From Nitrososphaerales archaeon (GTDB taxonomy: Archaea > Thermoproteota > Nitrososphaeria > Nitrososphaerales > UBA213): a stretch of 64,000 bases of DNA. Location: positions 768,001 to 832,000 of the forward strand of contig CBDAOC010000020.1 of the NCBI GenBank assembly GCA_965197925.1, given 5' to 3'. The position numbers were made by a program, and so were the translations under genes. The notes under the pieces were generated by a model. It saw only the letters and a list, made by a program, of their open reading frames with translations, did no database searches and was not told the origin of the DNA. Positions 1-64,000 of this stretch are shown here, piece by piece; positions within the stretch are counted from its first letter, which is position 1; every line of letters begins with the position of its first letter.

Positions 1-179
1 AACTTTTTCTGCTTGTGCATTAATTGTGTACTTTCCTACGATAATCATCAATGGCACTATTTTACTTTCGTATATTAATATGTTCTATCTCGAGTAAGAT
101 TCTTCTGTATTCAAAGTTCGATGTACTGGGTAATCTATCCAAGATTATACAAAATTAAAGTAAAGCAGTCGTAACGGTA

Positions 180-1304
180 TTAGCGGGAATTTCTAGGTGT
201 AAACGAACCTTCTGCATAGTTGTTCCTATCAGAACTGTAAACCGTCCATTCGATAATGGGCTTTGATCCATCCACCTTGAGTAGAAAATATGTTTTGCTA
301 CCAGAGTCAATAGGGTTGGTCGGACCTGAGAATATACCTTCGTTATCTCCAAATGATTCTCTAGTCCAATCTTTGGGCCCTTCGAATGCCTTTAGAATAG
401 CATCTGGAAGCAAAATCTTGAATTCATGAATAGATATCGTGCTATCATCCGAATTCCTTAAGCGTACGATGATCACCTCCCTGATCTGTTTTGCTTTAAC
501 TATTACCTCTAATTTCTCTTCAGGAGTATGAAGTTCAGCTTTCGAGATTTCGCCTTCCTCACTCCCTTCCAAACACAAGCTTCCCCAACTAAAAGGGGGC
601 GGTATCACATCCCGTAGCTTTGTAATATACTGAGTACCACCTGCATTAGCAGGCCATTCTAAAAAGCTGTTTGAATAACCATCATTAACGTAAACATACA
701 TTTTCATTGCATCATTAAGACTATATGCTGCTTTTGGTATTCTAAGTTCGTAACTTACATGCTTGTTAACGCTGTCATAAGGATTGTTCAATTGCGAATA
801 TGCCATCCTTCCCTCAAAAAACTCCATAGTTTCATAAGGGTCGTGTCCTTTCGCTTCTTGCAGAATAATCCATTCCCGACCATTTCCTCGCATGATACCA
901 TCTAAATGTGCACTTGGGTTTGTAAATCTATAGAAGCAGTAATCATTTGTGTCTGGTGCATTAATGCTATCATTTTTGGTATCAAAGCAAACCGCCCCGA
1001 GATCCCTGCTTCTCTCAAGCCCGTAATCTGAAATAAAATCTATCAAAACGTATACGAACAAGTTATCATGCTTGATCCTGAAGTATGCCGTCATCCCCTC
1101 ATTCTCAATCTTGGTCTCACTCGAATCGAGCCATTCGGTCTTAATAGTCCACCTGCCATCTAGTGTCATTGCCTTTCCCTGTGGTACAAGAATAGATTGA
1201 TCGTCCTTGATAGACGATACATCTAAAGTTTCAGTTAGTGGTGCCAATAACACAATTGAAAGAGATGATGCTGTCTTAGCAAAATTAGAGAAAAACAATG
1301 TCAT
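180..1304 (-). CDS. Secreted/surface protein with DOMON-like sugar-binding-type domain and a ~110 aa C-terminal module shared with the 8330-8774 ORF
   Basis: 374 aa ORF; hydrophobic N-terminus; TLDGRW...EWLD and FRIKHDNLFVYVLIDF...SYELRIPK resemble DOMON/CBM9-like domains; C-terminus aligns by eye with 8330-8774. Confidence 0.55.
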   Translation of the reverse strand: MTLFFSNFAKTASSLSIVLLAPLTETLDVSSIKDDQSILVPQGKAMTLDGRWTIKTEWLDSSETKIENEGMTAYFRIKHDNLFVYVLIDFISDYGLERSRDLGAVCFDTKNDSINAPDTNDYCFYRFTNPSAHLDGIMRGNGREWIILQEAKGHDPYETMEFFEGRMAYSQLNNPYDSVNKHVSYELRIPKAAYSLNDAMKMYVYVNDGYSNSFLEWPANAGGTQYITKLRDVIPPPFSWGSLCLEGSEEGEISKAELHTPEEKLEVIVKAKQIREVIIVRLRNSDDSTISIHEFKILLPDAILKAFEGPKDWTRESFGDNEGIFSGPTNPIDSGSKTYFLLKVDGSKPIIEWTVYSSDRNNYAEGSFTPRNSR

Positions 1305-1752
1305 TATGTTACTTACCTTTGTTATTTATTTCTGTTCGATTTTATAATAGAAAACAGAATTTTATCCAATCGTTATTATACTCTTATTTCCAAAGACCTA
1401 ATCTTAGATATGACGCTCATAATGTAGAATGTTGTTGCTATGCTATACCCTCAAGTTTTTCATTAATATTGATCCAGAGGTTTCTGGTTGATTCCATTAC
1501 TACTCTATCATCCATGGACACCTTTGCGAGCATATATTCTCTAACGCATCTATATTGACACGACATCAAGTTATCTTGTAGTACCATAGAGTCTAACAAT
1601 CATTTATTCACCGGCTTAAAGTGTTGGAAAGGTGATATCTAGCTATTTATATTAAAATTTATTTTGAAGATAGATTGTACCACAATTGATATGACTAGAA
1701 CAATTAATGAGTTCATGATAATATCTTTGGTAATTGAGTTTTATGTTGTGGG

Positions 1753-2886
1753 TTAATAAACATGTTTAGGAACTCTTGCTAAGCGTGTTACTCCTATGCC
1801 CATGGCAACAATCATGCCCATTACGGCCATAACTGCTACCGGAAATTCTGGTACAACTTCTATACTGAAATTATCCTCTATAGGTGAGGGGAGAGGCTCA
1901 AACTCAATTCCTACAACTTGGGCCGTGATAGTATAGCTTCTATTCTCGCCAAAAATAGGCCCGCTTATCCTGTAAGCACCTGTACTAGATTCTGACGAAT
2001 CTCCCTCTCCACCAGTTACCTCAACAGAACTAGAAGTCATAATTTGAAGCTCCAAGTTCCCGTCATGGTCATGGAACTTTTCACTCAGGATCTCCGTATC
2101 ACCGTTGATGATTGTGACTTTGTAGTCTAGATGATCTATCAGTCCTCGACTAATTGAATCTCCTTTAAACTCCTCTGCCCTTGCATTTAATGAGAGTATT
2201 ACCACATCGTTTGCCGTGCGATCGAACGGCAGAGCAGGATCAATGTTAAGATCAAAGTTTTTACCTCTTAAAATGGTACCTTCTTTAACCAACACATTGC
2301 CAATCATCCAAGGATGTAATTGACAGAGGTATGGATATTCACCAGCTGTATCAAATGTGTATTCAAATATTGAACCTGGTTGCATTAATCCAGAGTCGAA
2401 AAATTCACTCCAAGTACCTGGATCGTTAACATCCCCACTTGTTACTGTATGTGTCACAGTATCAGAATTAGTCCAAATTACAGTATCACCTACGTTAATC
2501 ATTATTTTCTCTGGGATGTAGAAACAACGATTACCTTGATTTGCTCCTCCTGCACATTGGTCTACAGTAAATGATTCTGCAAAGGCATCGTCCATGTTGA
2601 TAACTGCAGCAATTGGTATAATCAATAGTGCTAGCATCGCTTTTTTTGAAACAGCCTTCCTTGGAATTCTATTCAAATTACACTTAGCTTGTACAACACC
2701 TTGGCGCAATGAAATCTCTGGTCGCATTATGCATATGCCTGCTATCTGAGGTCTGACTTTAGGACTGCCCGCCAAGTCAACCAAACTGCGGGTTGAGAAT
2801 ATTGTTCGCTTTTTCTTTACGCTTTCTTCTTTTTCATTCAATTTCCCTTGATTTGACCCATTAACTTTCTGAGGATAACTAATCAA
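1753..2886 (-). CDS. Blue (type-1) copper protein, plastocyanin/azurin family, with PEF-CTERM archaeosortase signal; real start probably near 2637 (MLALLIIP)
   Basis: HTVTSG...GEYPYLCQLHPWM gives the H/C/H/M ligand set; C-terminal VVPEFP + TM helix + basic tail. Confidence 0.9.
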   Translation of the reverse strand: MISYPQKVNGSNQGKLNEKEESVKKKRTIFSTRSLVDLAGSPKVRPQIAGICIMRPEISLRQGVVQAKCNLNRIPRKAVSKKAMLALLIIPIAAVINMDDAFAESFTVDQCAGGANQGNRCFYIPEKIMINVGDTVIWTNSDTVTHTVTSGDVNDPGTWSEFFDSGLMQPGSIFEYTFDTAGEYPYLCQLHPWMIGNVLVKEGTILRGKNFDLNIDPALPFDRTANDVVILSLNARAEEFKGDSISRGLIDHLDYKVTIINGDTEILSEKFHDHDGNLELQIMTSSSVEVTGGEGDSSESSTGAYRISGPIFGENRSYTITAQVVGIEFEPLPSPIEDNFSIEVVPEFPVAVMAVMGMIVAMGIGVTRLARVPKHVY

Positions 2887-4873
2887 TGTACTTGATAACC
2901 CTCCCTATAATGATGTCAAGGTCAATCTGATTCATTTCACTCATATCCTTCAGGTCGTTCATCTTCATCAGTTTGTTTGTAACGGTATACAAGACATCTC
3001 CGATGTAGAAGGATCTACTTCCATATCCACCATATCCACGTTGAAGGAACGGATCGAACTCAGCGTTTGAATGGTCAACCTTCCCATTCAATGAAAATCC
3101 ATCTTCAGCATCAACTCCAAGAATGTAGAAACCATTCCACCCCTTTGGCTCATTGTACGTACCTTCCTCTTGCACTTTTAGAGTATTGAACTCTAGAGGA
3201 ATGGAAAGGACATCCTTCTTTTTATCGAAGAAGAAAGCTTTGTGATCGTATAAAGCCTCAGAATTCGTGGTTCTATCTCCTATAGTGAACACATCTACCT
3301 CTAAGGGATTGGATACGTCAGATACGTCAAATAGAGCTATCTTAATTCCTAGTGTAGCAACACCTCCTCTGTTGTTCTCTTTCGTATCCCTGCCTAAACC
3401 AATTATATGATTCTCATCGTATGGATGAAGGTAGTTTGAGAATCCAGGTATCTTTAGGTATCCAAGAACTTTTGGATTATTTTCGGAAAGATCTATTACG
3501 AAGAAAGGATCCACTTGCCTAAAGGTTACCAAATATAATTTATCACCCATGAATCTTGCAGAGTAGATTCTTTCATCGGATGCTATCTCTTCAAGCTTGC
3601 CCACAATTTCAAGATCTTCATCAAGTACGTAGATGTTGCTGTGCATGATTGTACCTTTAGGTGTGTATAATTCCGATGTTGTTGCAATTCTGAACTTGTT
3701 ATCAAATTCGTCCATGGAGAATTGATTAAGCACATGTCCAGGTACCTCTACACTTGAAGCATAATTCAGAGAGAGCCTGTCAATTGCTATCTTATGTATG
3801 ACTGTTCTCTCTCTCTCTTCTGCTAGAATTTCATACTCGTCCATGTAGTAACTGTAAGGATGATATTGATGATATTTTGGATAAGTTATGTAAATACCCT
3901 CTTCAGACACATATATCGTGCCAGTAGAATCCATCATGAATGTATCCGCATTGATCTTATCTCCAAAGATGTCAATAGCAGTAACAGTATTGAATGTATG
4001 GTAAAGTTCGTCGTCAAAGTAGTATACGTCGGGAGTTAGTATCGTATTTGACGATTCCATTACAGAGGGCAGTATTGGACTGTCATAATCGACATTGCTT
4101 CTGGCAATAAAGTAAACGTGATCTCCAATCATTCTAGCATCGTGATAATTCCCTCTCACACTGTAATTCTTAACAACTTTTGGATTTTCTATATCAGAGA
4201 TATCAAGCACCATCGCATTTGTATTGGTTGAGCTGCTTTGATAAAAGATAATCAGTCTGTCCTTTTTCAAGAACATGTTTTGAAGGTTTTGCTTTTGGAC
4301 TTCCAGACCAATCTTCGTAACTATAGTCGCGTTCTGTGGAGGATAAGCGTCTATTATGGTTAATTTATTTTTTGATAAGATGTAGACATACTTTCCATCA
4401 TTTTTTAGGAAGTCTGGTTCGTCTACACTTTGAACCTGTACATTAGTGGTTGAAAAGTCTACTAGTTCTGAACCGAACTGCCGTGAATTTTTCGCTGAAA
4501 CCACTTCCGCTGAAGCCGCTTCCGCTACTACAACCGCTTCCTCTGAAACAAGTTCGAGGAAGTAACCTCTACCATTGAACCTCTGTGTTTCTTGGACGTT
4601 TAGCAGAAATCTTTTCAATTCATCCTCGGAAGAGAACTTCTTTGGTTTATGGGTGGACTCGAACAAAAATGGGAGGATTCCTTCAGAAAGCTTCTCAATC
4701 TTCATCGATAATTCAACTCCACCTATCTTCCTGACCTTGTCAATGGAGCTATCAGCATCTGGCAAATTTCCACTTTGGACCATCAATCCTGACTGAACAG
4801 ACATTCCTGCTACTAGCAAGCCTGCCAATACTATCGGTATTGCATATTCTCTTAATTTTCCCTTCATTTCCAT
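2879..4873 (-). CDS. Secreted beta-propeller domain protein (COG4880/Beta_propel-like)
   Basis: STTNVQVQSVDEPDFLKNDG, NQFSMDE, ERIYSARFMGD, VTFRQVDPFFVIDL, LKIPGFSNYLHP motifs; N-terminal TM. Confidence 0.9.
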   Translation of the reverse strand: MEMKGKLREYAIPIVLAGLLVAGMSVQSGLMVQSGNLPDADSSIDKVRKIGGVELSMKIEKLSEGILPFLFESTHKPKKFSSEDELKRFLLNVQETQRFNGRGYFLELVSEEAVVVAEAASAEVVSAKNSRQFGSELVDFSTTNVQVQSVDEPDFLKNDGKYVYILSKNKLTIIDAYPPQNATIVTKIGLEVQKQNLQNMFLKKDRLIIFYQSSSTNTNAMVLDISDIENPKVVKNYSVRGNYHDARMIGDHVYFIARSNVDYDSPILPSVMESSNTILTPDVYYFDDELYHTFNTVTAIDIFGDKINADTFMMDSTGTIYVSEEGIYITYPKYHQYHPYSYYMDEYEILAEERERTVIHKIAIDRLSLNYASSVEVPGHVLNQFSMDEFDNKFRIATTSELYTPKGTIMHSNIYVLDEDLEIVGKLEEIASDERIYSARFMGDKLYLVTFRQVDPFFVIDLSENNPKVLGYLKIPGFSNYLHPYDENHIIGLGRDTKENNRGGVATLGIKIALFDVSDVSNPLEVDVFTIGDRTTNSEALYDHKAFFFDKKKDVLSIPLEFNTLKVQEEGTYNEPKGWNGFYILGVDAEDGFSLNGKVDHSNAEFDPFLQRGYGGYGSRSFYIGDVLYTVTNKLMKMNDLKDMSEMNQIDLDIIIGRVIKYID

Positions 4874-5015
4874 CCACGTATATAAGATAGCGGTGATTCT
4901 AAACCTAGGTTTTAGTACAAGGCTCCTGCCTCTGTTCGACTGTTTTGAACAGGAAGTTTCACTGGGATTTCTTCGTTAGAGTTAAGGCCTACCTTAAATT
5001 CTATAATGTCGGACG

Positions 5016-5474
5016 ATGAAAATGGGGAGCCCTGACCAAGATCCTAGTGATTGTATAAAAAAGGAACTGAAAGGTAAGACCTTAGATGTCTACTTTTACA
5101 TGCTAGATAAGGACCAGCCAGTTGGTGTGAGAGAGATACAACGAGCCCTAAACTTCAAAAGCCCAGGCATTGCTCAATATCACATACAGAGACTGTTTGA
5201 ATGGAAATTGGTCGGACAGGACAATTACGGCATGTATTATCTGCTATACAAGCTTACACCGCGAGATTTTAGAAGAATTTTTGGCAGACTGGTGCCCAAA
5301 ATGCTACTTTATGCTGTATTCTTCACCAACCTTTTAGTAACTTATGCAGGTCTGTCATTCAATATCCTTCCTAATCCACAGTCTTTCAACATCTTTGCAA
5401 TAGGTTTTGGAATCGCCGGCGCAACCATATTCTGGTTTGAAACAGTGAGAGCTTGGAAAAGGAGGGCGTTCTAA
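5016..5474 (+). CDS. Membrane-anchored winged-helix transcription regulator (wHTH + 2 TM)
   Basis: LKGKTLDVYFYML...VGVREIQRALNFKSPGIAQYHIQRL wHTH followed by two hydrophobic helices. Confidence 0.85.
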   Translation: MKMGSPDQDPSDCIKKELKGKTLDVYFYMLDKDQPVGVREIQRALNFKSPGIAQYHIQRLFEWKLVGQDNYGMYYLLYKLTPRDFRRIFGRLVPKMLLYAVFFTNLLVTYAGLSFNILPNPQSFNIFAIGFGIAGATIFWFETVRAWKRRAF

Positions 5475-6520
5475 TGTCTAGTATTATATTATCCGGCCAC
5501 CTTAGAGTATTTGATATGAGCAAGAAGGTTCTTTCTTCATATGCTGCTCTGGGAATGGGCTTGGCTGTGGTGATGGTCTTCGGACTAACTGTCCTCTCAA
5601 TGGTTGTGGATCAACCTTTACAAGATCAGTTCCTAGCTGCTGAGAGTGATTTACCACAAATAACTCCATCGGCACCAGAATTACCCAAGCCTTCAGAGCT
5701 TGAAGGTGTTACACCGCCTGCAAAGAAAGAAGAGAAGGCTGGTGACATGCAAGAGGAGGACCTTACAAAGGAAAAAGTCAGAGTGGAGCCAATAGGCGCT
5801 CAGCCTGCTATCACAAATATGCTGACGGTGGAAGGTCCATTCACGATTACTGTAGACCAATGTCCAGGTGCATCCAATCAGAGCAATGACTGCTTCTTCA
5901 CACCAGATGAAGTGACGATCGATGTAGGTGATACTGTGATTTGGACTAATTCTGATACTGTGACACATACAATAACAAGTGGAGTTGTTAACGATCCAGG
6001 TACTTGGGCTAAATTTTTCGACTCTGGACTAAGCAAACCAGGTTCAACATTTGAACACACATTTGTTACTGCTGGTGAATATCCATACCTCTGTCAATTA
6101 CATCCGTGGGCTGTTGGAATGGTGTTAGCCATTGAAACTATGAAAGAACCGCTCGCTGAATTGCCTGTAATTATTAAACCAGTATTGATAACTAGATCAG
6201 AATTGGTAGATGAGATAGGTAATCCTCTAACTTCTGCTGTTCTTGATACTCCTATTGGGATCGAAACCGAACTTGTGAATATAACAGTCGAAAAGATCGT
6301 GATGACCTATATCATACAGGTGAAAGATTCTGAAGGCGTAGCGGTATTCTTAACATGGATACGTGATTTACCATTACCACCAAACGAAAGTGCTAAACCA
6401 GGAATATTCTGGAAACCTTCAAAATCGGGTGATTATTCTATAGAGGTTTTTGTGTGGGAAAATACCTTTGAACCCACACCCTTGTCTTCTCCCAAAAGAA
6501 TAACAATAAGTGTGGAATAG
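5474..6520 (+). CDS. Membrane-anchored cupredoxin fused to a SlaA-type C-terminal Ig-like domain
   Basis: ATG overlaps the upstream TAA (TAATG); TM, Pro/Glu linker, HTITSG...YLCQLHPWA, then YIIQVKDSEGVAVFLTWI...IEVFVWE...P. Confidence 0.85.
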   Translation: MSSIILSGHLRVFDMSKKVLSSYAALGMGLAVVMVFGLTVLSMVVDQPLQDQFLAAESDLPQITPSAPELPKPSELEGVTPPAKKEEKAGDMQEEDLTKEKVRVEPIGAQPAITNMLTVEGPFTITVDQCPGASNQSNDCFFTPDEVTIDVGDTVIWTNSDTVTHTITSGVVNDPGTWAKFFDSGLSKPGSTFEHTFVTAGEYPYLCQLHPWAVGMVLAIETMKEPLAELPVIIKPVLITRSELVDEIGNPLTSAVLDTPIGIETELVNITVEKIVMTYIIQVKDSEGVAVFLTWIRDLPLPPNESAKPGIFWKPSKSGDYSIEVFVWENTFEPTPLSSPKRITISVE

Positions 6521-6652
6521 TTTTGATATTAATTCTATGAAGTAAATTTTACGATATAGCGTTTTCTCTCTCTATGATTAACCGCTGAATGGCATAGTCT
6601 TGATAGTTGATATTCTGAATTTGTTAATTCTATTGATAGTGGTGAAATTTGA

Positions 6653-6900
6653 ATGTCTAGTGAAGAGAAACAAGGTAAGATTACTATTAAGATAGAAATA
6701 ATGGATAAGATGGCTACATTGGTGACTGCTTCATTTGGTTTTGTTGCAGCACTAACTTGGAACGAGACTCTCAATATGATATGAGGAATTAGTTGGATCT
6801 GATCCAACTGTGTTGCTTATGGTGATATATGCTGTAATTATAACCATAGTTGCTGTGATTGTTACGATATTAATTGTAAGAGGGAAAGCTAGGGTTATAC
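6653..6900 (+). pseudogene. DUF5654-like small membrane protein, disrupted
   Basis: MSSEEKQ...MATLVTASFGFVAALTWNE ends at a TGA near 6782; the second helix (VIYAVIITIVAVIVT) follows in another frame. Confidence 0.6.
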
Positions 6901-7547
6901 CTACAGTGATAAAAGATCCTGAAAAACGAGACTACTGTCTCCACCTATTTTCTTTTCTTAAACCCGAGTATCTATTCTGTCTGACAAGGACAACACCGGA
7001 AATTGCAGGGCCTGAAAAGAATTTACGAAAGATGAAAGACATTAGAATAAAAAAAGGGAACTTGCCTATCTGACCCGTAAAATCACGATACACCAATTTG
7101 TAATTACATACACTAGGCAACCATCTGATTTTATGCATTCTTTTAGTAATCAAAATCAGAAACGGTTTGATTTCCAACAATGCGGAAAATCATCCCTAAT
7201 TATCAATTCTAACCAGAAGCAACATTAGATTGAAGCTATATGCCGGAAAATTGTTACTAAAATTATGGAAGCTTCGATGAGAGTTACTGTCAAGAACAAG
7301 AAGCGCCATTGGATTGGTTTAATTGAGATGAGTACAAGAGAACTCATGTTGTATATTGATAGATGAATAAATTAAGTAAAATTTAATCAACCTAAATGGA
7401 TTATTCCTGAAGAAAAAAGGTTTAAGGATTTGAGACTCGAGATTGCAAATACATTTACTAGTAATAAATACAGATTTGAAAAGTTCTCAAATTCTGTTTA
7501 AAATCCTTAAGTAATTGAATTTACTGATCTCTGTCTCTATAAACAAG

Positions 7548-8774
7548 ATGATCTTGGTTAGGATATCAGCAGTGCTACTAGCCAGCGTTATTCTAGTTTT
7601 ACCATTGGGCCAGGCGTTGGCTACCGAGCATGGAAAGCAAACGGCGGGTGGAGGAAAATGGTTTCCAAAGGGAATGCCAAAAGTAGGTACATCATATGAT
7701 ATTTCATTCTCTGGCAGTGCATCCATACCAGCTACAGATATCGTTAAACCTGCATCCGTACACTTATTCTTGAATATTACGGCCATTAAAACTGGGGGAG
7801 TTCCACAGGTTTCTCTAACACTTATCAAAGGAAGTGCAACAATCGGTGATAACACTTACCTCTTTACTAATGGCCAAACGACCATCAAACCAGTAAGTAA
7901 CGTCGACATACAGGGGTATAGTGAAGATAGAACAAATGTTCTGACTGCGTTTGCATCTTTAATGGGACGCTTACCATTATCAACTTCTGATCCATCTTCA
8001 GATATAGGACCAAGTAAATCTAGGCAGACAGTTACAATTCTAGTTGATAACAAAAGCTGGGTTATTAATTATTTCAGCGGGAGTATGAGCGTTTCTACGC
8101 CCACTGAAATTAGAGTACAAACCGAAAAGACAACTTATGATTTTGGAGACTCGGTAAGGATTACTGGAAATGTCACTCGACATGACGAACAGGTTTTCAT
8201 AAATGTAATAAATCCCGAAGGTGAAAGCTTCACTTTTATAACTCCCCCATTTCATCAGACAAGAATTTCAATACGGAATTTATTCTGAAACAAACAACAC
8301 TTGCACCTGATGGGATCTGGACAATTCGCTTGAATTATGCTGATAATATTAGTACTGAGATCAAATTTAATGTTGGAAAGTCTGCGACCTACGAACAGAC
8401 GGTGAATAAAATTGATTCCATAACAGGCAAGAGCATCGCGAATGTTAAGGTTCAAGCCAAACAGATTAAGGACCTTATTATCATACGTGTCAGGAATATG
8501 GAAGATAACGAAATAGATATTCATTCATTTAAGATAATTGTACCTGATTCATCACTGAAGGCCTTCAAAGGGCCTGGAGACTGGACTAAGGAGGGTTTGC
8601 TAGATAATGGAGCAATGTTTTCAGCAACAGATGATCCTATTAAGGTGGATGATAAAGGGTACTTCCTTCTTTAGGGTAGGCGATGTGAAGCCGATAATTC
8701 AATGGGAAGTATACGGTTTAGATAGCACGCCATTGAAAGAAGGTTCAGTTACACCTTTCATGAGAGTAGAGTAA
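7548..8774 (+). pseudogene. Secreted multi-Ig-domain surface protein split by two frameshifts
   Basis: Signal peptide; frame shifts at the C-run near 8245 (continues ISSDKNFNTEF...RLNYADN) and the T-run near 8670 (continues RVGDVKPIIQWEVY...RVE*), matching the C-terminus of the 180-1304 protein. Confidence 0.75.
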
Positions 8775-9252
8775 GCAACTTGCTTTATTTATCACATGAA
8801 ATCATCAACTGTCAATAAACATCCGGCGTAACTTAATTTTCAATTCCCAACCTTCTCGCCATCATTCCCAACTTCATCATTATTGGAGCTACTTGTATCG
8901 AGTATGATGGTTTCAGATAGATCCACAAATAAGTTAAGACTTATTTTTTGGCGATTCTAATTATGTAAGAATATTCTTGACAAACAAGTTAGTCTTCCTT
9001 CTAGCAAAGTGATATCCGCTTTAGCAACTACAAGAGTAGAACTAATCTACTGAAGAGGTGGTTATCTATGTTCATGGGTGCCAAAAAGTTCAACCTGCAG
9101 ATCTACGCAAGGACATTCCAGTTCCTACATAACAACAAACATATGAATATCCATGAGAAATTTATGAAGATATTACCAGTCTTAGTTATAACAACAACAT
9201 TCTACATTATGAGCTACAAGACCTTTATGGCAGGAAAGAGTATATATTAAAT

Positions 9253-11757
9253 ATGTCAAACCTTGAAGGCCCAGACAGAGTAGAGCCGAATGGACAACAT
9301 ACAGGTATGAGGAAGTTAGTATACTTGTTGGCGAGAGTTGAGGAAATTGGTCAGGCCAGTCGATTAAGGTGGCTAACTTTATTCATTCTGTTCATATTAT
9401 TTGTTCCGATCGGATTAATATCGATGTTCTGGCTCTTTGGGCCAATGCAGGGACCTTTCATGGTTATGGTTGTGGGTGCAGGAATTGAGGAAGGATTTAA
9501 TCCCAATTATTTAAGTGTGGATCTGGTTTCCTACTTTACTTCGGCAGCAAGCTACATTTCTTCACCCCATTATGATTTTTTGGCAAAGGTTAACTTACTT
9601 CTTAGCTATCAAGTGGTTTCAATTGCTAGCTTTGATCATGAGACCGGTGGAACGAATTGGAACCTTTCACTAGGTGCCGTAGTGGTTTTAGGAATTGTTG
9701 CGTCATCTTACCATCTTGCCACACACTTCAACATATTGATAGCCCATTTCAAAGTCCAGAGGATGGAACGTAAGAAGAGACAAGCCGCTGGTATTGTTGG
9801 ACCAATTTGTGCAGCTGGAGCAAATACCGGCAACGCATTCATGGCAACGATGATACCATTAGCTTGCTGTGGTGGTACTGGAGTCATCCTGCTTTTCTTC
9901 ACTGCAGCTGGAGTAGGTGCGGTGGGAGGTTATCTATTCAGCATGTTAGGTGGTGCCTTCGCTACAGTCTTTGCAGTACCAACAACGGCTTTAATATTTT
10001 TAATAACCCTTTATCTGGCTAAGAAGTATAAGGGTGAAGTTCGCACAACACACGTACAGAAGGCCTGGAGTAGAAAGGTCTCAATGGCCAAGCTTACAAT
10101 TTATCCCCTAATTTCTGTTCTCTTTATTGCCACATTGGCTGTAGGGCTTTATGTTTACTTTTATCAGCTGCATTACCACAGTCTAGGGTCGGCTGAAATT
10201 GGCTACGATCCAGGAATGTTTGTCTCGTTGGCACCAGCGGCAATGCTACTATCTGGCGCTGCATTATTAGAAGCCAAAAAACTGGGAATACCAAAGTTAA
10301 GATTCAACACTCGTAACATTCAAGTTGCTGGGATGGTTGTAGGTGTGGCAATAGCTCTAGGGTTGACAGGTTTTATTGTATCCACTTCTTACCAATCTAC
10401 CACTGTTCAGGCAGCTCCAGCCTATGACCAGATAATAGTTAACTGGCCTCATATTCATGGACTTGGAATAGATGCCCAAGATTCAAAAACGGTTTATGCT
10501 GCAACTCATAATGGATTGTACAGATGGTCAGAAAGTTCTGAATGGAGTTTTGTAGGTACTGAAAACTTTGATTTTAACTCCTTTATTATGCATCCAAATG
10601 AAAGCAACGTAATGTATGCTAGTGGTCACCCTGCAGGAAATCCAGTGTTGGGTTTGGGATTCATTGGCAGTACCGATGGTGGTTTGACCTGGCAGAAAAT
10701 TTCAGATGTAGTTAGTTCTCCGGTAGATTTTCATGCCTTGGCGATAAGTGCTGCTGATCCGAACCTTATCTATGGTTATCCAAGTCATAGTATAGGGTTG
10801 TTCAAAACCAATGATGGTGGTAAGAGTTGGGAGAAAATAGACTTGCCAGGGAATCCAGCAGTTGTTTCATTGGCTGCTCATCCCAAAGATATCAATCAAG
10901 TAGTCGCGGTGACAGATGATGGAAGACCATTAAAAAGTCTAGATCAAGGCAAGACATGGAAATATGTTAACTGGATGAGTATGGCTTTCACTACAATTGG
11001 ATATGCCAAAGATGGTACATTATACGGATTTGTTACTCAGGACCCTATGGGAATGGGTATGCAGATTCGATTGGTAAAATCACCCGATGGTGGAAAGACC
11101 TGGTCTACAGTGGGCATCAATTTGATAAGGGGAGAAATAATTTCTGCTCTAGCCCTTAGTCCATCAAACCCGGAAACAGTATATGCGGCAAGTAAGCTTG
11201 GAACTCAAGTCAATACAATTTCTAGTGTCTATGGAAGTTTTGATAGTGGTATTACTTTTAATCTGTTTGGAACGGACGACAGATACCACCCAGGTTTGTT
11301 AGGAAGTATAGAAAACATCATTATTCCTGAGGAATATTTGCCTAGATCGATGGGAATTATAGTTGTTCCAGAAGAAGAATCTTCACCTAGAGCGAATTTT
11401 GAGGGGCTTGCAACATTTCTTTTGGAAAACAAGGACATACAGGCAGAGGACTTTATACATCTTTACGACTCGACCCCAAGTAAAATAGGTATTGCACATG
11501 TTGGTGCCACATTGCCTTGTGATGAGAACAATGAGTCTCCTCTTGTCATAGTTACGGGAATTATTCCAGACTTGAAACCTGCAGAAATGGAGTTGGTACT
11601 ACAACAATCTAACACAGGAATGTGTATTTACCATACATTAATTCAACCAGAGGGATTTGATGAAGTAACTGATATCGCAATCTTCAACCCAACAGGCAAG
11701 GGTTTAAGATTACCGGAAACAAGCTTAGTTTCAATTAGCCTTAGTGAACTAAAATAA
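9253..11757 (+). CDS. Polytopic membrane protein fused to a BNR/Asp-box beta-propeller (F510_1955/Ycf48-like) and a thaumarchaeal C-terminal domain
   Basis: Several TM helices with ACCGG; HIHGL, ATHNGL, YASGHP, VDFHAL and repeated SxDGGxTW boxes; C-terminal IHLYDSTP...HVGATLPCD...CIYH. Confidence 0.8.
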   Translation: MSNLEGPDRVEPNGQHTGMRKLVYLLARVEEIGQASRLRWLTLFILFILFVPIGLISMFWLFGPMQGPFMVMVVGAGIEEGFNPNYLSVDLVSYFTSAASYISSPHYDFLAKVNLLLSYQVVSIASFDHETGGTNWNLSLGAVVVLGIVASSYHLATHFNILIAHFKVQRMERKKRQAAGIVGPICAAGANTGNAFMATMIPLACCGGTGVILLFFTAAGVGAVGGYLFSMLGGAFATVFAVPTTALIFLITLYLAKKYKGEVRTTHVQKAWSRKVSMAKLTIYPLISVLFIATLAVGLYVYFYQLHYHSLGSAEIGYDPGMFVSLAPAAMLLSGAALLEAKKLGIPKLRFNTRNIQVAGMVVGVAIALGLTGFIVSTSYQSTTVQAAPAYDQIIVNWPHIHGLGIDAQDSKTVYAATHNGLYRWSESSEWSFVGTENFDFNSFIMHPNESNVMYASGHPAGNPVLGLGFIGSTDGGLTWQKISDVVSSPVDFHALAISAADPNLIYGYPSHSIGLFKTNDGGKSWEKIDLPGNPAVVSLAAHPKDINQVVAVTDDGRPLKSLDQGKTWKYVNWMSMAFTTIGYAKDGTLYGFVTQDPMGMGMQIRLVKSPDGGKTWSTVGINLIRGEIISALALSPSNPETVYAASKLGTQVNTISSVYGSFDSGITFNLFGTDDRYHPGLLGSIENIIIPEEYLPRSMGIIVVPEEESSPRANFEGLATFLLENKDIQAEDFIHLYDSTPSKIGIAHVGATLPCDENNESPLVIVTGIIPDLKPAEMELVLQQSNTGMCIYHTLIQPEGFDEVTDIAIFNPTGKGLRLPETSLVSISLSELK

Positions 11758-11932
11758 GTATGATTTTAGGAGCGCCTTAATTAACCAAAATCCTGGATAG
11801 ATTAGGAAAATATTAGAATTCAGCCTATCAAGTTGGATTGATAATTTTCCATTCTTATCACCTAGGAAAATGTAGTCAAATGAATTACCCCCTCGAAATT
11901 GAACTGAAACCATATCGTCGCAACAACTAGCT

Positions 11933-12032
11933 GAGGCTTGGGCGTAAAAGTAGCTCGAAACCATAAGATCAGGATCCAGTTTTTATTGTTGATGTGTTTA
12001 ATTGACACTCGATACTTCGTATATTATTTTTA
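11933..12032 (+). mobile_element. Decayed left-end remnant of IS-A family
   Basis: GAGGCTTGGGCGTAA...CGAAAC.ATAAGATCAGG...CTCGATAC matches the left end at 13056; preceded by AACTAGCT. Confidence 0.8.
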
Positions 12033-12701
12033 ACTGGTTTAATACCAGGTCTTTGGCTTTAGTAATGCGATTTAATAACTATGTTTACAGGTCTTTCAGT
12101 ATTTGTGGTATAATGAATATATTTGATGGTTATTAGCCTGCCTATATGATCATATATGTTACTAATGGTTAGTAACCTCATGAGATTTGTAATCTCTCCC
12201 TATAGCACTAGGAAAAAGATGTTACTATTTCTGTGATAAAAAATGGTATGTATTTAGGTCCTTCCTGAGAATCGAAACGATCAGAACAGGTATCCTATGA
12301 TAGTATGGTGTGAGCAAGCATAAGCATTGGAAGCACTGCGAGCTTCTATCCATAATCAAGGAGAAGATGAAGAGATAGCTGAACTCAAGAAACATTTCGA
12401 CACTACGAGAACTATAATTCTCCACCATCTACCAACTCATTGCCATGGAAGAAAATAAAGAAAGAGAGGAGAGTTGACAGTAACAATAAAGATGAAAGAA
12501 ATCCTGAAGAAAGAATAGTCAAAGTTGTATCACATTCCCTTTTCTGTAAGGTTTCTACTTATTTTACTGTAATGCGTGATCGAGAGTCTTTCTTATCTTT
12601 CAATTCCTCTTCAAACTCTCAGTCATAAGGATAATTTGCAGATATAGCTCATCTGTTAACTTACCTAGTTTGTGCATGGCTTTTGCTCTTGCCTTATCTT
12701 G

Positions 12702-12881
12702 CTAAAAAATTTCTTCGTCCTTTCTCGTGCCAGCCAAGCCAGTCTTGACATTAGATGCGCATTCCAAGCAGACACTAGTAGAGAAGGGAAAGTTCTTCAT
12801 ACAGTTTTTGCATGTGGGTTTACCGCAAGTTGGACAAGCCTTCGTAACTGTTTCCATATTACATAAGTAACAGAACGACAT
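12702..12881 (-). CDS. 59-aa Cys-rich zinc-finger protein (below the ORF-track cutoff); possibly truncated by a premature TAG
   Basis: MSFCYLCNMETVTKACPTCGKPTCKNCMKNFPFSTSVCLECASNVK has four CxxC pairs; the frame stays open ~33 codons past the TAG. Confidence 0.65.
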   Translation of the reverse strand: MSFCYLCNMETVTKACPTCGKPTCKNCMKNFPFSTSVCLECASNVKTGLAGTRKDEEIF

Positions 12882-13055
12882 GCATCACTAAAATATACTT
12901 CTTGCCTAATAGGTTTTGGTCAGGAAGATTAAAATCTATAGATTTGAACGTTGTAAATAGAAGTAAAAAATGTATTGATAATCCATAACATCTTGATTTG
13001 TTATGATGCAGAGCAAAAAATAAAAGTGATGGACTGCAATATTCATCACTTAACT

Positions 13056-14145
13056 GAGGCTTGGGCGTAATTTAGTTCGAAACGATAAGATCAGGTTCTA
13101 GTTTTTATTGTTGATATGTTTAGCTCAGATTCGATACTCCGTATATTATTTTTGATTGATGTGATTCTAGTCAAAACCTAATAGGAAAAGAGGTAGACCA
13201 TTCTACTATTCTCCTACAGTTATGGTAGATGCTTCATCGTTAGAGTATGGGTAAGAATACCAAGCAACAATGCTTTGCATGAATATTTTTCGATAGACAT
13301 GCCATACAACAGGAAGGTAATGAAGGCATGTGGTCTTAATAGGTTGCCAGACAGAAGAACATTCGACAGAAGGTTCAAGGCCATATCAATTGACATAAGA
13401 TCAAGGATAGGTGCTGTGGGTGTGCTCTTCATAAAAGAAGGGTTGGTAGACCCAGCCATAGTATCCGTTGACAGTTCATTGTTGAAAGCAAAGGGACATG
13501 TATGGCATAGATCAAACATGAAGAAGAATGAAGTGCCACGCTCCGGTATAGATACAGATGCTCGATGGGGATTCAGCAGAACCAAGGGATAGGTATTCGG
13601 ATACAAGATGCATCTAGCATCTAGCACAGGTTCGTTGATAGTTCCATTATCAGCTGATTTCACAACAGCTAGCATTACTGATAACAAGATGTATGAAAGC
13701 ATAACATCTTCATTGCCTACAGGAATGGTAAGGTATGTTGTAGGAGATGAAGGATATGATGATCACAAGTTATGTGATTTCAGCAGGTATAGAGGGCATC
13801 CAGTATTCCCATTGGAAAGGTATAGGCATACTACAGATAATAATAGACTGGCATTGCTGCAGTTCTATAACTCTGAATATGGGCAGCATGTATATTCTCG
13901 GAGGAGCATAAGCGTTGAACCATTGATAGAGCATATGAAGGATGTATTTGATATAGACCCACTACCAGTTAGAGGGTTCGATAAAGCTAGGAGCATCGTT
14001 CTGATTTCTATATTGCTATACCAGCTGATGGTATACTACAACTACTTTACAGGAAGACCATTAAGGGCATTGAAGCACATGTTGGGAAGTTAATCAATCA
14101 GAGGCATCAAGTTATTTTTGTTATATGGAATAATGCCCATGCCTC
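13056..14145 (+). mobile_element. IS-A copy 1 (1090 bp, DDE transposase of IS5/IS982-like type, family uncertain), transposase inactivated
   Basis: TIRs GAGGCTTGGGCGTAATT / (rc) GAGGCATGGGCATTATT; VDSSLLKA, DTDARWG, GYKMHL, GDEGYDD, R.SVEP motifs; TGG>TAG stop near 13590. Confidence 0.92.
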
Positions 14146-14168
14146 AATTATTTGTGTTATCCCCAAGT

Positions 14169-14957
14169 ATGACAAAGGAAGGGGCACAAGGAAGATTCTC
14201 AGAATCATTTGTGAGCGGGGTAAAGTCTGAAATGGCTAAAAAGTATGATATTGCAGGTGAATTTTATTTAAAAGAAGCATCGATTCAACAAAAAAAGAAG
14301 GATCTTCATGGCTCTGCACTATGCTTTCTGCTGGCCGGTCGCTGTAAATTACGAGCCAAAAAGAGCGCCCAAGAGGAGTTTGAAAAGGGAGCTGTGTCAT
14401 ATCTTGAACTTGCAGACCAATCAAAGGACTCTTCCCCATTAGGGTCTAGATTGGTATACAGGTGTGCTGCCAAATGCTTCTTCAGGGCAGAACTTTATGA
14501 CAAAGCCGATGAAGCACATCGGTCTGCGAATTCAATAAAGCAGGTTTTGGGTACTGTTACAGAAATAAAGCAACCTGTATTGATAGTAGATAATAGCAAG
14601 GTTATCACATTAAAATTAAAGAAATATGTGGAACAGTTTGGCTTTAATGAAGTTGTGATCTGTAACAGTGGAAGGGAAGGCCTAGAGAAGTTTGGAGAAT
14701 TGATTGGGAATCATAAATTTCCCATAGTTCTTCTGGACATGAGTATGCTAGATCTCAACGGTAATGAGGTGGCTGCACAAATGTTGAAGATCCTGCCGGA
14801 GACGATAATTGCACTAATCACGGCTGACAACATCAATGCGGAGAGGGTGAAGGAAGCGCTTGCCAATGGAGTTGGTTACTTTTTGCAAAAACCCTTCAGG
14901 TATGATCAGATGAAGGAACTGTTGGAAACAATTCAATATGAGGCCGATGTTATCTAA
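14169..14957 (+). CDS. Response regulator with N-terminal helical (TPR/SNAP-like) domain
   Basis: VLIVDNS...IVLLDMSM...ITA...LQKPF receiver; the ORF-track start at 14118 lies inside the IS, so ATG 14169 is preferred. Confidence 0.85.
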   Translation: MTKEGAQGRFSESFVSGVKSEMAKKYDIAGEFYLKEASIQQKKKDLHGSALCFLLAGRCKLRAKKSAQEEFEKGAVSYLELADQSKDSSPLGSRLVYRCAAKCFFRAELYDKADEAHRSANSIKQVLGTVTEIKQPVLIVDNSKVITLKLKKYVEQFGFNEVVICNSGREGLEKFGELIGNHKFPIVLLDMSMLDLNGNEVAAQMLKILPETIIALITADNINAERVKEALANGVGYFLQKPFRYDQMKELLETIQYEADVI

Positions 14958-14964
14958 CAATAAA

Positions 14965-15471
14965 CTACAAAAAGAGAACCGGTAAGTATAATGAATTTAT
15001 ATGTTCCAGCTTAAAATCGCTAATTCTGAAATCTGCTATATCATCTGCAAATTTCTCTACCAAACGTGATTCCGATTTAAGGCTAGTACTTCTTGAGTCA
15101 TGACCCATCAATACCGCCACTTGCCATTCACCACCAAGACCTGCAACCAAAACACACGTTGACAAACTTTTGGCATATTCCTTCACACGCTCCAATGTAG
15201 AACTAAAGTCCTTTGTTGCTTTGAATCTTATCAGAATCAAATCCAATCGATCCATCTCCTTCTCCTCCGCAAGAACAGCTGTGTAGCCTTTTATCACACC
15301 TTTTTTTTCCAATCTTTCAATTCTCTTCCTAACTGCCCGATCGGTAATATCAAATCCCATGGTCTTGAGCTTATTGGCGATGTCTCTGGAAGGAATACGC
15401 GCATTCTTATTCAGCATTTCCAGTACAATGGTATCAATCCTATCTAGTCCGGAAAACTCCATCCCCGCCAT
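14965..15471 (-). CDS. Lrp/AsnC family transcriptional regulator
   Basis: LDRIDTIVLEMLNKNARIP...AVRKRIERLEKKGVIKGY. Confidence 0.9.
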   Translation of the reverse strand: MAGMEFSGLDRIDTIVLEMLNKNARIPSRDIANKLKTMGFDITDRAVRKRIERLEKKGVIKGYTAVLAEEKEMDRLDLILIRFKATKDFSSTLERVKEYAKSLSTCVLVAGLGGEWQVAVLMGHDSRSTSLKSESRLVEKFADDIADFRISDFKLEHINSLYLPVLFL

Positions 15472-15569
15472 TGCTATGGTTGCTGGATAGATGTTTTTTA
15501 CCTTTCCTATTGGATCGTCATTCGCATCTTGATTATAGGAAGGTCACGTCATTCATATGAGAGCAATCC

Positions 15570-15938
15570 TCACGACGCAAGATAACCTTCCAGCTCTGCT
15601 ACGAGTATATCCTTCTTTACAGGCTTTTTTATCACACCGACGACACCCTTTGCCATAAAACTCTCCAACTCAGATTGAGTGGGAGATGATGCAGTAAACA
15701 GGGCCACCTTCATATCTTTGTATATCTCATCATTCCTTATCATGTCCAAAAGATCAAGTCCGCTAATATCGGGTATTCCTATATCCAAAAGCAGGAGATC
15801 AAATTTTTCATTTCGTACCATATCCAAACAATCGGAAGCCTTGTTTGCAGTCATACAACTGTATCCGGATTTCTCAAGCATTAACTTCATCAAGTCAGTT
15901 ATAACCCTGGAATCATCAACGATCATTATCTTCTTCAT
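15570..15938 (-). CDS. Single-domain response regulator
   Basis: IMIVDDS, DLLLLDIGIPDISG, FTA, IKKP. Confidence 0.93.
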   Translation of the reverse strand: MKKIMIVDDSRVITDLMKLMLEKSGYSCMTANKASDCLDMVRNEKFDLLLLDIGIPDISGLDLLDMIRNDEIYKDMKVALFTASSPTQSELESFMAKGVVGVIKKPVKKDILVAELEGYLAS

Positions 15939-15943
15939 ATCTA

Positions 15944-17841
15944 TTACTCCATTGGCAAGGTAAAGTAGACGGCGGTACCGATCCCAATATCACTTTCAAC
16001 ATAAATCCTTCCATTATGACCATCCACAATTCCCTTACAAATAGCCAATCCTAGTCCGGAGCCTTCCTTTTTGCGTGTACTTGTATCTGCCTGATAGAAT
16101 TTTTTGAACAACCCTTCCTGCATACCTTTGGGAATTCCGACTCCATTATCCTTTACGCTAAATAATGCTTCATCCCCTACATCCTTAATTCCTACCTCAA
16201 TGATACCTTTCTGTTCTGGAACAAACCGGATGGCATTTTTGATCAAATTTGTTAAGACTTGACCTATTCTGTCGGGGTCACATTTTACCTTCATGGCTTT
16301 CTCAATCTGCGCATTCAGCTTCACTCCAATCCTATCAGCACTCGGCGTCATAATCTCTATAGCCTTGCTGATTAACTGATCAGCGTCGACGGTGACCACA
16401 TTAAACTTCAGTTGGCCCAGTTCAAGCCTCCTAGCATCGAGAAGATCCTGAATCAACTGTGAAAGTGAGAGGGAGCTCTGATACATAATTCTAATTTTTC
16501 CCAGTTGTTCCTCAGTTAAATCTCCCAACATACCATCCAGCAGGAGCTCACTGTAACCCTGAATAGGAACCAGGGGGTCTTTAGCTCATGCGTTATCATT
16601 GCCAGGAACTCATCTTTTGCTTTGTCAATCTCCTTGGACTGTTCAATCTTTTCCTTCATTGCACGAGATAAGAGATTGAAACTCTTTACCAAACTACCAA
16701 CCTCATCCTTGCTATTGTGTTGAATTTGAATTCCAATCTCACCTTTCTGTATACGCCTAGAGACATCCATCATTTTCGTGATGGGGGACAGGGATCTTCT
16801 AATGACAAGACCAACAGAAACGAATACGGATCCACTGGATATTGCCAGGGTGTAAAAGATCTGGTTGGAGAAATCATTTTTGGATATATTATCTTCTCGC
16901 ATCAAAGATATCAGATTTAAATGCAGTCCGATCAGTGGGTCCATGTTTGATTCCAGGAAATCCAAGGAATTCTGAAACTGTTCTGTGCGAACTCCCCCAT
17001 TTGAAACAACAAGCAAGTTCTCCTTTAATGGTACCCAACTTTCCTTTACTTCCTCCCAATCTCCTTGCAATTCCGTGGGAATAGGTCTCACATAGTTACC
17101 GGTGATATCAGACGTGCCTCCCTCCAACATAATCTCCAAATAAGAATCGAACTGGGTCACGAGACGTGACAATTCTAATGCCAATTCTTCCTGTTCAACA
17201 GCTCCAAAACGTTCGGTTGATTGTCCGGTAACCTCAAGGGTGTATGTAAGTAGACGGTGACCAAGCGCTTCCATTACCTTTGAGACTGCAACTTGTTCAA
17301 ATCCAAATTGTGTGAAACTGGGAAATGTTGTTGGCCTTACGTTGGCGAAGTCTCCAGCCAACCCTTCCAGTCTATGACTGGCCATCTCCACCTTACTAAT
17401 AAGATCATCACTGTTTTGAACCACATAATCTCTAGAATTAAGAAGTTCAAGATTGAAGACCTGTTTTTCGGCTACGACCAAAGAATTTTGCTTATAGTTA
17501 CTCCATCTATTCAAAACATTTTGATGTAGATCTGGAGACAAATGGGCTATTGAGTTGACCCTTGAACCATTCACAACTCCCCCTTTATCCAATAGATCGG
17601 AGGAAGTTTGGTACAAATCTACCAATTCTAAAATATCTTTTCTATTCTTAGATTCACCATCTGCCACCTGTAGTGAATGTTCTCTAATCTTCTGTACGAA
17701 AAATATTTGTTTATTGGCCAAATCGACAGTTATGGCGTCAGCCTGGCCCAGGTCATTGAAATAAGCAAGAACAGAAATATTAAGAATTACAATTCCCACT
17801 ATTGCACTGGTAATTAGCAGTATTTTTGATAATAATTTCAT
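15944..17841 (-). pseudogene. Sensor histidine kinase (NarX/PilJ-like extracellular helical domains, HAMP, HisKA, HATPase) with a -1 frameshift just after the phospho-His
   Basis: THELKTP then frame break at the G5 run 16573-16577; adding one base restores LKTPLVPIQGYSELLLDGMLG and joins NLIKNA, DNGVGI, GSGLGL. Confidence 0.85.
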
Positions 17842-17983
17842 CTAGTCCTTACCCTTATCCCAAAAATTTTGGATGGATCATCAACATAAGGATTAGTATG
17901 TCTCTAAGAATTATAACTAGTCTTGATCTTGTTAACTCCTCATTCCGATAAATAGAAAATAAACCAAGTTTAAATCACTCATT

Positions 17984-18395
17984 TTGTTATCTCAAACAAT
18001 GAGAGAAAATGAGGATATCCAAAGGGAATTCAGAAAGGAGGTCACGGGGATATTGAGAACATTGCAGACCTCATGTGATATCTTAAGAGAAGGAATGGAT
18101 AACCAAGCAATAGCAGAAATTGTAAAATACTTTCATAAATTCAAAGGGGTTGCGGGAATGATGGATTATTCGCACATGTCGGAGCTGGCTGGAGAAATGG
18201 AATCAATCTCGAAACTTCTCATGGAATATAAGATCCGATTCCATGGAATATAAGATCCGATTCCAGCCAGAAATCGCATCTTTGCTAGCTGAGAGCACAA
18301 ATCTACTCCAAAAATATGTAGAAACGGATTTTGAGGAGAGGAATGAACCCATGCTTGAGGATTTAAGAAAGTTAGCAAACAATCCCATAAAATGA
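17984..18395 (+). pseudogene. Hpt (histidine phosphotransfer) protein broken by a 22-bp tandem duplication
   Basis: FHKFKGVAGMM Hpt motif; ATGGAATATAAGATCCGATTCC duplicated at 18221-18264; removing one copy extends the ORF to TGA 18393-18395. Confidence 0.85.
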
Positions 18396-18517
18396 TTAGG
18401 GTTTAACCAAATGTATAGGATCCAATAGCTTGTGAATTGACTTTTGTATCGCAGGAGGGGGATTTACTACAGAATGACAATAATGGAACGAATCGATTTT
18501 TTGTCCTATTACTTCAA

Positions 18518-18559
<42 letters not shown>

Positions 18560-19159
18560 GAATCGAAGCCATCGGATGGATTTGGTAATCATTGGATTGT
18601 GTTATATTAATTGGACTTGCGTTTGAACATGATCAAAAGGTAAAAACTAAACCTAGCTGTCCTAGTAAGAGGGATAACCACCATACGCAATCCAAAAATC
18701 CCATCAAGTCCTAATAAGCCCAGGCAAAGGCAAGTAAAAATTACCTATTAACTTCTCTGCTTGCCCTTTCGAATAGAGAATCTGTATCTTGTTCATGCTT
18801 TCTTTCGTTTTCTGAAAACTTTTCAAATCCCTTTCTGAATGTATCAACGATTTCTCTAAATTTTGATTGAATTGATTCTGTGCTCTAAACGTCGGTAGTA
18901 TATCTTTGATTTTTATCTTTAATTAATACAGTACAGAAGTAATTAGGATTTGATAGAATCTTTGTAGAAATAGAATCAACAACCTAAGGATATTTCTACA
19001 TCTTATTTATCGAATAAAATGAGTCAATTCGGCAAAAGCCGTTAAAGTATTAAATTGTATCTGCAGTAGGTCCAAAAAAAGGGATAAAAAGCAGGTTTTG
19101 CAAGAAATAAGGGCTTTAACCCCGTAATTTTCTTATGGAGCATGTTATTTATGGATGCA

Positions 19160-19575
19160 AACACGTTATTTGCGTATCATTTTACGTTATTTTATGGGTT
19201 GTCACGTTATTAACGTGGAATTTTACGTTATTTTATGGGTTGTCACGTTATTAACGTGGAATTTTACGTTATCTATGTGTCCAATCACATTATTTAGAGC
19301 CAATTTACGTTATTTTATTTATAAAAACAGCATTTTTGGGGTTTAGACACGTTATTTACGTTATTTACGTTATTAACGTAATTTTACGTTATTTACGTTA
19401 TTTACGTTATTAACGTAATTTTACGTTAATTCTCTCGATTTTACACCTCGTATTTAGGTACGAATCTGACAAGCAAAAAATAACGGAAATAACGTAAAAT
19501 TACGTTAATAACGTAAATAACGTAAATAACGTAATTGAAAGGCAAATAACGTAAAAACATCAAAAATAACGGATT
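19160..19575. repeat. Array of ACGTTA(T) boxes with nested direct repeats (9, 37 and 41 bp) and a 46-bp perfect inverted repeat
   Basis: 41-bp tandem at 19179-19260; 37-bp tandem at 19349-19422; 19349-19394 is the exact reverse complement of 19487-19532. Confidence 0.95.
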
Positions 19576-20236
19576 ATAATGAGTCGAGGAAGGCTTTTAC
19601 GAATGGATCTTGGGTTTGGCGCTTCATTTTATTGACCTTTGCAATACAATTAATGGTCGGGATGACATGAACTCACATTAATTCAACCTATATCACTAAA
19701 CTATAACCGTTCAACAAAAAGTTGATAGCCATAGACAATTTCACAATTTGAAACAATGAGGTTATTGTACTCCCAACCAGTAAAATAATGATTGTCCCAT
19801 TTGGTAATTTTCTTCAAGAATGATCCGTTACTCTCTTTTTCACCCTACTGCTCTATCTAAAATTTGCTGTACGAATCACATCCCAACACCTTCATATCTT
19901 TAGTGATGTGGTGAACAAATCCCAATAAGGGCAAAAGCAGTGTTTGGCGGTCAGCTGTTAATATCAGTGGTTCTATCAAAATACTTTTCGTCAGTGGATC
20001 CGAATTAGAGTACGCCACTTCTATATGCCCTCCTTATCTGAACACAACAAATATTATTTTATTACTGATCCAGTCACCACAGAGGTTATAGTGCAACTAA
20101 GATGGTCTCCTGTATATTTATTATGAACCCACACTTCCTTTGGTAAATTATATTGCTTTCCAAAGCCTGGATTAGTAAATATTGGGCCAGATTGATAGAT
20201 AACATTTATCTTTAGTTTCTTGTTAGTATTAGTTCG

Positions 20237-20584
20237 TTGATAACCGACCTTCAGCTCCTTATAGGAGGGATGGAGTGGATCATCATACTATTTTTTGGTC
20301 TATTTGTGATACTGGGCGGTAAAAGACTCCCCAAATTCACAAAGTCGATCGGCAAGGCGGTGGGTGAGTTCCAGAAGGCCAGAAATGAAATGGAGAAGGA
20401 AATAGCCAGAGTAAATAATCCCATGAAGATATCCGTTAACAATCCGGTGTCAAATGAGAGGGAGAAGCTTGAAGCAATTGCAAAGGCCTTACAGATCAAT
20501 ACGGTGGGTAAAACTGATAATGAATTGAGACAGCTGATCAGTAATAATGTAAATCCCAAGACTGATGAAAACGTTTCACTTTAG
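20237..20584 (+). CDS. tatA: Twin-arginine translocase TatA/E subunit
   Basis: GGMEWIIIL...LGGKRLPKFTKSIGKAVGEFQKAR. Confidence 0.9.
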   Translation: MITDLQLLIGGMEWIIILFFGLFVILGGKRLPKFTKSIGKAVGEFQKARNEMEKEIARVNNPMKISVNNPVSNEREKLEAIAKALQINTVGKTDNELRQLISNNVNPKTDENVSL

Positions 20585-21149
20585 GTATAAGAAGAACAGA
20601 TTAATTTTGTAAAGTTAGTTTTGAGAGCCTGTTGTTCATCATTGTAAATAATTGGATCATTGTTGGGAGATCAAGAGTGAATGCCCATGAGTAGCAATTG
20701 GATGAACTATGTTATTGACGTTGAATAGAGTACAACAATTAGGTCTATTTCATTGTAATCATATTCAGAGAATATAACAAAATACAGGTTGATGATTTGG
20801 TTTTATCTAACTGTCAAGATATCGAAGATAATAATGAACCTAGAAAGTATTTCTTTCCATTTAGAGGAAAATTCCAGTTAGAGATTAAGAATACACATGA
20901 TAAATTACGTGATGTAATCAAATAGAAAATTCTGTCTATATCTAATACACCCACACCAAGATTTACATTGGTTCAACAACATATTTTGTTGATATTAGTG
21001 GAAAATGGCTTTCATTTGTCAAAGGGTAAAGAAGCAATTATGATTCGAAATTGGTGGTTTTCTAAAGAAAAGGAAGATTAAGTTAGAATATTTAGAACTA
21101 CAAAAATAGAAATTCTTCCACCTCGGTACGGAAATAAGACACTTATTTC

Positions 21150-22291
21150 CACACTACCGGTAGAAGGAAGGGAGATAATCGTCACGGCAAATATAGTCGA
21201 TGACGTAGGTGTGGAAAAAGTGGATCTCCTCTATATTATTCCCGAACACTATCGTGAGTTCCACGAAGTGGAGATGCAGAGGTATAACTCTGAATACTCC
21301 ATAGATTCTAACTACTTCATAGGTTCGATACCTGCGTCAGATGTTAGAACCGTTTGGCTCCAATACTGGATCTTGGCCCAAGACTTTGCCGGCAACAACA
21401 AACAATCCCCCTTGGAATATGTGAATGTTGAAAAAAGATCATCTGTAACTGAGGTGGTGACAAAGGAAAGGACCCTGCCCGATCATGTACTGGAGGCTAT
21501 CAATTCGATGCAGGACCCGACACCTGTTGGAATGCTTGAAGTCATATCCATGAGTGGTGGTAACGTAATCAAATCATATCAGGACAAAATAATGTTGAAG
21601 AATAGTGGCAACCTAACCTTGCAGAGTATTTGGCTGATGCTCTCACCAGGGCTGCACAAGAGCTTCAAGTTGAGCGATACCACGGTCGAGTCCATAGAAC
21701 CAGATGGCAACTTTACCTTATCCTTCGAACTGAATGGAAACCCTGCACGTGATATGATAGGCGGTTTGCTTGGATACCAAGGTGCTTTGATAGTAATGGC
21801 TGAGCATCACAACCCAATAGTCCTGCCAATAAATATTGGTAACCAGGAATCCAACTACTTGAAGAACTATATGGAGTCAGTGTCAGGTCTGGCAAAGCAG
21901 CGCTACAACAAGATATCATTGCTGAATGACCTGGTATCCCATGACACTGGAGAACAAGGATTTCGAAATAACGACTTTATCTGGAACGAGAGAGATAACA
22001 AGGTATGGTAGTGATGCACAATATGGTGCAACATTCACCTTCTTCGAATACCTAGAGAACAAGTATGGTAATGATATCATAGGAGAAATGGTCAACCAGC
22101 TAGGGAGTGGAATGATAACGAATCACAGATGTGATACCTTAGAAAACTGCGCTGTATTACAAGGTGCTTATGATGAGATTGGTTTGGATATCCAAGATGA
22201 GCGGTATCCACTTTCTGTAGAGAAATTGATCGAAGGATGGGAGGAATATGTAATGGACCTAGTCACTTTAAGCTCTAGTAGTGAGATTTAA
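21150..22291 (+). pseudogene. Fragmented large secreted protein (Ig-like domains plus peptidase-MA-like C-terminal segment); 5' truncated and frameshifted
   Basis: IIVTANIVDDVGVEKV with no signal peptide; frame change near 21940; YGATFTFFEYLENKYG tail. Confidence 0.55.
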
Positions 22292-22629
22292 GAAAGAAAT
22301 CATAGTGTAAATGCAATAGTATACTGGAACAATCCTACTATTCATAGTAATCATGTTAAGAGGTCCATATGAGAATACCCAACACTTCAAATCTTTCATC
22401 CTAAAGAACACTACGTCTAAATCCTGTGTAGAAAGTGCTCACCATACCAAAAGTCAATTGTGTACTGGAATGGTTCTTACCAATAAGTTAAGCTCTTTCA
22501 GAAAATGAATAGATTTTTCAGAAAATGTATAGGTGCCCTCGGTACTCAAGCCAATAACGGCACATCCCTTTTCTGTACTAAAATATTACATACATATCCT
22601 TATTCCAAACTAATTCCTAAAATGAGGAA

Positions 22630-23295
22630 ATGAATAGATTTGCACAACTGACTGTGATAATGGCTTTAGTAGGAGGATTGGCATTGGCCAATGCATCCAT
22701 GTTCAAGGATAGCTTTGCATACAGTGCATCAACAGATAAAGCTGTGTATGGACACTTTACACTTATCGTGAATGATGAGTTCGGAAATATACAGGACTAT
22801 ATGGAGTTTGATAACGTAATAACAGATGAAGGAGATGATTGTATAGCGGTACTTGCATTTGGTTCAACCCTTGGTGCTGGTGATTGTACAGAAGGAATTA
22901 TAGATGCAATTTCGGTAGCGGATTGTAGTGCGGATAATGTCTGCGCTGCGGTGGCAGATGTAACAACGGCATTTGATGATTCTGACAGTGTAAATATAGG
23001 GGATGAATGTGATACGGCTGGAGAGGTCACAAATGTTTACACACAAAGTTCAGGAGCCAACGGCATTAGACCAACGGCATTAGACCAACGGCATTAGACC
23101 AACGGCATTAGACCAACGGCAACATTCGACACCACTGAGACAGCAGACCCATTTACTGCAAGACAGGCAGGTATACTAAATGACTGTACAGACAGCGCAG
23201 CACCTGAGCTCTTTGCAATCCAGAACTTCTCAGATGTAACGATATCTGGTAGCGATACCTTGACAATCAACTACGATGTATCATTCTCAGGCTAA
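22630..23295 (+). pseudogene. Secreted thaumarchaeal beta-rich protein interrupted by a 14-bp repeat expansion
   Basis: Signal peptide; GHFTLIVNDEFGNI...DNVITDEGDDC; same-frame tail ELFAIQNFSDVTISGSDTLTINYDVSFSG* after the repeat-borne TAG. Confidence 0.8.
23057..23121 (+). repeat. Tandem repeat (CCAACGGCATTAGA) x4 plus 9 bp
   Basis: Direct reading of the sequence. Confidence 0.97.
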
Positions 23296-23375
23296 AGCTG
23301 GAACATAAGAATATTCAGGCCGAGTGTAAGACCAAGTCTGAATTTCTGATTTTTTATTCATTAGAATTTGTACAT

Positions 23376-24305
23376 TTAACCAGGTTTCTGTGCAATTACT
23401 TTGATGAAAAAATAATCATAACTGGTAGAAATAGACTTTACATCAAATCCAGCCCTTTTAATCAAATCCTTCATCGTCTTTGTTGAAAAGTGAAAAACAT
23501 GGTTCCAGAATAACATATTCCAGTCTCCCTTTAGTTGATCATATGTACGACAATCAATATGAAAAGTTTCTATCCGTATGATCCCACCTACACGCAAAAA
23601 CTTATGGGCTGTCATCAAGTCTTGGAGTGGATGATATGCATGCTCAATATAATCATTCATCTCCACAGCATTCAAATTATCTTCCTGAATAGGGCAATTG
23701 TCAAAAACATCGTTGAAAACATTTAGCCCATACCTCTGTTTCATAACCTTGCATGCATAGCCGTTTAGTTCATTTCCCGTAGCTTCTATTCCCCTTGCTT
23801 GTGCAGCACGAAGCAAAAATCCAACTCCACACCCAACGTCATGTATGCTCTCCATATTACCATCCAAGTAATTTTATATCTCATTTATGACACCGTCTTC
23901 TCTTTTCATCCTTTTCTCATACCAATCGGGGGGAACGAATTTAATATTGGAGGATAATGCCCTTCCATATTTCACCCTGTTCTCAGTAAACTCAATTTAC
24001 CTAGGCGTCTCACTCTTAAGATATTCCACCCAAGTTTCTTCCTTTATCCTCGGGCTGGTGTATTGTAGTCAACAATCACTACATTCTACAATATGACTAT
24101 AGTCCTTGGTAATCAATACTTCCTCTACGGAGTTGCTACCACACATTTCACAAGGCGGATACTCATCAAAAGGAGTGATTTTATCCTTCTCTTGATCCTT
24201 GATAGTATAATCCGGGGATATCAACCCAAATTTCTTTACAGTGTTCCAAAAGTAAAGACGGGGATATTGTGTGATGTAATCAGAAATCCTTTTATTTTTT
24301 TCCAT
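23376..24305 (-). pseudogene. Class I SAM-dependent methyltransferase with N-terminal Zn-ribbon; three in-frame nonsense codons
   Basis: CEMCGS...VECSDC*LQYTSPR...ETPR*IEF...NEI*NYLDG...IHDVGCGVG...DYIEH, all in one frame. Confidence 0.88.
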
Positions 24306-24849
24306 CCCACTTCCTTATAATCTTCGGTACATAAGTACGATTGATCTAATAAAATAATCGTGAATGTAGAATAACGATATATTGTCATGAGGTTCGTGAT
24401 GAATAGATTGACTTTGTCATAAAGACACTTATCTAGAAACAGCCAGTTACAATATTAATAAGAATGAAGGGTTATGACATTATTTATGTATACACAAGTT
24501 AGGTGCTTCAAGGACTTTATTCCTTTTAATCCCTTGATTGATCACCAAACTTTTTTTTGTTTTCCCTTGTTTAAATCTTAGTACCCCTCCGGACTTTCCA
24601 CTTTAGAATTTATTATTAATAGAATTATATGCTTGTAATGTAAGTTATCCTGTGGAAACAACGAAGAATTGATCTTAGACCAGTGCAATTGGTAAATAAC
24701 ATTCCCATATTCCTTTTGATCTTTTTCCTGCAATTACGTCACAAAATTGCATGAAATTTACCGTTGACCAATTTATTTACGCATACCCTATTTCTAATCA
24801 ATAATTGGAAAACAATAATTGGAAAATGAGAAAATAACTTCACAAAATA

Positions 24850-25990
24850 CTATCGCCTGTTGAAGGATTTAATAAAAATAATCGGTAATAGAAATCCAAT
24901 AAAGAACATTGCAATGAAGGAGGTGCTGTTACCAAAAAGATCTGCTGCAATACCTGCAATTGCCGGTCCCATCGTAAATCCTATTCCGAATATAGCTTCA
25001 TAAGTTCCAATAGTGGTTCCCACCAGATGCTCTGGTGTATGTCTGGTAACAACACTAAGCGTTATCGGGAAATATAGACTGAAAGCAAACCCAAGCATAA
25101 TGAGTGAAGAGGAAAATGATCCCAAATTGGTTATAGCGTAAGCAATGAGCATTGCAAATGCTATTACCTCAGTCGCTAGAAATATGCAGGTCTTTTCGTA
25201 TCTAGCAAATCTATGAGTAAATGGGGGGGTGAATAGTCTAGATAAGCCGAATATGAAGAAAAGTATACCAATCGAAAACTCATTGATGGTGTTATCCTTG
25301 AGATAGGCTGGGAATACTGAAAGGACTATACCGAATGCTGCGCTGTAATACATCACTAAAGTGCTTAACTTTGGATTCGATCTTATCACATTAAAAACTG
25401 CTTTTGGAGAATATTTTTCTACATATCCACCTCCTCTTCCATGCTTTCAGCAAAAGTGATACCGCTAACTACCCGATCATTATTGCAGCAGAGAATTCGA
25501 AGAGGAGTCTAAACCCAAGTTCTTCAAAAAGAAATGCACCCATCAAAGGTCCGATCATATATCCCCCGACCCATGCCATTGTAAATCTAGAAACTGAATG
25601 GATTCTTTTCTCCACTGGAGCTACAGTAGTGACTATTGCAACGGTCGATGGTCAGAAAAATGCATGTGCAATACCTGAAAGTGCTCTAATCATCATTACA
25701 TCAAGGACACTGTTGGTAAATGACAGCATAAACAAGGAGAACGTGGTCATACCAATTCCAACGGTTAGAATCGAAGCTTTGTTGAACCTGTCAAGAAGTA
25801 ATCCTACAAACATTGGTGCGAACATATAGGGCACAAAATTTGCCATTCCAATGAGTCCAATATCGAAATAACTTGCAGCAAGCTCCTGTATTGCAAATAC
25901 CTGAACCAGAGGAACATGAGCTCCATATGCCATCCCAATTATGCAAGCCTGAACATAGACAAGTAGGAGAATGCGTGCCATGATGAACAC
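24850..25990 (-). pseudogene. MFS transporter, disrupted
   Basis: GLLLDRFNK motif A and multiple TM helices; TGA at the AFF(W)PS position (25652) plus a frameshift before 25389. Confidence 0.85.
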
Positions 25991-26679
25991 TACTTGGAAG
26001 CGGCAATTATTACAGCGCCACCACTCATCCTAGTTTCAAACTTTACTTTGGTGAATTTCTCACTCAGCATTCTCTTGAGTTCAAAGTTTCTCGGTAATCT
26101 TTTGTAAGTTCCGTAAATAGCCCTGAACTTCAATCCCATGCTACCTGCAGCGAAGAATGCTAATACACTCATTATATATTTCAGGTAAAATGATATAGCT
26201 ATTCTATTAAATGCATTATCGGGTTTTCCAATATCAACTATTATTAATTTGCCGCGAGGCCGCAAAACCCTGTGAAATTCTGAGATGGCAATACTCATCA
26301 TTAATGCATCCCTAAATGAATAACCGCACATAACAGCATCAAATGTACCGTTATTAAATGGAAGAAATTCAAACACCCCCGTTATCAAAATCCTTTTCTT
26401 ATAAAATTCAGTTTTTGCTTTGGCCAACATTTCTGGAATAGGATCGAGCATTACTATGTACAAATCATCATTGCATTGATGTAATGCCTCTTTCGACATG
26501 TTGCCGTATCCAGAACCTGCATCAAGAACTAAATTGCCCTGCTTGATTCTGTTAAGGAGGCCAATCTTTCTATACTCTGCGTCTTTACCGAATGATATTA
26601 CGCGGTTTACCTGATCATATACGGGTATTACAGTTCTAAGAACATCTATGATCTCATGCCAGTAGCTTCCTAATCCCAA
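25990..26679 (-). CDS. UbiE/MenG-family methyltransferase
   Basis: YDQVNRVISFG, VLDAGSGYG, LPF..GTFDAVMCGYSFRD, EFHRVLRPRG. Confidence 0.88.
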   Translation of the reverse strand: MGLGSYWHEIIDVLRTVIPVYDQVNRVISFGKDAEYRKIGLLNRIKQGNLVLDAGSGYGNMSKEALHQCNDDLYIVMLDPIPEMLAKAKTEFYKKRILITGVFEFLPFNNGTFDAVMCGYSFRDALMMSIAISEFHRVLRPRGKLIIVDIGKPDNAFNRIAISFYLKYIMSVLAFFAAGSMGLKFRAIYGTYKRLPRNFELKRMLSEKFTKVKFETRMSGGAVIIAASK

Positions 26680-28178
26680 GCGTACTCTAATTTAAGCAAT
26701 GATTATAACAATCTTGTTGTGATTTTAGAATACAGTTTTCCCAGTATAGATTGTATAGATTAAACTTGCTGGCATAACATATTCCTCAATGGTAAGCAAG
26801 AATTGCTATTCTTTCTCCCCACTTCCTGAATGCGGTACCTGTAAAGTTCATTACATTAATCTCCTGTCTATAGTCTCTTCTTATAATCCCAATATTCGTA
26901 CATCGGGTTCATAGTTTTCCTACTCCACCGCCCCCCAAATACGTGCCGTATGCAATATCCGTGAAATTCATTAGGACAACCCAGTGTGTATCTGACATCT
27001 TATTACAATCCAAACATTCGTACATTGGTTCCATTAATAGTACATATTGAGCATTAGGGATTAAAAAAAGGGCGGAAATTCCACCCTTAATTCTCTTCCA
27101 AAGGGGAAAAATTCTTATTTTAGATGGTCCATCGAGTCCGCTCCATTTACTACCAAATAGATTGAAGTGAAATACATACTTTCAATTACTTCTCAAAGTC
27201 ATTCATCTGTCTAAGGACCGGAGATTATTACATTATTTTCCTTAATTCAATAGATCTTTCTATGGAAACAACTTACTCTTACTATCTAAATCATACAACA
27301 GCATACTAAATATCTTGTAATAAACCGACTTTTCCATGCTTTTTCTATGTTGTCACCTCTAATATTCCTACTGACATCTAGAGGTTCCCTGATCATATGC
27401 AGGTATTACAGTTAGGTAAATCTGGGATTATTTTAAGCATCTTTCCGATCCCAAATCTACATTTTCAGTGTTTATGATATCAAGATTCGATAAATCAAAT
27501 GGTCGCCAATATGATGTATGTACTCTGTTTGCCCTTTTAACCGCCATGAATGCAAAGATTCCCGCTAGAAATAATGTTGCCATTTGGATAACTAGAAAAA
27601 ACGATTTGTTTATTAACTCAGAGGATCTGGATATATTTACCAATTTTTTAACTTGGTATGAAGTTATAGATAGTTATCCTTTGGAATGAGTCATGAACTC
27701 AATAGTACCAAATTAATTCACTATTTCATTTTAACTCATTTGATAATCTGAGTTAATATTCTCAATACTCGAATGTTCCAGCCTTATCGTGAATTGTCCT
27801 AGGAATAAAATAAATTAAGAATTGGGTAGAATCAAGTTTCAACCAGGTGATGGATTTCCTCATTTTGTGGTATTTTAGGTACCAGGACTGGCGAAGGGAA
27901 CATATTGGAATCGATAGATCTAGTGTTACAACATACAAAAAAATATGAACAGATGTTTAACTTGAAAAGAATTCAATATATTACAATGTTAATCATAAAT
28001 TTCAACATCGTTGATTGAGATTTAAGGTAAAAGCAGTCGCGCGCGGAATATGAGGAGATAATTGTGAAATAACTGATATATTTCTGGATATTGCATACAA
28101 GATACTGTTTTTTGTTGCAAATTTACCATTAAAGTTTATATCCTATAAGGAAATACACAACGATATGGGGATGACAGG

Positions 28179-28430
28179 TTGATTGATATAGCTGAAGAGG
28201 TGCTGCAGCTGGTAAATAGGTCGGGTAAAATAGCACCTGAAGATATTCTGAGAAATCTCTCCTTGAGTAGCAAAACTACCTATGAAATCATTGGTTTCTT
28301 GGTCAAGTTTGGGTTGATTGAGTTCGACTACAATAAACAATACCTTTGCTTAACTTCACCCATGAAGAGATTTGTAGTAGAGTTAGCAAAAGAAAATCCT
28401 ATAGTTTCTACCTTCCAATTGAGTGTATAA
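28179..28430 (+). CDS. Small winged-helix-like protein
   Basis: Helical pattern EEVLQLV...TYEIIGFLVKFGLIEF plus wing. Confidence 0.55.
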   Translation: MIDIAEEVLQLVNRSGKIAPEDILRNLSLSSKTTYEIIGFLVKFGLIEFDYNKQYLCLTSPMKRFVVELAKENPIVSTFQLSV

Positions 28431-28484
28431 TTATAGACGAGAAAGCTTCTCAGACTGATCATTTAATTTATATGACTGAATATT

Positions 28485-28754
28485 ATGAAGAAGGTACCAA
28501 ATTTGAATAATAAACGTGGTTTTTTAGAAATAATGTCAACTATGCTAGGCGTGTTGGAAGAACAATCAAGCAAAAAGACCTCACTGGCATCAAGAGCTAA
28601 CCTGAGTACCAGAGCGTCAAATAGATATGTTGATTCATTGGTTAGATTCAATTTTGCAGTCGAATCTAATGAATACGGACTTTGCATTACGGAAAAAGGT
28701 AGAGCGTTCTCAAACGAATATAGAAAATTAGAACAACTTGTACATAGTAATTAA
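28485..28754 (+). CDS. Winged helix-turn-helix protein (HTH_45-like)
   Basis: KRGFLEIMSTML...KTSLASRANLS...YVDSL...ITEKGRAF. Confidence 0.85.
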   Translation: MKKVPNLNNKRGFLEIMSTMLGVLEEQSSKKTSLASRANLSTRASNRYVDSLVRFNFAVESNEYGLCITEKGRAFSNEYRKLEQLVHSN

Positions 28755-29489
28755 GGTGACTCTCTCCTGGTCTGCAGATGTGATAAAGTCTTACTAGATC
28801 CTGATAATATTAAAGAATTACATTTGTTAACTTTGAAATATAAGCAAATTTGAAACAAGTTTTCCCCTAATTGTTAATAGGATTAAAAGTTAGTGTTCTA
28901 GAACTTAACAGAACATAATGTAGACGATAATTTCTTTTTTATTTTTTTCATTATTATACTTCCGATGGTATTCACACATTACTTTCATAGAATTATGTGA
29001 TTATTGTAGAATGATTATAATATAATAGAACTTATAGCAATATTCAATGCAATCCCAATGGAGAAGATTTCGAAGACTTGCTAATATCCTAGCAACCCGT
29101 CCCCTGTCATTCATTAATTTGATTATGAATATTTGTAATTTTAGAGGTTAGTTGACCTTAATTTATCTTCCTAACAAATTCCCAATACAAATCGAATTGA
29201 TTACAAGTTTGACAGGAATTAAAGGGCATTCTAACAACCGAGGTATGGAAATGATAACATGAAATTGGAGCATGTCCATATGTTCGATCTGAATTGGCAA
29301 AGACATAATGTAAGCTACGCCAATCTATTATTAAATAGGAGATCATCAAGAAGGAGAAAAATTTCGTAAGATATTAGGTGATACAAACTATATAATAAAA
29401 ATTCTAGAATAAATTCATAGAGTAATATGTAGTAAACAACATAAGCCTTTTTATTACATTTTTTATGTCCTTGTTAAGGTAAAAAAAAC

Positions 29490-29979
29490 TTGATAAAAAA
29501 CAAAGCATACGCATTATTGTCAATAATAGCAGTAGGAAGCATGATAACTGCAGGTATCTCACAGCAAGCAGCTGCCACAAATTTCGGTGGTGAAGGTTGT
29601 ACACCCGGGTTCGGGAAGAACCATGTAAAAGCATGGTTAGACAAGTCCACCTTTGGACCCCGAAAGTACTTTTGATGATGCGTTCGACTGGATGATAACC
29701 ATAACTACAAAAGGTGGTAATAACAAGAAAGTTGAGGTAACAGATCCAACCCTTTTGCAAGCCTTGAATGCAGTTGGTGATGGTATCAATGCTCTGGCAC
29801 GTCATGCTGTAGCTGCCGCATTAAACGCTAACGAACTAAATGTCCCTTATGAATTCGAGAAAGGAGATATTCGCAATTTAGTGCAAGGTGTTGTTGATAA
29901 TCCAGAAACCATGGAAACTGTTAAGGACTTGTTGGATGGATTCAACAATGCGGGTTGTTCCATTAACGGCAAGAATTAA
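29490..29979 (+). pseudogene. Secreted protein with a GCTPG(F/Y)WKNH-type domain, frameshifted
   Basis: Signal peptide, GEGCTPGFGKNH, frame change near 29655-29660, TLLQALNA..DGINALARHAVAAALNA. Confidence 0.7.
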
Positions 29980-30675
29980 AAAGACATCAGACTTCATATA
30001 ACCAATCTTTTTCCTTTTTTGACTAATTTTGGGAGTTTATCGAAAGTATTCTAGTTAACAACATGATTTTTTACATTTTATACATATTGCATTGACAGCT
30101 ACGTAGGATGTGACATTCATATCACTAAATGTATTCGGTAGGTCAAATGTACTCCGATCATTTTCTATGTCTATGCTTGCATTAATCAGGATTCTAGGAA
30201 GAACAACCTCATCTGTACGATGTTACAATAATTTATCTTTCGGTCACTGTTTTGAAGCAAGGGAATACAGAAAAGAGATGTAAAAAATATTCTATAAAAA
30301 ATTATTACAAGAATGACAATAGTGATAGATATATTCTGCATAAGAGCATATAAAGTGAGAAGATTGGATCACAAATATTATAGTGTAGAACAAAGTCCGA
30401 TATTAACTCATTGCATATAACATTTAAGCACGGAATATCTAAATGATATTATTTCTACAGTGCTCATTCTTTAATCCCAAATGCTTAATTTTATACCTTT
30501 TCTACTATTTTTTAGTTGTAATTATATGACTCGAATTCTATTACCTGTATCCTCCATAACAGATACAAATAGATTAAGAAAGTGAATATCAAGCTAAGCG
30601 ATGTAAGAATACGCTTTTGCTAAGCTTATCAATACCTGAAGCTTGATTTAAAAGAACAAGAGAGCAATCACTGCT

Positions 30676-33210
30676 ATGCTAAAGTACAGATGCCCAGACT
30701 GCAAAGGATCCCTCAATACGGACAAGATTTTTGATGGGCGTGTCCTGTTTTCCTGCAATAACTGCTCCTTGTATTCACTTGTCCCATTCAATGCAGATCT
30801 CGATGGAACATACATGGATTTTCTTGAACTGTATGATAACGGTGGAGATGAATTCACCACCAATAATCTCGAAGCACTTCTAGAGAGGGAAAAGATCCTG
30901 AGACCAAGAGAAGAGGTTGAAGCTATGCTACAGAACAATGGTGGTGACACCTTGATTAGAAATGTACTATCATCTAGGCGTGATTATGTAGTCGATTACA
31001 AAGCAATTGATGAACCCCTGCCGGAGATCGGCTGTTCTGCACATGAACTGGTAAATAGTGTATTAGCAGAGACTTTGGCCTGCAAAGGAATAGAACCATT
31101 GTTCAAATTTCAGGAAGAGGTAATCAAAAAAATTCTTGTGGGCAAAGATATAGTGATAGTTGCTCCAACAGCATCAGGTAAGACAGAGGCTTTTACCATT
31201 CCCATTCTGCATAATATTGCCAATGAAATATCACACTTCGGGTCATTACGAACTGGACAAGGCAGTATAAAGGCAATTTTTGTTTACCCAACAAAGGCAC
31301 TTGCCAGGGACCAGATGGCTAAGATAAACCAATTTGCCAAGCCGCTCGGTATCAGGATAGCTACCTTTGACGGTGATACACCATCCAGAGATAGAGATCT
31401 GATCCTGTCAAACCCACCGGACATAATTGTTACCAACTTTGACATTTTACATTATCATTTTCTACATAGAACAAGGTTTGCCAGATTGTTGAGAAGTGCG
31501 AAATGCCTGGTTGTTGATGAAGCACATGTCTATACTGGAATATTTGGTTCCAACATTCACTACATAATTAGACGGCTGCGACGCTTCTGCACAGGTCTAC
31601 AGATAATAGCCGCATCGGCAACTCTACCAAATGCAAAGGAGTTTTGTGAAAAGTTATTCCACTGTGATATGGATATTGTGCTAGGCAGGGGCAGAAAGGG
31701 TAGGATCTATTTTTCGATCCTATTCCCATCTTTGAGAACACAACGCTCCCTTATGCTGGATCTGGTAAAGGGACTAACATCAAATTCGCATAAGGTAATT
31801 TCGTTCTCAAACTCACATATCGGTGCTGAACTGCTTGCATTTTACGCATCAAAACAAGGTGTGAAGATAGGAGTGCATAGAGCTGGGCTAATGCCCAACG
31901 TAAGGAAGAGTGTGGAGGATGACTTTAAGCATGGAGACTTGATGGCTCTATCCTCAACACCAACACTCGAATTGGGAATTGATATTGGTGTTGTGGATGG
32001 GATAGTTTCCAGTTTGGTTTCCATCAACAGGCTGATGCAACGCTTTGGAAGAGCTGCAAGGCGTGACCAACACGGCTATGCATTTCTTGCTCTGGGAAAC
32101 GATCCAATCAGTCAATACTACAAAAACCACCCAGAAGATTACCTTAATGATTTCGAATATGCTTACACGGATCCAACTAACCCTTTCGTGGAGGAATTTC
32201 AATTATTAGCAATGACATGCGATAAACCCTTGAGCTTGGAGGAGGCCAATCAGCATAATGAAACTGTCAGGAAACTTGAGAACAGGCATCTGATACATAT
32301 TTCAAATAAGAAGTTTGTTGCAGATCGCAGGGAAGCAATAAGGTTCCTTAATGAATTTAGCATTAGGGGAGTAGGGAAAAATATAGACATTATTTTAAAT
32401 AATAAAAAAGTTGGTGAACGCAACTTACCCCTTGCACTGGAAGAGCTGCATGACGGAGCAGTGTATTTCCTTAGTGGTAGAAGATATATGGTCAACAAGT
32501 TAACAATTGGCAAACATAAAGCAGAGATAATGAATCTCCCACAGCATTATCCATACTACACGAAAGCACTGACAGATGAATGGCCCAACATAGACAAGGT
32601 TTATGAGACAAAAAGGGTCTTGGGCATAGAGGTTGTATACTGTTCACTTCATATAAGAAAGAGAGTTATGGGTTATGTGAATATTGAGTTGGGAGCAGAA
32701 GTTGCCAAAGGAAAGAAGGTTCTTCTGGAAGAACCGTTTGAGTATAATTTTGACACAAAAGGTTTTGTTTTCAGAGCCCCCAGACCAGCGGATTTGATTG
32801 GTTCAGCCAAAGATCCATTATATGTAGAGATGAGCAGCTATCACGCCGCAGAACATGTTGTTATTGAAGGAAGCAGCATGATAACTGGGGGTGCATCACA
32901 GGATCTTGGGGGTATATCATTGGGTTCTTCTGGCCTGATATTCGTCTATGATTCAAGCGTTGGAGGAAATGGAGCAAGCAAGGTATTATTTGATAGATTA
33001 GAAAAGGCATTTGTTAGGGGTAAGCGTATTTTGAGTGAATGTCTCTGCAGTAACGAAAGTGGATGTCCAAGATGCACGTATTCATACAGATGCGGAAACA
33101 ACAATGAATACCTCCACAAGTACGCGTCATTGGAAGTATACAACAGGATACTGGAGAATGAACGGACAGATGTAGGAGAGCCTGAAGAAGGAGAAAGGTC
33201 GTTAGTATGA
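30676..33210 (+). CDS. DEAD/DEAH-box helicase with C-terminal DUF1998 (Hrq1/MrfA/SftH family)
   Basis: APTASGKT, DEAH, SAT, TLELGIDIG, QRFGRAAR, YD..GGNG, CLC...GCPRC. Confidence 0.95.
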   Translation: MLKYRCPDCKGSLNTDKIFDGRVLFSCNNCSLYSLVPFNADLDGTYMDFLELYDNGGDEFTTNNLEALLEREKILRPREEVEAMLQNNGGDTLIRNVLSSRRDYVVDYKAIDEPLPEIGCSAHELVNSVLAETLACKGIEPLFKFQEEVIKKILVGKDIVIVAPTASGKTEAFTIPILHNIANEISHFGSLRTGQGSIKAIFVYPTKALARDQMAKINQFAKPLGIRIATFDGDTPSRDRDLILSNPPDIIVTNFDILHYHFLHRTRFARLLRSAKCLVVDEAHVYTGIFGSNIHYIIRRLRRFCTGLQIIAASATLPNAKEFCEKLFHCDMDIVLGRGRKGRIYFSILFPSLRTQRSLMLDLVKGLTSNSHKVISFSNSHIGAELLAFYASKQGVKIGVHRAGLMPNVRKSVEDDFKHGDLMALSSTPTLELGIDIGVVDGIVSSLVSINRLMQRFGRAARRDQHGYAFLALGNDPISQYYKNHPEDYLNDFEYAYTDPTNPFVEEFQLLAMTCDKPLSLEEANQHNETVRKLENRHLIHISNKKFVADRREAIRFLNEFSIRGVGKNIDIILNNKKVGERNLPLALEELHDGAVYFLSGRRYMVNKLTIGKHKAEIMNLPQHYPYYTKALTDEWPNIDKVYETKRVLGIEVVYCSLHIRKRVMGYVNIELGAEVAKGKKVLLEEPFEYNFDTKGFVFRAPRPADLIGSAKDPLYVEMSSYHAAEHVVIEGSSMITGGASQDLGGISLGSSGLIFVYDSSVGGNGASKVLFDRLEKAFVRGKRILSECLCSNESGCPRCTYSYRCGNNNEYLHKYASLEVYNRILENERTDVGEPEEGERSLV

Positions 33211-33259
33211 TTACCCACTATCCTTCCCTTTAAATATAGTTATAGCACAATTAACCTTA

Positions 33260-34732
33260 ATGCAGAAGAGTAAGCATACACTACTCTGTGTTACTTTTAT
33301 TGCATTGGCTTTCCTCTTATTGGCCACAACGAACCTTTCGCTGAATTATGCCGATGCACAGAGCATAACGCTCTCAGTATCGGCGATGGACGCCGGCGGA
33401 AAATTTTTTGGATCCCAAATAGTGCAAGTAGTAGTTGATGCCCCAGCCCTGAGAGACACCGAGGCCAGCCCTGGTTCGTTAATAGTTAATGATGTGAATG
33501 TACCCTTGGTGCATTTGTCTGACAGTAGATGGTATGCATTCATTGCCGATGGAAACACATTCACAACTCTTGCCAATATAGCTGGTCTCCCGGGTAACAG
33601 CGATGGTGAATTTTGGATCATTGGTCCAAATGGAAAGAATCTGTTATTCCCATCTCTCCCTGTTGCATTTGGTCATAATCCCGCAACTGGTAGGATGAAC
33701 CCTAACCTTGACTTGAATGGTGATTGTCCAGCAACAATGAATGCTCAAGATCCTTGTGTTGAATGGCCTTACATAAGACTATTCAATTTATTTGAGAACG
33801 ATCAGGTTTTCATAAGGAATAGTGGTCAATCTGTCAAGTTAGACTATATTAAAACTTCAAGGAGCGATGTTATCCTAACCTTAGATAGAGATTCCTATCC
33901 CGTCAATGCCGAAATTATTTTTGGTATGTCTGACTATATGTGGAACATAAACCCGGTCGAAAGGGATCGTATTCACTTTGCATTCAACAATGGTAATACC
34001 GAGGTTTTCTACCAAGCATCAATATCGTTACCACCTGCAAGCATATCAGGTGCAATGCCCAATTTGGGATTTGATTTCTCACAGATACTCTCCATTGACC
34101 AAGGAGAAACCATCAGATTTGACAATACGATAAATGGTATACCAGAAACTGTCTTGATAGAAACTTATCCTAATTCTGGCAGTTTTGAAAATTTTGACGG
34201 TAGTGCTGATATGTTCGCCAAGGAGAGGGGTGTGCAGTTCAGGTTTGATTATTTTAATACATCCATTTCAGCTGGCATGAGTAGCAGCGATGCGAGCGTA
34301 AGTGTAAGTAAAGAGGAGCCAAAGACAGAAGTAAAAGAAACTCCAGTCGTGGAAGAATTGGAGGAAAAGGTAGAGCCTTCTTCTATAACCGCTCCATACT
34401 CAATAACCGAACTCAAACTTGTAGACATATTAGGAGGATCGCTTAGCAGTGTTAATGTTGAACATCCAGTCTCGGTTCAGAGTACTATCAACAACAATCT
34501 GGATAAAGACCAACCATTTGTTTACATTGTACAGGTGAAGGACGAGAATGAGTTTACTGTTATGCTTACATGGATTAAGGGTGATGTGTATGCGAAAAAG
34601 TCATTTGACCCTGGCATTTCATGGATGCCAGAAACCCATGGTGAATACACAATTGAAATTTTTGTATGGAAGAGCCTAGATGAACCAGGTATATTGCCTC
34701 TCACAAAGAGCATGCAGGTTTCTGTATCTTGA
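33260..34732 (+). CDS. S-layer protein SlaA-like secreted paralogue (short form)
   Basis: FFGSQIVQVVV, WYAFIAD, WPYIRLF, LTLDRDSYP, ETYPNSGSFE, and C-terminal FVYIVQVKDENEFTVMLTWI...IFVWKS. Confidence 0.7.
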   Translation: MQKSKHTLLCVTFIALAFLLLATTNLSLNYADAQSITLSVSAMDAGGKFFGSQIVQVVVDAPALRDTEASPGSLIVNDVNVPLVHLSDSRWYAFIADGNTFTTLANIAGLPGNSDGEFWIIGPNGKNLLFPSLPVAFGHNPATGRMNPNLDLNGDCPATMNAQDPCVEWPYIRLFNLFENDQVFIRNSGQSVKLDYIKTSRSDVILTLDRDSYPVNAEIIFGMSDYMWNINPVERDRIHFAFNNGNTEVFYQASISLPPASISGAMPNLGFDFSQILSIDQGETIRFDNTINGIPETVLIETYPNSGSFENFDGSADMFAKERGVQFRFDYFNTSISAGMSSSDASVSVSKEEPKTEVKETPVVEELEEKVEPSSITAPYSITELKLVDILGGSLSSVNVEHPVSVQSTINNNLDKDQPFVYIVQVKDENEFTVMLTWIKGDVYAKKSFDPGISWMPETHGEYTIEIFVWKSLDEPGILPLTKSMQVSVS

Positions 34733-35089
34733 ATGTTGTGAAAGTTTTAGTTAACCTTTACCAACAAAGTCAATTTGGAAAGTCCTCTCTGGATAGATCA
34801 TAATAAACAATAAATTTGGAATTTCACTACCTTACTTCTTAACTATTATTCTCTATTAGTTCATGCACCTCCAGCGAATTTCAACTAACTCATCCAACGA
34901 TATATTATGGAGACAGGACAAATACGATCCTGTAAACCACCTTTACCGTTTAATTTCATATTAAAGACTAAAATTATAGCGTTCGGGAAATCTATAAATG
35001 GGAATTTAGATTGATTCTATCTGAAACAGTAAGGCTTAGTAATTGCTAATACATACCTTATTAACCTAGTAAACGTAACTATTTGTGAG

Positions 35090-35314
35090 ATGAAAACAAG
35101 AACCCATGAAGATCCTGGAATAAATCGCATGTATAAAACTATTCAGTCTTATCTAGATGGTAAGAACGACTGCGCTGAGGTGGTTAGTTATATGAGGGAG
35201 TCTGGTCTCAAATCAGAAATACTTGCTGGAATTATGAGGCAACTCTCCGATTTTGGTGATATTGATAGATATTCATTGTTGCGTCAAGAATGTAAGTTAT
35301 TTGGTTTGTACTGA
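35090..35314 (+). CDS. Hypothetical protein
   Basis: 74 aa ATG ORF with upstream TATA-like box. Confidence 0.45.
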   Translation: MKTRTHEDPGINRMYKTIQSYLDGKNDCAEVVSYMRESGLKSEILAGIMRQLSDFGDIDRYSLLRQECKLFGLY

Positions 35315-35341
35315 TGTCTGCAAATCTGAATTGGGTGATAT

Positions 35342-35629
35342 GTGACGAGTAATATCGGGGAAAATATAAAACAAATGAATTCTATAAGTATGAAAATAAT
35401 AGAGATATCTAATCAGGCTACGCACTCCCCAACTGAGGATCTCAAACATCGCGTTTCCTTCCAGAAGCAGCAAAAGCAAGCCAAAAATGATCTAGTCAGT
35501 GAATTGATGACACTACTGAGTGAAAGTAGAAAAATGAAACTCAATGAGTCAGATAGCCCCTTGTTAGATGCATCTCTAACTAAATTAAATAAAAAACTTT
35601 ACGACGCTACTAGTCTAACTATATTTTGA
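35342..35629 (+). CDS. Hypothetical helical protein
   Basis: 95 aa ORF co-directional with neighbours. Confidence 0.35.
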   Translation: MTSNIGENIKQMNSISMKIIEISNQATHSPTEDLKHRVSFQKQQKQAKNDLVSELMTLLSESRKMKLNESDSPLLDASLTKLNKKLYDATSLTIF

Positions 35630-35844
35630 TTATTATTCATATATTGTCAGGAAAACCAAATTATAATCATCGAATCTCCATATATGTAACTGGGTAATTT
35701 TACAGGCTCTGTAGAAACCATACTATAAAGACAGTTACTCTGCATATTGTAAGCAATTACCTAGGTACTGGTAACTTATCAGGGTCGCGGCTATCTTGAG
35801 ATAAGAGGTCGTCCGTCAAATAGTTAACAGTACCAATTACAATA

Positions 35845-36159
35845 ATGCAAATATATCACCTTACATGTAGAAGCTGCGGGTTTGAATCGGAACAACCCCT
35901 TGATATATCAGACCTTGACCAGATTCTTACCGATGTCAACTCAGATTTTGCGGAATACTATCTTTTCATATGTAAAACAGAGTCAAAGTTCGTACATGCT
36001 GATATTCATAGTAAGGATTTTGAGGGTAAATGTCCTTGCGATGGTAATGAACTTATAGAAATAGGAGCAGAACAAGAAATCTCCCTTATAAGGTGTCCTC
36101 GATGTAACCAAGATCCAGCTGCGGCAACGAGTCCACCACTGGAAGAGAGTGACAGGTAA
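35845..36159 (+). CDS. Zinc-ribbon protein
   Basis: CRSCG, CPCDG, CPRC. Confidence 0.7.
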   Translation: MQIYHLTCRSCGFESEQPLDISDLDQILTDVNSDFAEYYLFICKTESKFVHADIHSKDFEGKCPCDGNELIEIGAEQEISLIRCPRCNQDPAAATSPPLEESDR

Positions 36160-36196
36160 ACATAACCTAATTTACTAATCAATAGCACCTAATGCT

Positions 36197-36406
36197 ATGG
36201 AGAGCAAGTCTTATAATTGCACTCAAAACGAACATAGTTCTTGTGATGGTTTGGTCAAGAAGATAATAAACATTTCAGACATAACCAAAATGTGTGCTTG
36301 TCAATGTCACAACAGTAGCTATCAACTTCTCAAAAAGATGTTCGCAGGAATAAATCAAAAAGATATTTGGTTCATGAGCTCCTGTTTTTGTTTTACAACC
36401 AGATAA
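36197..36406 (+). CDS. Small Cys/His-rich protein
   Basis: C...H..CDG...CACQCH. Confidence 0.55.
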   Translation: MESKSYNCTQNEHSSCDGLVKKIINISDITKMCACQCHNSSYQLLKKMFAGINQKDIWFMSSCFCFTTR

Positions 36407-36483
36407 CCAAAAATTAGTTAGGAATTATAATCTGAGAGGTACATCTTAGCACGGCAGGCGGAATCCGTGAGTGAGAATCTAAA

Positions 36484-37358
36484 CAACTCATCTCAAAACC
36501 CTACAATACATCAAAAATGATGCAAGATTAACAAATGCCAGGTAGTTTTCTGCCGTTCTTTCATACCTGATTCTTGTTCTGTGAAATCCATTCTTGAGCC
36601 ATGCAAGGAATCTCTCAACTACAAATCTTGTCTTGCTGTAATGTTTGTAATCATTATTTTGCAAGATGAACTTGGAATTTATTTTGTATGGGATGCAACA
36701 TGCAATATTTCTATCCCACAAATACATTCTGATGTATTTTGCATCATTTTGTCTGCATAAACTGATTCTATCTGTTGTATTGAATCATCATCAAGATAGT
36801 CTGAAATTGATCCTGTAACATCCATGCATTTTGTACTGTCATGTTCATTTGCTGGACTCAACAGTATGGATATTGGAAATCCGTTACCCTCTACTGCGGC
36901 ATGTATTTTTGTACCTGTTATTCTCTTGAATCCATTATATCCAGTTACATTGCCCCTTTTTTTATCAGGAATGGATGAAGAGTCAACTGATATTTTTTGT
37001 AGATTAATTTTGCCAGATTTATGTGCTGAGTGAATAGTACGTGATAGAATCTTTTTCCAGATTCCTTTTTGTTGCCATTTGTTTAACCTTCTGTTTGCAG
37101 TAGAATCATCACCATATCTTTTTGGCATATCGTCCCATCGGCATCCAGTAGTTAGAACATGGATTATTCCGTTAATGATTTTTCTATCATCATCCCTAGG
37201 CCTGCCAGTTTTTGCATGTGGTGGTATGTGTGATTCCATCATACTCCACTGTTTGTCTGATAATTCTTGGAATTTCATAAAATAATTTTAGATGTCGCTA
37301 TTCATAGATCTAAATGGTCGCTAAAAATTGTCTAAATGGTTAGTTTTGAGATGAGTTG
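36484..37358 (-). mobile_element. IS-B copy 1, IS5 family (IS427-like), 875 bp, defective
   Basis: Perfect 16-bp TIR CAACTCATCTCAAAAC; AAA flanks both ends; GRPR..DR...TGCRWDDMP, VDSS, GTKIH, RFVVERF; ADKGYD motif broken by a deletion. Confidence 0.93.
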
Positions 37359-37562
37359 AAAGTATCGTCTCTCCAGTCACAGGAGACATATACATGACAA
37401 AAATGGGTTTATCAGTGAGTTAATGACGATAATCTCAGATAGTAGAAAAATGAGCCTTAATCAGAACGATAAAACAAAATTAGATACGACTAGCACCCGA
37501 TAAAATGAAAAAATCTATTCACCAACTAGTCAGACGATAACCTAACTGCTGGAGTTTGTCAT

Positions 37563-37811
37563 TTACTTTCTTGTCTTGTCCAGATTACCTGAGAATTTAC
37601 TGCCTCTATTTTCTTTGCTACCAAAGGTTCTTCTTGGCGGTGGACTATCATTCTCATGTCCTGGATGTGATCTAATATGCGACCAATATTCTGTTCTTGT
37701 GACTGCCGTTTTACAAACAGGGCAGTTTCCTTGGCCACATTTATGATGTTCGATGAAGTTTGGATGAATCGTTACATTACATTTATCGCATTTGTTTGTG
37801 TTTTGTAACAT
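37563..37811 (-). CDS. Small double C2H2-type zinc-finger protein
   Basis: CDKC...HHKC; CPVC...HIRSH. Confidence 0.7.
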   Translation of the reverse strand: MLQNTNKCDKCNVTIHPNFIEHHKCGQGNCPVCKTAVTRTEYWSHIRSHPGHENDSPPPRRTFGSKENRGSKFSGNLDKTRK

Positions 37812-38039
37812 AATTTCTGTATTGTTGCCTATTATATATAATTAGAATGTTTTGTTATTCATGCCGACAAACTGTGTCTATTTCCGACTCTTTCTGGACT
37901 CTTTATGTATTGTTTAAACCGAGCTTTGCTTGTAAAATAATTAACGAGACATTAATAATAGCTGAATTTCAATGCTGTGTCGGATAATCAACAGAAGATT
38001 GTGAATATTTGATAGAATGAGATTATGATCAGTTATTAT

Positions 38040-38367
38040 CATTGAGATTCATGCTTGATAGGAACTGGAAAGGGTATAATGAAGGACTGGTAAGGAGAGG
38101 ATTAACTCAGGAGATGCGGGGATCGTTCAAAGGATGAAGAATTTCTGGATTTGGAAATTAAGCGAGAGGACCCTTTACTGAAGCAAAAGGAAGAATTCAA
38201 GCATGTCATTGAGAGTGCTACTCTTGAGCAAATGCAAGAAATGTTAAAGACATTTGCAAGATCATGTTCAGAGAGTAGCAGTAAGTGAAGAAGCGGAACT
38301 ACTAATCATACAGGGATGGAAATTTGTTGGAATATTACCGAACGGCAAGGTTATTCTACAGAAATAA
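38040..38367 (+). pseudogene. Probable C-terminal remnant of an archaeal tyrosine integrase
   Basis: Broken frames give ...TQEMRGSF...EEFLDLEIK... and QRVAVSEEAELLIIQGWKFVGILPNGKVILQK*, like archaeal integrase tails; ends 25 bp before a tRNA. Confidence 0.55.
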
Positions 38368-38392
38368 ATACACCATGAGCTACACCCCTGTG

Positions 38393-38493
38393 GGGCCCGT
38401 AGCTCAGTCAGGTAGAGCACCGGAAGCATTGGTGAAACTTTTAACTTGACTGGAGACATCCGGTGGTCTCGGGATCAATGCCCGACGGGCCCG
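38393..38493 (+). tRNA. tRNA-Lys(UUU) with two introns (38424-38436 at 30/31; 38444-38457 at 37/38)
   Basis: Acceptor GGGCCCG/CGGGCCC-G; removing both introns gives CCGGA-CTTTTAA-TCCGG and a 74-nt cloverleaf; BHB central helices CACC/GGTG and CTTT/GGAG. Confidence 0.9.
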
Positions 38494-38539
38494 CTACTAC
38501 TCTCCGTTCAATACCTCTACCCTGTTTAAGACAACTTTG

Positions 38540-39345
38540 CCATTAGGCAATGTTCCAATAATTGGTAGACAGATGAACATCAGACAAAAGGTTCAAGACC
38601 ATATCATTTGAAAGTCAAGAATAGATGTATTGGCATCCTGTTTGTAAGAAAAGGATTGATAGATCCATTCATTATATCTTTTGATAGTTGCTTAGTGAAA
38701 AAGGGATTAGATAGCACGAATCAAGCATGATGAACAATATTATTCCAAACTCTGGAATAGATGCAGATGCAAGTTGGGCTACAGCAGAACCAAGGGATGG
38801 GTATTCGGATACAAGATGCATCTAGCATGTAGTACTGGTTCGTTGATAGTTCCATTATCAGCTGATTTCACAACAGCTAACATTACTGATAACAAGATGT
38901 ATGAAAGCATAACATCTTCATTGCCTACAGGAATGGTAAGGTATGTTGTAGGAGATGAAGGATATGATGATCACAAGTTATGTGATTTCAGCAGGTATAG
39001 AGGGCATCCAGTATTCCCATTGGAAAGGTACAAGCATACTACAGATAATAATAGACTGGCATTGCTGCAGTTCTATAACTCTGAATATGGGCAGCATGTA
39101 TATTCTCGGAAGAGCATAAGCGTTGAGCCATTGATAGAGCATATGAAGGATGTATTTACCATAGACCCACTACCTGTTAGAGGATTTGATAAGGTAAGGA
39201 GTATAGTGTTGTTATCAGTATTGTTGTATCAGGTAATGGTTTACTACAACTAGACAGGAGGCCTCTTAGGGCATTGAAGTATATGTTGGGAAGCTAATAG
39301 TAATAATTTCAAAATAATATTATAATTGAATTATGCCCAAGTCTC
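38540..39345 (+). mobile_element. IS-A copy 2, chimeric: diverged 5' part joined to a near-identical 3' part; left TIR missing
   Basis: 38540-38775 aligns only loosely to IS-A; 38775-39345 is near-identical and ends GCCCAAGTCTC followed by AGATACTT. Confidence 0.85.
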
Positions 39346-39375
39346 AGATACTTAGTAAATAATGCGGCTTATTCA

Positions 39376-40047
39376 TTACTCATCTTGACCTTTTTTAGAT
39401 TTGTTATTTGTAAAACTGTTAGAATCCTTGTCATTTTTTATATCAACATCAGACAATGTGTCAGGCAATTCCGCTTCATCTTTATGAACTTCAGCAGTAT
39501 CAGACAATGTGTCACCTTTATGTGATGATGATTCTTTATCGTGTTTTTCATTCTTTGTTCGACTAGTTCTATTGAAAAAAAGTATAGCAAGAATGATTGC
39601 TATTATAATATAATTCACAGGTGGCTGAATTAACCTTGTAATATAACCTATTTTAGGAATCACATAGATTACTTCGCCAATATAATCATCCTTGGTTATT
39701 GGAAAATCTGTGCCGGGTATAGTGGTTGGATTTGCATCACCTTTGGTGGTCATGATTCTTTCATTACTCCCTTTGATGTCAACTATTCTATGAACTATTA
39801 CCCTATCGTGCACTTCTGGTCTGTTAAATACTATAATATCACCGCGTTTCACGTTTTCAAAAGTCGAACCGTTCTTTACTATAAGAACATCGTAAACGTT
39901 CAAAACTGGTTCCATACTACCACTAGATACAACGTAAAAAGGGTTCTGTGTTCCAAATATAACCTGTAAAACAAGCCATACAGTTATTACACCTACAACA
40001 ACAATAGCTACGTCCTTTATTGCATGTCTAATTTTAGGACTCGGCAT
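39376..40047 (-). CDS. sec11: Signal peptidase I (archaeal Sec11/S26B type)
   Basis: VVSSGSMEP, GDIIVF, IVHRI, TKGDAN, IPKIG. Confidence 0.93.
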   Translation of the reverse strand: MPSPKIRHAIKDVAIVVVGVITVWLVLQVIFGTQNPFYVVSSGSMEPVLNVYDVLIVKNGSTFENVKRGDIIVFNRPEVHDRVIVHRIVDIKGSNERIMTTKGDANPTTIPGTDFPITKDDYIGEVIYVIPKIGYITRLIQPPVNYIIIAIILAILFFNRTSRTKNEKHDKESSSHKGDTLSDTAEVHKDEAELPDTLSDVDIKNDKDSNSFTNNKSKKGQDE

Positions 40048-40640
40048 GTATTTCCTTTGATTAAAGGTTATTTTATATTAGATAAACCTTGCGAGAAAAG
40101 GCAGCTCAGACTAATGCCTTAACATCACTAATCAGAATAACTCTGATTCTTCATAGCTGCCAGAAATACGGACATCGATTAATTATTTGAATCTTGGCGT
40201 TAAACTGCCATATCTTTTCTCTTCTATCTCTCTGTCCCCTTGAATTTTAGTTTATTTTTTAAAGTCCAGACCCTTGCTAGATCCCATGAATACTATCGTT
40301 GATTGTATATTCGTATTTTTGCTGGATTAACATGTTCATGGTAAAGCTAAATATCACCAAAAGCAAGTCAACCATAAAATCTTGGTTATTTACAGCTCTA
40401 ATATAGTAAAATAATCTGCCGTGGTGTACTCCATACTCCCCTTGGACAATCTTAATTTATGAGTTTTCCTTAAATTATGATTATTAGACCTATTGAACAC
40501 GGCAAATGGCGTACGCGTAATGGTTTATTCAATCAATTTACTTTAATAATAGTAAAAATTTTAGGTATTTAATTCCTTATTAAAAGAGGTGAATATAGAT
40601 CATTCTATTTGGGAGAAAAAAGGGTAAGAAGAAAGATGAA

Positions 40641-41870
40641 ATGGAGTACGAATCCAACGAAATTGCATTTTCCGAACTTGACCAATGGATCAAAAAGGAA
40701 TTAGATGTTGCTTTTGAAGAAATAATGCCTGAAGCAATTCAATTTATGGACAAGTTTCAAATCATAATCAATTCGATCAAAACTCTTGGCGAGCAACTGG
40801 ATGAAGAGCAGATCAAGGAAGATGAAGTTTCACAACAATATATCCCCGTCATTAATGATGCAAAAAATACAATTGTAACCGCGATCAAGAAGGAAACCTC
40901 TACTGACTTACAAGAAATTATTACCTTTGAAGATGTTCTTACTTTGAAAGAGAGGGCAAAAGGTCTTCTAAACAGGCTTGGTGAAACTGGTGGTTCACAT
41001 AGACGTACAATACATTCCTTCTTTGGCAAACACGCAAAAGTCCTAAAGGTGGAATTAGGATTATTGGATAAGGAAATGAAACGGTTTAATGTGTTGATAG
41101 ATGATTATACTGAAAAATCTACCTTGTTTAAAGATTCCAAAGAAAGCATGGCAAGGATTTCGGAATCCATAAGGATAGAGAATGAATCATTGAAAAAGCG
41201 GGGAGAGATTAGTGATGAGCTCGAGTGGCTCAGATCCCAGAATATGGAACTTACGAAAAAGGTTCAAGATAATGAAAATACAGAAGAATTCAAAATATTC
41301 ATGAAAAGTCAAGATGAATTGATAAATGTCAAAAATGCAGTAAATAATATACTATCTGAAGTCAACTCTTCTTTTTCACGTATATCCAGACCCCTGAGCA
41401 AATATACTTACGAGGTAGGCCTCGATAAGGAAAGTAAATCTTTGATGCAGTCAATTATGGAGAACCCGGTTAACCTGATGCACGATTCTAAAATAAATCA
41501 AGTAATTGAAGTGTTAAACAAGGTCAAAGATGGGATGAAAAAGGGGAAGATATCGACGAAAAATCCTGACAAGGATATTGAAAACCTAAATGAGTTATTA
41601 GATAATTTGCAACATTATGTAAAACAATTTGAAGAGTATGACAATAAGGTCAATGAATTACAAGACAAAACCGTAGGTGATAAGACCAAATTGGAACTTA
41701 TGGATAATGAATCGAAAAGAATTAGATATGAGATACAGCAGAAAGAGTCAAGTATGAATTATTGTGATAAGGAAATTGATAATGCTCGATCAACTATAAA
41801 TGACGAATTGAAGAAAATTTCTGAAAGAATTGAAAGAGCTGTAGGAAGTAGAATTAGGGTTGTGATATGA
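40641..41870 (+). CDS. Coiled-coil hypothetical protein
   Basis: 409 aa E/K-rich ORF; FSRISRPLSKY segment. Confidence 0.75.
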   Translation: MEYESNEIAFSELDQWIKKELDVAFEEIMPEAIQFMDKFQIIINSIKTLGEQLDEEQIKEDEVSQQYIPVINDAKNTIVTAIKKETSTDLQEIITFEDVLTLKERAKGLLNRLGETGGSHRRTIHSFFGKHAKVLKVELGLLDKEMKRFNVLIDDYTEKSTLFKDSKESMARISESIRIENESLKKRGEISDELEWLRSQNMELTKKVQDNENTEEFKIFMKSQDELINVKNAVNNILSEVNSSFSRISRPLSKYTYEVGLDKESKSLMQSIMENPVNLMHDSKINQVIEVLNKVKDGMKKGKISTKNPDKDIENLNELLDNLQHYVKQFEEYDNKVNELQDKTVGDKTKLELMDNESKRIRYEIQQKESSMNYCDKEIDNARSTINDELKKISERIERAVGSRIRVVI

Positions 41871-42109
41871 GCATTGATAAGAAACCTTGGTTCACGAACT
41901 AAGTTCTGGTGCTCAATAGTTCGGGAGTTCTTGTAACTGATATATAGTAAGGTAGAAATATACTTGTCCGTTATCCCAAAAACTGGGGTTTTAGTAGTAT
42001 TTAGGATGGCATCTTTTTTCAAAGTGGAAATGTAAGAGGAAATGAATGCCAATAATAGACACGTAGTTTAGAGAAATATATTTTATTAGATAGGAAAGAA
42101 TTTGAATTC

Positions 42110-42390
42110 AAAGATATTGGTAAAAGTAGAATTCCGGCCTTCTGTTGCCACGTGCACAAAACTGAAGCTAATATTTAAGGAATTATCGGGTGATCGTAAG
42201 GAAATTCTGTTTGTCAAGGTAGAAATTGATGCCTAATAAGGAGAGTAAACAAACAAGGTGTCATGAGTCCCTGTAACCAAGTTCTTTTGTGAAGGAAGAG
42301 GAGCAGGAGAATAGATTGGTTACGTATCAAAGGACCAAATTAAAAAAAGGGAGAACAATTGCTTCAAAGGCATCAACAACGCTTTAGATT
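42110..42390 (+). pseudogene. Decayed thioredoxin-like gene
   Basis: Fragments LKLIFKELSGDRKEILFVKVEID*, GVMS, KFFCEGR, GYVSKDQIK across several frames; CxxC not intact. Confidence 0.5.
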
Positions 42391-42642
42391 TAGAATCTTT
42401 CATGAATAGGTTTCCTTTTGCAGATTAATATTTGTGACCTTTCAGTCACCAAAAGAACCTAAAACCTATTTGGTTAAGCTTCTGAAAAGTAGTTATTGAA
42501 AATGTCCTACTTGTACAATTTACCATGATCTTTATAGAGGATAACTTGAAATCATCCAATGTAGATAATTTTTTATCTAATCGTAAAAAACCAAAATTCA
42601 TTTAGGTCTTTGATTCTTCACAGAACTTCAATTCTACAAGAA

Positions 42643-42906
42643 CTACTTCCTTCGGGCGTAATTTGCCTCATTCATAATTAGTTTTTTATACTCTTGTATA
42701 AAGTATCTACCCTTGTCAGTTATATTAAAAAAGTTGAAATAATCTTCGGTTACGAGATTCAATTCCGAAAGCATATTAAGATATTTTTTAGATAATCCTT
42801 CTTCCAAGTTAACCAATTTATTCATATTTATCTTATCGCCAATTCTATATTCTAAACCCTGCAGGAAGCGTAACCAAACTTCAAACATCCTATGCTTCCC
42901 TCTCAT
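42643..42906 (-). CDS. Winged-helix protein (HTH_45-like)
   Basis: KKYLNMLSELNLV...ITDKGRYFIQEY. Confidence 0.7.
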   Translation of the reverse strand: MRGKHRMFEVWLRFLQGLEYRIGDKINMNKLVNLEEGLSKKYLNMLSELNLVTEDYFNFFNITDKGRYFIQEYKKLIMNEANYARRK

Positions 42907-43264
42907 TCAACTCACAGCTCTGCTCATTCAGAGTATCGATGTATGAAATGAATCTTAGTATTACTTCTTGGCGTCGACGCTCTCGTACAGCTACTGGCCC
43001 AGATGCGCTACGCATGTCAGCTAGGACATCGTCTATTGCATCAATATGAAGATCACTTAAGCCTAGCAATTCCTTGACCTGATAAGCGTCACATTTTTGG
43101 ATCGCGTCTACAATTTTTTTTGGAGCTCTCCGCTTGATCTCAATGCTTAATTGATCCCAGACCCATGCCTCCCAATGTCCAGTTTCGATTAATGTTGGGA
43201 TAAATTCATTTGAAGAATTGTAAACAATATTCCCACTTGAATTCATAAATTTTTCTATCACCAT
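42890..43264 (-). CDS. Hypothetical protein
   Basis: 124 aa ATG ORF overlapping the downstream wHTH gene. Confidence 0.55.
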   Translation of the reverse strand: MVIEKFMNSSGNIVYNSSNEFIPTLIETGHWEAWVWDQLSIEIKRRAPKKIVDAIQKCDAYQVKELLGLSDLHIDAIDDVLADMRSASGPVAVRERRRQEVILRFISYIDTLNEQSCELNEREA

Positions 43265-43619
43265 TTATGGTGTTTATAATTAATATAAAATAATTAATAT
43301 AAAAATAAAGTTATAAAAATCTTTTAATCAAAGGTCAAATTATGAAAAATTTGTATCCTAAATTAGAATATTTTGGAGCAAAGTTCCAAAACTTGGATAC
43401 TGGATTTATCGAAAAAAAACCTCCGTCTAATATATTTATCACGAATGATGTTGTTCTTCATCTCATCCTAGATGGTATAATTCAAGACCGATAATCCGAA
43501 TGTATAACAATGCAAACACAAAACATCAAGTTTCAGGTTAGAAATCAAGATACTGTGTATAGATCAAAAAAGTCTATGTAAATGAACAGAAAATAATACA
43601 TCTCTTCAAGCCTACTGGT

Positions 43620-45330
43620 TCAGCATGTCATACTCTCAAACGCTGTGGGTGCTTTAGCAGCGATAGATGTGGACTTAAAGCTAATATATGAAACCTTTTC
43701 CAAAGCTACCGCAGCATTATCTGAAGAACTATATTCCCAAATAATACCAAAGCCATTGGTATACTTTGGATAAACTCTTAGTTGTATACTAAAGGAACAC
43801 TTTTGATGTTCTTCCAACATTTCTTGAAATGTCTTTGGATCAGATTCCGCAGCGTTGGTAGAATTCAATGGGGTTGGGATTGGGGCAGGTGCATTGGCGG
43901 TGCCGCTGGCCAGTGTGAGGTTAGGTCCATTTAATCCCCTATAGGACTATAGAATGTAATTCCTCATAAAACCATTAGTGTGAAATGAATAATACCCTAC
44001 AGTAAACTGGTCTGTGGTACATCCAGTAATGAATTGACATTCTTCTATTGAAGAAACACCATTTTTACGAAAATCTACAATATGTGCATAGCAGTGTACA
44101 TTGTCAACATGGAACATATGGGTCAAGGCAGCGAAATTTACAGCGATGGTATTTTCTTCATCTACCCATCGCCTATAACTGAAAGTTTTCTCTGTACCAG
44201 TTCCCGGTGAACCAACTGGCTTTAGTCTGTTCCCAGCATTGTCAAATATCTCAATTATCACCAAGTGCTTACCATTATCATGAGATGAAGTGTTCCAAGA
44301 ATTGTGAAATTGGAACCATAGCCACCCTAATGGAGCATCTGCCTCATAAGGTATTTGAGTGCCCCTCACTGCTGACCACATTTGGTCCTAGGGTTACAGC
44401 TTCTGTTTTGATCTATCCACTCACCATAACCCACCGTCTCCAAGAGAGAGCTTCGTTTAGAGGTTGAGGAGTAGATATTGGATTTCCATTTGAATCCGCC
44501 TTGACTACACTAATCCTGTAATACTTTGCCCCCAATACCTTTAAGCCCTCGCTGAATTTTAGTCTAAAGCTTAGTGTTTTGCCCCATGGTTGTCCAGTAT
44601 AATGGTGGTTGCAGAGTCCATTATCAGCGGTTGCAGAGGATACACCAAATTCAGAGTTCTGTGTTGGACTTCAGTTCCCAACTGGGAATCGCTCCGATGT
44701 TCTCCAGCAGGACAAATTCTCCTGGAGGTGTAATTCCTTCATCTGGTCCGCAAGCCATTCCCTTCCAAGTCCTAAGGGAGGCTTCTTCATCAGCTCTAAA
44801 GTAATCATTGATATTTGATCCATCGTAAATATACACCCATTGATTCTCATGCCATTGTTTCACTTTGTAGAAGTACGAGGTTCTACAATTCCTTATGTAA
44901 AACTTCTTTGGGAAGCAATGGCTAAACTCGCCTTTTTCATTTATAGTGGTTTCACCAACTTTCTTTGATGTGCAGTAGCAGAAGAGCGGATATAGGTAGT
45001 CATGAATATCAAAATAAGCCAGTTTTTCATTTGGTGATAAAGAAGAAAGAATCTGAACATCCTGCAAAAGTCTTTGTGGTGGATTCCCCAAGGGAATTTT
45101 AATATCGCTAGAACGAGCAAGTTTAAGCGTTCTATCAGCATCCTTATCAGGAATGGGATCTAGCATAGGATCGGGGCTAGGTCCAGGGAAGGGCGGATCA
45201 GGTGGCGGCGGTGGGAATTTCAAGAACCAATCCTTTATCCTGACGAGAAAGTCATCAAGATCATGTATTGTAATTGTACAGCAACATGTTTTCTCATAGA
45301 TTTCCACTAGAGCGTTACAGATCGGAGCAC
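43620..45330 (-). pseudogene. Large hypothetical protein with poly-Pro tract, 5' truncated, multiple frameshifts and a nonsense codon
   Basis: Pieces 44651-45307, QPWGKTLSFRLKF...KYYRISV, 43947-44381 and 43620-43868 join after frame corrections; YIL*SYRG in-frame stop. Confidence 0.7.
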
Positions 45331-45443
45331 AAATTAATTATACTACATCATTAGACAAAATTCCTTATAACGGAGCTATCAAGTATCTGATAGAAAAATT
45401 GATCTTGGATGTTTACTTTGTTCATTAATTTGATATCCATAAC

Positions 45444-47095
45444 CTATTCCATCAAAATTATGGACTCAGGTTGCCAACCTCTCTTGATAAAGCTGTCCAC
45501 AATTGCTACTAGCTTCATAGACTTTAAATCAACTACAGAGATCGTTCCACTATCCATCCCGTCTAGAGAAAGCATGTTATTTTGAACAAATAGGTATCTA
45601 CCATCTTTGCTGAAGGCCATGTGGTGTGCACCAGGCTCAGAAGGAAGGGTTCTGATCAGTTCCGGATCTTCAGGATTGTTCAGACTAGACATTTACTACT
45701 CCAGGTAATGCCCAACTCACATATAGATTCCCGTCCTGCTCTAGATTCATGACCAGCGGCCAACTTTGAACACGCGTTGTCTCATCATCTACCAATTCCG
45801 GATAGAATGAGCTACTCTCTGTATCCCAAATGAGAGCCCACAACGAGCTCTCAAGCATACTAGTCACATAAGCAACAGGAAATTCTGGATGGAAGAATAT
45901 CTCAACGGGCGCACCCGGCTTACTGATGTCCTTAGTAACAGGAATGGTTGAAAGTGCCTCTCCAGAACTAAATTCTACTACAGTTACAGTAGACCCAGGA
46001 TCGTCCAAAGCTGGAGAAATGGTTTCGGTGACAATCATACGATCGATATTCTCATTGGCATTAATTCCATGAGGATACTTGATATAGGTTCCTTCACTGC
46101 CAGAGTTTTCTGGAGCTTTAATCTGACCAATAATATCATAACCGATTTCATCGTAAATGACAACCATATCAGAGCCTATGCAGGTCATGTAAAATCTTGT
46201 TCCATCCTCACTAAAGTACAGATCCTCAGCTACCTTACATGGACCTGTATCAATTGGTAGTACTTCTCCGATCCGGTCTCCATTCAGCATAATTTGAAAA
46301 AGGCCTGCTTGCAAAAAGGGTCCACCAAGGGCAGTAATGTAAAGCCTGGATGCGTCGTGATTGTAGTAAAGGTGGTGTGGGTTGACTCTAGGACCAATAA
46401 TCACCTCCTGTAAAATTTGTCCAAATGTTGGTGATTCCGGATTAAGGTCTATTATTGCCACACCGTCAGCTTCATCTTCTAAATTGTGAGAGGTGTAATC
46501 AACAAGTACCAATATCGGTGAAGTGGAGGGATGGCTAGATTCTTTTTCATCTAATAATGCTTCTTTCATTATAGAACCCCACCCACGTTCAATAAGCTTC
46601 AATATGTTGTATGGTTTAACGCATGCAGCAGAACCTGAACCACGCAGCATCAATGTTTGTCCGTCTGCACACTACATCCTCTGCTGCAACTCCATTTACC
46701 ATTTGTTTCTTGGGAGAATCAATCTTGCTGGATAAAGGAATAGACTTGTCATGAGGAGGTGTTAACGAACCTGCAACAAATTCCACCTCCAGCTTGTCAC
46801 CAATAGTAATTTTTGGTTCTATCATTATGAATGATTCACCAGATCCATGCACAGAAATCTGATTGAGGAAAACAAATGAAGTTCTACCAAAATGCACAGC
46901 AATATCATTCAAAAATTTCTGGTCCACAATTATTGATGCTGCTTGTGTAAAGTCATAGGTAATTATAGAGAACATAGTTTCTTCTCCATCCAAATTTACT
47001 CTTACGTTTCTCTCTGTAGAAATAGCATATGCATTAGCGACAAGAATAATTGACGTAGCAATTATGACTGGTAAGAGAAGTCCTAAAAACTTCAT
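45444..47095 (-). pseudogene. Secreted YncE/YVTN-type beta-propeller with a thaumarchaeal SPxKQ...GSxACVKP...RGW module; two frameshifts
   Basis: SPKKQMVNGV...VVC / GSAACVKP...LIERGWG split near 46660; PHH, PHG, AHHMAFSKDG blades; second break near 45690. Confidence 0.75.
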
Positions 47096-47307
47096 ACCGA
47101 TTTAAAATTAAAGAAAGCGGATATTTATTTATTGTGATGGATTGAGGAATTACATATTTTACCATGTCCTCAATAACCACTTTATTTTGATGTGTCTATT
47201 AGGGTATTGATTATTACTAGATATCGATCTTAGTAGCTGAAATTTTAGTTAATGGTAGACAATCAGGTCCAGAGCGTTGAATATTTGTGTAAATTAAATA
47301 GGTAACT

Positions 47308-48397
47308 GAGACTTGGGCATAATTCAATTATAATATTATTTTGAAATTATTACTATTAGCTTCCCAACATATACTTCAATGCTCTAAGAGGCCTTCCTGT
47401 CAAGTAGTTGTAGTAAACCATTACCTGATACAACAATACTGATAACAACACTATACTCTTTACCTTATCAAATCCTCTAACTGGCAATGGATCTATGGTA
47501 AATACATCCTTCATATGCTCTATCAATGGCTCAACGCTTATGCTCTTCCGAGAATATACATGCTGCCCAAATTCAGATTGATAGAACTGCAGCAATGCCA
47601 GTCTATTATTATCTGTAGTATGCTTGTACCTTTCCAATGGGAATACTGGATACCCTCTATACCTGCTGAAATCACATAACTTGTGATCATCATATCCTTC
47701 ATCTCCTACAACATACCTTACCATTCCTGTAAGCAATGAAGATGTTATGCTTTCATACATCTTGTTATCAGTAATGTTAGCTGTTGTGAAATCAGCTGAT
47801 AATGGAACTATCAACGAACCAGTACTACATGCTAGATGCATCTTGTATCCGAATATCCATCCCTTGGTTCTGCTGTAGCCCCATCGAGCATCTGTATCTA
47901 TACCGGAGCGTGGCACTTCATTCTTCTTCATGCTAGATTTGTGCCATACATGTCCCTTTGCTTTCAACAATGAACTGTCAACGGATATTATGGCTGGGTC
48001 TACCAACCCATCTTTTATGAAGAGCATACCCATAACATCTATCCTTGATCTTATGTCAATTGATACGGCCTTGACCTTCTGTCGAATGTTCTTCTGTCTG
48101 GCAACCTATTAAGACCACATGCCTTCATTACCTTCCTGTTGTATGGCATGTCTATCGAAAAATATTGATGTAACACATTGTTGCTTGGTATTCTTACCCA
48201 TACTCTAACGATGAAGCATCTCATCATTACTGTAGGAGAATAGTAGAATGGTCTACCCTTTTCCTATTAGGTTTTGACCGAATCACACCAATCAAAAATA
48301 ATATGCGAAGAAGTATCGAGTCTGAGCTAAACACATTACCAATGAAAATTGGAACCTGATCTTATCGTTTCGACCGGCTTAATTATGCCCAAGCCTC
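47308..48397 (-). mobile_element. IS-A copy 3 (1090 bp) with 8-bp target duplication AGGTAACT
   Basis: TIRs at both ends; AGGTAACT at 47300-47307 and AGGTAACA/AGGTAACT at 48398-48418; transposase frameshifted. Confidence 0.93.
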
Positions 48398-48489
48398 AGG
48401 TAACAGCCTCAGGTAACTACGTTTTAGGAAGTTATCCAGATAATCATTATCTGAGCCGTGGTCATGAAACACAAACAAGGTCCAACAGT

Positions 48490-48840
48490 TCAACGTATAA
48501 AACCGGTGAAAAAATGAAAATTATGTATACTAAATTTGGCCAGTGCTTCTTTCAGATCATTGTTAGGGTCACCATAAACTTCAAACCGAGTCAACTTTGA
48601 TACTTCAAGAAGTTTAGGGAGAATTGTGATTACCGCTTTTCCACGTAGATGAACCAGCGCCGCTTCTGAGCTCTCGTACCATTCATTAACAATACATTTT
48701 GTTTTTTCATCATTAAAGTACCATTGATAACCCTTTGTATCGGGCTCGTTTTGTTTAACCAATACAGCAATTTCTTTAGCCAGATTCTCAAAAGCCTCAA
48801 GTTTTCCTTCTTTAATGGTAAACTCAACAATCCACTTCAA
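48490..48840 (-). CDS. Antibiotic biosynthesis monooxygenase (ABM) family protein; start codon uncertain
   Basis: FTIKEGKLEAF...NEPDTKGYQWY...EWYESSEAALVH. Confidence 0.8.
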   Translation of the reverse strand: MKWIVEFTIKEGKLEAFENLAKEIAVLVKQNEPDTKGYQWYFNDEKTKCIVNEWYESSEAALVHLRGKAVITILPKLLEVSKLTRFEVYGDPNNDLKEALAKFSIHNFHFFTGFIR

Positions 48841-50009
48841 ATGTCACTCACGCATTTAATACCCATTTTATCTATTGATGTTTATATTTCTACTCTCTCC
48901 AAATTAGTGCCGAGATCCTAAAGCCAAGAAATCCTGATTTGCTCTAACTACATTTGACAGTGATATTTTGTCTCTCCCTGTTGGATTTTTTTGATGGATT
49001 TATTTACTTTGTAAGGAGATTTCAAATCTTCTAATCTGGATAAAAACTGTCATATCAACGACTTTTGTCTAGAATTATCTAAGATGCAATTACGCTCTTT
49101 AAAAGAATCTTCTTATTGTAACTGTATTGCCCCAACATACCTCGGAGGCACTGTTTAAAAGTTCAGTAGAGCATTCAAGATCAGGTGTAAGCTAATTCCT
49201 ATAGCCATAACCTTCCCACAAATGGTAAAAATTGTTTCAATGCGTAAAACTACGATACATTCAAACGCACATTGGTCACTAACAACCAACATTCAATTTT
49301 GAAAATCGTATCATGATTTATTTTACTAAACTTGGCAATCATATATTGTGGAACTAAGGGATTGCCCTTAAGGATTCTTAGGGATATAGTGGTTTTTGGT
49401 ATTATTATCGGACAAGTTGCAACGGATTTGTAGGAAGAAGCACCTCCGAAAACTGATCTGTATACCACCCTAGTAAAGGGAAGTGAGGGTTAACTAAAGG
49501 ATATGGGCATATCAGGAATAGCAGGAACAGATCCCGCATTAGTGTTGCGAAACTCTTTGGATTATCAAGTGAACACAAGAGTAATCAACCAAGATCAAAA
49601 AGCGTATCAACTCGTCGCAGATAGATTTGATTCTTCTACAAAGATACTCGGTACTGAGAATGTAGTTGATAATATAGTTCTTAAGCGTCAGAAAGGTTGT
49701 TGCACTTACAGATGTGCATTACATGAAGATAAAGTATTCAATGAATTCAGAGTTGTAAGGTTTACAGCAACGGGTTAGCTTGACTTTTACGTGGTAGTAT
49801 CGTAACCCAATTAGATGAGGCATGGGCATTATTCCATATAACAAAAATAACTTGATGCCTCTGATTGATTAACTTCCCAACACGTGCTTCAATGCCCTTA
49901 ATGGTCTTCCTGTCAAGTAGTTGTAGTATACCATCAGCTGGTATAGCAATATAGAAATCAGAACGATGCTCCTAGCTTTATCAAATCCTCTAACAGGTAG
50001 TGGGTCTAT

Positions 50010-51762
50010 CAACTCATCTCAAAACTAACCATTTAGACAATTTTTAGCGACCATTTAGATCTATGAATAGCGACATCTAAAATTATTTTATGAAATTCCA
50101 AGAATTATCAGACAAACAGTGGAGTATGATGGAATCACACATACCGCCACATGCAAAAACTGGCAGGCCTAGGGATGATGATAGAAAAATCATTAACGGA
50201 ATAATCCATGTTCTAACTACTGGATGCCGATGGGACGATATGCCAAAAAGATATGGTGATGATTCTACTGCAAACAGAAGGTTAAACAAATGGCAACAAA
50301 AAGGAATCTGGAAAAAGATTCTATCACGTACTATTCACTCAGCACATAAATCTGGCAAATTAGTCTAAAAAAATCAGTTGACTCTTCATCCATTCCTAAT
50401 AAAAAAGGGGCAATGTAACTGGATATAATGGATTCAAGAGAATAACAGGTACAAAAATACATGCCGCAGTAGAGGGTAACGGATTTCCAATATCCATACT
50501 GCTGAGTCCGGCAAATGAACATGACAGTACAAAATGCATGGATGTTATAGACAACTGATCCCAAAACTGATCACTTAGTGAATAATTGACGATCATTTGG
50601 ATCTATTTGCAATGCTGCCCGTAGCAGATCATGAAATTTCAGGAGATAACAGGTGAACAATGGAAGATGATATCACCGCATCTCCCAAAGCCAGCCAGAA
50701 CCGGAAGGCCAAGGGCAGACGACAGAAAGACAGTCAACGGAATCCTGTTTGTCGGGATAACAGGATGCAGGTGGACTGGGATGTCACAAAGGTACGGCTC
50801 CAAATCAACTGCGCACCGCAGACTGCAGAACTGGCAGCGACGTGGAATATGGAAGAATATCCTCTCCGCTGCAGTCAAATCAGCCCACAGATCAGGCAAG
50901 ATGCAGCTGCAAAAAACGGTCGATTCGTCATCAGTTCCGGCCAAAAAAGGGGAAGCGTCATAGGATACAACGGATTCAACAGGATTTCAGGCACAAAAAT
51001 ACACGTTGCGGTGGAACAAAACGGACTGCCAGTCTCAGTAGTGATGGGTCCTGCAAATCAGCATGACTCTGCAAGATTTGTAGACGTGATGGATGGCATC
51101 TCACAATATCTGGATGAGAGATCTATCAGAAAAATTGCGCGGTGCCAAGCAGACAAGGGCTATGATGCAGAATTCATCAGGAAATACCTCACCAAAAGAA
51201 AAATCTCTGACTGCATACCTTACAGAAAAAACAGTAAGACACAACAACAAAATGATGATACAGAACAATACCTATACGGCAAGACGCGCTATGTTGTGGA
51301 GAGATTCTTTGCCTGGTTGAAGAATGGGTTCCACAGAACCAGGATCAGATATGAGAAGAATGCACAAAACTATCTGGCATTTGTTATCATTTCGTCGATT
51401 ATGATGTATTGGAGAGTATTGGGATGACTTCAGGATCAATTTCAGACTATCTTGATGATGATTCAATACAACAGATAGAATCAGTTTATGCAGACAAAAT
51501 GATGCAAAATACATCAGAATGTATTTGTGGGATAGAAATATTGCATGTTGCATCCCATACAAAATAAATTCCAAGTTCATCTTGCAAAATAATGATTGCA
51601 AACATTACAACAAGACAAGATTTGTAGTTGAGAGATTCCTTGCATGGCTCAAGAATGGATTTCACAGAACAAGAACCAGGTATGAAAGAACGGCAGAAAA
51701 CTATCTGGCATTTGTTAATCTTGCATCATTTTTGATGTATTGTAGGGTTTTGAGATGAGTTG
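50010..51762 (+). mobile_element. IS-B copy 2 (IS5/IS427-like) inside IS-A, itself interrupted by IS-C
   Basis: CAACTCATCTCAAAAC TIRs; TAT target duplication; near-identical to 36484-37358. Confidence 0.93.
50552..51431 (+). mobile_element. IS-C copy 1, IS5 family (IS427-like), 880 bp, two ORFs joined by a putative -1 frameshift
   Basis: Imperfect TIRs CAACTGATCCCAAAAC / GAAGTCATCCCAATAC; orfA 50631-50963; AAAAAAGGGG slippery site near 50943; ADKGYDA and RYVVERFF intact. Confidence 0.93.
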
Positions 51763-52973
51763 TATATCAAATACATCCTTTATCTGCTCTATCAATGGTT
51801 CAACACTTATGCTCCTCCGAGAATATACATGCTGTCCAAATTCAGAGTTATAGAACTGCAGCAATGCCAGTCTATTATTATCTGTAGTATGCTTGTACCT
51901 TTCCAATGGGAATACTGGATACCCTCTATACCTGCTGAAATCACATAACTTGTGATCATCATATCCTTCATCTCCTACAACATACCTTACCATTCCTGTA
52001 GGCAATGAAGATGTTATGCTTTCATACATCTTGTTATCAGTAATGTTAGCTGTTGTGAAATCAGCTGATAATGGAACTATCAACGAACCTGTGCTACATG
52101 CTAGATGCATCTTGTATCCGAATACCCATCCCTTGGTTCTGCTGTAGCCCCATCGAGCATCTGTATCTATACCGGAGCGTGGCACTTCATTCTTCTTCAT
52201 GTTTGATCTATGCCATACATGTCCCTTTGCTTTCAACAAGGAACTGTCAACGGATACTATGGCTGGGTCTACCAACCCATCTTTTATGAAGAGCATACCC
52301 ATAACATCTATCCTTGATCTTATGTCAATTGATGGCCTTGAACCTTCTGTCAAACGTCCTTCTGTCTGGCAACCTATCAAGACCACATGCCTTCATTACC
52401 TTCCTGTTGTATGGCATGTCTATCGAAAAATATTCATGCAAAGCATTGTTGCTTGGTATTCTTACCCATACTCTAACGATGAAGCATCTACCATAACTGT
52501 AGGAGAATAGTAGAATGGTCTACCCCTTTTCCTATTAGGTTTTGACCAAGGAATCACGTCAATCAAAAATAATATACGAAGGAGTATCGAGTCTGGGCTA
52601 GACACATTACCAATATGAACTGGAACCTGATCTTATCGTTTCGAACTAAATTACGCCCAAGCCTCCAGTATCTAATGGCATTTGGGAATGAAGTTTACTG
52701 TCTACCTGTACTCTGATTCGTCAGTAAAAATGATATCAATGATATTTATTATTCAGCTGTTGGAATGCACCCAAGATGTTATCATAAATGGATGTTATCA
52801 TGGTCGCATTAGACGAGGAAGGTTTCTCACTAAAGTTATTATTGTTAAATACGAGATGAAAGTCTTGCAAAAATAACTATTATTATTATAAGACTTTGTT
52901 ATTGAACTAATCTTACACTTTCATAAATCCTAGCACGGAGTGTTAAAAATAAGAAAAAAAAGTAATGGTTTTT

Positions 52974-54605
52974 TTATTCCATACCGCCTGGGGGTCCTTC
53001 TGGTCCTTTTGATTTCGATGAAGATATTACATCGTCTATTCGCAATATCATACTTGCAGCTTCAGTTGCAGATTTTATTATTTGTTCCTTTACAGAAATT
53101 GGTTCTATTACATCTTTCTTCATCATATCCACAATCTTCAATTCCTTCACATCAATACCAATCCATTTACTTCCTTTACTCTGCTTCGATCTTAATTCTG
53201 TGGTAGTATCAATTGGGTCCATACCCGCATTCTCTGCAAGAGTCAACGGAATAGTTTCCAATGCTTCTGCAAATTTCTGAACTGCTAACTGCTCCCTACC
53301 AGAAAGTCTATTAGCCCATTGTTGCAAATTGCGTGCAATATGTGCCAATGTTGCCCCACCTCCAGCAACTATCGCTGGTTTCTCCATAACATCCTTCACT
53401 ACCATTAAAGCATCATGCAATGAACGTTCGGCTTCATCTACCACTCTCTGAGAACCTCCTCTCATAAGTATGGTAACTGATTTCGGATTCTTGCATCCTT
53501 CTATGAAGACCCACTTGTCTGTCTCTACTTTGCGTTCTTCTACTAAACCTGCGGTACCAAGATCTTTTTCAGTAAGATCTTCAATGTTTGTTACCATCCT
53601 TCCGCCCGTAGCTTTCACCAATTTACTCACATCGCTTTCCTTCACTCTCCTAACTGCAAGTATCTTTGCCTTTGCCAAATAATGTTGCGCCACATCATCA
53701 ATTCCTTTCTGGCAAATGACCATATTTGCACCTGTGCCTGCAATTTGTTCGACCATAGTCTGCAACATTCTGTTCTCCTCATCTAAGAACATCTTCATCT
53801 TCTCAGGACTATCTATGTTGATTTTGGCGTCAAACTCTGTCTTCTCTATTTCAAGAGCTGCATTAATCAACGCTATCTTCGCTTTCTCAACACGCTTTGG
53901 CATACCACCATGTACTACTTCCTTATCAAGAATAATACCATCTATCAGATTGGTATCCTTTATGGAACCACCAGCCTTTTTTTCTACTTTAATGTCATCT
54001 AAATCTACTTTGTAACTATCACCTAGCTTTTCTGCTACTCCTGATACAGCATCAACAGCTATCACAGATAAATGCGGACTATCCTTGGAAACAAGTTTAG
54101 ACTGCATTGCAGTTTCTGCAATTTTTAGAAGTGTTTTTCTGTCGTTACCATTAACCTTCTCAGCAATATCATTCAGAATTTCTAATGCTTTGACAGAGGC
54201 CTTCTTGTAACCATCAACAATTATTGTTGGGTGTACATCCTTCCCTATTAGTTCCTCAGCCTTGTCTATCAAAGACCCAGCCAGAATTACCGATGATGTT
54301 GTACCATCACCAACTTCGTTATCAACGGATTTTGCTATTTCCACCATCATCTTGCCCGCAGGATGTTGTACATCTATCTCCTTCAACAAAGTTGCACCGT
54401 CGTTAGTTATAGTAACATCCCCCATTGTGTCAACGAGCATCTTGTCCATTCCTCTAGGACCTAAACACGTTTTTACAACCTCTGCCACAAGTCTTGCCGC
54501 TGTGATATTATTCCGCTGTGCCTCTTTACCCTTGGTTTGTCCCGTTCCCTCTTTTAGAATGAATACAGGTGTACCACCTTGCGTTGTCGCCGGAACTATT
54601 GACAT
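52974..54605 (-). CDS. ths: Thermosome (group II chaperonin) subunit
   Basis: [30 protein letters not shown]; alpha or beta subunit not resolved. Confidence 0.97.
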
Positions 54606-55367
54606 CTTTTATCGGTTGTTTTATAAAATGAGGAGGTAATTAAATTTTTTGAAAAGAATAATGTGTAAATGATCGGTAAAGATGCAACAATATAGTAGAG
54701 CAAACACCAATTATAATATTGTGAAAGAGGTGAGGAACACTCTATTTGAGATCCCTGATGAGTAAACAATCCACCAATAGCAACTTTCTTATTGGGGTGA
54801 CAAACATTTACAGTAAAAAAAATCTCATTTGATTAAAAGTAATAGATTGATAATCCAGATGAAAAAAACCCAAGTTTTGCAATATTCCTTTAGCGATAAC
54901 TTGCTAATATTGCCTCGACTTGTCAGGAATGGTTGCGATAATCAGAATTTCTGGAACTACAGACGTAAGGAGATAACATATGTTTGAAACAAATATTAAG
55001 AAATTAGAAGGCCTCATTAAATAAAAAAATACCGAGAGAAAATTAGAAGAACAATTGTCTCGGATATTCTTACTCTAGTTCACCCGAATAATTTGTTCTA
55101 CGATTAATATTTTGTTACATTTGCTATAGTCTTTAGGCTGAACCTCTTGATCTGAACTTAGTCTATAACGATACTCATATGGACATTTTTTCTATTTTAC
55201 GAGTTTTGCCTTAACATAACAATCTGTAATACTCCCTATTAGATCTAACGTTTTTTATTGTTATTTGGTAATTATTACTTTTCATCTAGACTGGAGAATC
55301 ATAGTACTTCCAGCCCTACCCAATTATTTAATGTGACAGAACTCATTCAATTTTAAGATATATAATT

Positions 55368-56455
55368 GAGGCTTGGGCGTAATTTAGTTCGAAACGATAA
55401 GATCAGGTTCCAGTTCATATTGGTAATGTGTCTAGCCCAGACTCGATACTCCTTCGTATATTATTTTTGATTGACGTGATTCCTTGGTCAAAACCTAATA
55501 GGAAAAGGGGTAGACCATTCTACTATTCTCCTACAGTTATGGTAGATGCTTCATCGTTAGAGTATGGGTAAGAATACCAAGCAACAATGCTTTGCATGAA
55601 TACTTTTCGATAGACATGCCATACAACAGGAAGGTAATGGGGTATGTGGTTTGGATAGGTTGCCAGACAGAAGAACATTCGACAGAAGGTTCAAGGCCAT
55701 CAATTGACATAAGATCAAGGATAGATGTTATGGGTATGCTCTTCATAAAAGATGGGTTGGTAGACCCAGCCATAATATCCGTTGACAGTTCATTGTTGAA
55801 AGCAAAGGGACATGTATGGCACAAATCTAGCATGAAGAAGAATGAAGTGCCACGCTCCGGTATAGATACAGATGCTCGATGGGGCTACAGCAGAACCAAG
55901 GGATGGGTATTCGGATACAAGATGCATCTAGCATGTAGCACAGGTTCGTTGATAGTTCCATTATCAGCTGATTTCACAACAGCTAACATTACTGATAACA
56001 AGATGTATGAAAGCATAACATCTTCATTGCCTACAGGAATGGTAAGGTATGTTGTAGGAGATGAAGGATATGATGATCACAAGTTATGTGATTTCAGCAG
56101 GTATAGAGGGTATCCAGTATTCCCATTGGAAAGGTACAAGCATACTACAGATAATAATAGACTGGCATTGCTGCAGTTCTATAACTCTGAATTTGGACAG
56201 CATGTATATTCTCGGAGGAGCATAAGCGTTGAGCCATTGGTAGAGCATATGAAGGATGTATTTACCATAGATCCATTGCCAGTTAGAGGATTTGATAAGG
56301 TAAGGAGTATAGTATTGTTATCAGTATTGTTGTATCAGGTAATGGTTTACTACAACTACTTGACAGGAAGACCATTAAGGGCATTGAAGTATATGTTGGG
56401 AAGCTAATAGTAATAATTTCAAAATAATATTATAATTGAATTATGCCCAAGTCTC
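55368..56455 (+). mobile_element. IS-A copy 5, transposase frameshifted in its 5' part
   Basis: Both TIRs present; flanks ATATAATT / AATTACTT. Confidence 0.93.
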
Positions 56456-56766
56456 AATTACTTCTTTAGGCCCTTGAATGTTCTTCAGGGAATCTTTCTG
56501 TAGTTCGCTCAATGGAATATTTACACTGTTCTTGATGTGCCAGTCTGTAAATTCTTCTGGCTGCCTTACGTCATTAGGAGTTCCCTTCCGCTATCCAACG
56601 ATTTTTTGAATTCATTCACGGAAATGTCGGTGTCATTTCCCTCTACAAGATTCCACTCCCATGCGCCCAGGCCTCCTTTGAGATACTTGGCGTTCATCCC
56701 TAGTTGACCCATCATTGATGCAATTTTGCTGGAATGGTGTTCATCGTCACTCACAAGAGCTATTTC
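56456..56766 (-). pseudogene. Internal fragment of a tandem rhodanese-domain gene trapped between two IS elements
   Basis: AKYLKGGLGAW, ISVNEFKK, then after a frameshift DVRQPEEFTDWHIKNSVNIPL. Confidence 0.75.
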
Positions 56767-57646
56767 GAAGTCATCCCAATACTCTCCAATACATCATAAT
56801 CGACGAAATGATAACAAATGCCAGATAGTTTTGTGCATTCTTCTCATATCTGATCCTGGTTCTGTGGAACCCATTCTTCAACCAGGCAAAGAATCTCTCC
56901 ACAACATAGCGCGTCTTGCCGTATAGGTATTGTTCTGTATTATCATTTTGTTGTTGTGTCTTACTGTTTTTTCTGTAAGGTATGCAGTCAGAGATTTTTC
57001 TTTTGGTGAGGTATTTCCTGATGAATTCTGCATCATAGCCCTTGTCTGCTTGGCACCGCGCAATTTTTCTGATAGATCTCTCATCCAGATATTGTGAGAT
57101 GCCATCCATCACGTCTACAAATCTTGCAGAGTCATGCTGATTTGCAGGACCCATCACTACTGAGACTGGCAGTCCGTTTTGTTCCACCGCAACGTGTATT
57201 TTTGTGCCTGAAATCCTGTTGAATCCGTTGTATCCTATGACGCTTCCCCTTTTTTGGCCGGAACTGATGACGAATCGACCGTTTTTTGCAGCTGCATCTT
57301 GCCTGATCTGTGGGCTGATTTGACTGCAGCGGAGAGGATATTCTTCCATATTCCACGTCGCTGCCAGTTCTGCAGTCTGCGGTGCGCAGTTGATTTGGAG
57401 CCGTACCTTTGTGACATCCCAGTCCACCTGCATCCTGTTATCCCGACAAACAGGATTCCGTTGACTGTCTTTCTGTCGTCTGCCCTTGGCCTTCCGGTTC
57501 TGGCTGGCTTTGGGAGATGCGGTGATATCATCTTCCATTGTTCACCTGTTATCTCCTGAAATTTCATGATCTGCTACGGGCAGCATTGCAAATAGATCCA
57601 AATGATCGTCAATTATTCACTAAGTGATCAGTTTTGGGATCAGTTG
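56767..57646 (-). mobile_element. IS-C copy 2 (880 bp), essentially identical to 50552-51431
   Basis: Same TIRs and ORFs; one D/N difference in orfB. Confidence 0.93.
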
Positions 57647-57986
57647 GTCAATTGATATGGCCTTGAACCTTCTGTCGAATGTTCTTCTGTCTGGCAACCT
57701 ATCCAAACCACATACCCCATTACCTTCCTGTTGTATGGCATGTCTATCGAAAAGTATTCATGCAAAGCATTGTTGCTTGGTATTCTTACCCATACTCTAA
57801 CGATGAAGCATCTACCATAACTGTAGGAGAATAGTAGAATGGTCTACCCCTTTTCCTATTAGGTTTTGACCGAATCACGTCAATCAAAAATAATATACGA
57901 AGGAGTATCGAGTCTGGGCTAGACACATTACCAATATGAACTGGAACCTGATCTTATCGTTTCGAACTAAATTACGCCCAAGCCTC
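57647..57986 (-). mobile_element. IS-A left-end fragment truncated by IS-C
   Basis: Ends TTACGCCCAAGCCTC, followed by AAGTATTT. Confidence 0.9.
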
Positions 57987-59200
57987 AAGTATTTAAGAAA
58001 TTGAACCAGTCAAGTACTGACCGGATCTTTACAGATATTGCAGAAAAGATATTGTAAATAGCTTGAACTGGAATGGATAATGCATCACTGATCTTATTCC
58101 GTATATCCCCGAATAATGATAGTATTGATGTAACTGGGTCTTCGAATATCGCAGATATCTTAGTTTTTATATTCTCGAATAATGTTTTTATGAATGCAAC
58201 CGGGCCTTCTAATGTCTCCAATATCTTATCCTTAATATCTACAAAGGCGTTCACGAAAGAGTTCCAAGCTGGGAGTATGGTATCCCCCAGTACCGTTAAT
58301 ACATTCGACCAAAATTCCTCGAAGAAAAACCAGGCCGTGTTTATTATGCTGTCAAAACTCTGCTTAACCTTCAACCAGAAGATCTGCATTCTTTTCCTAG
58401 CAGGTTCTAGTATTTCATTGATATTCTTACTTGATGTATCGAAAAAGGTTGCAGCTTTCTCCCAGTTCGTGCTAGCTGCTTCTACACTACTGCGTGCTTT
58501 ATCTGAAGAGTTTTCGATATTCTCCCAGTTCTCACTGACTCCTCCTGCATCTGGAAACTAGGGGAATAGATACTGGCCTATCCATTTGTATAATTCCTCC
58601 AATCCTATTCTCTGTACCTCGAATGGATCAATGTTACTAGCCTGTTTCTTTTTCTCCTCAATGTCTTCAGGCAGTTCATCGGACGTCAAGTATTACTCCA
58701 ACTAATTTCTTGATATCCGCCCCAAATCCTGTTCCCAAACCTTTGAAAATTGGATAGACCCATGTGTAAAATGGGTGGATAACTTCAGTTAGCAGTAAGA
58801 TCATGACAGGCCTCAGCAAGAGTCCAAGGAAGTCTGCGATGGGTTTTAAGAGCAGCGTTATTGAGTTTTTCATAAGCTTGAACGTTCCCTGAAGGACACC
58901 ACTGGACTTTACGGCAAGTGCACCTAGCGTAGCTATACCAACCGCAATCCCCCCCAATTTGAGGAGTGATCCGCCCATGCCCTTCATCTGCGTTAACATG
59001 GATTTGCTAGCTGGCACTTGTTCATTGATATTTTTCTGCATCGTCTGAGTGAATTGGTTCAGCTTCTTGAATTGGCCTGCTTGAGGATTGACGCCAACCC
59101 TCACAGAACCGGGCTTGAACGCCTTCTCTATCGCTCTTACCTGTTTTTCTAGTTCAGTGCTCTTTAATCTTAAGTGAAGGGTTAATTGTTCTGAGGACAT
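57987..59200 (-). pseudogene. Tail tape-measure-like protein remnant (probable provirus relic)
   Basis: N-terminal LTLHLRL...helical region, Gly/Ala-rich hydrophobic stretch, then 22-aa amphipathic repeats (PV..I..LF..I..KI); one frameshift, one TAG, 3' end cut by IS-A. Confidence 0.65.
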
Positions 59201-59376
59201 TATATTACATATTTTTCAAATCTCTTAAATGAGAGAACTAATCATAACTCCTGCATCATTTTTTACTCAAAAAAGGCCTTATTTTGTCATTTTTGCTACC
59301 TAGCTCTGCGTAAATGCGGGTGGTGGGTAGGTATCTGGCAAAGTTAATAATAATTAATAGTATACAACAGTTAACT

Positions 59377-59701
59377 CTTGAACCTTCTGTCTAATGTTCT
59401 TTTATCTGGCAACCTATCAAGACCACATGCCTTCATTACCTTCCTGTTGTATGGCATGTCTATCGAAAAGTATTGATGTAACACATTGTTGCTTGGTATT
59501 CTTACCCATACTCTAACGATGAAGCATCTACCATAACTGTAGGAGAATAGTAGAATGGTCTACCCTTTTCCTATTAGGTTTTGACCGAATCACGTCAATC
59601 AAAAATAATATACGAAGGAGTATCGAGTCTGGGCTAGACATATTAACAATGAAAATTGAAACCTGATCTTATCGTTTCGAACTAAATTATGCCCAAGCCT
59701 C
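59377..59701 (-). mobile_element. IS-A left-end fragment
   Basis: Ends TTATGCCCAAGCCTC, followed by AATTAACT. Confidence 0.9.
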
Positions 59702-59786
59702 AATTAACTTTACAATGAGTGTAAAAGTAAAGTTGCGGCTTGACTCTTATAGACATCTTCTAGTGTCCTAATAAATCAATCTCTAA

Positions 59787-60998
59787 TTATCCGTCTACCA
59801 CAACTTCGTCCTTCCTGTAGCTCCATTTCAGTAAAATTGGAGTCAGGATTGTTGTAACCGCTACCATCAATATAACTACAGTATAGATATCACCTGTTAG
59901 CACACCCGAGGTAACACCTACACCCGCGACGATCAACCCAACTTCACCTCTAGAAACCATCCCTATTCCTACCCTCATCGACCTCTCTTTGTTCTTCAAG
60001 AATAGCATTGCCGGCAGGCCACAACCAACTATCTTTGTCACTATTGCAATTCCTATTAGTACAACTCCCAGTAGCAAAACATTTTGATTTAGTCCAGTTA
60101 AATTTACCTGTGCACCAATAATTGCAAAGAACAATGGCGCAAAAATAAATTCCAACTTTCCAACATATTCCTCTAATCTCTTTAGAATAGGTGTACTTGC
60201 CAGTGCCATTCCAGCTGCAAATGCGCCAACGATTGGGGAAAGTCCAGCTAGTGTTGCAAGAGCTGCTATTCCAAAGAATGCTGCAGTTGCTACTGCTTCC
60301 ACACTGCCTTTTGCTTTCCAGAGATCAGCTCTTGCGACCACCTTTGGCAAGACAATAATTGCCGCTATCAACAGTATCGCGAATAGTCCAAGAACCTTTA
60401 ATATAAGAAACGTTATTTCTACTGGATCAATTGTAACTCCATGTTGAACCATTGACGTTACTACAGACAGAACTGCAAGAGCTAGTATGTCATCGACAAT
60501 AGCAGCCCCCAAGATCAATCTTGCTTCTGGTGCCTGTAACTTTCCAAGCTGGGTCAACACCTGAACAGATATCGCAATGCTTGTTGCAGTAAGCGCTGTT
60601 GCAACGAGCATTGCCTGCAATGCTTCGTATCCAAAGAGGGTGAAGATATAATAACCAGCAAAGAAGGGTAAAACCACACCTATAGAGCCTACCGTAAAAA
60701 AAGATGTACCGCCTTTGAAAAATTCTCTTGGTGTTATATGCATTCCAGCAATAAAGAGAATCACGATTGCACCTATTTCACCAATTACTCGAATTGGTTC
60801 GTTAAGTTCTATCAATGGCCCTCCATTGAAAAGGTGTAAACCCCCAAGAGCGAATGGACCGATTATTATACCGGCTGTTAACTCACCTAACACAATAGGT
60901 AATTTGATACGGTTGAATCCCTCTGCTAGAAGTTTGGCAGCAAATAAAAAGAGGCAAATGGTTATAATGGTTCGTAAAAACTCTGATTCAACTGCCAA
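59787..60998 (-). CDS. Cation:proton antiporter (CPA2/NapA-type)
   Basis: ATALTATSIAIS, AAIVDDILAL, GMVSRGEVGLI. Confidence 0.93.
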   Translation of the reverse strand: MAVESEFLRTIITICLFLFAAKLLAEGFNRIKLPIVLGELTAGIIIGPFALGGLHLFNGGPLIELNEPIRVIGEIGAIVILFIAGMHITPREFFKGGTSFFTVGSIGVVLPFFAGYYIFTLFGYEALQAMLVATALTATSIAISVQVLTQLGKLQAPEARLILGAAIVDDILALAVLSVVTSMVQHGVTIDPVEITFLILKVLGLFAILLIAAIIVLPKVVARADLWKAKGSVEAVATAAFFGIAALATLAGLSPIVGAFAAGMALASTPILKRLEEYVGKLEFIFAPLFFAIIGAQVNLTGLNQNVLLLGVVLIGIAIVTKIVGCGLPAMLFLKNKERSMRVGIGMVSRGEVGLIVAGVGVTSGVLTGDIYTVVILMVAVTTILTPILLKWSYRKDEVVVDG

Positions 60999-61354
60999 TT
61001 TACTCTTTAGTGAATAAGGGTGATTTAAAATACATTGGCAAAATGAATAAGTAAATTATCATTGGCGATTCTGTTTCCCTCTCAAAACTATAAACGATAT
61101 ATCATTACTTTATAGAAACTATCCTCTCTTAATATTCAAATTCGCGCAAACATTTTGTAATGTAGAATTTCTGGAACTAAAATCCACTGTTGTGTAAGTT
61201 AAAATAAAGAGTTATGGTAGTTAGCTCTGATGTAGTTCATGGGTGGACCGAAGGAAATGAAATTATCGTGTTAGCATTGGCACAGTAACTACAACAGCGC
61301 TACTTTACCTCATTTTTCATCAAGCTTAAATGGATGCAAAGTTTGATTTGATCG

Positions 61355-62152
61355 ATGAATAGGTCTGTAGAAATAATCAGTATTGGCAACGAACTTTTAG
61401 AAGGTCATACGCTGAATACTAATGCACATTGGTTGGCTAGTATAATAACAGGTAATGGTGGTGTCATAAGAAGAATCACAGTTGTTCGTGATGAAATCGA
61501 TGAAATAGCTGATTCTGTAAGGGAATCTATTGGAAGGAAATGTTCGTGGATAGTAGTATCAGGGGGCTTAGGTCCTACCTATGATGATAAGACACTGCAG
61601 GGTTTAGCAAAAGCACTTGGGCGAAAGCTGACAGTAAATAAAGAGGCGATTAGTATGCTGAAACGCGAATATTTGAAGATATCAAATCCCATCCTTACTG
61701 CTCCCCGTTACAAGATGGCGAAATTGCCTAGTGGTTCAAAAGCATTAGAAAATATGGTAGGGCATGCTCCAGGGGTTATGGTAAAACATGGATCATGTAC
61801 CATATTTGTAGTCCCTGGAGTTCCACAAGAATTAAAGTCTATATTCTCTATGCAAGTACTTCCCATCCTAAAGCGGAGAATTGGAAGGTACGTGAGGGAG
61901 GAGAGAGTTCTTGAAGTAAAAGAAGTGATGGAATCTGTACTCGCTCCATATCTTGATATAGTTGTCGCTAAAAATCCAAATGTTTATGTGAAATCACATC
62001 CTAAGGAATTTAACAAAGGGGTATCAACATTAAATATTAATATTACTGCAGAAGCCAGTGACAAAAGAACTGTTAAAAGATATTTAATAATAGCGGTTCG
62101 CCAGATGAGGCTTCATATTAAAGAAGCTGGTGGAAAAGTAAGACAGATCTGA
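61355..62152 (+). CDS. CinA N-terminal-like molybdopterin-binding domain protein (COG1058)
   Basis: IGNELLEG..LNTNAHWL, SGGLGPTYDDKT, PGVPQE. Confidence 0.9.
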   Translation: MNRSVEIISIGNELLEGHTLNTNAHWLASIITGNGGVIRRITVVRDEIDEIADSVRESIGRKCSWIVVSGGLGPTYDDKTLQGLAKALGRKLTVNKEAISMLKREYLKISNPILTAPRYKMAKLPSGSKALENMVGHAPGVMVKHGSCTIFVVPGVPQELKSIFSMQVLPILKRRIGRYVREERVLEVKEVMESVLAPYLDIVVAKNPNVYVKSHPKEFNKGVSTLNINITAEASDKRTVKRYLIIAVRQMRLHIKEAGGKVRQI

Positions 62153-62649
62153 ACACAGAGATGTCATCTGCCCTGCAAGCATCACCAACTTTTTGTAAAT
62201 TAGGGAAAGAGTAAATTGATAACCGAAGCAAGAACCTAATCTTTGAAGACAATTACTACTGGACTTTTCAGAATTGGGGGAACTGTTAATTTCCAAATGA
62301 TATTTGTGTGGATGGGAATGCAGCTAAGACAAGGTATAATTAACTTTCGAAGGAATAGATTGAAATCAAGAATCAGATGTGTAACATAATATTACAAATA
62401 CCTGCAGGGAGAATAATATGTTATCTACGAATAAATAGGTGGAAATCAGATGATGAGAAATAAGTTAATTACCTTGGACAATAACCCCGAGGACCTTTTG
62501 CTAGAAAAAATCACCTAGTATTGCGCTCTTATCCTGAACATTATCCGTTGATTCAAACCAAGGGTAATGCATGCTTGGGGATGAACTGCCGTTCAGTCAT
62601 GTTTTCCAGAGAAATAAGAATTTCATTATAATGTCTAATCAATAGGCAA

Positions 62650-62723
62650 TGGGTGCGGTCGGATTTGAACCGACGACCACCTGCGTGTAAGGCAGGTATC
62701 CTAACCAGCTAGACGACGCACCC
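62650..62723 (-). tRNA. tRNA-Val(UAC), intronless
   Basis: GGGTGCG...CCTGC-CTTACAC-GCAGG...GGTTCAAATCC...CGCACCC-A. Confidence 0.96.
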
Positions 62724-63141
62724 TGCAGATTATCAGAACAGAATAAATCATTTAAAGCTTGGTTGTAACCAAGGAATTTTTAAATCTACATAAAAAAATT
62801 GGGTTGCTCGTTTTTTTCCTCTACAGCACTTTGCTTTTCAACTATCAATTATTTGCCTTGCTGTAGGCTCCATTTTGCGTGTCTAACAACAATTATTAAT
62901 GACAAGAACGATAAAGGATTTTGTTATTTTCTTATGATTCAATGTAATAGATTGAATAATATCACTAAAAACTGATTAACAAGCGTAAACAACACGAAAA
63001 TGATGAAAATATTGTACTCCAGGCCGATACGATTGGAAAAACCTATGTCTGCCGGAGATAGGAATGTGATTAGTAATTTTACTTGATGATGTTAATAATC
63101 TATATTTCATAATTTATAAGAAAGTTAATAATAAATATGGC

Positions 63142-63525
63142 ATGCCAATCGTAAGCATTTCCATAAATGATGAAATGCTTGATGAAGTCGATAAAATGAT
63201 GAAGGAGCTCGGTTTTGCTGGGAGGTCAGAATTGGTTCGCGCAGGTATAAGAAGTCTTATTTCAGAAGAAAGAGAACGACAAGATCTGTTGGGAACACTC
63301 CATGCTTTGCTTCTTGTTATTCACAATGAAGAATCAGAACAAGAGGTGACCAAGTCAAAACATACTTTTGATGATTTGATCGGTACTCATCTACATAGCA
63401 AGATAAATAACAACAAATGTTTGGAAATATTCTTGCTTAGTGGCGAAGCCGATAAGATCAAGAATATGACCAAAGAATTTCAAATAAATAGGAAGATGGA
63501 TCGCGTTAAATTAATTCCAATGTAA
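63142..63525 (+). CDS. nikR: NikR-family ribbon-helix-helix metal-responsive regulator
   Basis: IVSISI...GRSELVRAGIR; H...HxH...C ligand pattern (KHTF...THLH...KCLE). Confidence 0.85.
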   Translation: MPIVSISINDEMLDEVDKMMKELGFAGRSELVRAGIRSLISEERERQDLLGTLHALLLVIHNEESEQEVTKSKHTFDDLIGTHLHSKINNNKCLEIFLLSGEADKIKNMTKEFQINRKMDRVKLIPM

Positions 63526-63539
63526 ATAGATTCTATGAA

Positions 63540-64000
63540 ATGAGCAGCAATCTGTTCTTCTTCACAAGTCCTATAGGTCTTGGTCATGCTGCCAGGGACA
63601 TAGTAATAGCATCAAAATTGGATGCGACTATGACATTTGTGAGCGGCCAACCAGCATCAAGGCTAATCAGTGACTACGGTTTTCTGGTTAAGGATCTTTA
63701 CAAATACAGAGGATTCAAAGTTGATGAATCTGGTAGATTGAAATATAGATCCATCTGGCTCATGAAATACTGGTTATTTTACAAAAGATGCAAAGATGTC
63801 TCAAGGCACCTCATAAATGATGAAAAAACTAAAGTCGTAATAGCAGACGAGGATTTCGCTGCAACCTCAATAGCTCAAGAAAATAGTATTCCCAATGTTA
63901 TGATTACGGACTTTTTTGAAACTAGTTTCACAAAAGGTAAACTATTCTCACCAATAGAAAAGAAAATGAATAAAGTTATGAAGAATATTATAAGTAAATC
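63540..64000 (+). CDS. GT-B glycosyltransferase (family 28-like), runs off the window end
   Basis: MSSNLFFFTSPIGLGHAARD...VIADEDFA...IPNVMITD; frame open to the window edge. Confidence 0.8.
   Translation, partial: MSSNLFFFTSPIGLGHAARDIVIASKLDATMTFVSGQPASRLISDYGFLVKDLYKYRGFKVDESGRLKYRSIWLMKYWLFYKRCKDVSRHLINDEKTKVVIADEDFAATSIAQENSIPNVMITDFFETSFTKGKLFSPIEKKMNKVMKNIISK

Follow-up and report, generated by a model that had tools for sequence, protein, structure and literature searches.

Iterons of plasmid origins are 17-22 bp long, and the centromere parC of plasmid R1 consists of two clusters of short repeats around a unique core. According to the portions of the cited reports on which we draw, the iterons of plasmids usually keep phase with the DNA helix (PMC5043065), clusters of archaeal Lrp sites are spaced by two or three helical turns (PMC2995911), and integrating elements are the source of some archaeal origins (PMC5333045). 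The pRN1 origin, which is located 3' of the rep gene, conserves a stem-loop and not a sequence (PMC4234260, cited portion), and many of the cryptic integrated elements of Thaumarchaeota are described, in the part of the survey cited here, as having no identifiable replication protein (PMC6563490). The literature that we searched, supplements (notably that of PMC6563490) excluded, describes neither the box considered below nor any cis-site, be it an origin, a centromere or another, of a plasmid-like element from Thaumarchaeota.

The locus analysed here, denoted E1, is an array of ACGTTAT boxes in a 64,000-nucleotide stretch of DNA (the window) from a Nitrososphaerales archaeon. The features of E1 and its surroundings, in window coordinates, are as follows.

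17984-18253, plus strand: Hpt-domain gene (hpt), the left neighbour
18655-18783, no strand given: decayed scrap, context outside the element, with 76% likeness to the 3' terminus of a small ORF (C18:167738-167862)
19142-19355, plus strand: outer left arm, ACGTTAT boxes with 20-21-bp phasing (period 20.6 bp, R 0.995, p 2e-4)
19179-19272, plus strand: perfect 41-bp tandem duplication of two phased units (pair 19179-19260), present in E1 only
19349-19428, plus strand: inner left arm with a box spacing of 9-10 bp, enlarged in E1 by a perfect 37-bp tandem pair (19349-19422)
19439-19495, plus strand: 57-bp asymmetric core, comprising unique spacer and the first right-arm boxes, common to E2, E3 and, loosely, E4
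19480-19573, minus strand: right arm, inverted boxes with 9-10- and 20-bp spacing
19487-19532, minus strand: right half of a perfect 46-bp inverted repeat (partner 19349-19394), absent from the paralogues
19574-19635, minus strand: right flank, kept in E1, E2, E4 and E5, which would encode the final 17 codons and the stop of a putative lost gene
20237-20584, plus strand: tatA, the right neighbour

The motif count gives exactly 24 ACGTTA or TAACGT hexamers between 19163 and 19552, in agreement with a preliminary description of this DNA that had reported about two dozen boxes in some 410 bp of a gene-free tract; the tract indeed holds no gene between the end of hpt at 18253 and the start of tatA at 20237. 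The whole 2.91-Mb assembly contains 776 such hexamers, and E1 is the densest cluster of the genome, whereas the genome-wide rate predicts some 0.11 hexamers per 410 bp (Poisson p about 1e-47). The 41-bp pair, the 37-bp pair and the 46-bp inverted repeat are all perfect, as had been claimed, and the box orientation flips cleanly across the spacer, reported as about 50 bp long, which extends without repeats from 19429 to 19480. What the preliminary description overlooked is the 20-21-bp phasing, the main order of the array. In the outer left arm, exact boxes lie at 19163, 19184, 19204, 19225, 19245, 19266, 19307 and 19349 and one-mismatch boxes at 19142 and 19287, and the box position at 19328 is decayed. 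The periods of E1, E2 and E3 are 20.6, 20.5 and 20.4 bp, respectively (R 0.995, 0.99 and 0.96; p 2e-4, 2e-4 and 9e-3 against random placement), so that all three good copies contain helix-phased direct repeats. The boxes of the outer arms are near-identical, whereas adjacent linkers are merely 34-36% alike (36% in E1). Chains of at least five hexamers at steps of 19-23 bp occur five times in the genome and not at all in shuffled contigs; only those of E1 and E2 are long with unlike linkers, the other three being a plain tandem and two five-member chains. Near the core the spacing drops to 9-10 bp, and the right arm mirrors the same layout in inverted form. The core is 61-68% AT, which is no more than in the arms.

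The 46-bp inverted repeat, previously taken as a key feature, is not one that the family shares: perfect repeats between the two arms reach 46 bp in E1 compared with 12, 9 and 11 bp in E2, E3 and E4, and the fold z-scores of E1 to E4 are -11.9, -5.0, -0.2 and -1.5. Near-perfect tandem repeats of period 12 or more number 141 in this genome. The perfect 41-, 37- and 46-bp repeats of E1 are probably recent and would have arisen by slippage and template switching.

The array had been described as an orphan; it is one of five related elements of about 500 bp in this genome, two of its relatives being well kept and two degenerate.

E2, C20:117.4-117.9k, minus strand: well kept
E3, C18:129.7-130.1k: well kept
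E4, C19:399.4-399.8k: degenerate, with a looser core
E5, C20:970.1-970.3k: degenerate, right flank and a few boxes, no core recognised

These five copies are a real, highly ordered, lineage-confined family of cis-elements. E1, E2 and E3 are 66-79% alike; their cores agree at 45 of 57 positions between E1 and E2, at 51 of 57 between E1 and E3 and at 46 of 57 in the third comparison, and the internal symmetry of the core is lost between copies. In a blind scan for orientation-switching hexamer clusters, the three well-kept copies rank first, third and fifth, and oriC ranks sixth. Homology ends at the element edges, with the exception of an IS scrap left of E2 and E4. In the right arm of E4, TGTCAT replaces CGTTAT in several units together, forming the densest such cluster of the genome (8 in 400 bp versus 0.37 expected). 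Identity between copies is 32/42 in boxes versus 73/93 in linkers, 37/49 versus 53/88, and 42/49 versus 64/86 (p 0.70, 0.05 and 0.09). The boxes are thus not significantly better kept than the linkers, which suggests that the selection that built the array is mostly older than the copying. A genome-wide test of the kind that had been proposed finds the box clustered in the family, and TTACGTTATT occurs 8 times outside it compared with 7.9 expected; this lack of excess argues against a host regulon. A 13-bp palindrome has 5 perfect and 17 one-mismatch sites within the family and 0 perfect and 4 one-mismatch sites elsewhere, as many as shuffles give. Two further tandems lie on contig C20: one, immediately to the left of E2, is a perfect 32-bp repeat in 10.3 copies (C20:117992-118320), and the other is a near-perfect 20-bp tandem of about 45 copies (C20:869688-870573).

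The copies are flanked by IS and gene scraps and sit at lineage-specific breakpoints. In relatives, tatA directly follows ubiE-MFS (G001, G002) or ubiE (G005), so that the E1 tract is lineage-specific; in the E1 genome, the ubiE and MFS genes are 4 kb off and inverted, and the tract occupies the gap. The translin-like gene next to E3 is present in seven family genomes. It adjoins nnrE back to back in two of them (G005 and G008) and is separated from it by a single gene in G006; here, the two genes are some 6 kb apart, and the interval contains two helicases, an IS and E3. None of the 13 family loci counted contains a box cluster (0-4 boxes each). The preliminary description had held that relatives without a conserved array, together with a randomly varying copy number, would point to neutral slippage, and the first of these is what the corresponding intervals of relatives show. 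At a distance of 1.3 kb from E2 there is a broken tyrosine integrase, after which comes a tRNA-like end.

Several other features of the assembly were noted. At 38080-38500 of the window, a frameshifted integrase tail is followed by a tRNA-like sequence, probably intron-bearing and without an ARAGORN call, that may mark the edge of an island with a MrfA-type helicase pair (30676-34732). At 15944-18265, a sensor kinase is split by a frameshift and hpt carries a perfect 22-bp duplication near its end, reflecting decay or sequencing error, and an (ATTG)10.5 microsatellite follows hpt at 18518-18559. Two near-identical broken tyrosine recombinase genes are found at C20:267795-268400 and C20:51275-51634, one of them just after tRNA-Pro. 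Contigs C14 and C16 are virus-like; C16 carries 28 tRNA genes, and in C14 a non-coding gap of 1 kb holds repeats of its own and five TAACGT boxes, without the core.

The right flank appears to be the end of a lost gene facing the array, judging from its codon pattern. The tail reads on the other strand, pointing at the array, and its stop is at the same place in all four copies that have it (E1, E2, E4 and E5), with a length of 17-50 codons. Between E1 and E2, six of the seven changes are at third codon positions and six are synonymous; the E2-E4 comparison is less clean, with 8 of 18 changes at third positions and 10 of 14 changed codons non-synonymous. At the same position, E3 has the end of a different gene, of the secreted-protein type. 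No homologue of the tail was found by word index or in the family genomes, the ESM Atlas, Pfam or PHROGs, and a comparison with 1.84 billion representatives returned the tail itself and one chance insect protein. Matches to two integrase pseudogenes are weak (E 0.017 and 0.11), and the tail does not resemble the end of an integrase.

Nine public runs from three studies hold at least half of the words of the stretch, and four further runs hold a smaller share (0.07-0.13). Logan contigs were compared in four runs from the three studies, one of them perhaps the source sample, and in all four the array pieces match with no differing letter (18569-19208, from 19006 in one run; 19243-19378; and about 19505-20400). 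A unitig within the 37-bp pair has 1.4-1.8 times the depth of the flanks in the three runs that list it. E2 and E3 sit in longer contigs of the same runs at similar depth, and the contig depth of the copies equals that of their flanks. In these four runs, the matches are piecewise, with no contig across the whole array, and no excision joint at the core is seen. The exact unit count is accordingly supported, short of proven, given the lack of a spanning contig and of long reads and the possible identity of one run with the source sample.

Beyond this genome, the array was not found. BLAST against 40 relatives returned nothing, a search of eight same-family genomes (other genera, 76-99% complete) did not find it, and the core pattern with two mismatches gave one match in 300 genomes of the order. 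The triple-box pattern occurs in 10 of 400 other genomes; none of the seven loci inspected has the architecture, and the three others listed are plain 24-27-bp tandems. BLAST with E2 against 400 genomes, scoring two candidates per genome, gave at least 18 matches at E up to 0.01 (best 1.7e-4), 15 of these 18 inside ORFs and none with an array. A left-arm profile matched 7 of 100 genomes at E up to 0.05 with 14-19 bits compared with 112-115 for the family's own copies (10 loci inspected), and a profile of core and right arm matched 3 of 40, at chance level on inspection. Viral contigs gave nothing in most scans, and their 23 loci with the spacing pattern are plain tandems or short clusters, none with the core; metagenome contigs gave no match and then five chance matches in bacterial genes, genome contigs none and then one chance match, and plasmids and phages none. 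A look at thaumarchaeal viruses and plasmids had been proposed; the array did not appear in the viral, plasmid and phage collections scanned. We say not found rather than absent because the nearest genomes belong to other genera and are often fragmented and the scans need exact matches; the contig scans may also omit records very near the E1 genome. Over 50 bp, the right arm resembles a family of secreted-protein genes (E about 2e-3 per genome), a similarity that we attribute to chance.

An apparent link to a Rep-like family consists of two core matches, one of 12 bp next to TAACGT boxes in G300 and one of 15 bp within its homologue at C15:65.1k. It was set aside as unproven because the motif is exact in only these 2 of 30 loci and missing from the two closest homologues, which are 66-70% identical. 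The family itself, which bears a wHTH domain and belongs to integrated elements, is present in 32 of 401 genomes of the order (G000:C15:64837-65919; L104:7710-8687; L161-L190); its member in G300 has no Pfam or PHROGs match, and part of the C15 element is duplicated at C20:3-8.5k. In another genome, a candidate origin-like array that does not have the family core occupies a non-coding gap (L103:10700-11100; G339:C1:153.7k): it consists of a perfect 25-bp tandem with TAACGTTA and more boxes, and an MCM gene lies some 0.6 kb away.

The host chromosome has a canonical oriC elsewhere, with two ORBs upstream of cdc6 at C20:458.26k; the motif that we take to be the ORB is seen there beside cdc6, and the same layout is found upstream of cdc6 in seven of eight same-family genomes, the eighth being cut by a contig end. 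E1, 329 kb from oriC, and E2, 341 kb from it, are on opposite sides and mirror each other in orientation. No switch of GC, AT or third-position skew is seen at E1 or E2, nor a clear one at oriC, and a 10-bp match between the core and oriC was given no weight. Orc1/cdc6 matches above the cut-off number two, at C20:456.8k and C17:142.2k, neither beside any of E1-E5. At oriC (C20:458150-458420; loci L106-L114), GTTAAC-type boxes flank the ORBs and are kept in seven of eight same-family genomes and in G015; they form a second origin motif that may be bound by the putative product of the adjoining wHTH gene.

Other known kinds of site fit poorly. An Orc1/Cdc6 (ORB) origin is ruled out, the ORB motif being absent from all five copies, with no G-string pair and no adjacent cdc6, and a parS, parC or SegAB host centromere is not supported, there being no ParB match and no partition operon beside the copies. 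No initiator gene was found beside any copy, so the absence of neighbouring initiator and partition genes noted before extends to the entire family. The genome has one match to MCM and none to the DUF5906 primase-helicase (PF19263); in a partition search that left out small RHH adaptors, ParB (PF02195) had no match, and two PF13614 ParA-like hits, far from the copies, read as Mrp- and ArsA-type ATPases. The earlier exclusion of CRISPR and of an IS end is borne out: no Rfam family matches the tract, which also speaks against a structured RNA (a single tRNA in the window reaches the Rfam threshold), and the element itself matches no IS copy. A casposon end was dismissed, the pPolB remnant at C18:187.5k having no family match nearby, as was a stem-loop origin of the pRN1 type, the fold not being conserved among E1-E4. 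Lrp/FFRP sites at regulated promoters are not indicated either, the palindromes outside the family being no commoner than in shuffles; a sigma-70 scan, with a model that does not cover archaeal promoters, gave nothing above chance.

What, then, is the family? Two-turn phasing, unlike linkers, three copies and a shared core support the earlier suggestion of an oriented array for protein binding; the further suggestion of a working host origin or centromere fares badly, with oriC elsewhere, no ParB and no array in relatives. From the phased boxes, free linkers, two arms and unique core, we propose that many copies of one protein would assemble on one helical face. Phasing alone cannot separate an origin from a partition or recombination site. 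Our tentative reading, quite possible if short of probable, is that E1 is the relic of an iteron-type origin of a family of integrated plasmid-like elements, its initiator gene lost; the array is probably inactive today. This reading is suggested by the five-member family, the phasing, and E1 and E2 as the only long chains with unlike linkers; by homology that stops at the edges and the concerted box variant of E4, as diverging replicons would show; and by the position of E2 near an integrase remnant and intervals that, for E1 and E3, are closed or differently filled in relatives. The scattered copies, the sister with changed boxes, the place 3' of a lost gene and the scrap setting point to a mobile element rather than to the host. 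Against a relic origin stand the lack of an initiator beside the copies, the single MCM, the lack of DUF5906, the lack of a free element in any scan, and a core that is no AT-richer than the arms, unlike a typical unwinding element.

Under the relic-origin reading, monomers of one element-encoded DNA-binding protein would have occupied the ACGTTAT boxes on one face of the helix, the bound protein would have wrapped or bent both arms towards the core, and strand opening or priming would have started there. The gene with its tail at the right arm may have been the element's own, comparable to the arrangement of pRN1, where the origin is 3' of rep. After integration, the element genes would have decayed, and slippage and template switching across the arms would have yielded the perfect 41-, 37- and 46-bp repeats of E1.

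The same phasing, core and mobile-element setting would be expected if the arrays were another cis-site of the same lost element family, namely a plasmid-type, parC-like centromere or an attachment site with a filament of recombination factor on its arms. We consider this unlikely. The 9-10-bp inner spacing, two arms and unique core recall parC of R1 and the Xis, Cox and Apl arrays, and E2 is close to an integrase remnant; however, ParB has no match and the ParA-like hits are of other types, the inner symmetry of the core is not kept between copies, no excision joint appears in the four runs, and the gene tail is unlike an integrase end. In our estimate, the family is also rather unlikely to be a neutral, dispersed repeat that never bound a protein, its short unit having been multiplied by slippage and spread by IS-driven segmental duplication. 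Near-identical boxes with dissimilar linkers are not expected from the plain decay of a tandem, all 23 viral hits to the spacing pattern are plain tandems or short clusters without a core, and the two spacings, the orientation switch and the concerted change in E4 would each need a further accident; still, IS copies and perfect tandem duplications abound in the genome, E2 and E4 share their IS scrap, conservation between copies is not box-specific, and no homologue was found elsewhere.

A working role in the host has also to be weighed. That E1-E3 are functional chromosomal sites (extra origins, or sites of segregation or wrapping) bound by a host protein, for example of the Lrp/AsnC type, seems quite unlikely to us, even though three copies keep their phasing and core with the genes gone, E1 and E2 are mirror-oriented about oriC, an AsnC-type gene (14965-15471) lies 3.7 kb from E1, and the 13-bp palindrome conforms to the abcdeWWWedcba pattern that the cited part of PMC2715240 gives for archaeal Lrp sites. 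The boxes are not significantly better kept than the linkers, E4 and E5 are degenerate, all five perfect palindromes belong to the family, and the majority of boxes are half-sites whose spacing of 9-10 bp leaves too little room for 13-bp dimer sites; the array was not found in any of the eight same-family genomes, and the mirror symmetry amounts to two points, with strand skews uninformative even at oriC. A bolder version would see active sites in the three well-kept copies, either secondary origins that do not depend on Orc1 or centromere-like sites, which the lineage had captured, two of them mirrored about 335 kb either side of oriC, with a protein filament phased by two turns on both arms; we regard it as improbable. 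An assembly artefact is far less credible still: no contig crosses the whole array, no long reads were seen and there are frameshifts nearby, but the pieces are letter-perfect in four of four runs from three studies, the depth of the tandem unitig is raised, and E2 and E3 lie in longer contigs.

Whatever its origin, the family offers a precise bait, with a defined box, phase and 57-bp core and with E4 as a natural box variant for control. Should the family prove to be an origin, it might allow the missing initiator to be traced and might provide a replicon for a group in which genetic tools are scarce; if used by the host, it would be a new kind of archaeal chromosomal site; and as nothing more than a relic it would be the mark of a lost element family, of modest interest.

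Compared with described systems, as presented in the cited portions of the sources where one is named, the family shares helix phasing with the iteron origins of P1, F, RK2, R6K and pSC101 (PMC5043065), but E1 differs in its boxes of about 7-9 bp, its second, inverted arm, a core that is not AT-rich, the lack of an identified rep gene or DnaA-type site, and its location in an archaeal chromosome. We do not file it as a member of the iteron origins because no adjacent AT-rich unwinding region is apparent, the core being no richer in AT than the arms, and no initiator gene was found beside any copy. With the pRN1 family of Sulfolobus plasmids (PMC4234260), it has in common a non-coding site just 3' of a stop codon and pairing arms around a loop (z about -12 in E1 and -5 in E2), whereas here conservation lies in the boxes and the core, E3 has lost the fold, which is weak in E4, and there is no primase-helicase gene. 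Orc1/Cdc6 origins (PMC5333045) likewise have oriented boxes about a central region, and oriC too shows an orientation switch in the blind scan, but ORBs are conserved in relatives upstream of cdc6, whereas the E1 family is not conserved and has no ORB, G-string pair or cdc6. Archaeal Lrp/FFRP clusters similarly combine a 13-bp palindrome with a central ATT/AAT and two-turn spacing (PMC2715240, PMC2995911); the E1 family differs in having mostly half-sites, many of them 9-10 bp apart, with no promoter or target gene and no sites elsewhere. Like the centromeres (parC of R1, SegAB), it has two short-repeat clusters around a unique core, but no partition operon is beside the copies and the genome gives no ParB match. 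No intact element with att sites surrounds any copy, and origin sequences are not described in the cited part of PMC6563490; the Thaumarchaeota integrated elements of that survey nevertheless share with the E1 family the same type of host lineage and integrase remnants with tRNA-like ends.

What the first reader, a model, noticed from the sequence alone, without database searches (positions are those of the whole stretch)
38393..38493. tRNA-Lys(UUU) with two introns bracketing the anticodon loop
Seen: the anticodon arm reads CCGG[AAGCATTGGTGAA]ACTTTTA[ACTTGACTGGAGAC]ATCCGG. The 13-nt first intron at non-canonical position 30/31 has a perfect CACC/GGTG central helix and a correct 3' bulge. The 14-nt second intron sits at canonical 37/38 with a CUUU/GGAG helix. 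The middle exon is only 7 nt and carries the anticodon. Established: multi-intron tRNAs are best known from Thermoproteales and need a broad-specificity splicing endonuclease. Inference: splicing is probably ordered, because the 31-39 pair needed by the second motif forms most easily after the first intron is removed. Standard annotation may call this gene undetermined or pseudo.
Basis: partly seen in the sequence, partly recalled or inferred. Interest (0 to 1): 0.7.

Follow-up and report, generated by a model that had tools for sequence, protein, structure and literature searches.

The report
Lysine tRNA with a helper intron
The only detected host gene for the AAA-reading lysine tRNA of an ammonia-oxidising archaeon is cut by two tiny introns, and the second intron is predicted to pair with the tRNA's own D arm, likely holding the precursor in the shape that gets the first intron cut out first.

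Summary
Confirmed. The gene is a real tRNA-Lys(UUU) with a 13-nt intron at 30/31 and a 14-nt intron at 37/38. All 8 same-family genomes share it, and it recurs in Nitrosocaldus and other basal lineages. It is the only host Lys(UUU) found; the one intact copy lies on a phage contig. The genome encodes the broad-specificity two-subunit EndA and RtcB. Multi-intron tRNAs with ordered splicing are a known kind.

The extra: intron 2's first nine bases are predicted to pair with the D arm. This extends intron 1's splice motif and hides intron 2's own (folding cost 0.2 versus 14.4 kcal/mol; 9.1 for motif 1 without intron 2). The complementarity is in 25 of 25 genes with a short first intron but 4 of 53 genes with only the canonical intron, and recurs with other letters in tRNA-Arg(CCU).

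Against: those 25 genes are kin, covariation is not significant, and tRNA-Ser(GGA) mostly lacks it. No RNA data were available. This scan noted the same helper-intron idea before, in a Hadarchaeota tRNA-Pro. I found it in no paper I could read, but two key papers were not held.

The parts
38393..38423 (+). Exon 1 of tRNA-Lys(UUU), nt 1-30 (acceptor 5' strand, D arm, anticodon stem 27-30)
   Evidence: near-identical in 8 of 8 family genomes
38405..38413 (+). D-arm target (nt 13-20) predicted to pair with the 5' part of intron 2 in the precursor
   Evidence: pair probabilities 0.82-0.99 at 37 C for the gene alone; with 20-nt leader and 10-nt trailer 0.72-0.87 for seven pairs, 0.56 and 0.11 for the last two
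38418..38421 (+). Exon half (nt 25-28) of the central helix of splice motif 1; pairs with 38431-38434
   Evidence: 100% paired in 22 distinct rows
38424..38436 (+). Intron 1, 13 nt, non-canonical position 30/31; relaxed hBH motif without an inner hairpin of its own
38437..38443 (+). Exon 2, nt 31-37, anticodon UUU at 38440-38442; nt 32-35 are needed both by the outer helix of motif 1 and by the central helix of motif 2
   Evidence: invariant in the family
38444..38457 (+). Intron 2, 14 nt, canonical position 37/38; central-helix strand at 38452-38455
38444..38452 (+). Helper (anti-D-arm) segment inside intron 2, predicted to extend motif 1 and to hide part of motif 2
38458..38493 (+). Exon 3, nt 38-73; T loop with A54 and G60; CCA end not encoded

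Best explanation
This is a tRNA-Lys(UUU) gene with two short introns that are likely removed by the archaeal splicing endonuclease in a fixed order, intron 1 first, with intron 2 predicted to act as a built-in folding helper. Step 1 (predicted): the precursor does not fold as a cloverleaf. Nucleotides 25-28 pair with intron 1, nucleotides 21-24 pair with 32-35, and the first nine bases of intron 2 continue this helix along D-arm nucleotides 13-20. This presents motif 1 and locks away nucleotides 32-35 and the first base of intron 2's own central-helix strand. Step 2 (inferred from known EndA and RtcB chemistry): the two-subunit EndA with its specificity loop cuts out intron 1 and RtcB joins G30 to A31. 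Step 3 (predicted): the completed anticodon stem competes with the helper helix, motif 2 becomes cheap to form, and intron 2 is removed. The 74-nt product receives CCA and is likely the host's only reader of AAA codons. Shown: gene anatomy, conservation, single host copy, presence of the enzymes, the sequence complementarity and its distribution. Not shown: expression, cleavage, order, or any need for the helper. Odds: two-intron Lys(UUU) gene about 0.97; intron-1-first order about 0.85; helper function under selection about 0.6.
For: Folding with constraints: full precursor, motif 1 costs 0.2 and motif 2 costs 14.4 kcal/mol; after intron 1 removal motif 2 costs 1.7; without intron 2 motif 1 costs 9.1. 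Shuffling intron 2 nt 2-8 raises motif 1 to a median of 5.8, and 2 of 150 shuffles match the native value. Motif 1 is cheaper than motif 2 in 25 of 25 short-intron-1 and 39 of 39 long-intron-1 genes folded; intron 2 lowers the motif 1 cost in 24 of 25 versus 20 of 39. D arm/intron 2 duplex at or below -8 kcal/mol: 25 of 25 two-intron genes with intron 1 up to 15 nt, 30 of 65 with longer intron 1, 4 of 53 with only the 37/38 intron; 37 of 37 where intron 1 has no hairpin versus 17 of 51 where it has one. The best-pairing 13-nt exon window is the D-arm window in 22 of 25 versus 1 of 48. All 28 Lys genes with the 30/31 intron alone have introns of 18 nt or more. In 7 Nitrosocaldus-type genes intron 2 is 46-66 nt and variable, yet its first 10 nt stay nearly fixed. 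tRNA-Arg(CCU) of this genome has the same layout with a different 7-nt segment exactly complementary to its own different D loop; 5 of 7 Arg genes with both introns show it at shuffle p<0.05. EndA alpha aligns to Aeropyrum EndA with the loop lysine and catalytic residues in place (K44 role from passages); beta subunit; RtcB. No other host Lys(UUU) found.
Against: The covariation test on 22 distinct rows was not significant (197 to 493 of 500 shuffles reached the observed values; one pair with changes on both sides), though the alignment does not model a one-base register shift in some rows. The 25 short-intron genes are kin: 24 of 25 share the unusual A54/G60 T loop and most fall in two of 21 exon clusters, so the counts overstate independent evidence. 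tRNA-Ser(GGA) with 29/30 plus 37/38 introns shows the complementarity in only 1 of 14 genes. Seven Arg(CCU) genes have a 13-17-nt 30/31 intron and no 37/38 intron, so short introns can exist without this helper (each has a D-loop intron instead), and 1 of 2 Arg genes without the 30/31 intron still has an anti-D-arm segment. About three of the helper pairs can arise simply because nt 11-13 resemble nt 32-34. After intron 1 removal the helper helix persists in the minimum-energy fold and motif 2 still costs 1.4 to 9.4 kcal/mol across the 25 genes. The folding model ignores tRNA tertiary structure, modifications and enzyme binding.
Confidence: 0.62

Rival explanations
1. An ordinary nested two-intron tRNA. 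The order is intron 1 first only because the two motifs overlap; the D-arm complementarity of intron 2 is a neutral relic, for example of the intron's origin as a fold-back copy of the D arm, kept by descent in one clade.
For: Motif 1 beats motif 2 also in 39 of 39 long-intron-1 genes, many with weak or no helper. Covariation not significant. Short-intron genes are close kin. Ser(GGA) lacks a conserved helper; one Arg gene has it without a 30/31 intron.
Against: Loops of 37/38 introns in single-intron orthologues vary freely and rarely match the D arm (4 of 53). The head of intron 2 stays fixed while the rest drifts in Nitrosocaldus-type genes. The match recurs with different letters in Arg(CCU) and tracks the absence of an intron 1 hairpin.
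Confidence: 0.28
2. The intron 2/D-arm helix is selected, but as a lock rather than a helper: it delays cloverleaf folding, end processing or modification until intron 1 is gone, or prevents a dead-end product in which intron 2 is cut first.
For: If intron 2 left first, motif 1 would cost 9.1 kcal/mol, a possible trap. Motif 2 pairs have probability below 0.001 in the full precursor at all five temperatures tried.
Against: With the head scrambled motif 2 still costs a median 10.8 kcal/mol, so the lock exists largely without it, while motif 1 rises from 0.2 to 5.8. The main computed effect is on motif 1.
Confidence: 0.07
3. A single-intron gene of another identity (ARAGORN's Val(GAC) with a 29-nt intron, or a single 27-nt excision), or a pseudogene backed up by an intact Lys(UUU) elsewhere.
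For: ARAGORN's call. An intact Lys(TTT) lies on contig C16. The T loop has A54 and G60, and insertion-sequence remnants flank the gene.
Against: No 27-nt excision gives U33 or a central helix. The GAC triplet is not kept in any of 8 relatives while the middle exon is. An intronless Val(GAC) exists on C18. C16 is a tailed-phage contig: 19 of 37 long ORFs hit phage families including head, protease and tail. A54 occurs in several other host tRNAs. Intronless and single-intron orthologues with the same exons exist.
Confidence: 0.03

Closest known systems
Nested multiple-intron archaeal pre-tRNAs (Sugahara et al. 2007, PMC1852824; Tocchini-Valentini et al. 2009, PMC2787110). Neither paper was held; known to me only through one sentence in PMC3978253 (passage) and the tRNAscan-SE 2.0 methods (passage)
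   Same: Introns so close that the last one forms its splice motif only after the other is removed; removal by EndA.
   Different: The passages I saw describe the later intron as merely waiting. Here the later intron is predicted to pair with the D arm and help the earlier one. The original figures may already show such pairings; I could not check.
Non-canonical and multiple tRNA introns of Thaumarchaeota, Thermoproteales, Caldiarchaeum and Asgard archaea (10.1101/614032, PMC3082918, 10.64898/2026.10.13.758758; passages)
   Same: Relaxed motifs at non-canonical positions, several per gene, in lineages with two-subunit EndA.
   Different: I found no mention of a 30/31 plus 37/38 Lys(UUU) gene or of Nitrosocaldus-type genes in these passages; the stored tRNAscan-SE supplement (cut when stored) had 0 hits for Nitrosocaldus and Lys-TTT.
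Ordered intron removal in Cyanidioschyzon merolae pre-tRNAs (PMC3728597; passages)
   Same: The anticodon-arm motif is processed last; order follows motif stability.
   Different: There the motifs fold independently; here they are mutually exclusive and coupled through intron 2.
Box C/D guide inside the archaeal pre-tRNA-Trp intron (PMC4090602; passage)
   Same: A tRNA intron whose sequence pairs with its own tRNA and has a job in maturation.
   Different: That intron guides methylation with C/D boxes and proteins; this one is 14 nt, has no boxes, and would act on folding for splicing.

Membership tests
Archaeal EndA-spliced (BHB-type) tRNA intron | 4-bp central helix two bases 5' of each cut | tested here: met
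   CACC/GGTG and CUUU/GGAG; motif 1 helix 100% paired in 22 distinct rows
Archaeal EndA-spliced (BHB-type) tRNA intron | 3-nt 3' bulge closed by an exon helix (h) | tested here: met
   Motif 1: 21-24 with 32-35; motif 2: 31 with 39 after intron 1 removal
Strict BHB (hBHBh') | Inner intron helix h' closing the 5' bulge | tested here: not met
   Intron 1 core has no hairpin; intron 2 shows none on inspection. Both are relaxed hBH/BHL as defined in PMC6379350 (passage)
Archaeal EndA-spliced (BHB-type) tRNA intron | Host encodes an EndA able to cut relaxed, non-canonical motifs, and a ligase | tested here: met
   Two EndA subunits; alpha has the specificity loop lysine and Tyr/His/Lys; RtcB
Archaeal EndA-spliced (BHB-type) tRNA intron | Excision and ligation observed in RNA | not testable with these tools
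   No RNA holder listed
Nested multiple-intron pre-tRNA with obligatory order | Last motif cannot form until the other intron is removed | tested here: met
   By computation only: 14.4 versus 1.7 kcal/mol; motif 2 pair probability below 0.001
Nested multiple-intron pre-tRNA with obligatory order | Order shown by intermediates or in vitro cleavage | not testable with these tools
   Needs RNA or enzyme assays
tRNA-Lys(UUU) | Cloverleaf with U33, UUU anticodon, A37, G73 after intron removal; orthologous to intronless Lys(UUU) genes | tested here: met
Box C/D guide-bearing tRNA intron | C/D box motifs flanking an antisense element | tested here: not met
   14-nt intron with no room for a box pair
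Split or permuted tRNA | Halves in separate genes or swapped order | tested here: not met
   Three exons colinear within 101 nt

The most novel reading that the evidence does not exclude
Archaeal tRNA introns cooperate: a canonical 37/38 intron carries a selected antisense segment against its own tRNA's D arm that refolds the precursor so that a minimal, hairpin-less neighbouring intron can be spliced.
Probability: 0.45. Interest if true: 0.62.

Novelty: new variant of a known kind. Interest (0 to 1): 0.45.

Why it matters
Why archaeal tRNA introns persist and pile up is an open question. If one intron is needed to splice its neighbour, intron loss becomes order-dependent, and short intron sequences are under selection beyond the splice motif. 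The 101-nt gene is a minimal test substrate, and Nitrosocaldus-type genes give a natural series with and without the helper. For annotation, this gene is missed or mislabelled as Val(GAC) by ARAGORN, although AAA is the fourth most used codon in long host reading frames (3.75% of 501,416 codons). The two-intron gene by itself is ordinary for this part of the archaeal tree.

Tried and rejected
Expression: no RNA holder listed; the runs laid were contigs and say nothing on splicing. Covariation count on alignment A1: not significant. Generality in tRNA-Ser(GGA): 1 of 14 genes (the first parse misplaced the exon border and was discarded). tRNA-Ser(UGA) and tRNA-Trp of this genome: no helper effect. 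A wider Arg(CCU) sample: a strict pattern hit 2 of 40 genomes, and a class-wide pattern hit only this genome, 1 of 251, in a draw dominated by two large families; the Arg sample therefore rests on 30 loci from 50 chosen genomes. Relaxed ARAGORN (-ps85) gave 2440 mostly false calls and was not used. Val(GAC), single 27-nt excision and pseudogene readings rejected. Papers not held: Tocchini-Valentini 2009 and Sugahara 2007. Literature searches that found no description of an intron pairing with the D arm to help a neighbouring intron, judged from listings and the passages read. bioRxiv supplements were closed, and the tRNAscan-SE supplement was cut when stored; the gene may be listed in tRNA databases that I could not see. 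tRNAscan-SE and SPLITSX are not available here.

Full report
1. Observation. They split into exon 1 (38393-38423), a 13-nt intron (38424-38436), a 7-nt exon with TTT (38437-38443), a 14-nt intron (38444-38457) and exon 3 (38458-38493). With both introns removed in silico, 74 nt remain and ARAGORN, at a relaxed threshold, draws a complete tRNA-Lys(ttt). That call fails: the GAC triplet is not kept in any of 8 relatives and an intronless Val(GAC) exists on C18. None of the 11 single 27-nt excisions that keep the stem gives U33. Contigs of 4 of 4 runs laid, from 3 studies, match the region letter for letter (one may be the source).

2. Organism and machinery. The genome has archaeal amoA. Named records with the closest genes are titled uncultured Nitrosopumilales archaeon (L105) and Candidatus Nitrosocaldus (L063, L072, L108); the tools did not name the family. 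Two EndA genes lie on C19. One aligns best to crenarchaeal catalytic subunits and keeps the specificity loop, with K37 opposite Aeropyrum K44 and Y120, H128, K159 in the catalytic positions (position matching read from the alignment, the triad itself recalled). The other lacks the loop and the histidine, as a structural subunit would. The loop lysine is needed for relaxed motifs (PMC3241643, passages). RtcB is present.

3. Single host copy. Searches of the 98.7% complete assembly found no other host Lys(UUU). ARAGORN's Lys(ttt) on C1 reads as tRNA-Phe with a 30/31 intron (by inspection). The intact Lys(TTT) on C16 sits among 28 CCA-ending tRNAs on a contig where 19 of 37 long ORFs hit phage families, including head, maturation protease and tail. 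AAA makes up 3.75% of 501,416 codons in long host frames, so the gene is likely essential.

4. Distribution. All 8 other genomes of the family have both introns at 13 and 14 nt. A pattern for the 30/31 intron matched 35 of 401 genomes of the order, this one included, and 0 of 321 in the three large families; it misses long or divergent introns. From 297 matches I parsed 188 distinct genes; the rest were duplicates or failed the parse. Of these 90 have both introns, 53 only 37/38, 28 only 30/31 and 17 neither. These counts reflect my patterns, not natural frequencies. The layout is therefore common in basal Nitrososphaerales and also occurs in a record titled Bathyarchaeota (L149).

5. Mechanism. 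Both motifs are relaxed (no inner intron helix). Motif 1 needs nt 25-28 paired with intron 1 and nt 21-24 paired with nt 32-35. Motif 2 needs the same nt 32-35 paired with intron 2, so the two exclude each other. The predicted fold of the precursor is not a cloverleaf: the motif 1 helix continues with intron 2 nt 1-9 paired to D-arm nt 13-20 (z = -4.0 against 200 shuffles). These pairs have probability 0.82-0.99 at 37 C, and seven of nine stay at 0.72-0.87 with flanks added. Constraint folding gives motif 1 0.2 and motif 2 14.4 kcal/mol in the full precursor, motif 2 1.7 after intron 1 is gone, and motif 1 9.1 if intron 2 is gone first. Shuffling intron 2 nt 2-8 raises motif 1 to a median of 5.8. 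So the order is predicted to be intron 1 first, and intron 2 is predicted to help.

6. Comparative support. A D-arm duplex at or below -8 kcal/mol occurs in 25 of 25 two-intron genes with intron 1 up to 15 nt, 30 of 65 with longer intron 1, and 4 of 53 genes with only the 37/38 intron; shuffle p<0.05 in 24, 20 and 2 of them. Split by whether intron 1 has its own hairpin, it is 37 of 37 without and 17 of 51 with (88 genes, 2 odd introns dropped). All 28 Lys genes with intron 1 alone have 18 nt or more. In 7 Nitrosocaldus-type genes the head of intron 2 is nearly fixed while the other 36-56 nt vary. tRNA-Arg(CCU) on C18 has the same 30/31 plus 37/38 layout, a third intron at 43/44, and a different 7-nt head that exactly complements its own different D loop; 5 of 7 Arg genes with both introns show this, and intron 2 lowers the motif 1 cost from 7.1 to 3.9 in this genome.

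7. Results against. The covariation count was not significant (197-493 of 500 shuffles reached the observed values). The 25 genes are kin: 24 share A54/G60 and most lie in two of 21 exon clusters. tRNA-Ser(GGA), with 29/30 and 37/38 introns, shows the match in 1 of 14 genes. Seven Arg genes have a 13-17-nt 30/31 intron and no 37/38 intron, and 1 of 2 Arg genes lacking the 30/31 intron still has an anti-D-arm head. The helper is thus not a general requirement. A neutral relic of a fold-back origin remains possible. The folding model omits tertiary contacts, modifications and protein. No RNA run was listed, so splicing is untested.

8. What is known. Nested archaeal introns in which the last motif forms only after the others are removed are described (PMC3978253, passage citing Sugahara 2007 and Tocchini-Valentini 2009; tRNAscan-SE 2.0, passages, which also names Thaumarchaeota as having multiple non-canonical introns). 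The two primary papers were not held. I read passages only of PMC4090602, PMC3728597, PMC3293823, PMC5829648, PMC3241643, PMC3082918 and PMC6379350, the abstract and passages of the 2026 Asgard preprint, and searched one stored supplement file. None described an intron that pairs with the D arm to assist its neighbour. This scan noted the same idea earlier for a Hadarchaeota tRNA-Pro (e1-5159483). I had written my reading before seeing it and did not test that note.

9. Verdict. The gene is a real member of a known class: relaxed-BHB, nested, multi-intron archaeal tRNA. The helper segment is a variant supported by computation and distribution, not by covariation or experiment. Interest 0.45; if the helper is confirmed as a recurring, selected device, about 0.62.

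Noticed in passing
G000:C18:22160-22290 (- strand); L313:161-291:-: tRNA-Arg(CCU) with three introns (30/31, 37/38, 43/44); the 37/38 intron starts with 7 nt exactly complementary to its D loop. ARAGORN labels it Gln(ttg).
   Followed up: yes
G000:C16 (150 kb; L303-L309): Tailed-phage contig binned with this archaeon; 28 CCA-ending tRNAs including Arg(ACG) and Lys(TTT), a tyrosyl-tRNA synthetase, family A DNA polymerase and ribonucleotide reductase. It inflates and confuses the genome's tRNA count.
   Followed up: partly
G000:C1:7599-7689, C20:487570-487662, C18:22160-22290 and window 38393-38493: By inspection four tRNAs of this genome (Phe, elongator Met, Arg(CCU), Lys(UUU)) carry an intron at the same 30/31 position, a possible sign of intron spread between tRNA genes.
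   Followed up: no
window 38475-38481; also G000:C19:364190-364277, C20:605600-605692, C20:487570-487662, C13:15530-15660: T loops begin with A54 instead of U54 in several host tRNAs, most with G60; the Lys form is shared with Nitrosocaldus-type genes. Effects on the usual position-54 modification are unknown.
   Followed up: partly
G000:C18:269713-269859 (- strand): Reads as tRNA-Trp(CCA) with a 28/29 intron and a 59-nt 37/38 intron holding box C/D-like motifs (by inspection); ARAGORN labels it Gln(ctg).
   Followed up: no
G000:C20:226815-226923 and C20:757212-757332: tRNA-Ser(GGA) and tRNA-Ser(UGA), each with 29/30 plus 37/38 introns; ARAGORN labels them Lys(ctt) and Trp(cca).
   Followed up: partly
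window 36488-37278, about 38050-38290 and 38774-39253: Insertion-sequence transposase pieces flank the tRNA gene on both sides (Pfam DDE hits for two of them). The upstream region differs from the promoter-like motif shared by the 8 family relatives.
   Followed up: partly
L015, L016, L023, L063, L108, L173, L175: In Nitrosocaldus-type Lys(UUU) genes intron 2 has grown to 46-66 nt by a purine-rich, unstructured, fast-varying middle.
   Followed up: partly
L017, L018, L028, L163, L149, L189: Other Lys(UUU) orthologues combine the 30/31 intron with a T-loop intron, or carry an apparent third intron after the anticodon stem.
   Followed up: no
L152:1495-1597 (G002:C11): A second, decayed copy of the two-intron Lys gene (87% identity, broken stems) in one family member.
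   Followed up: no
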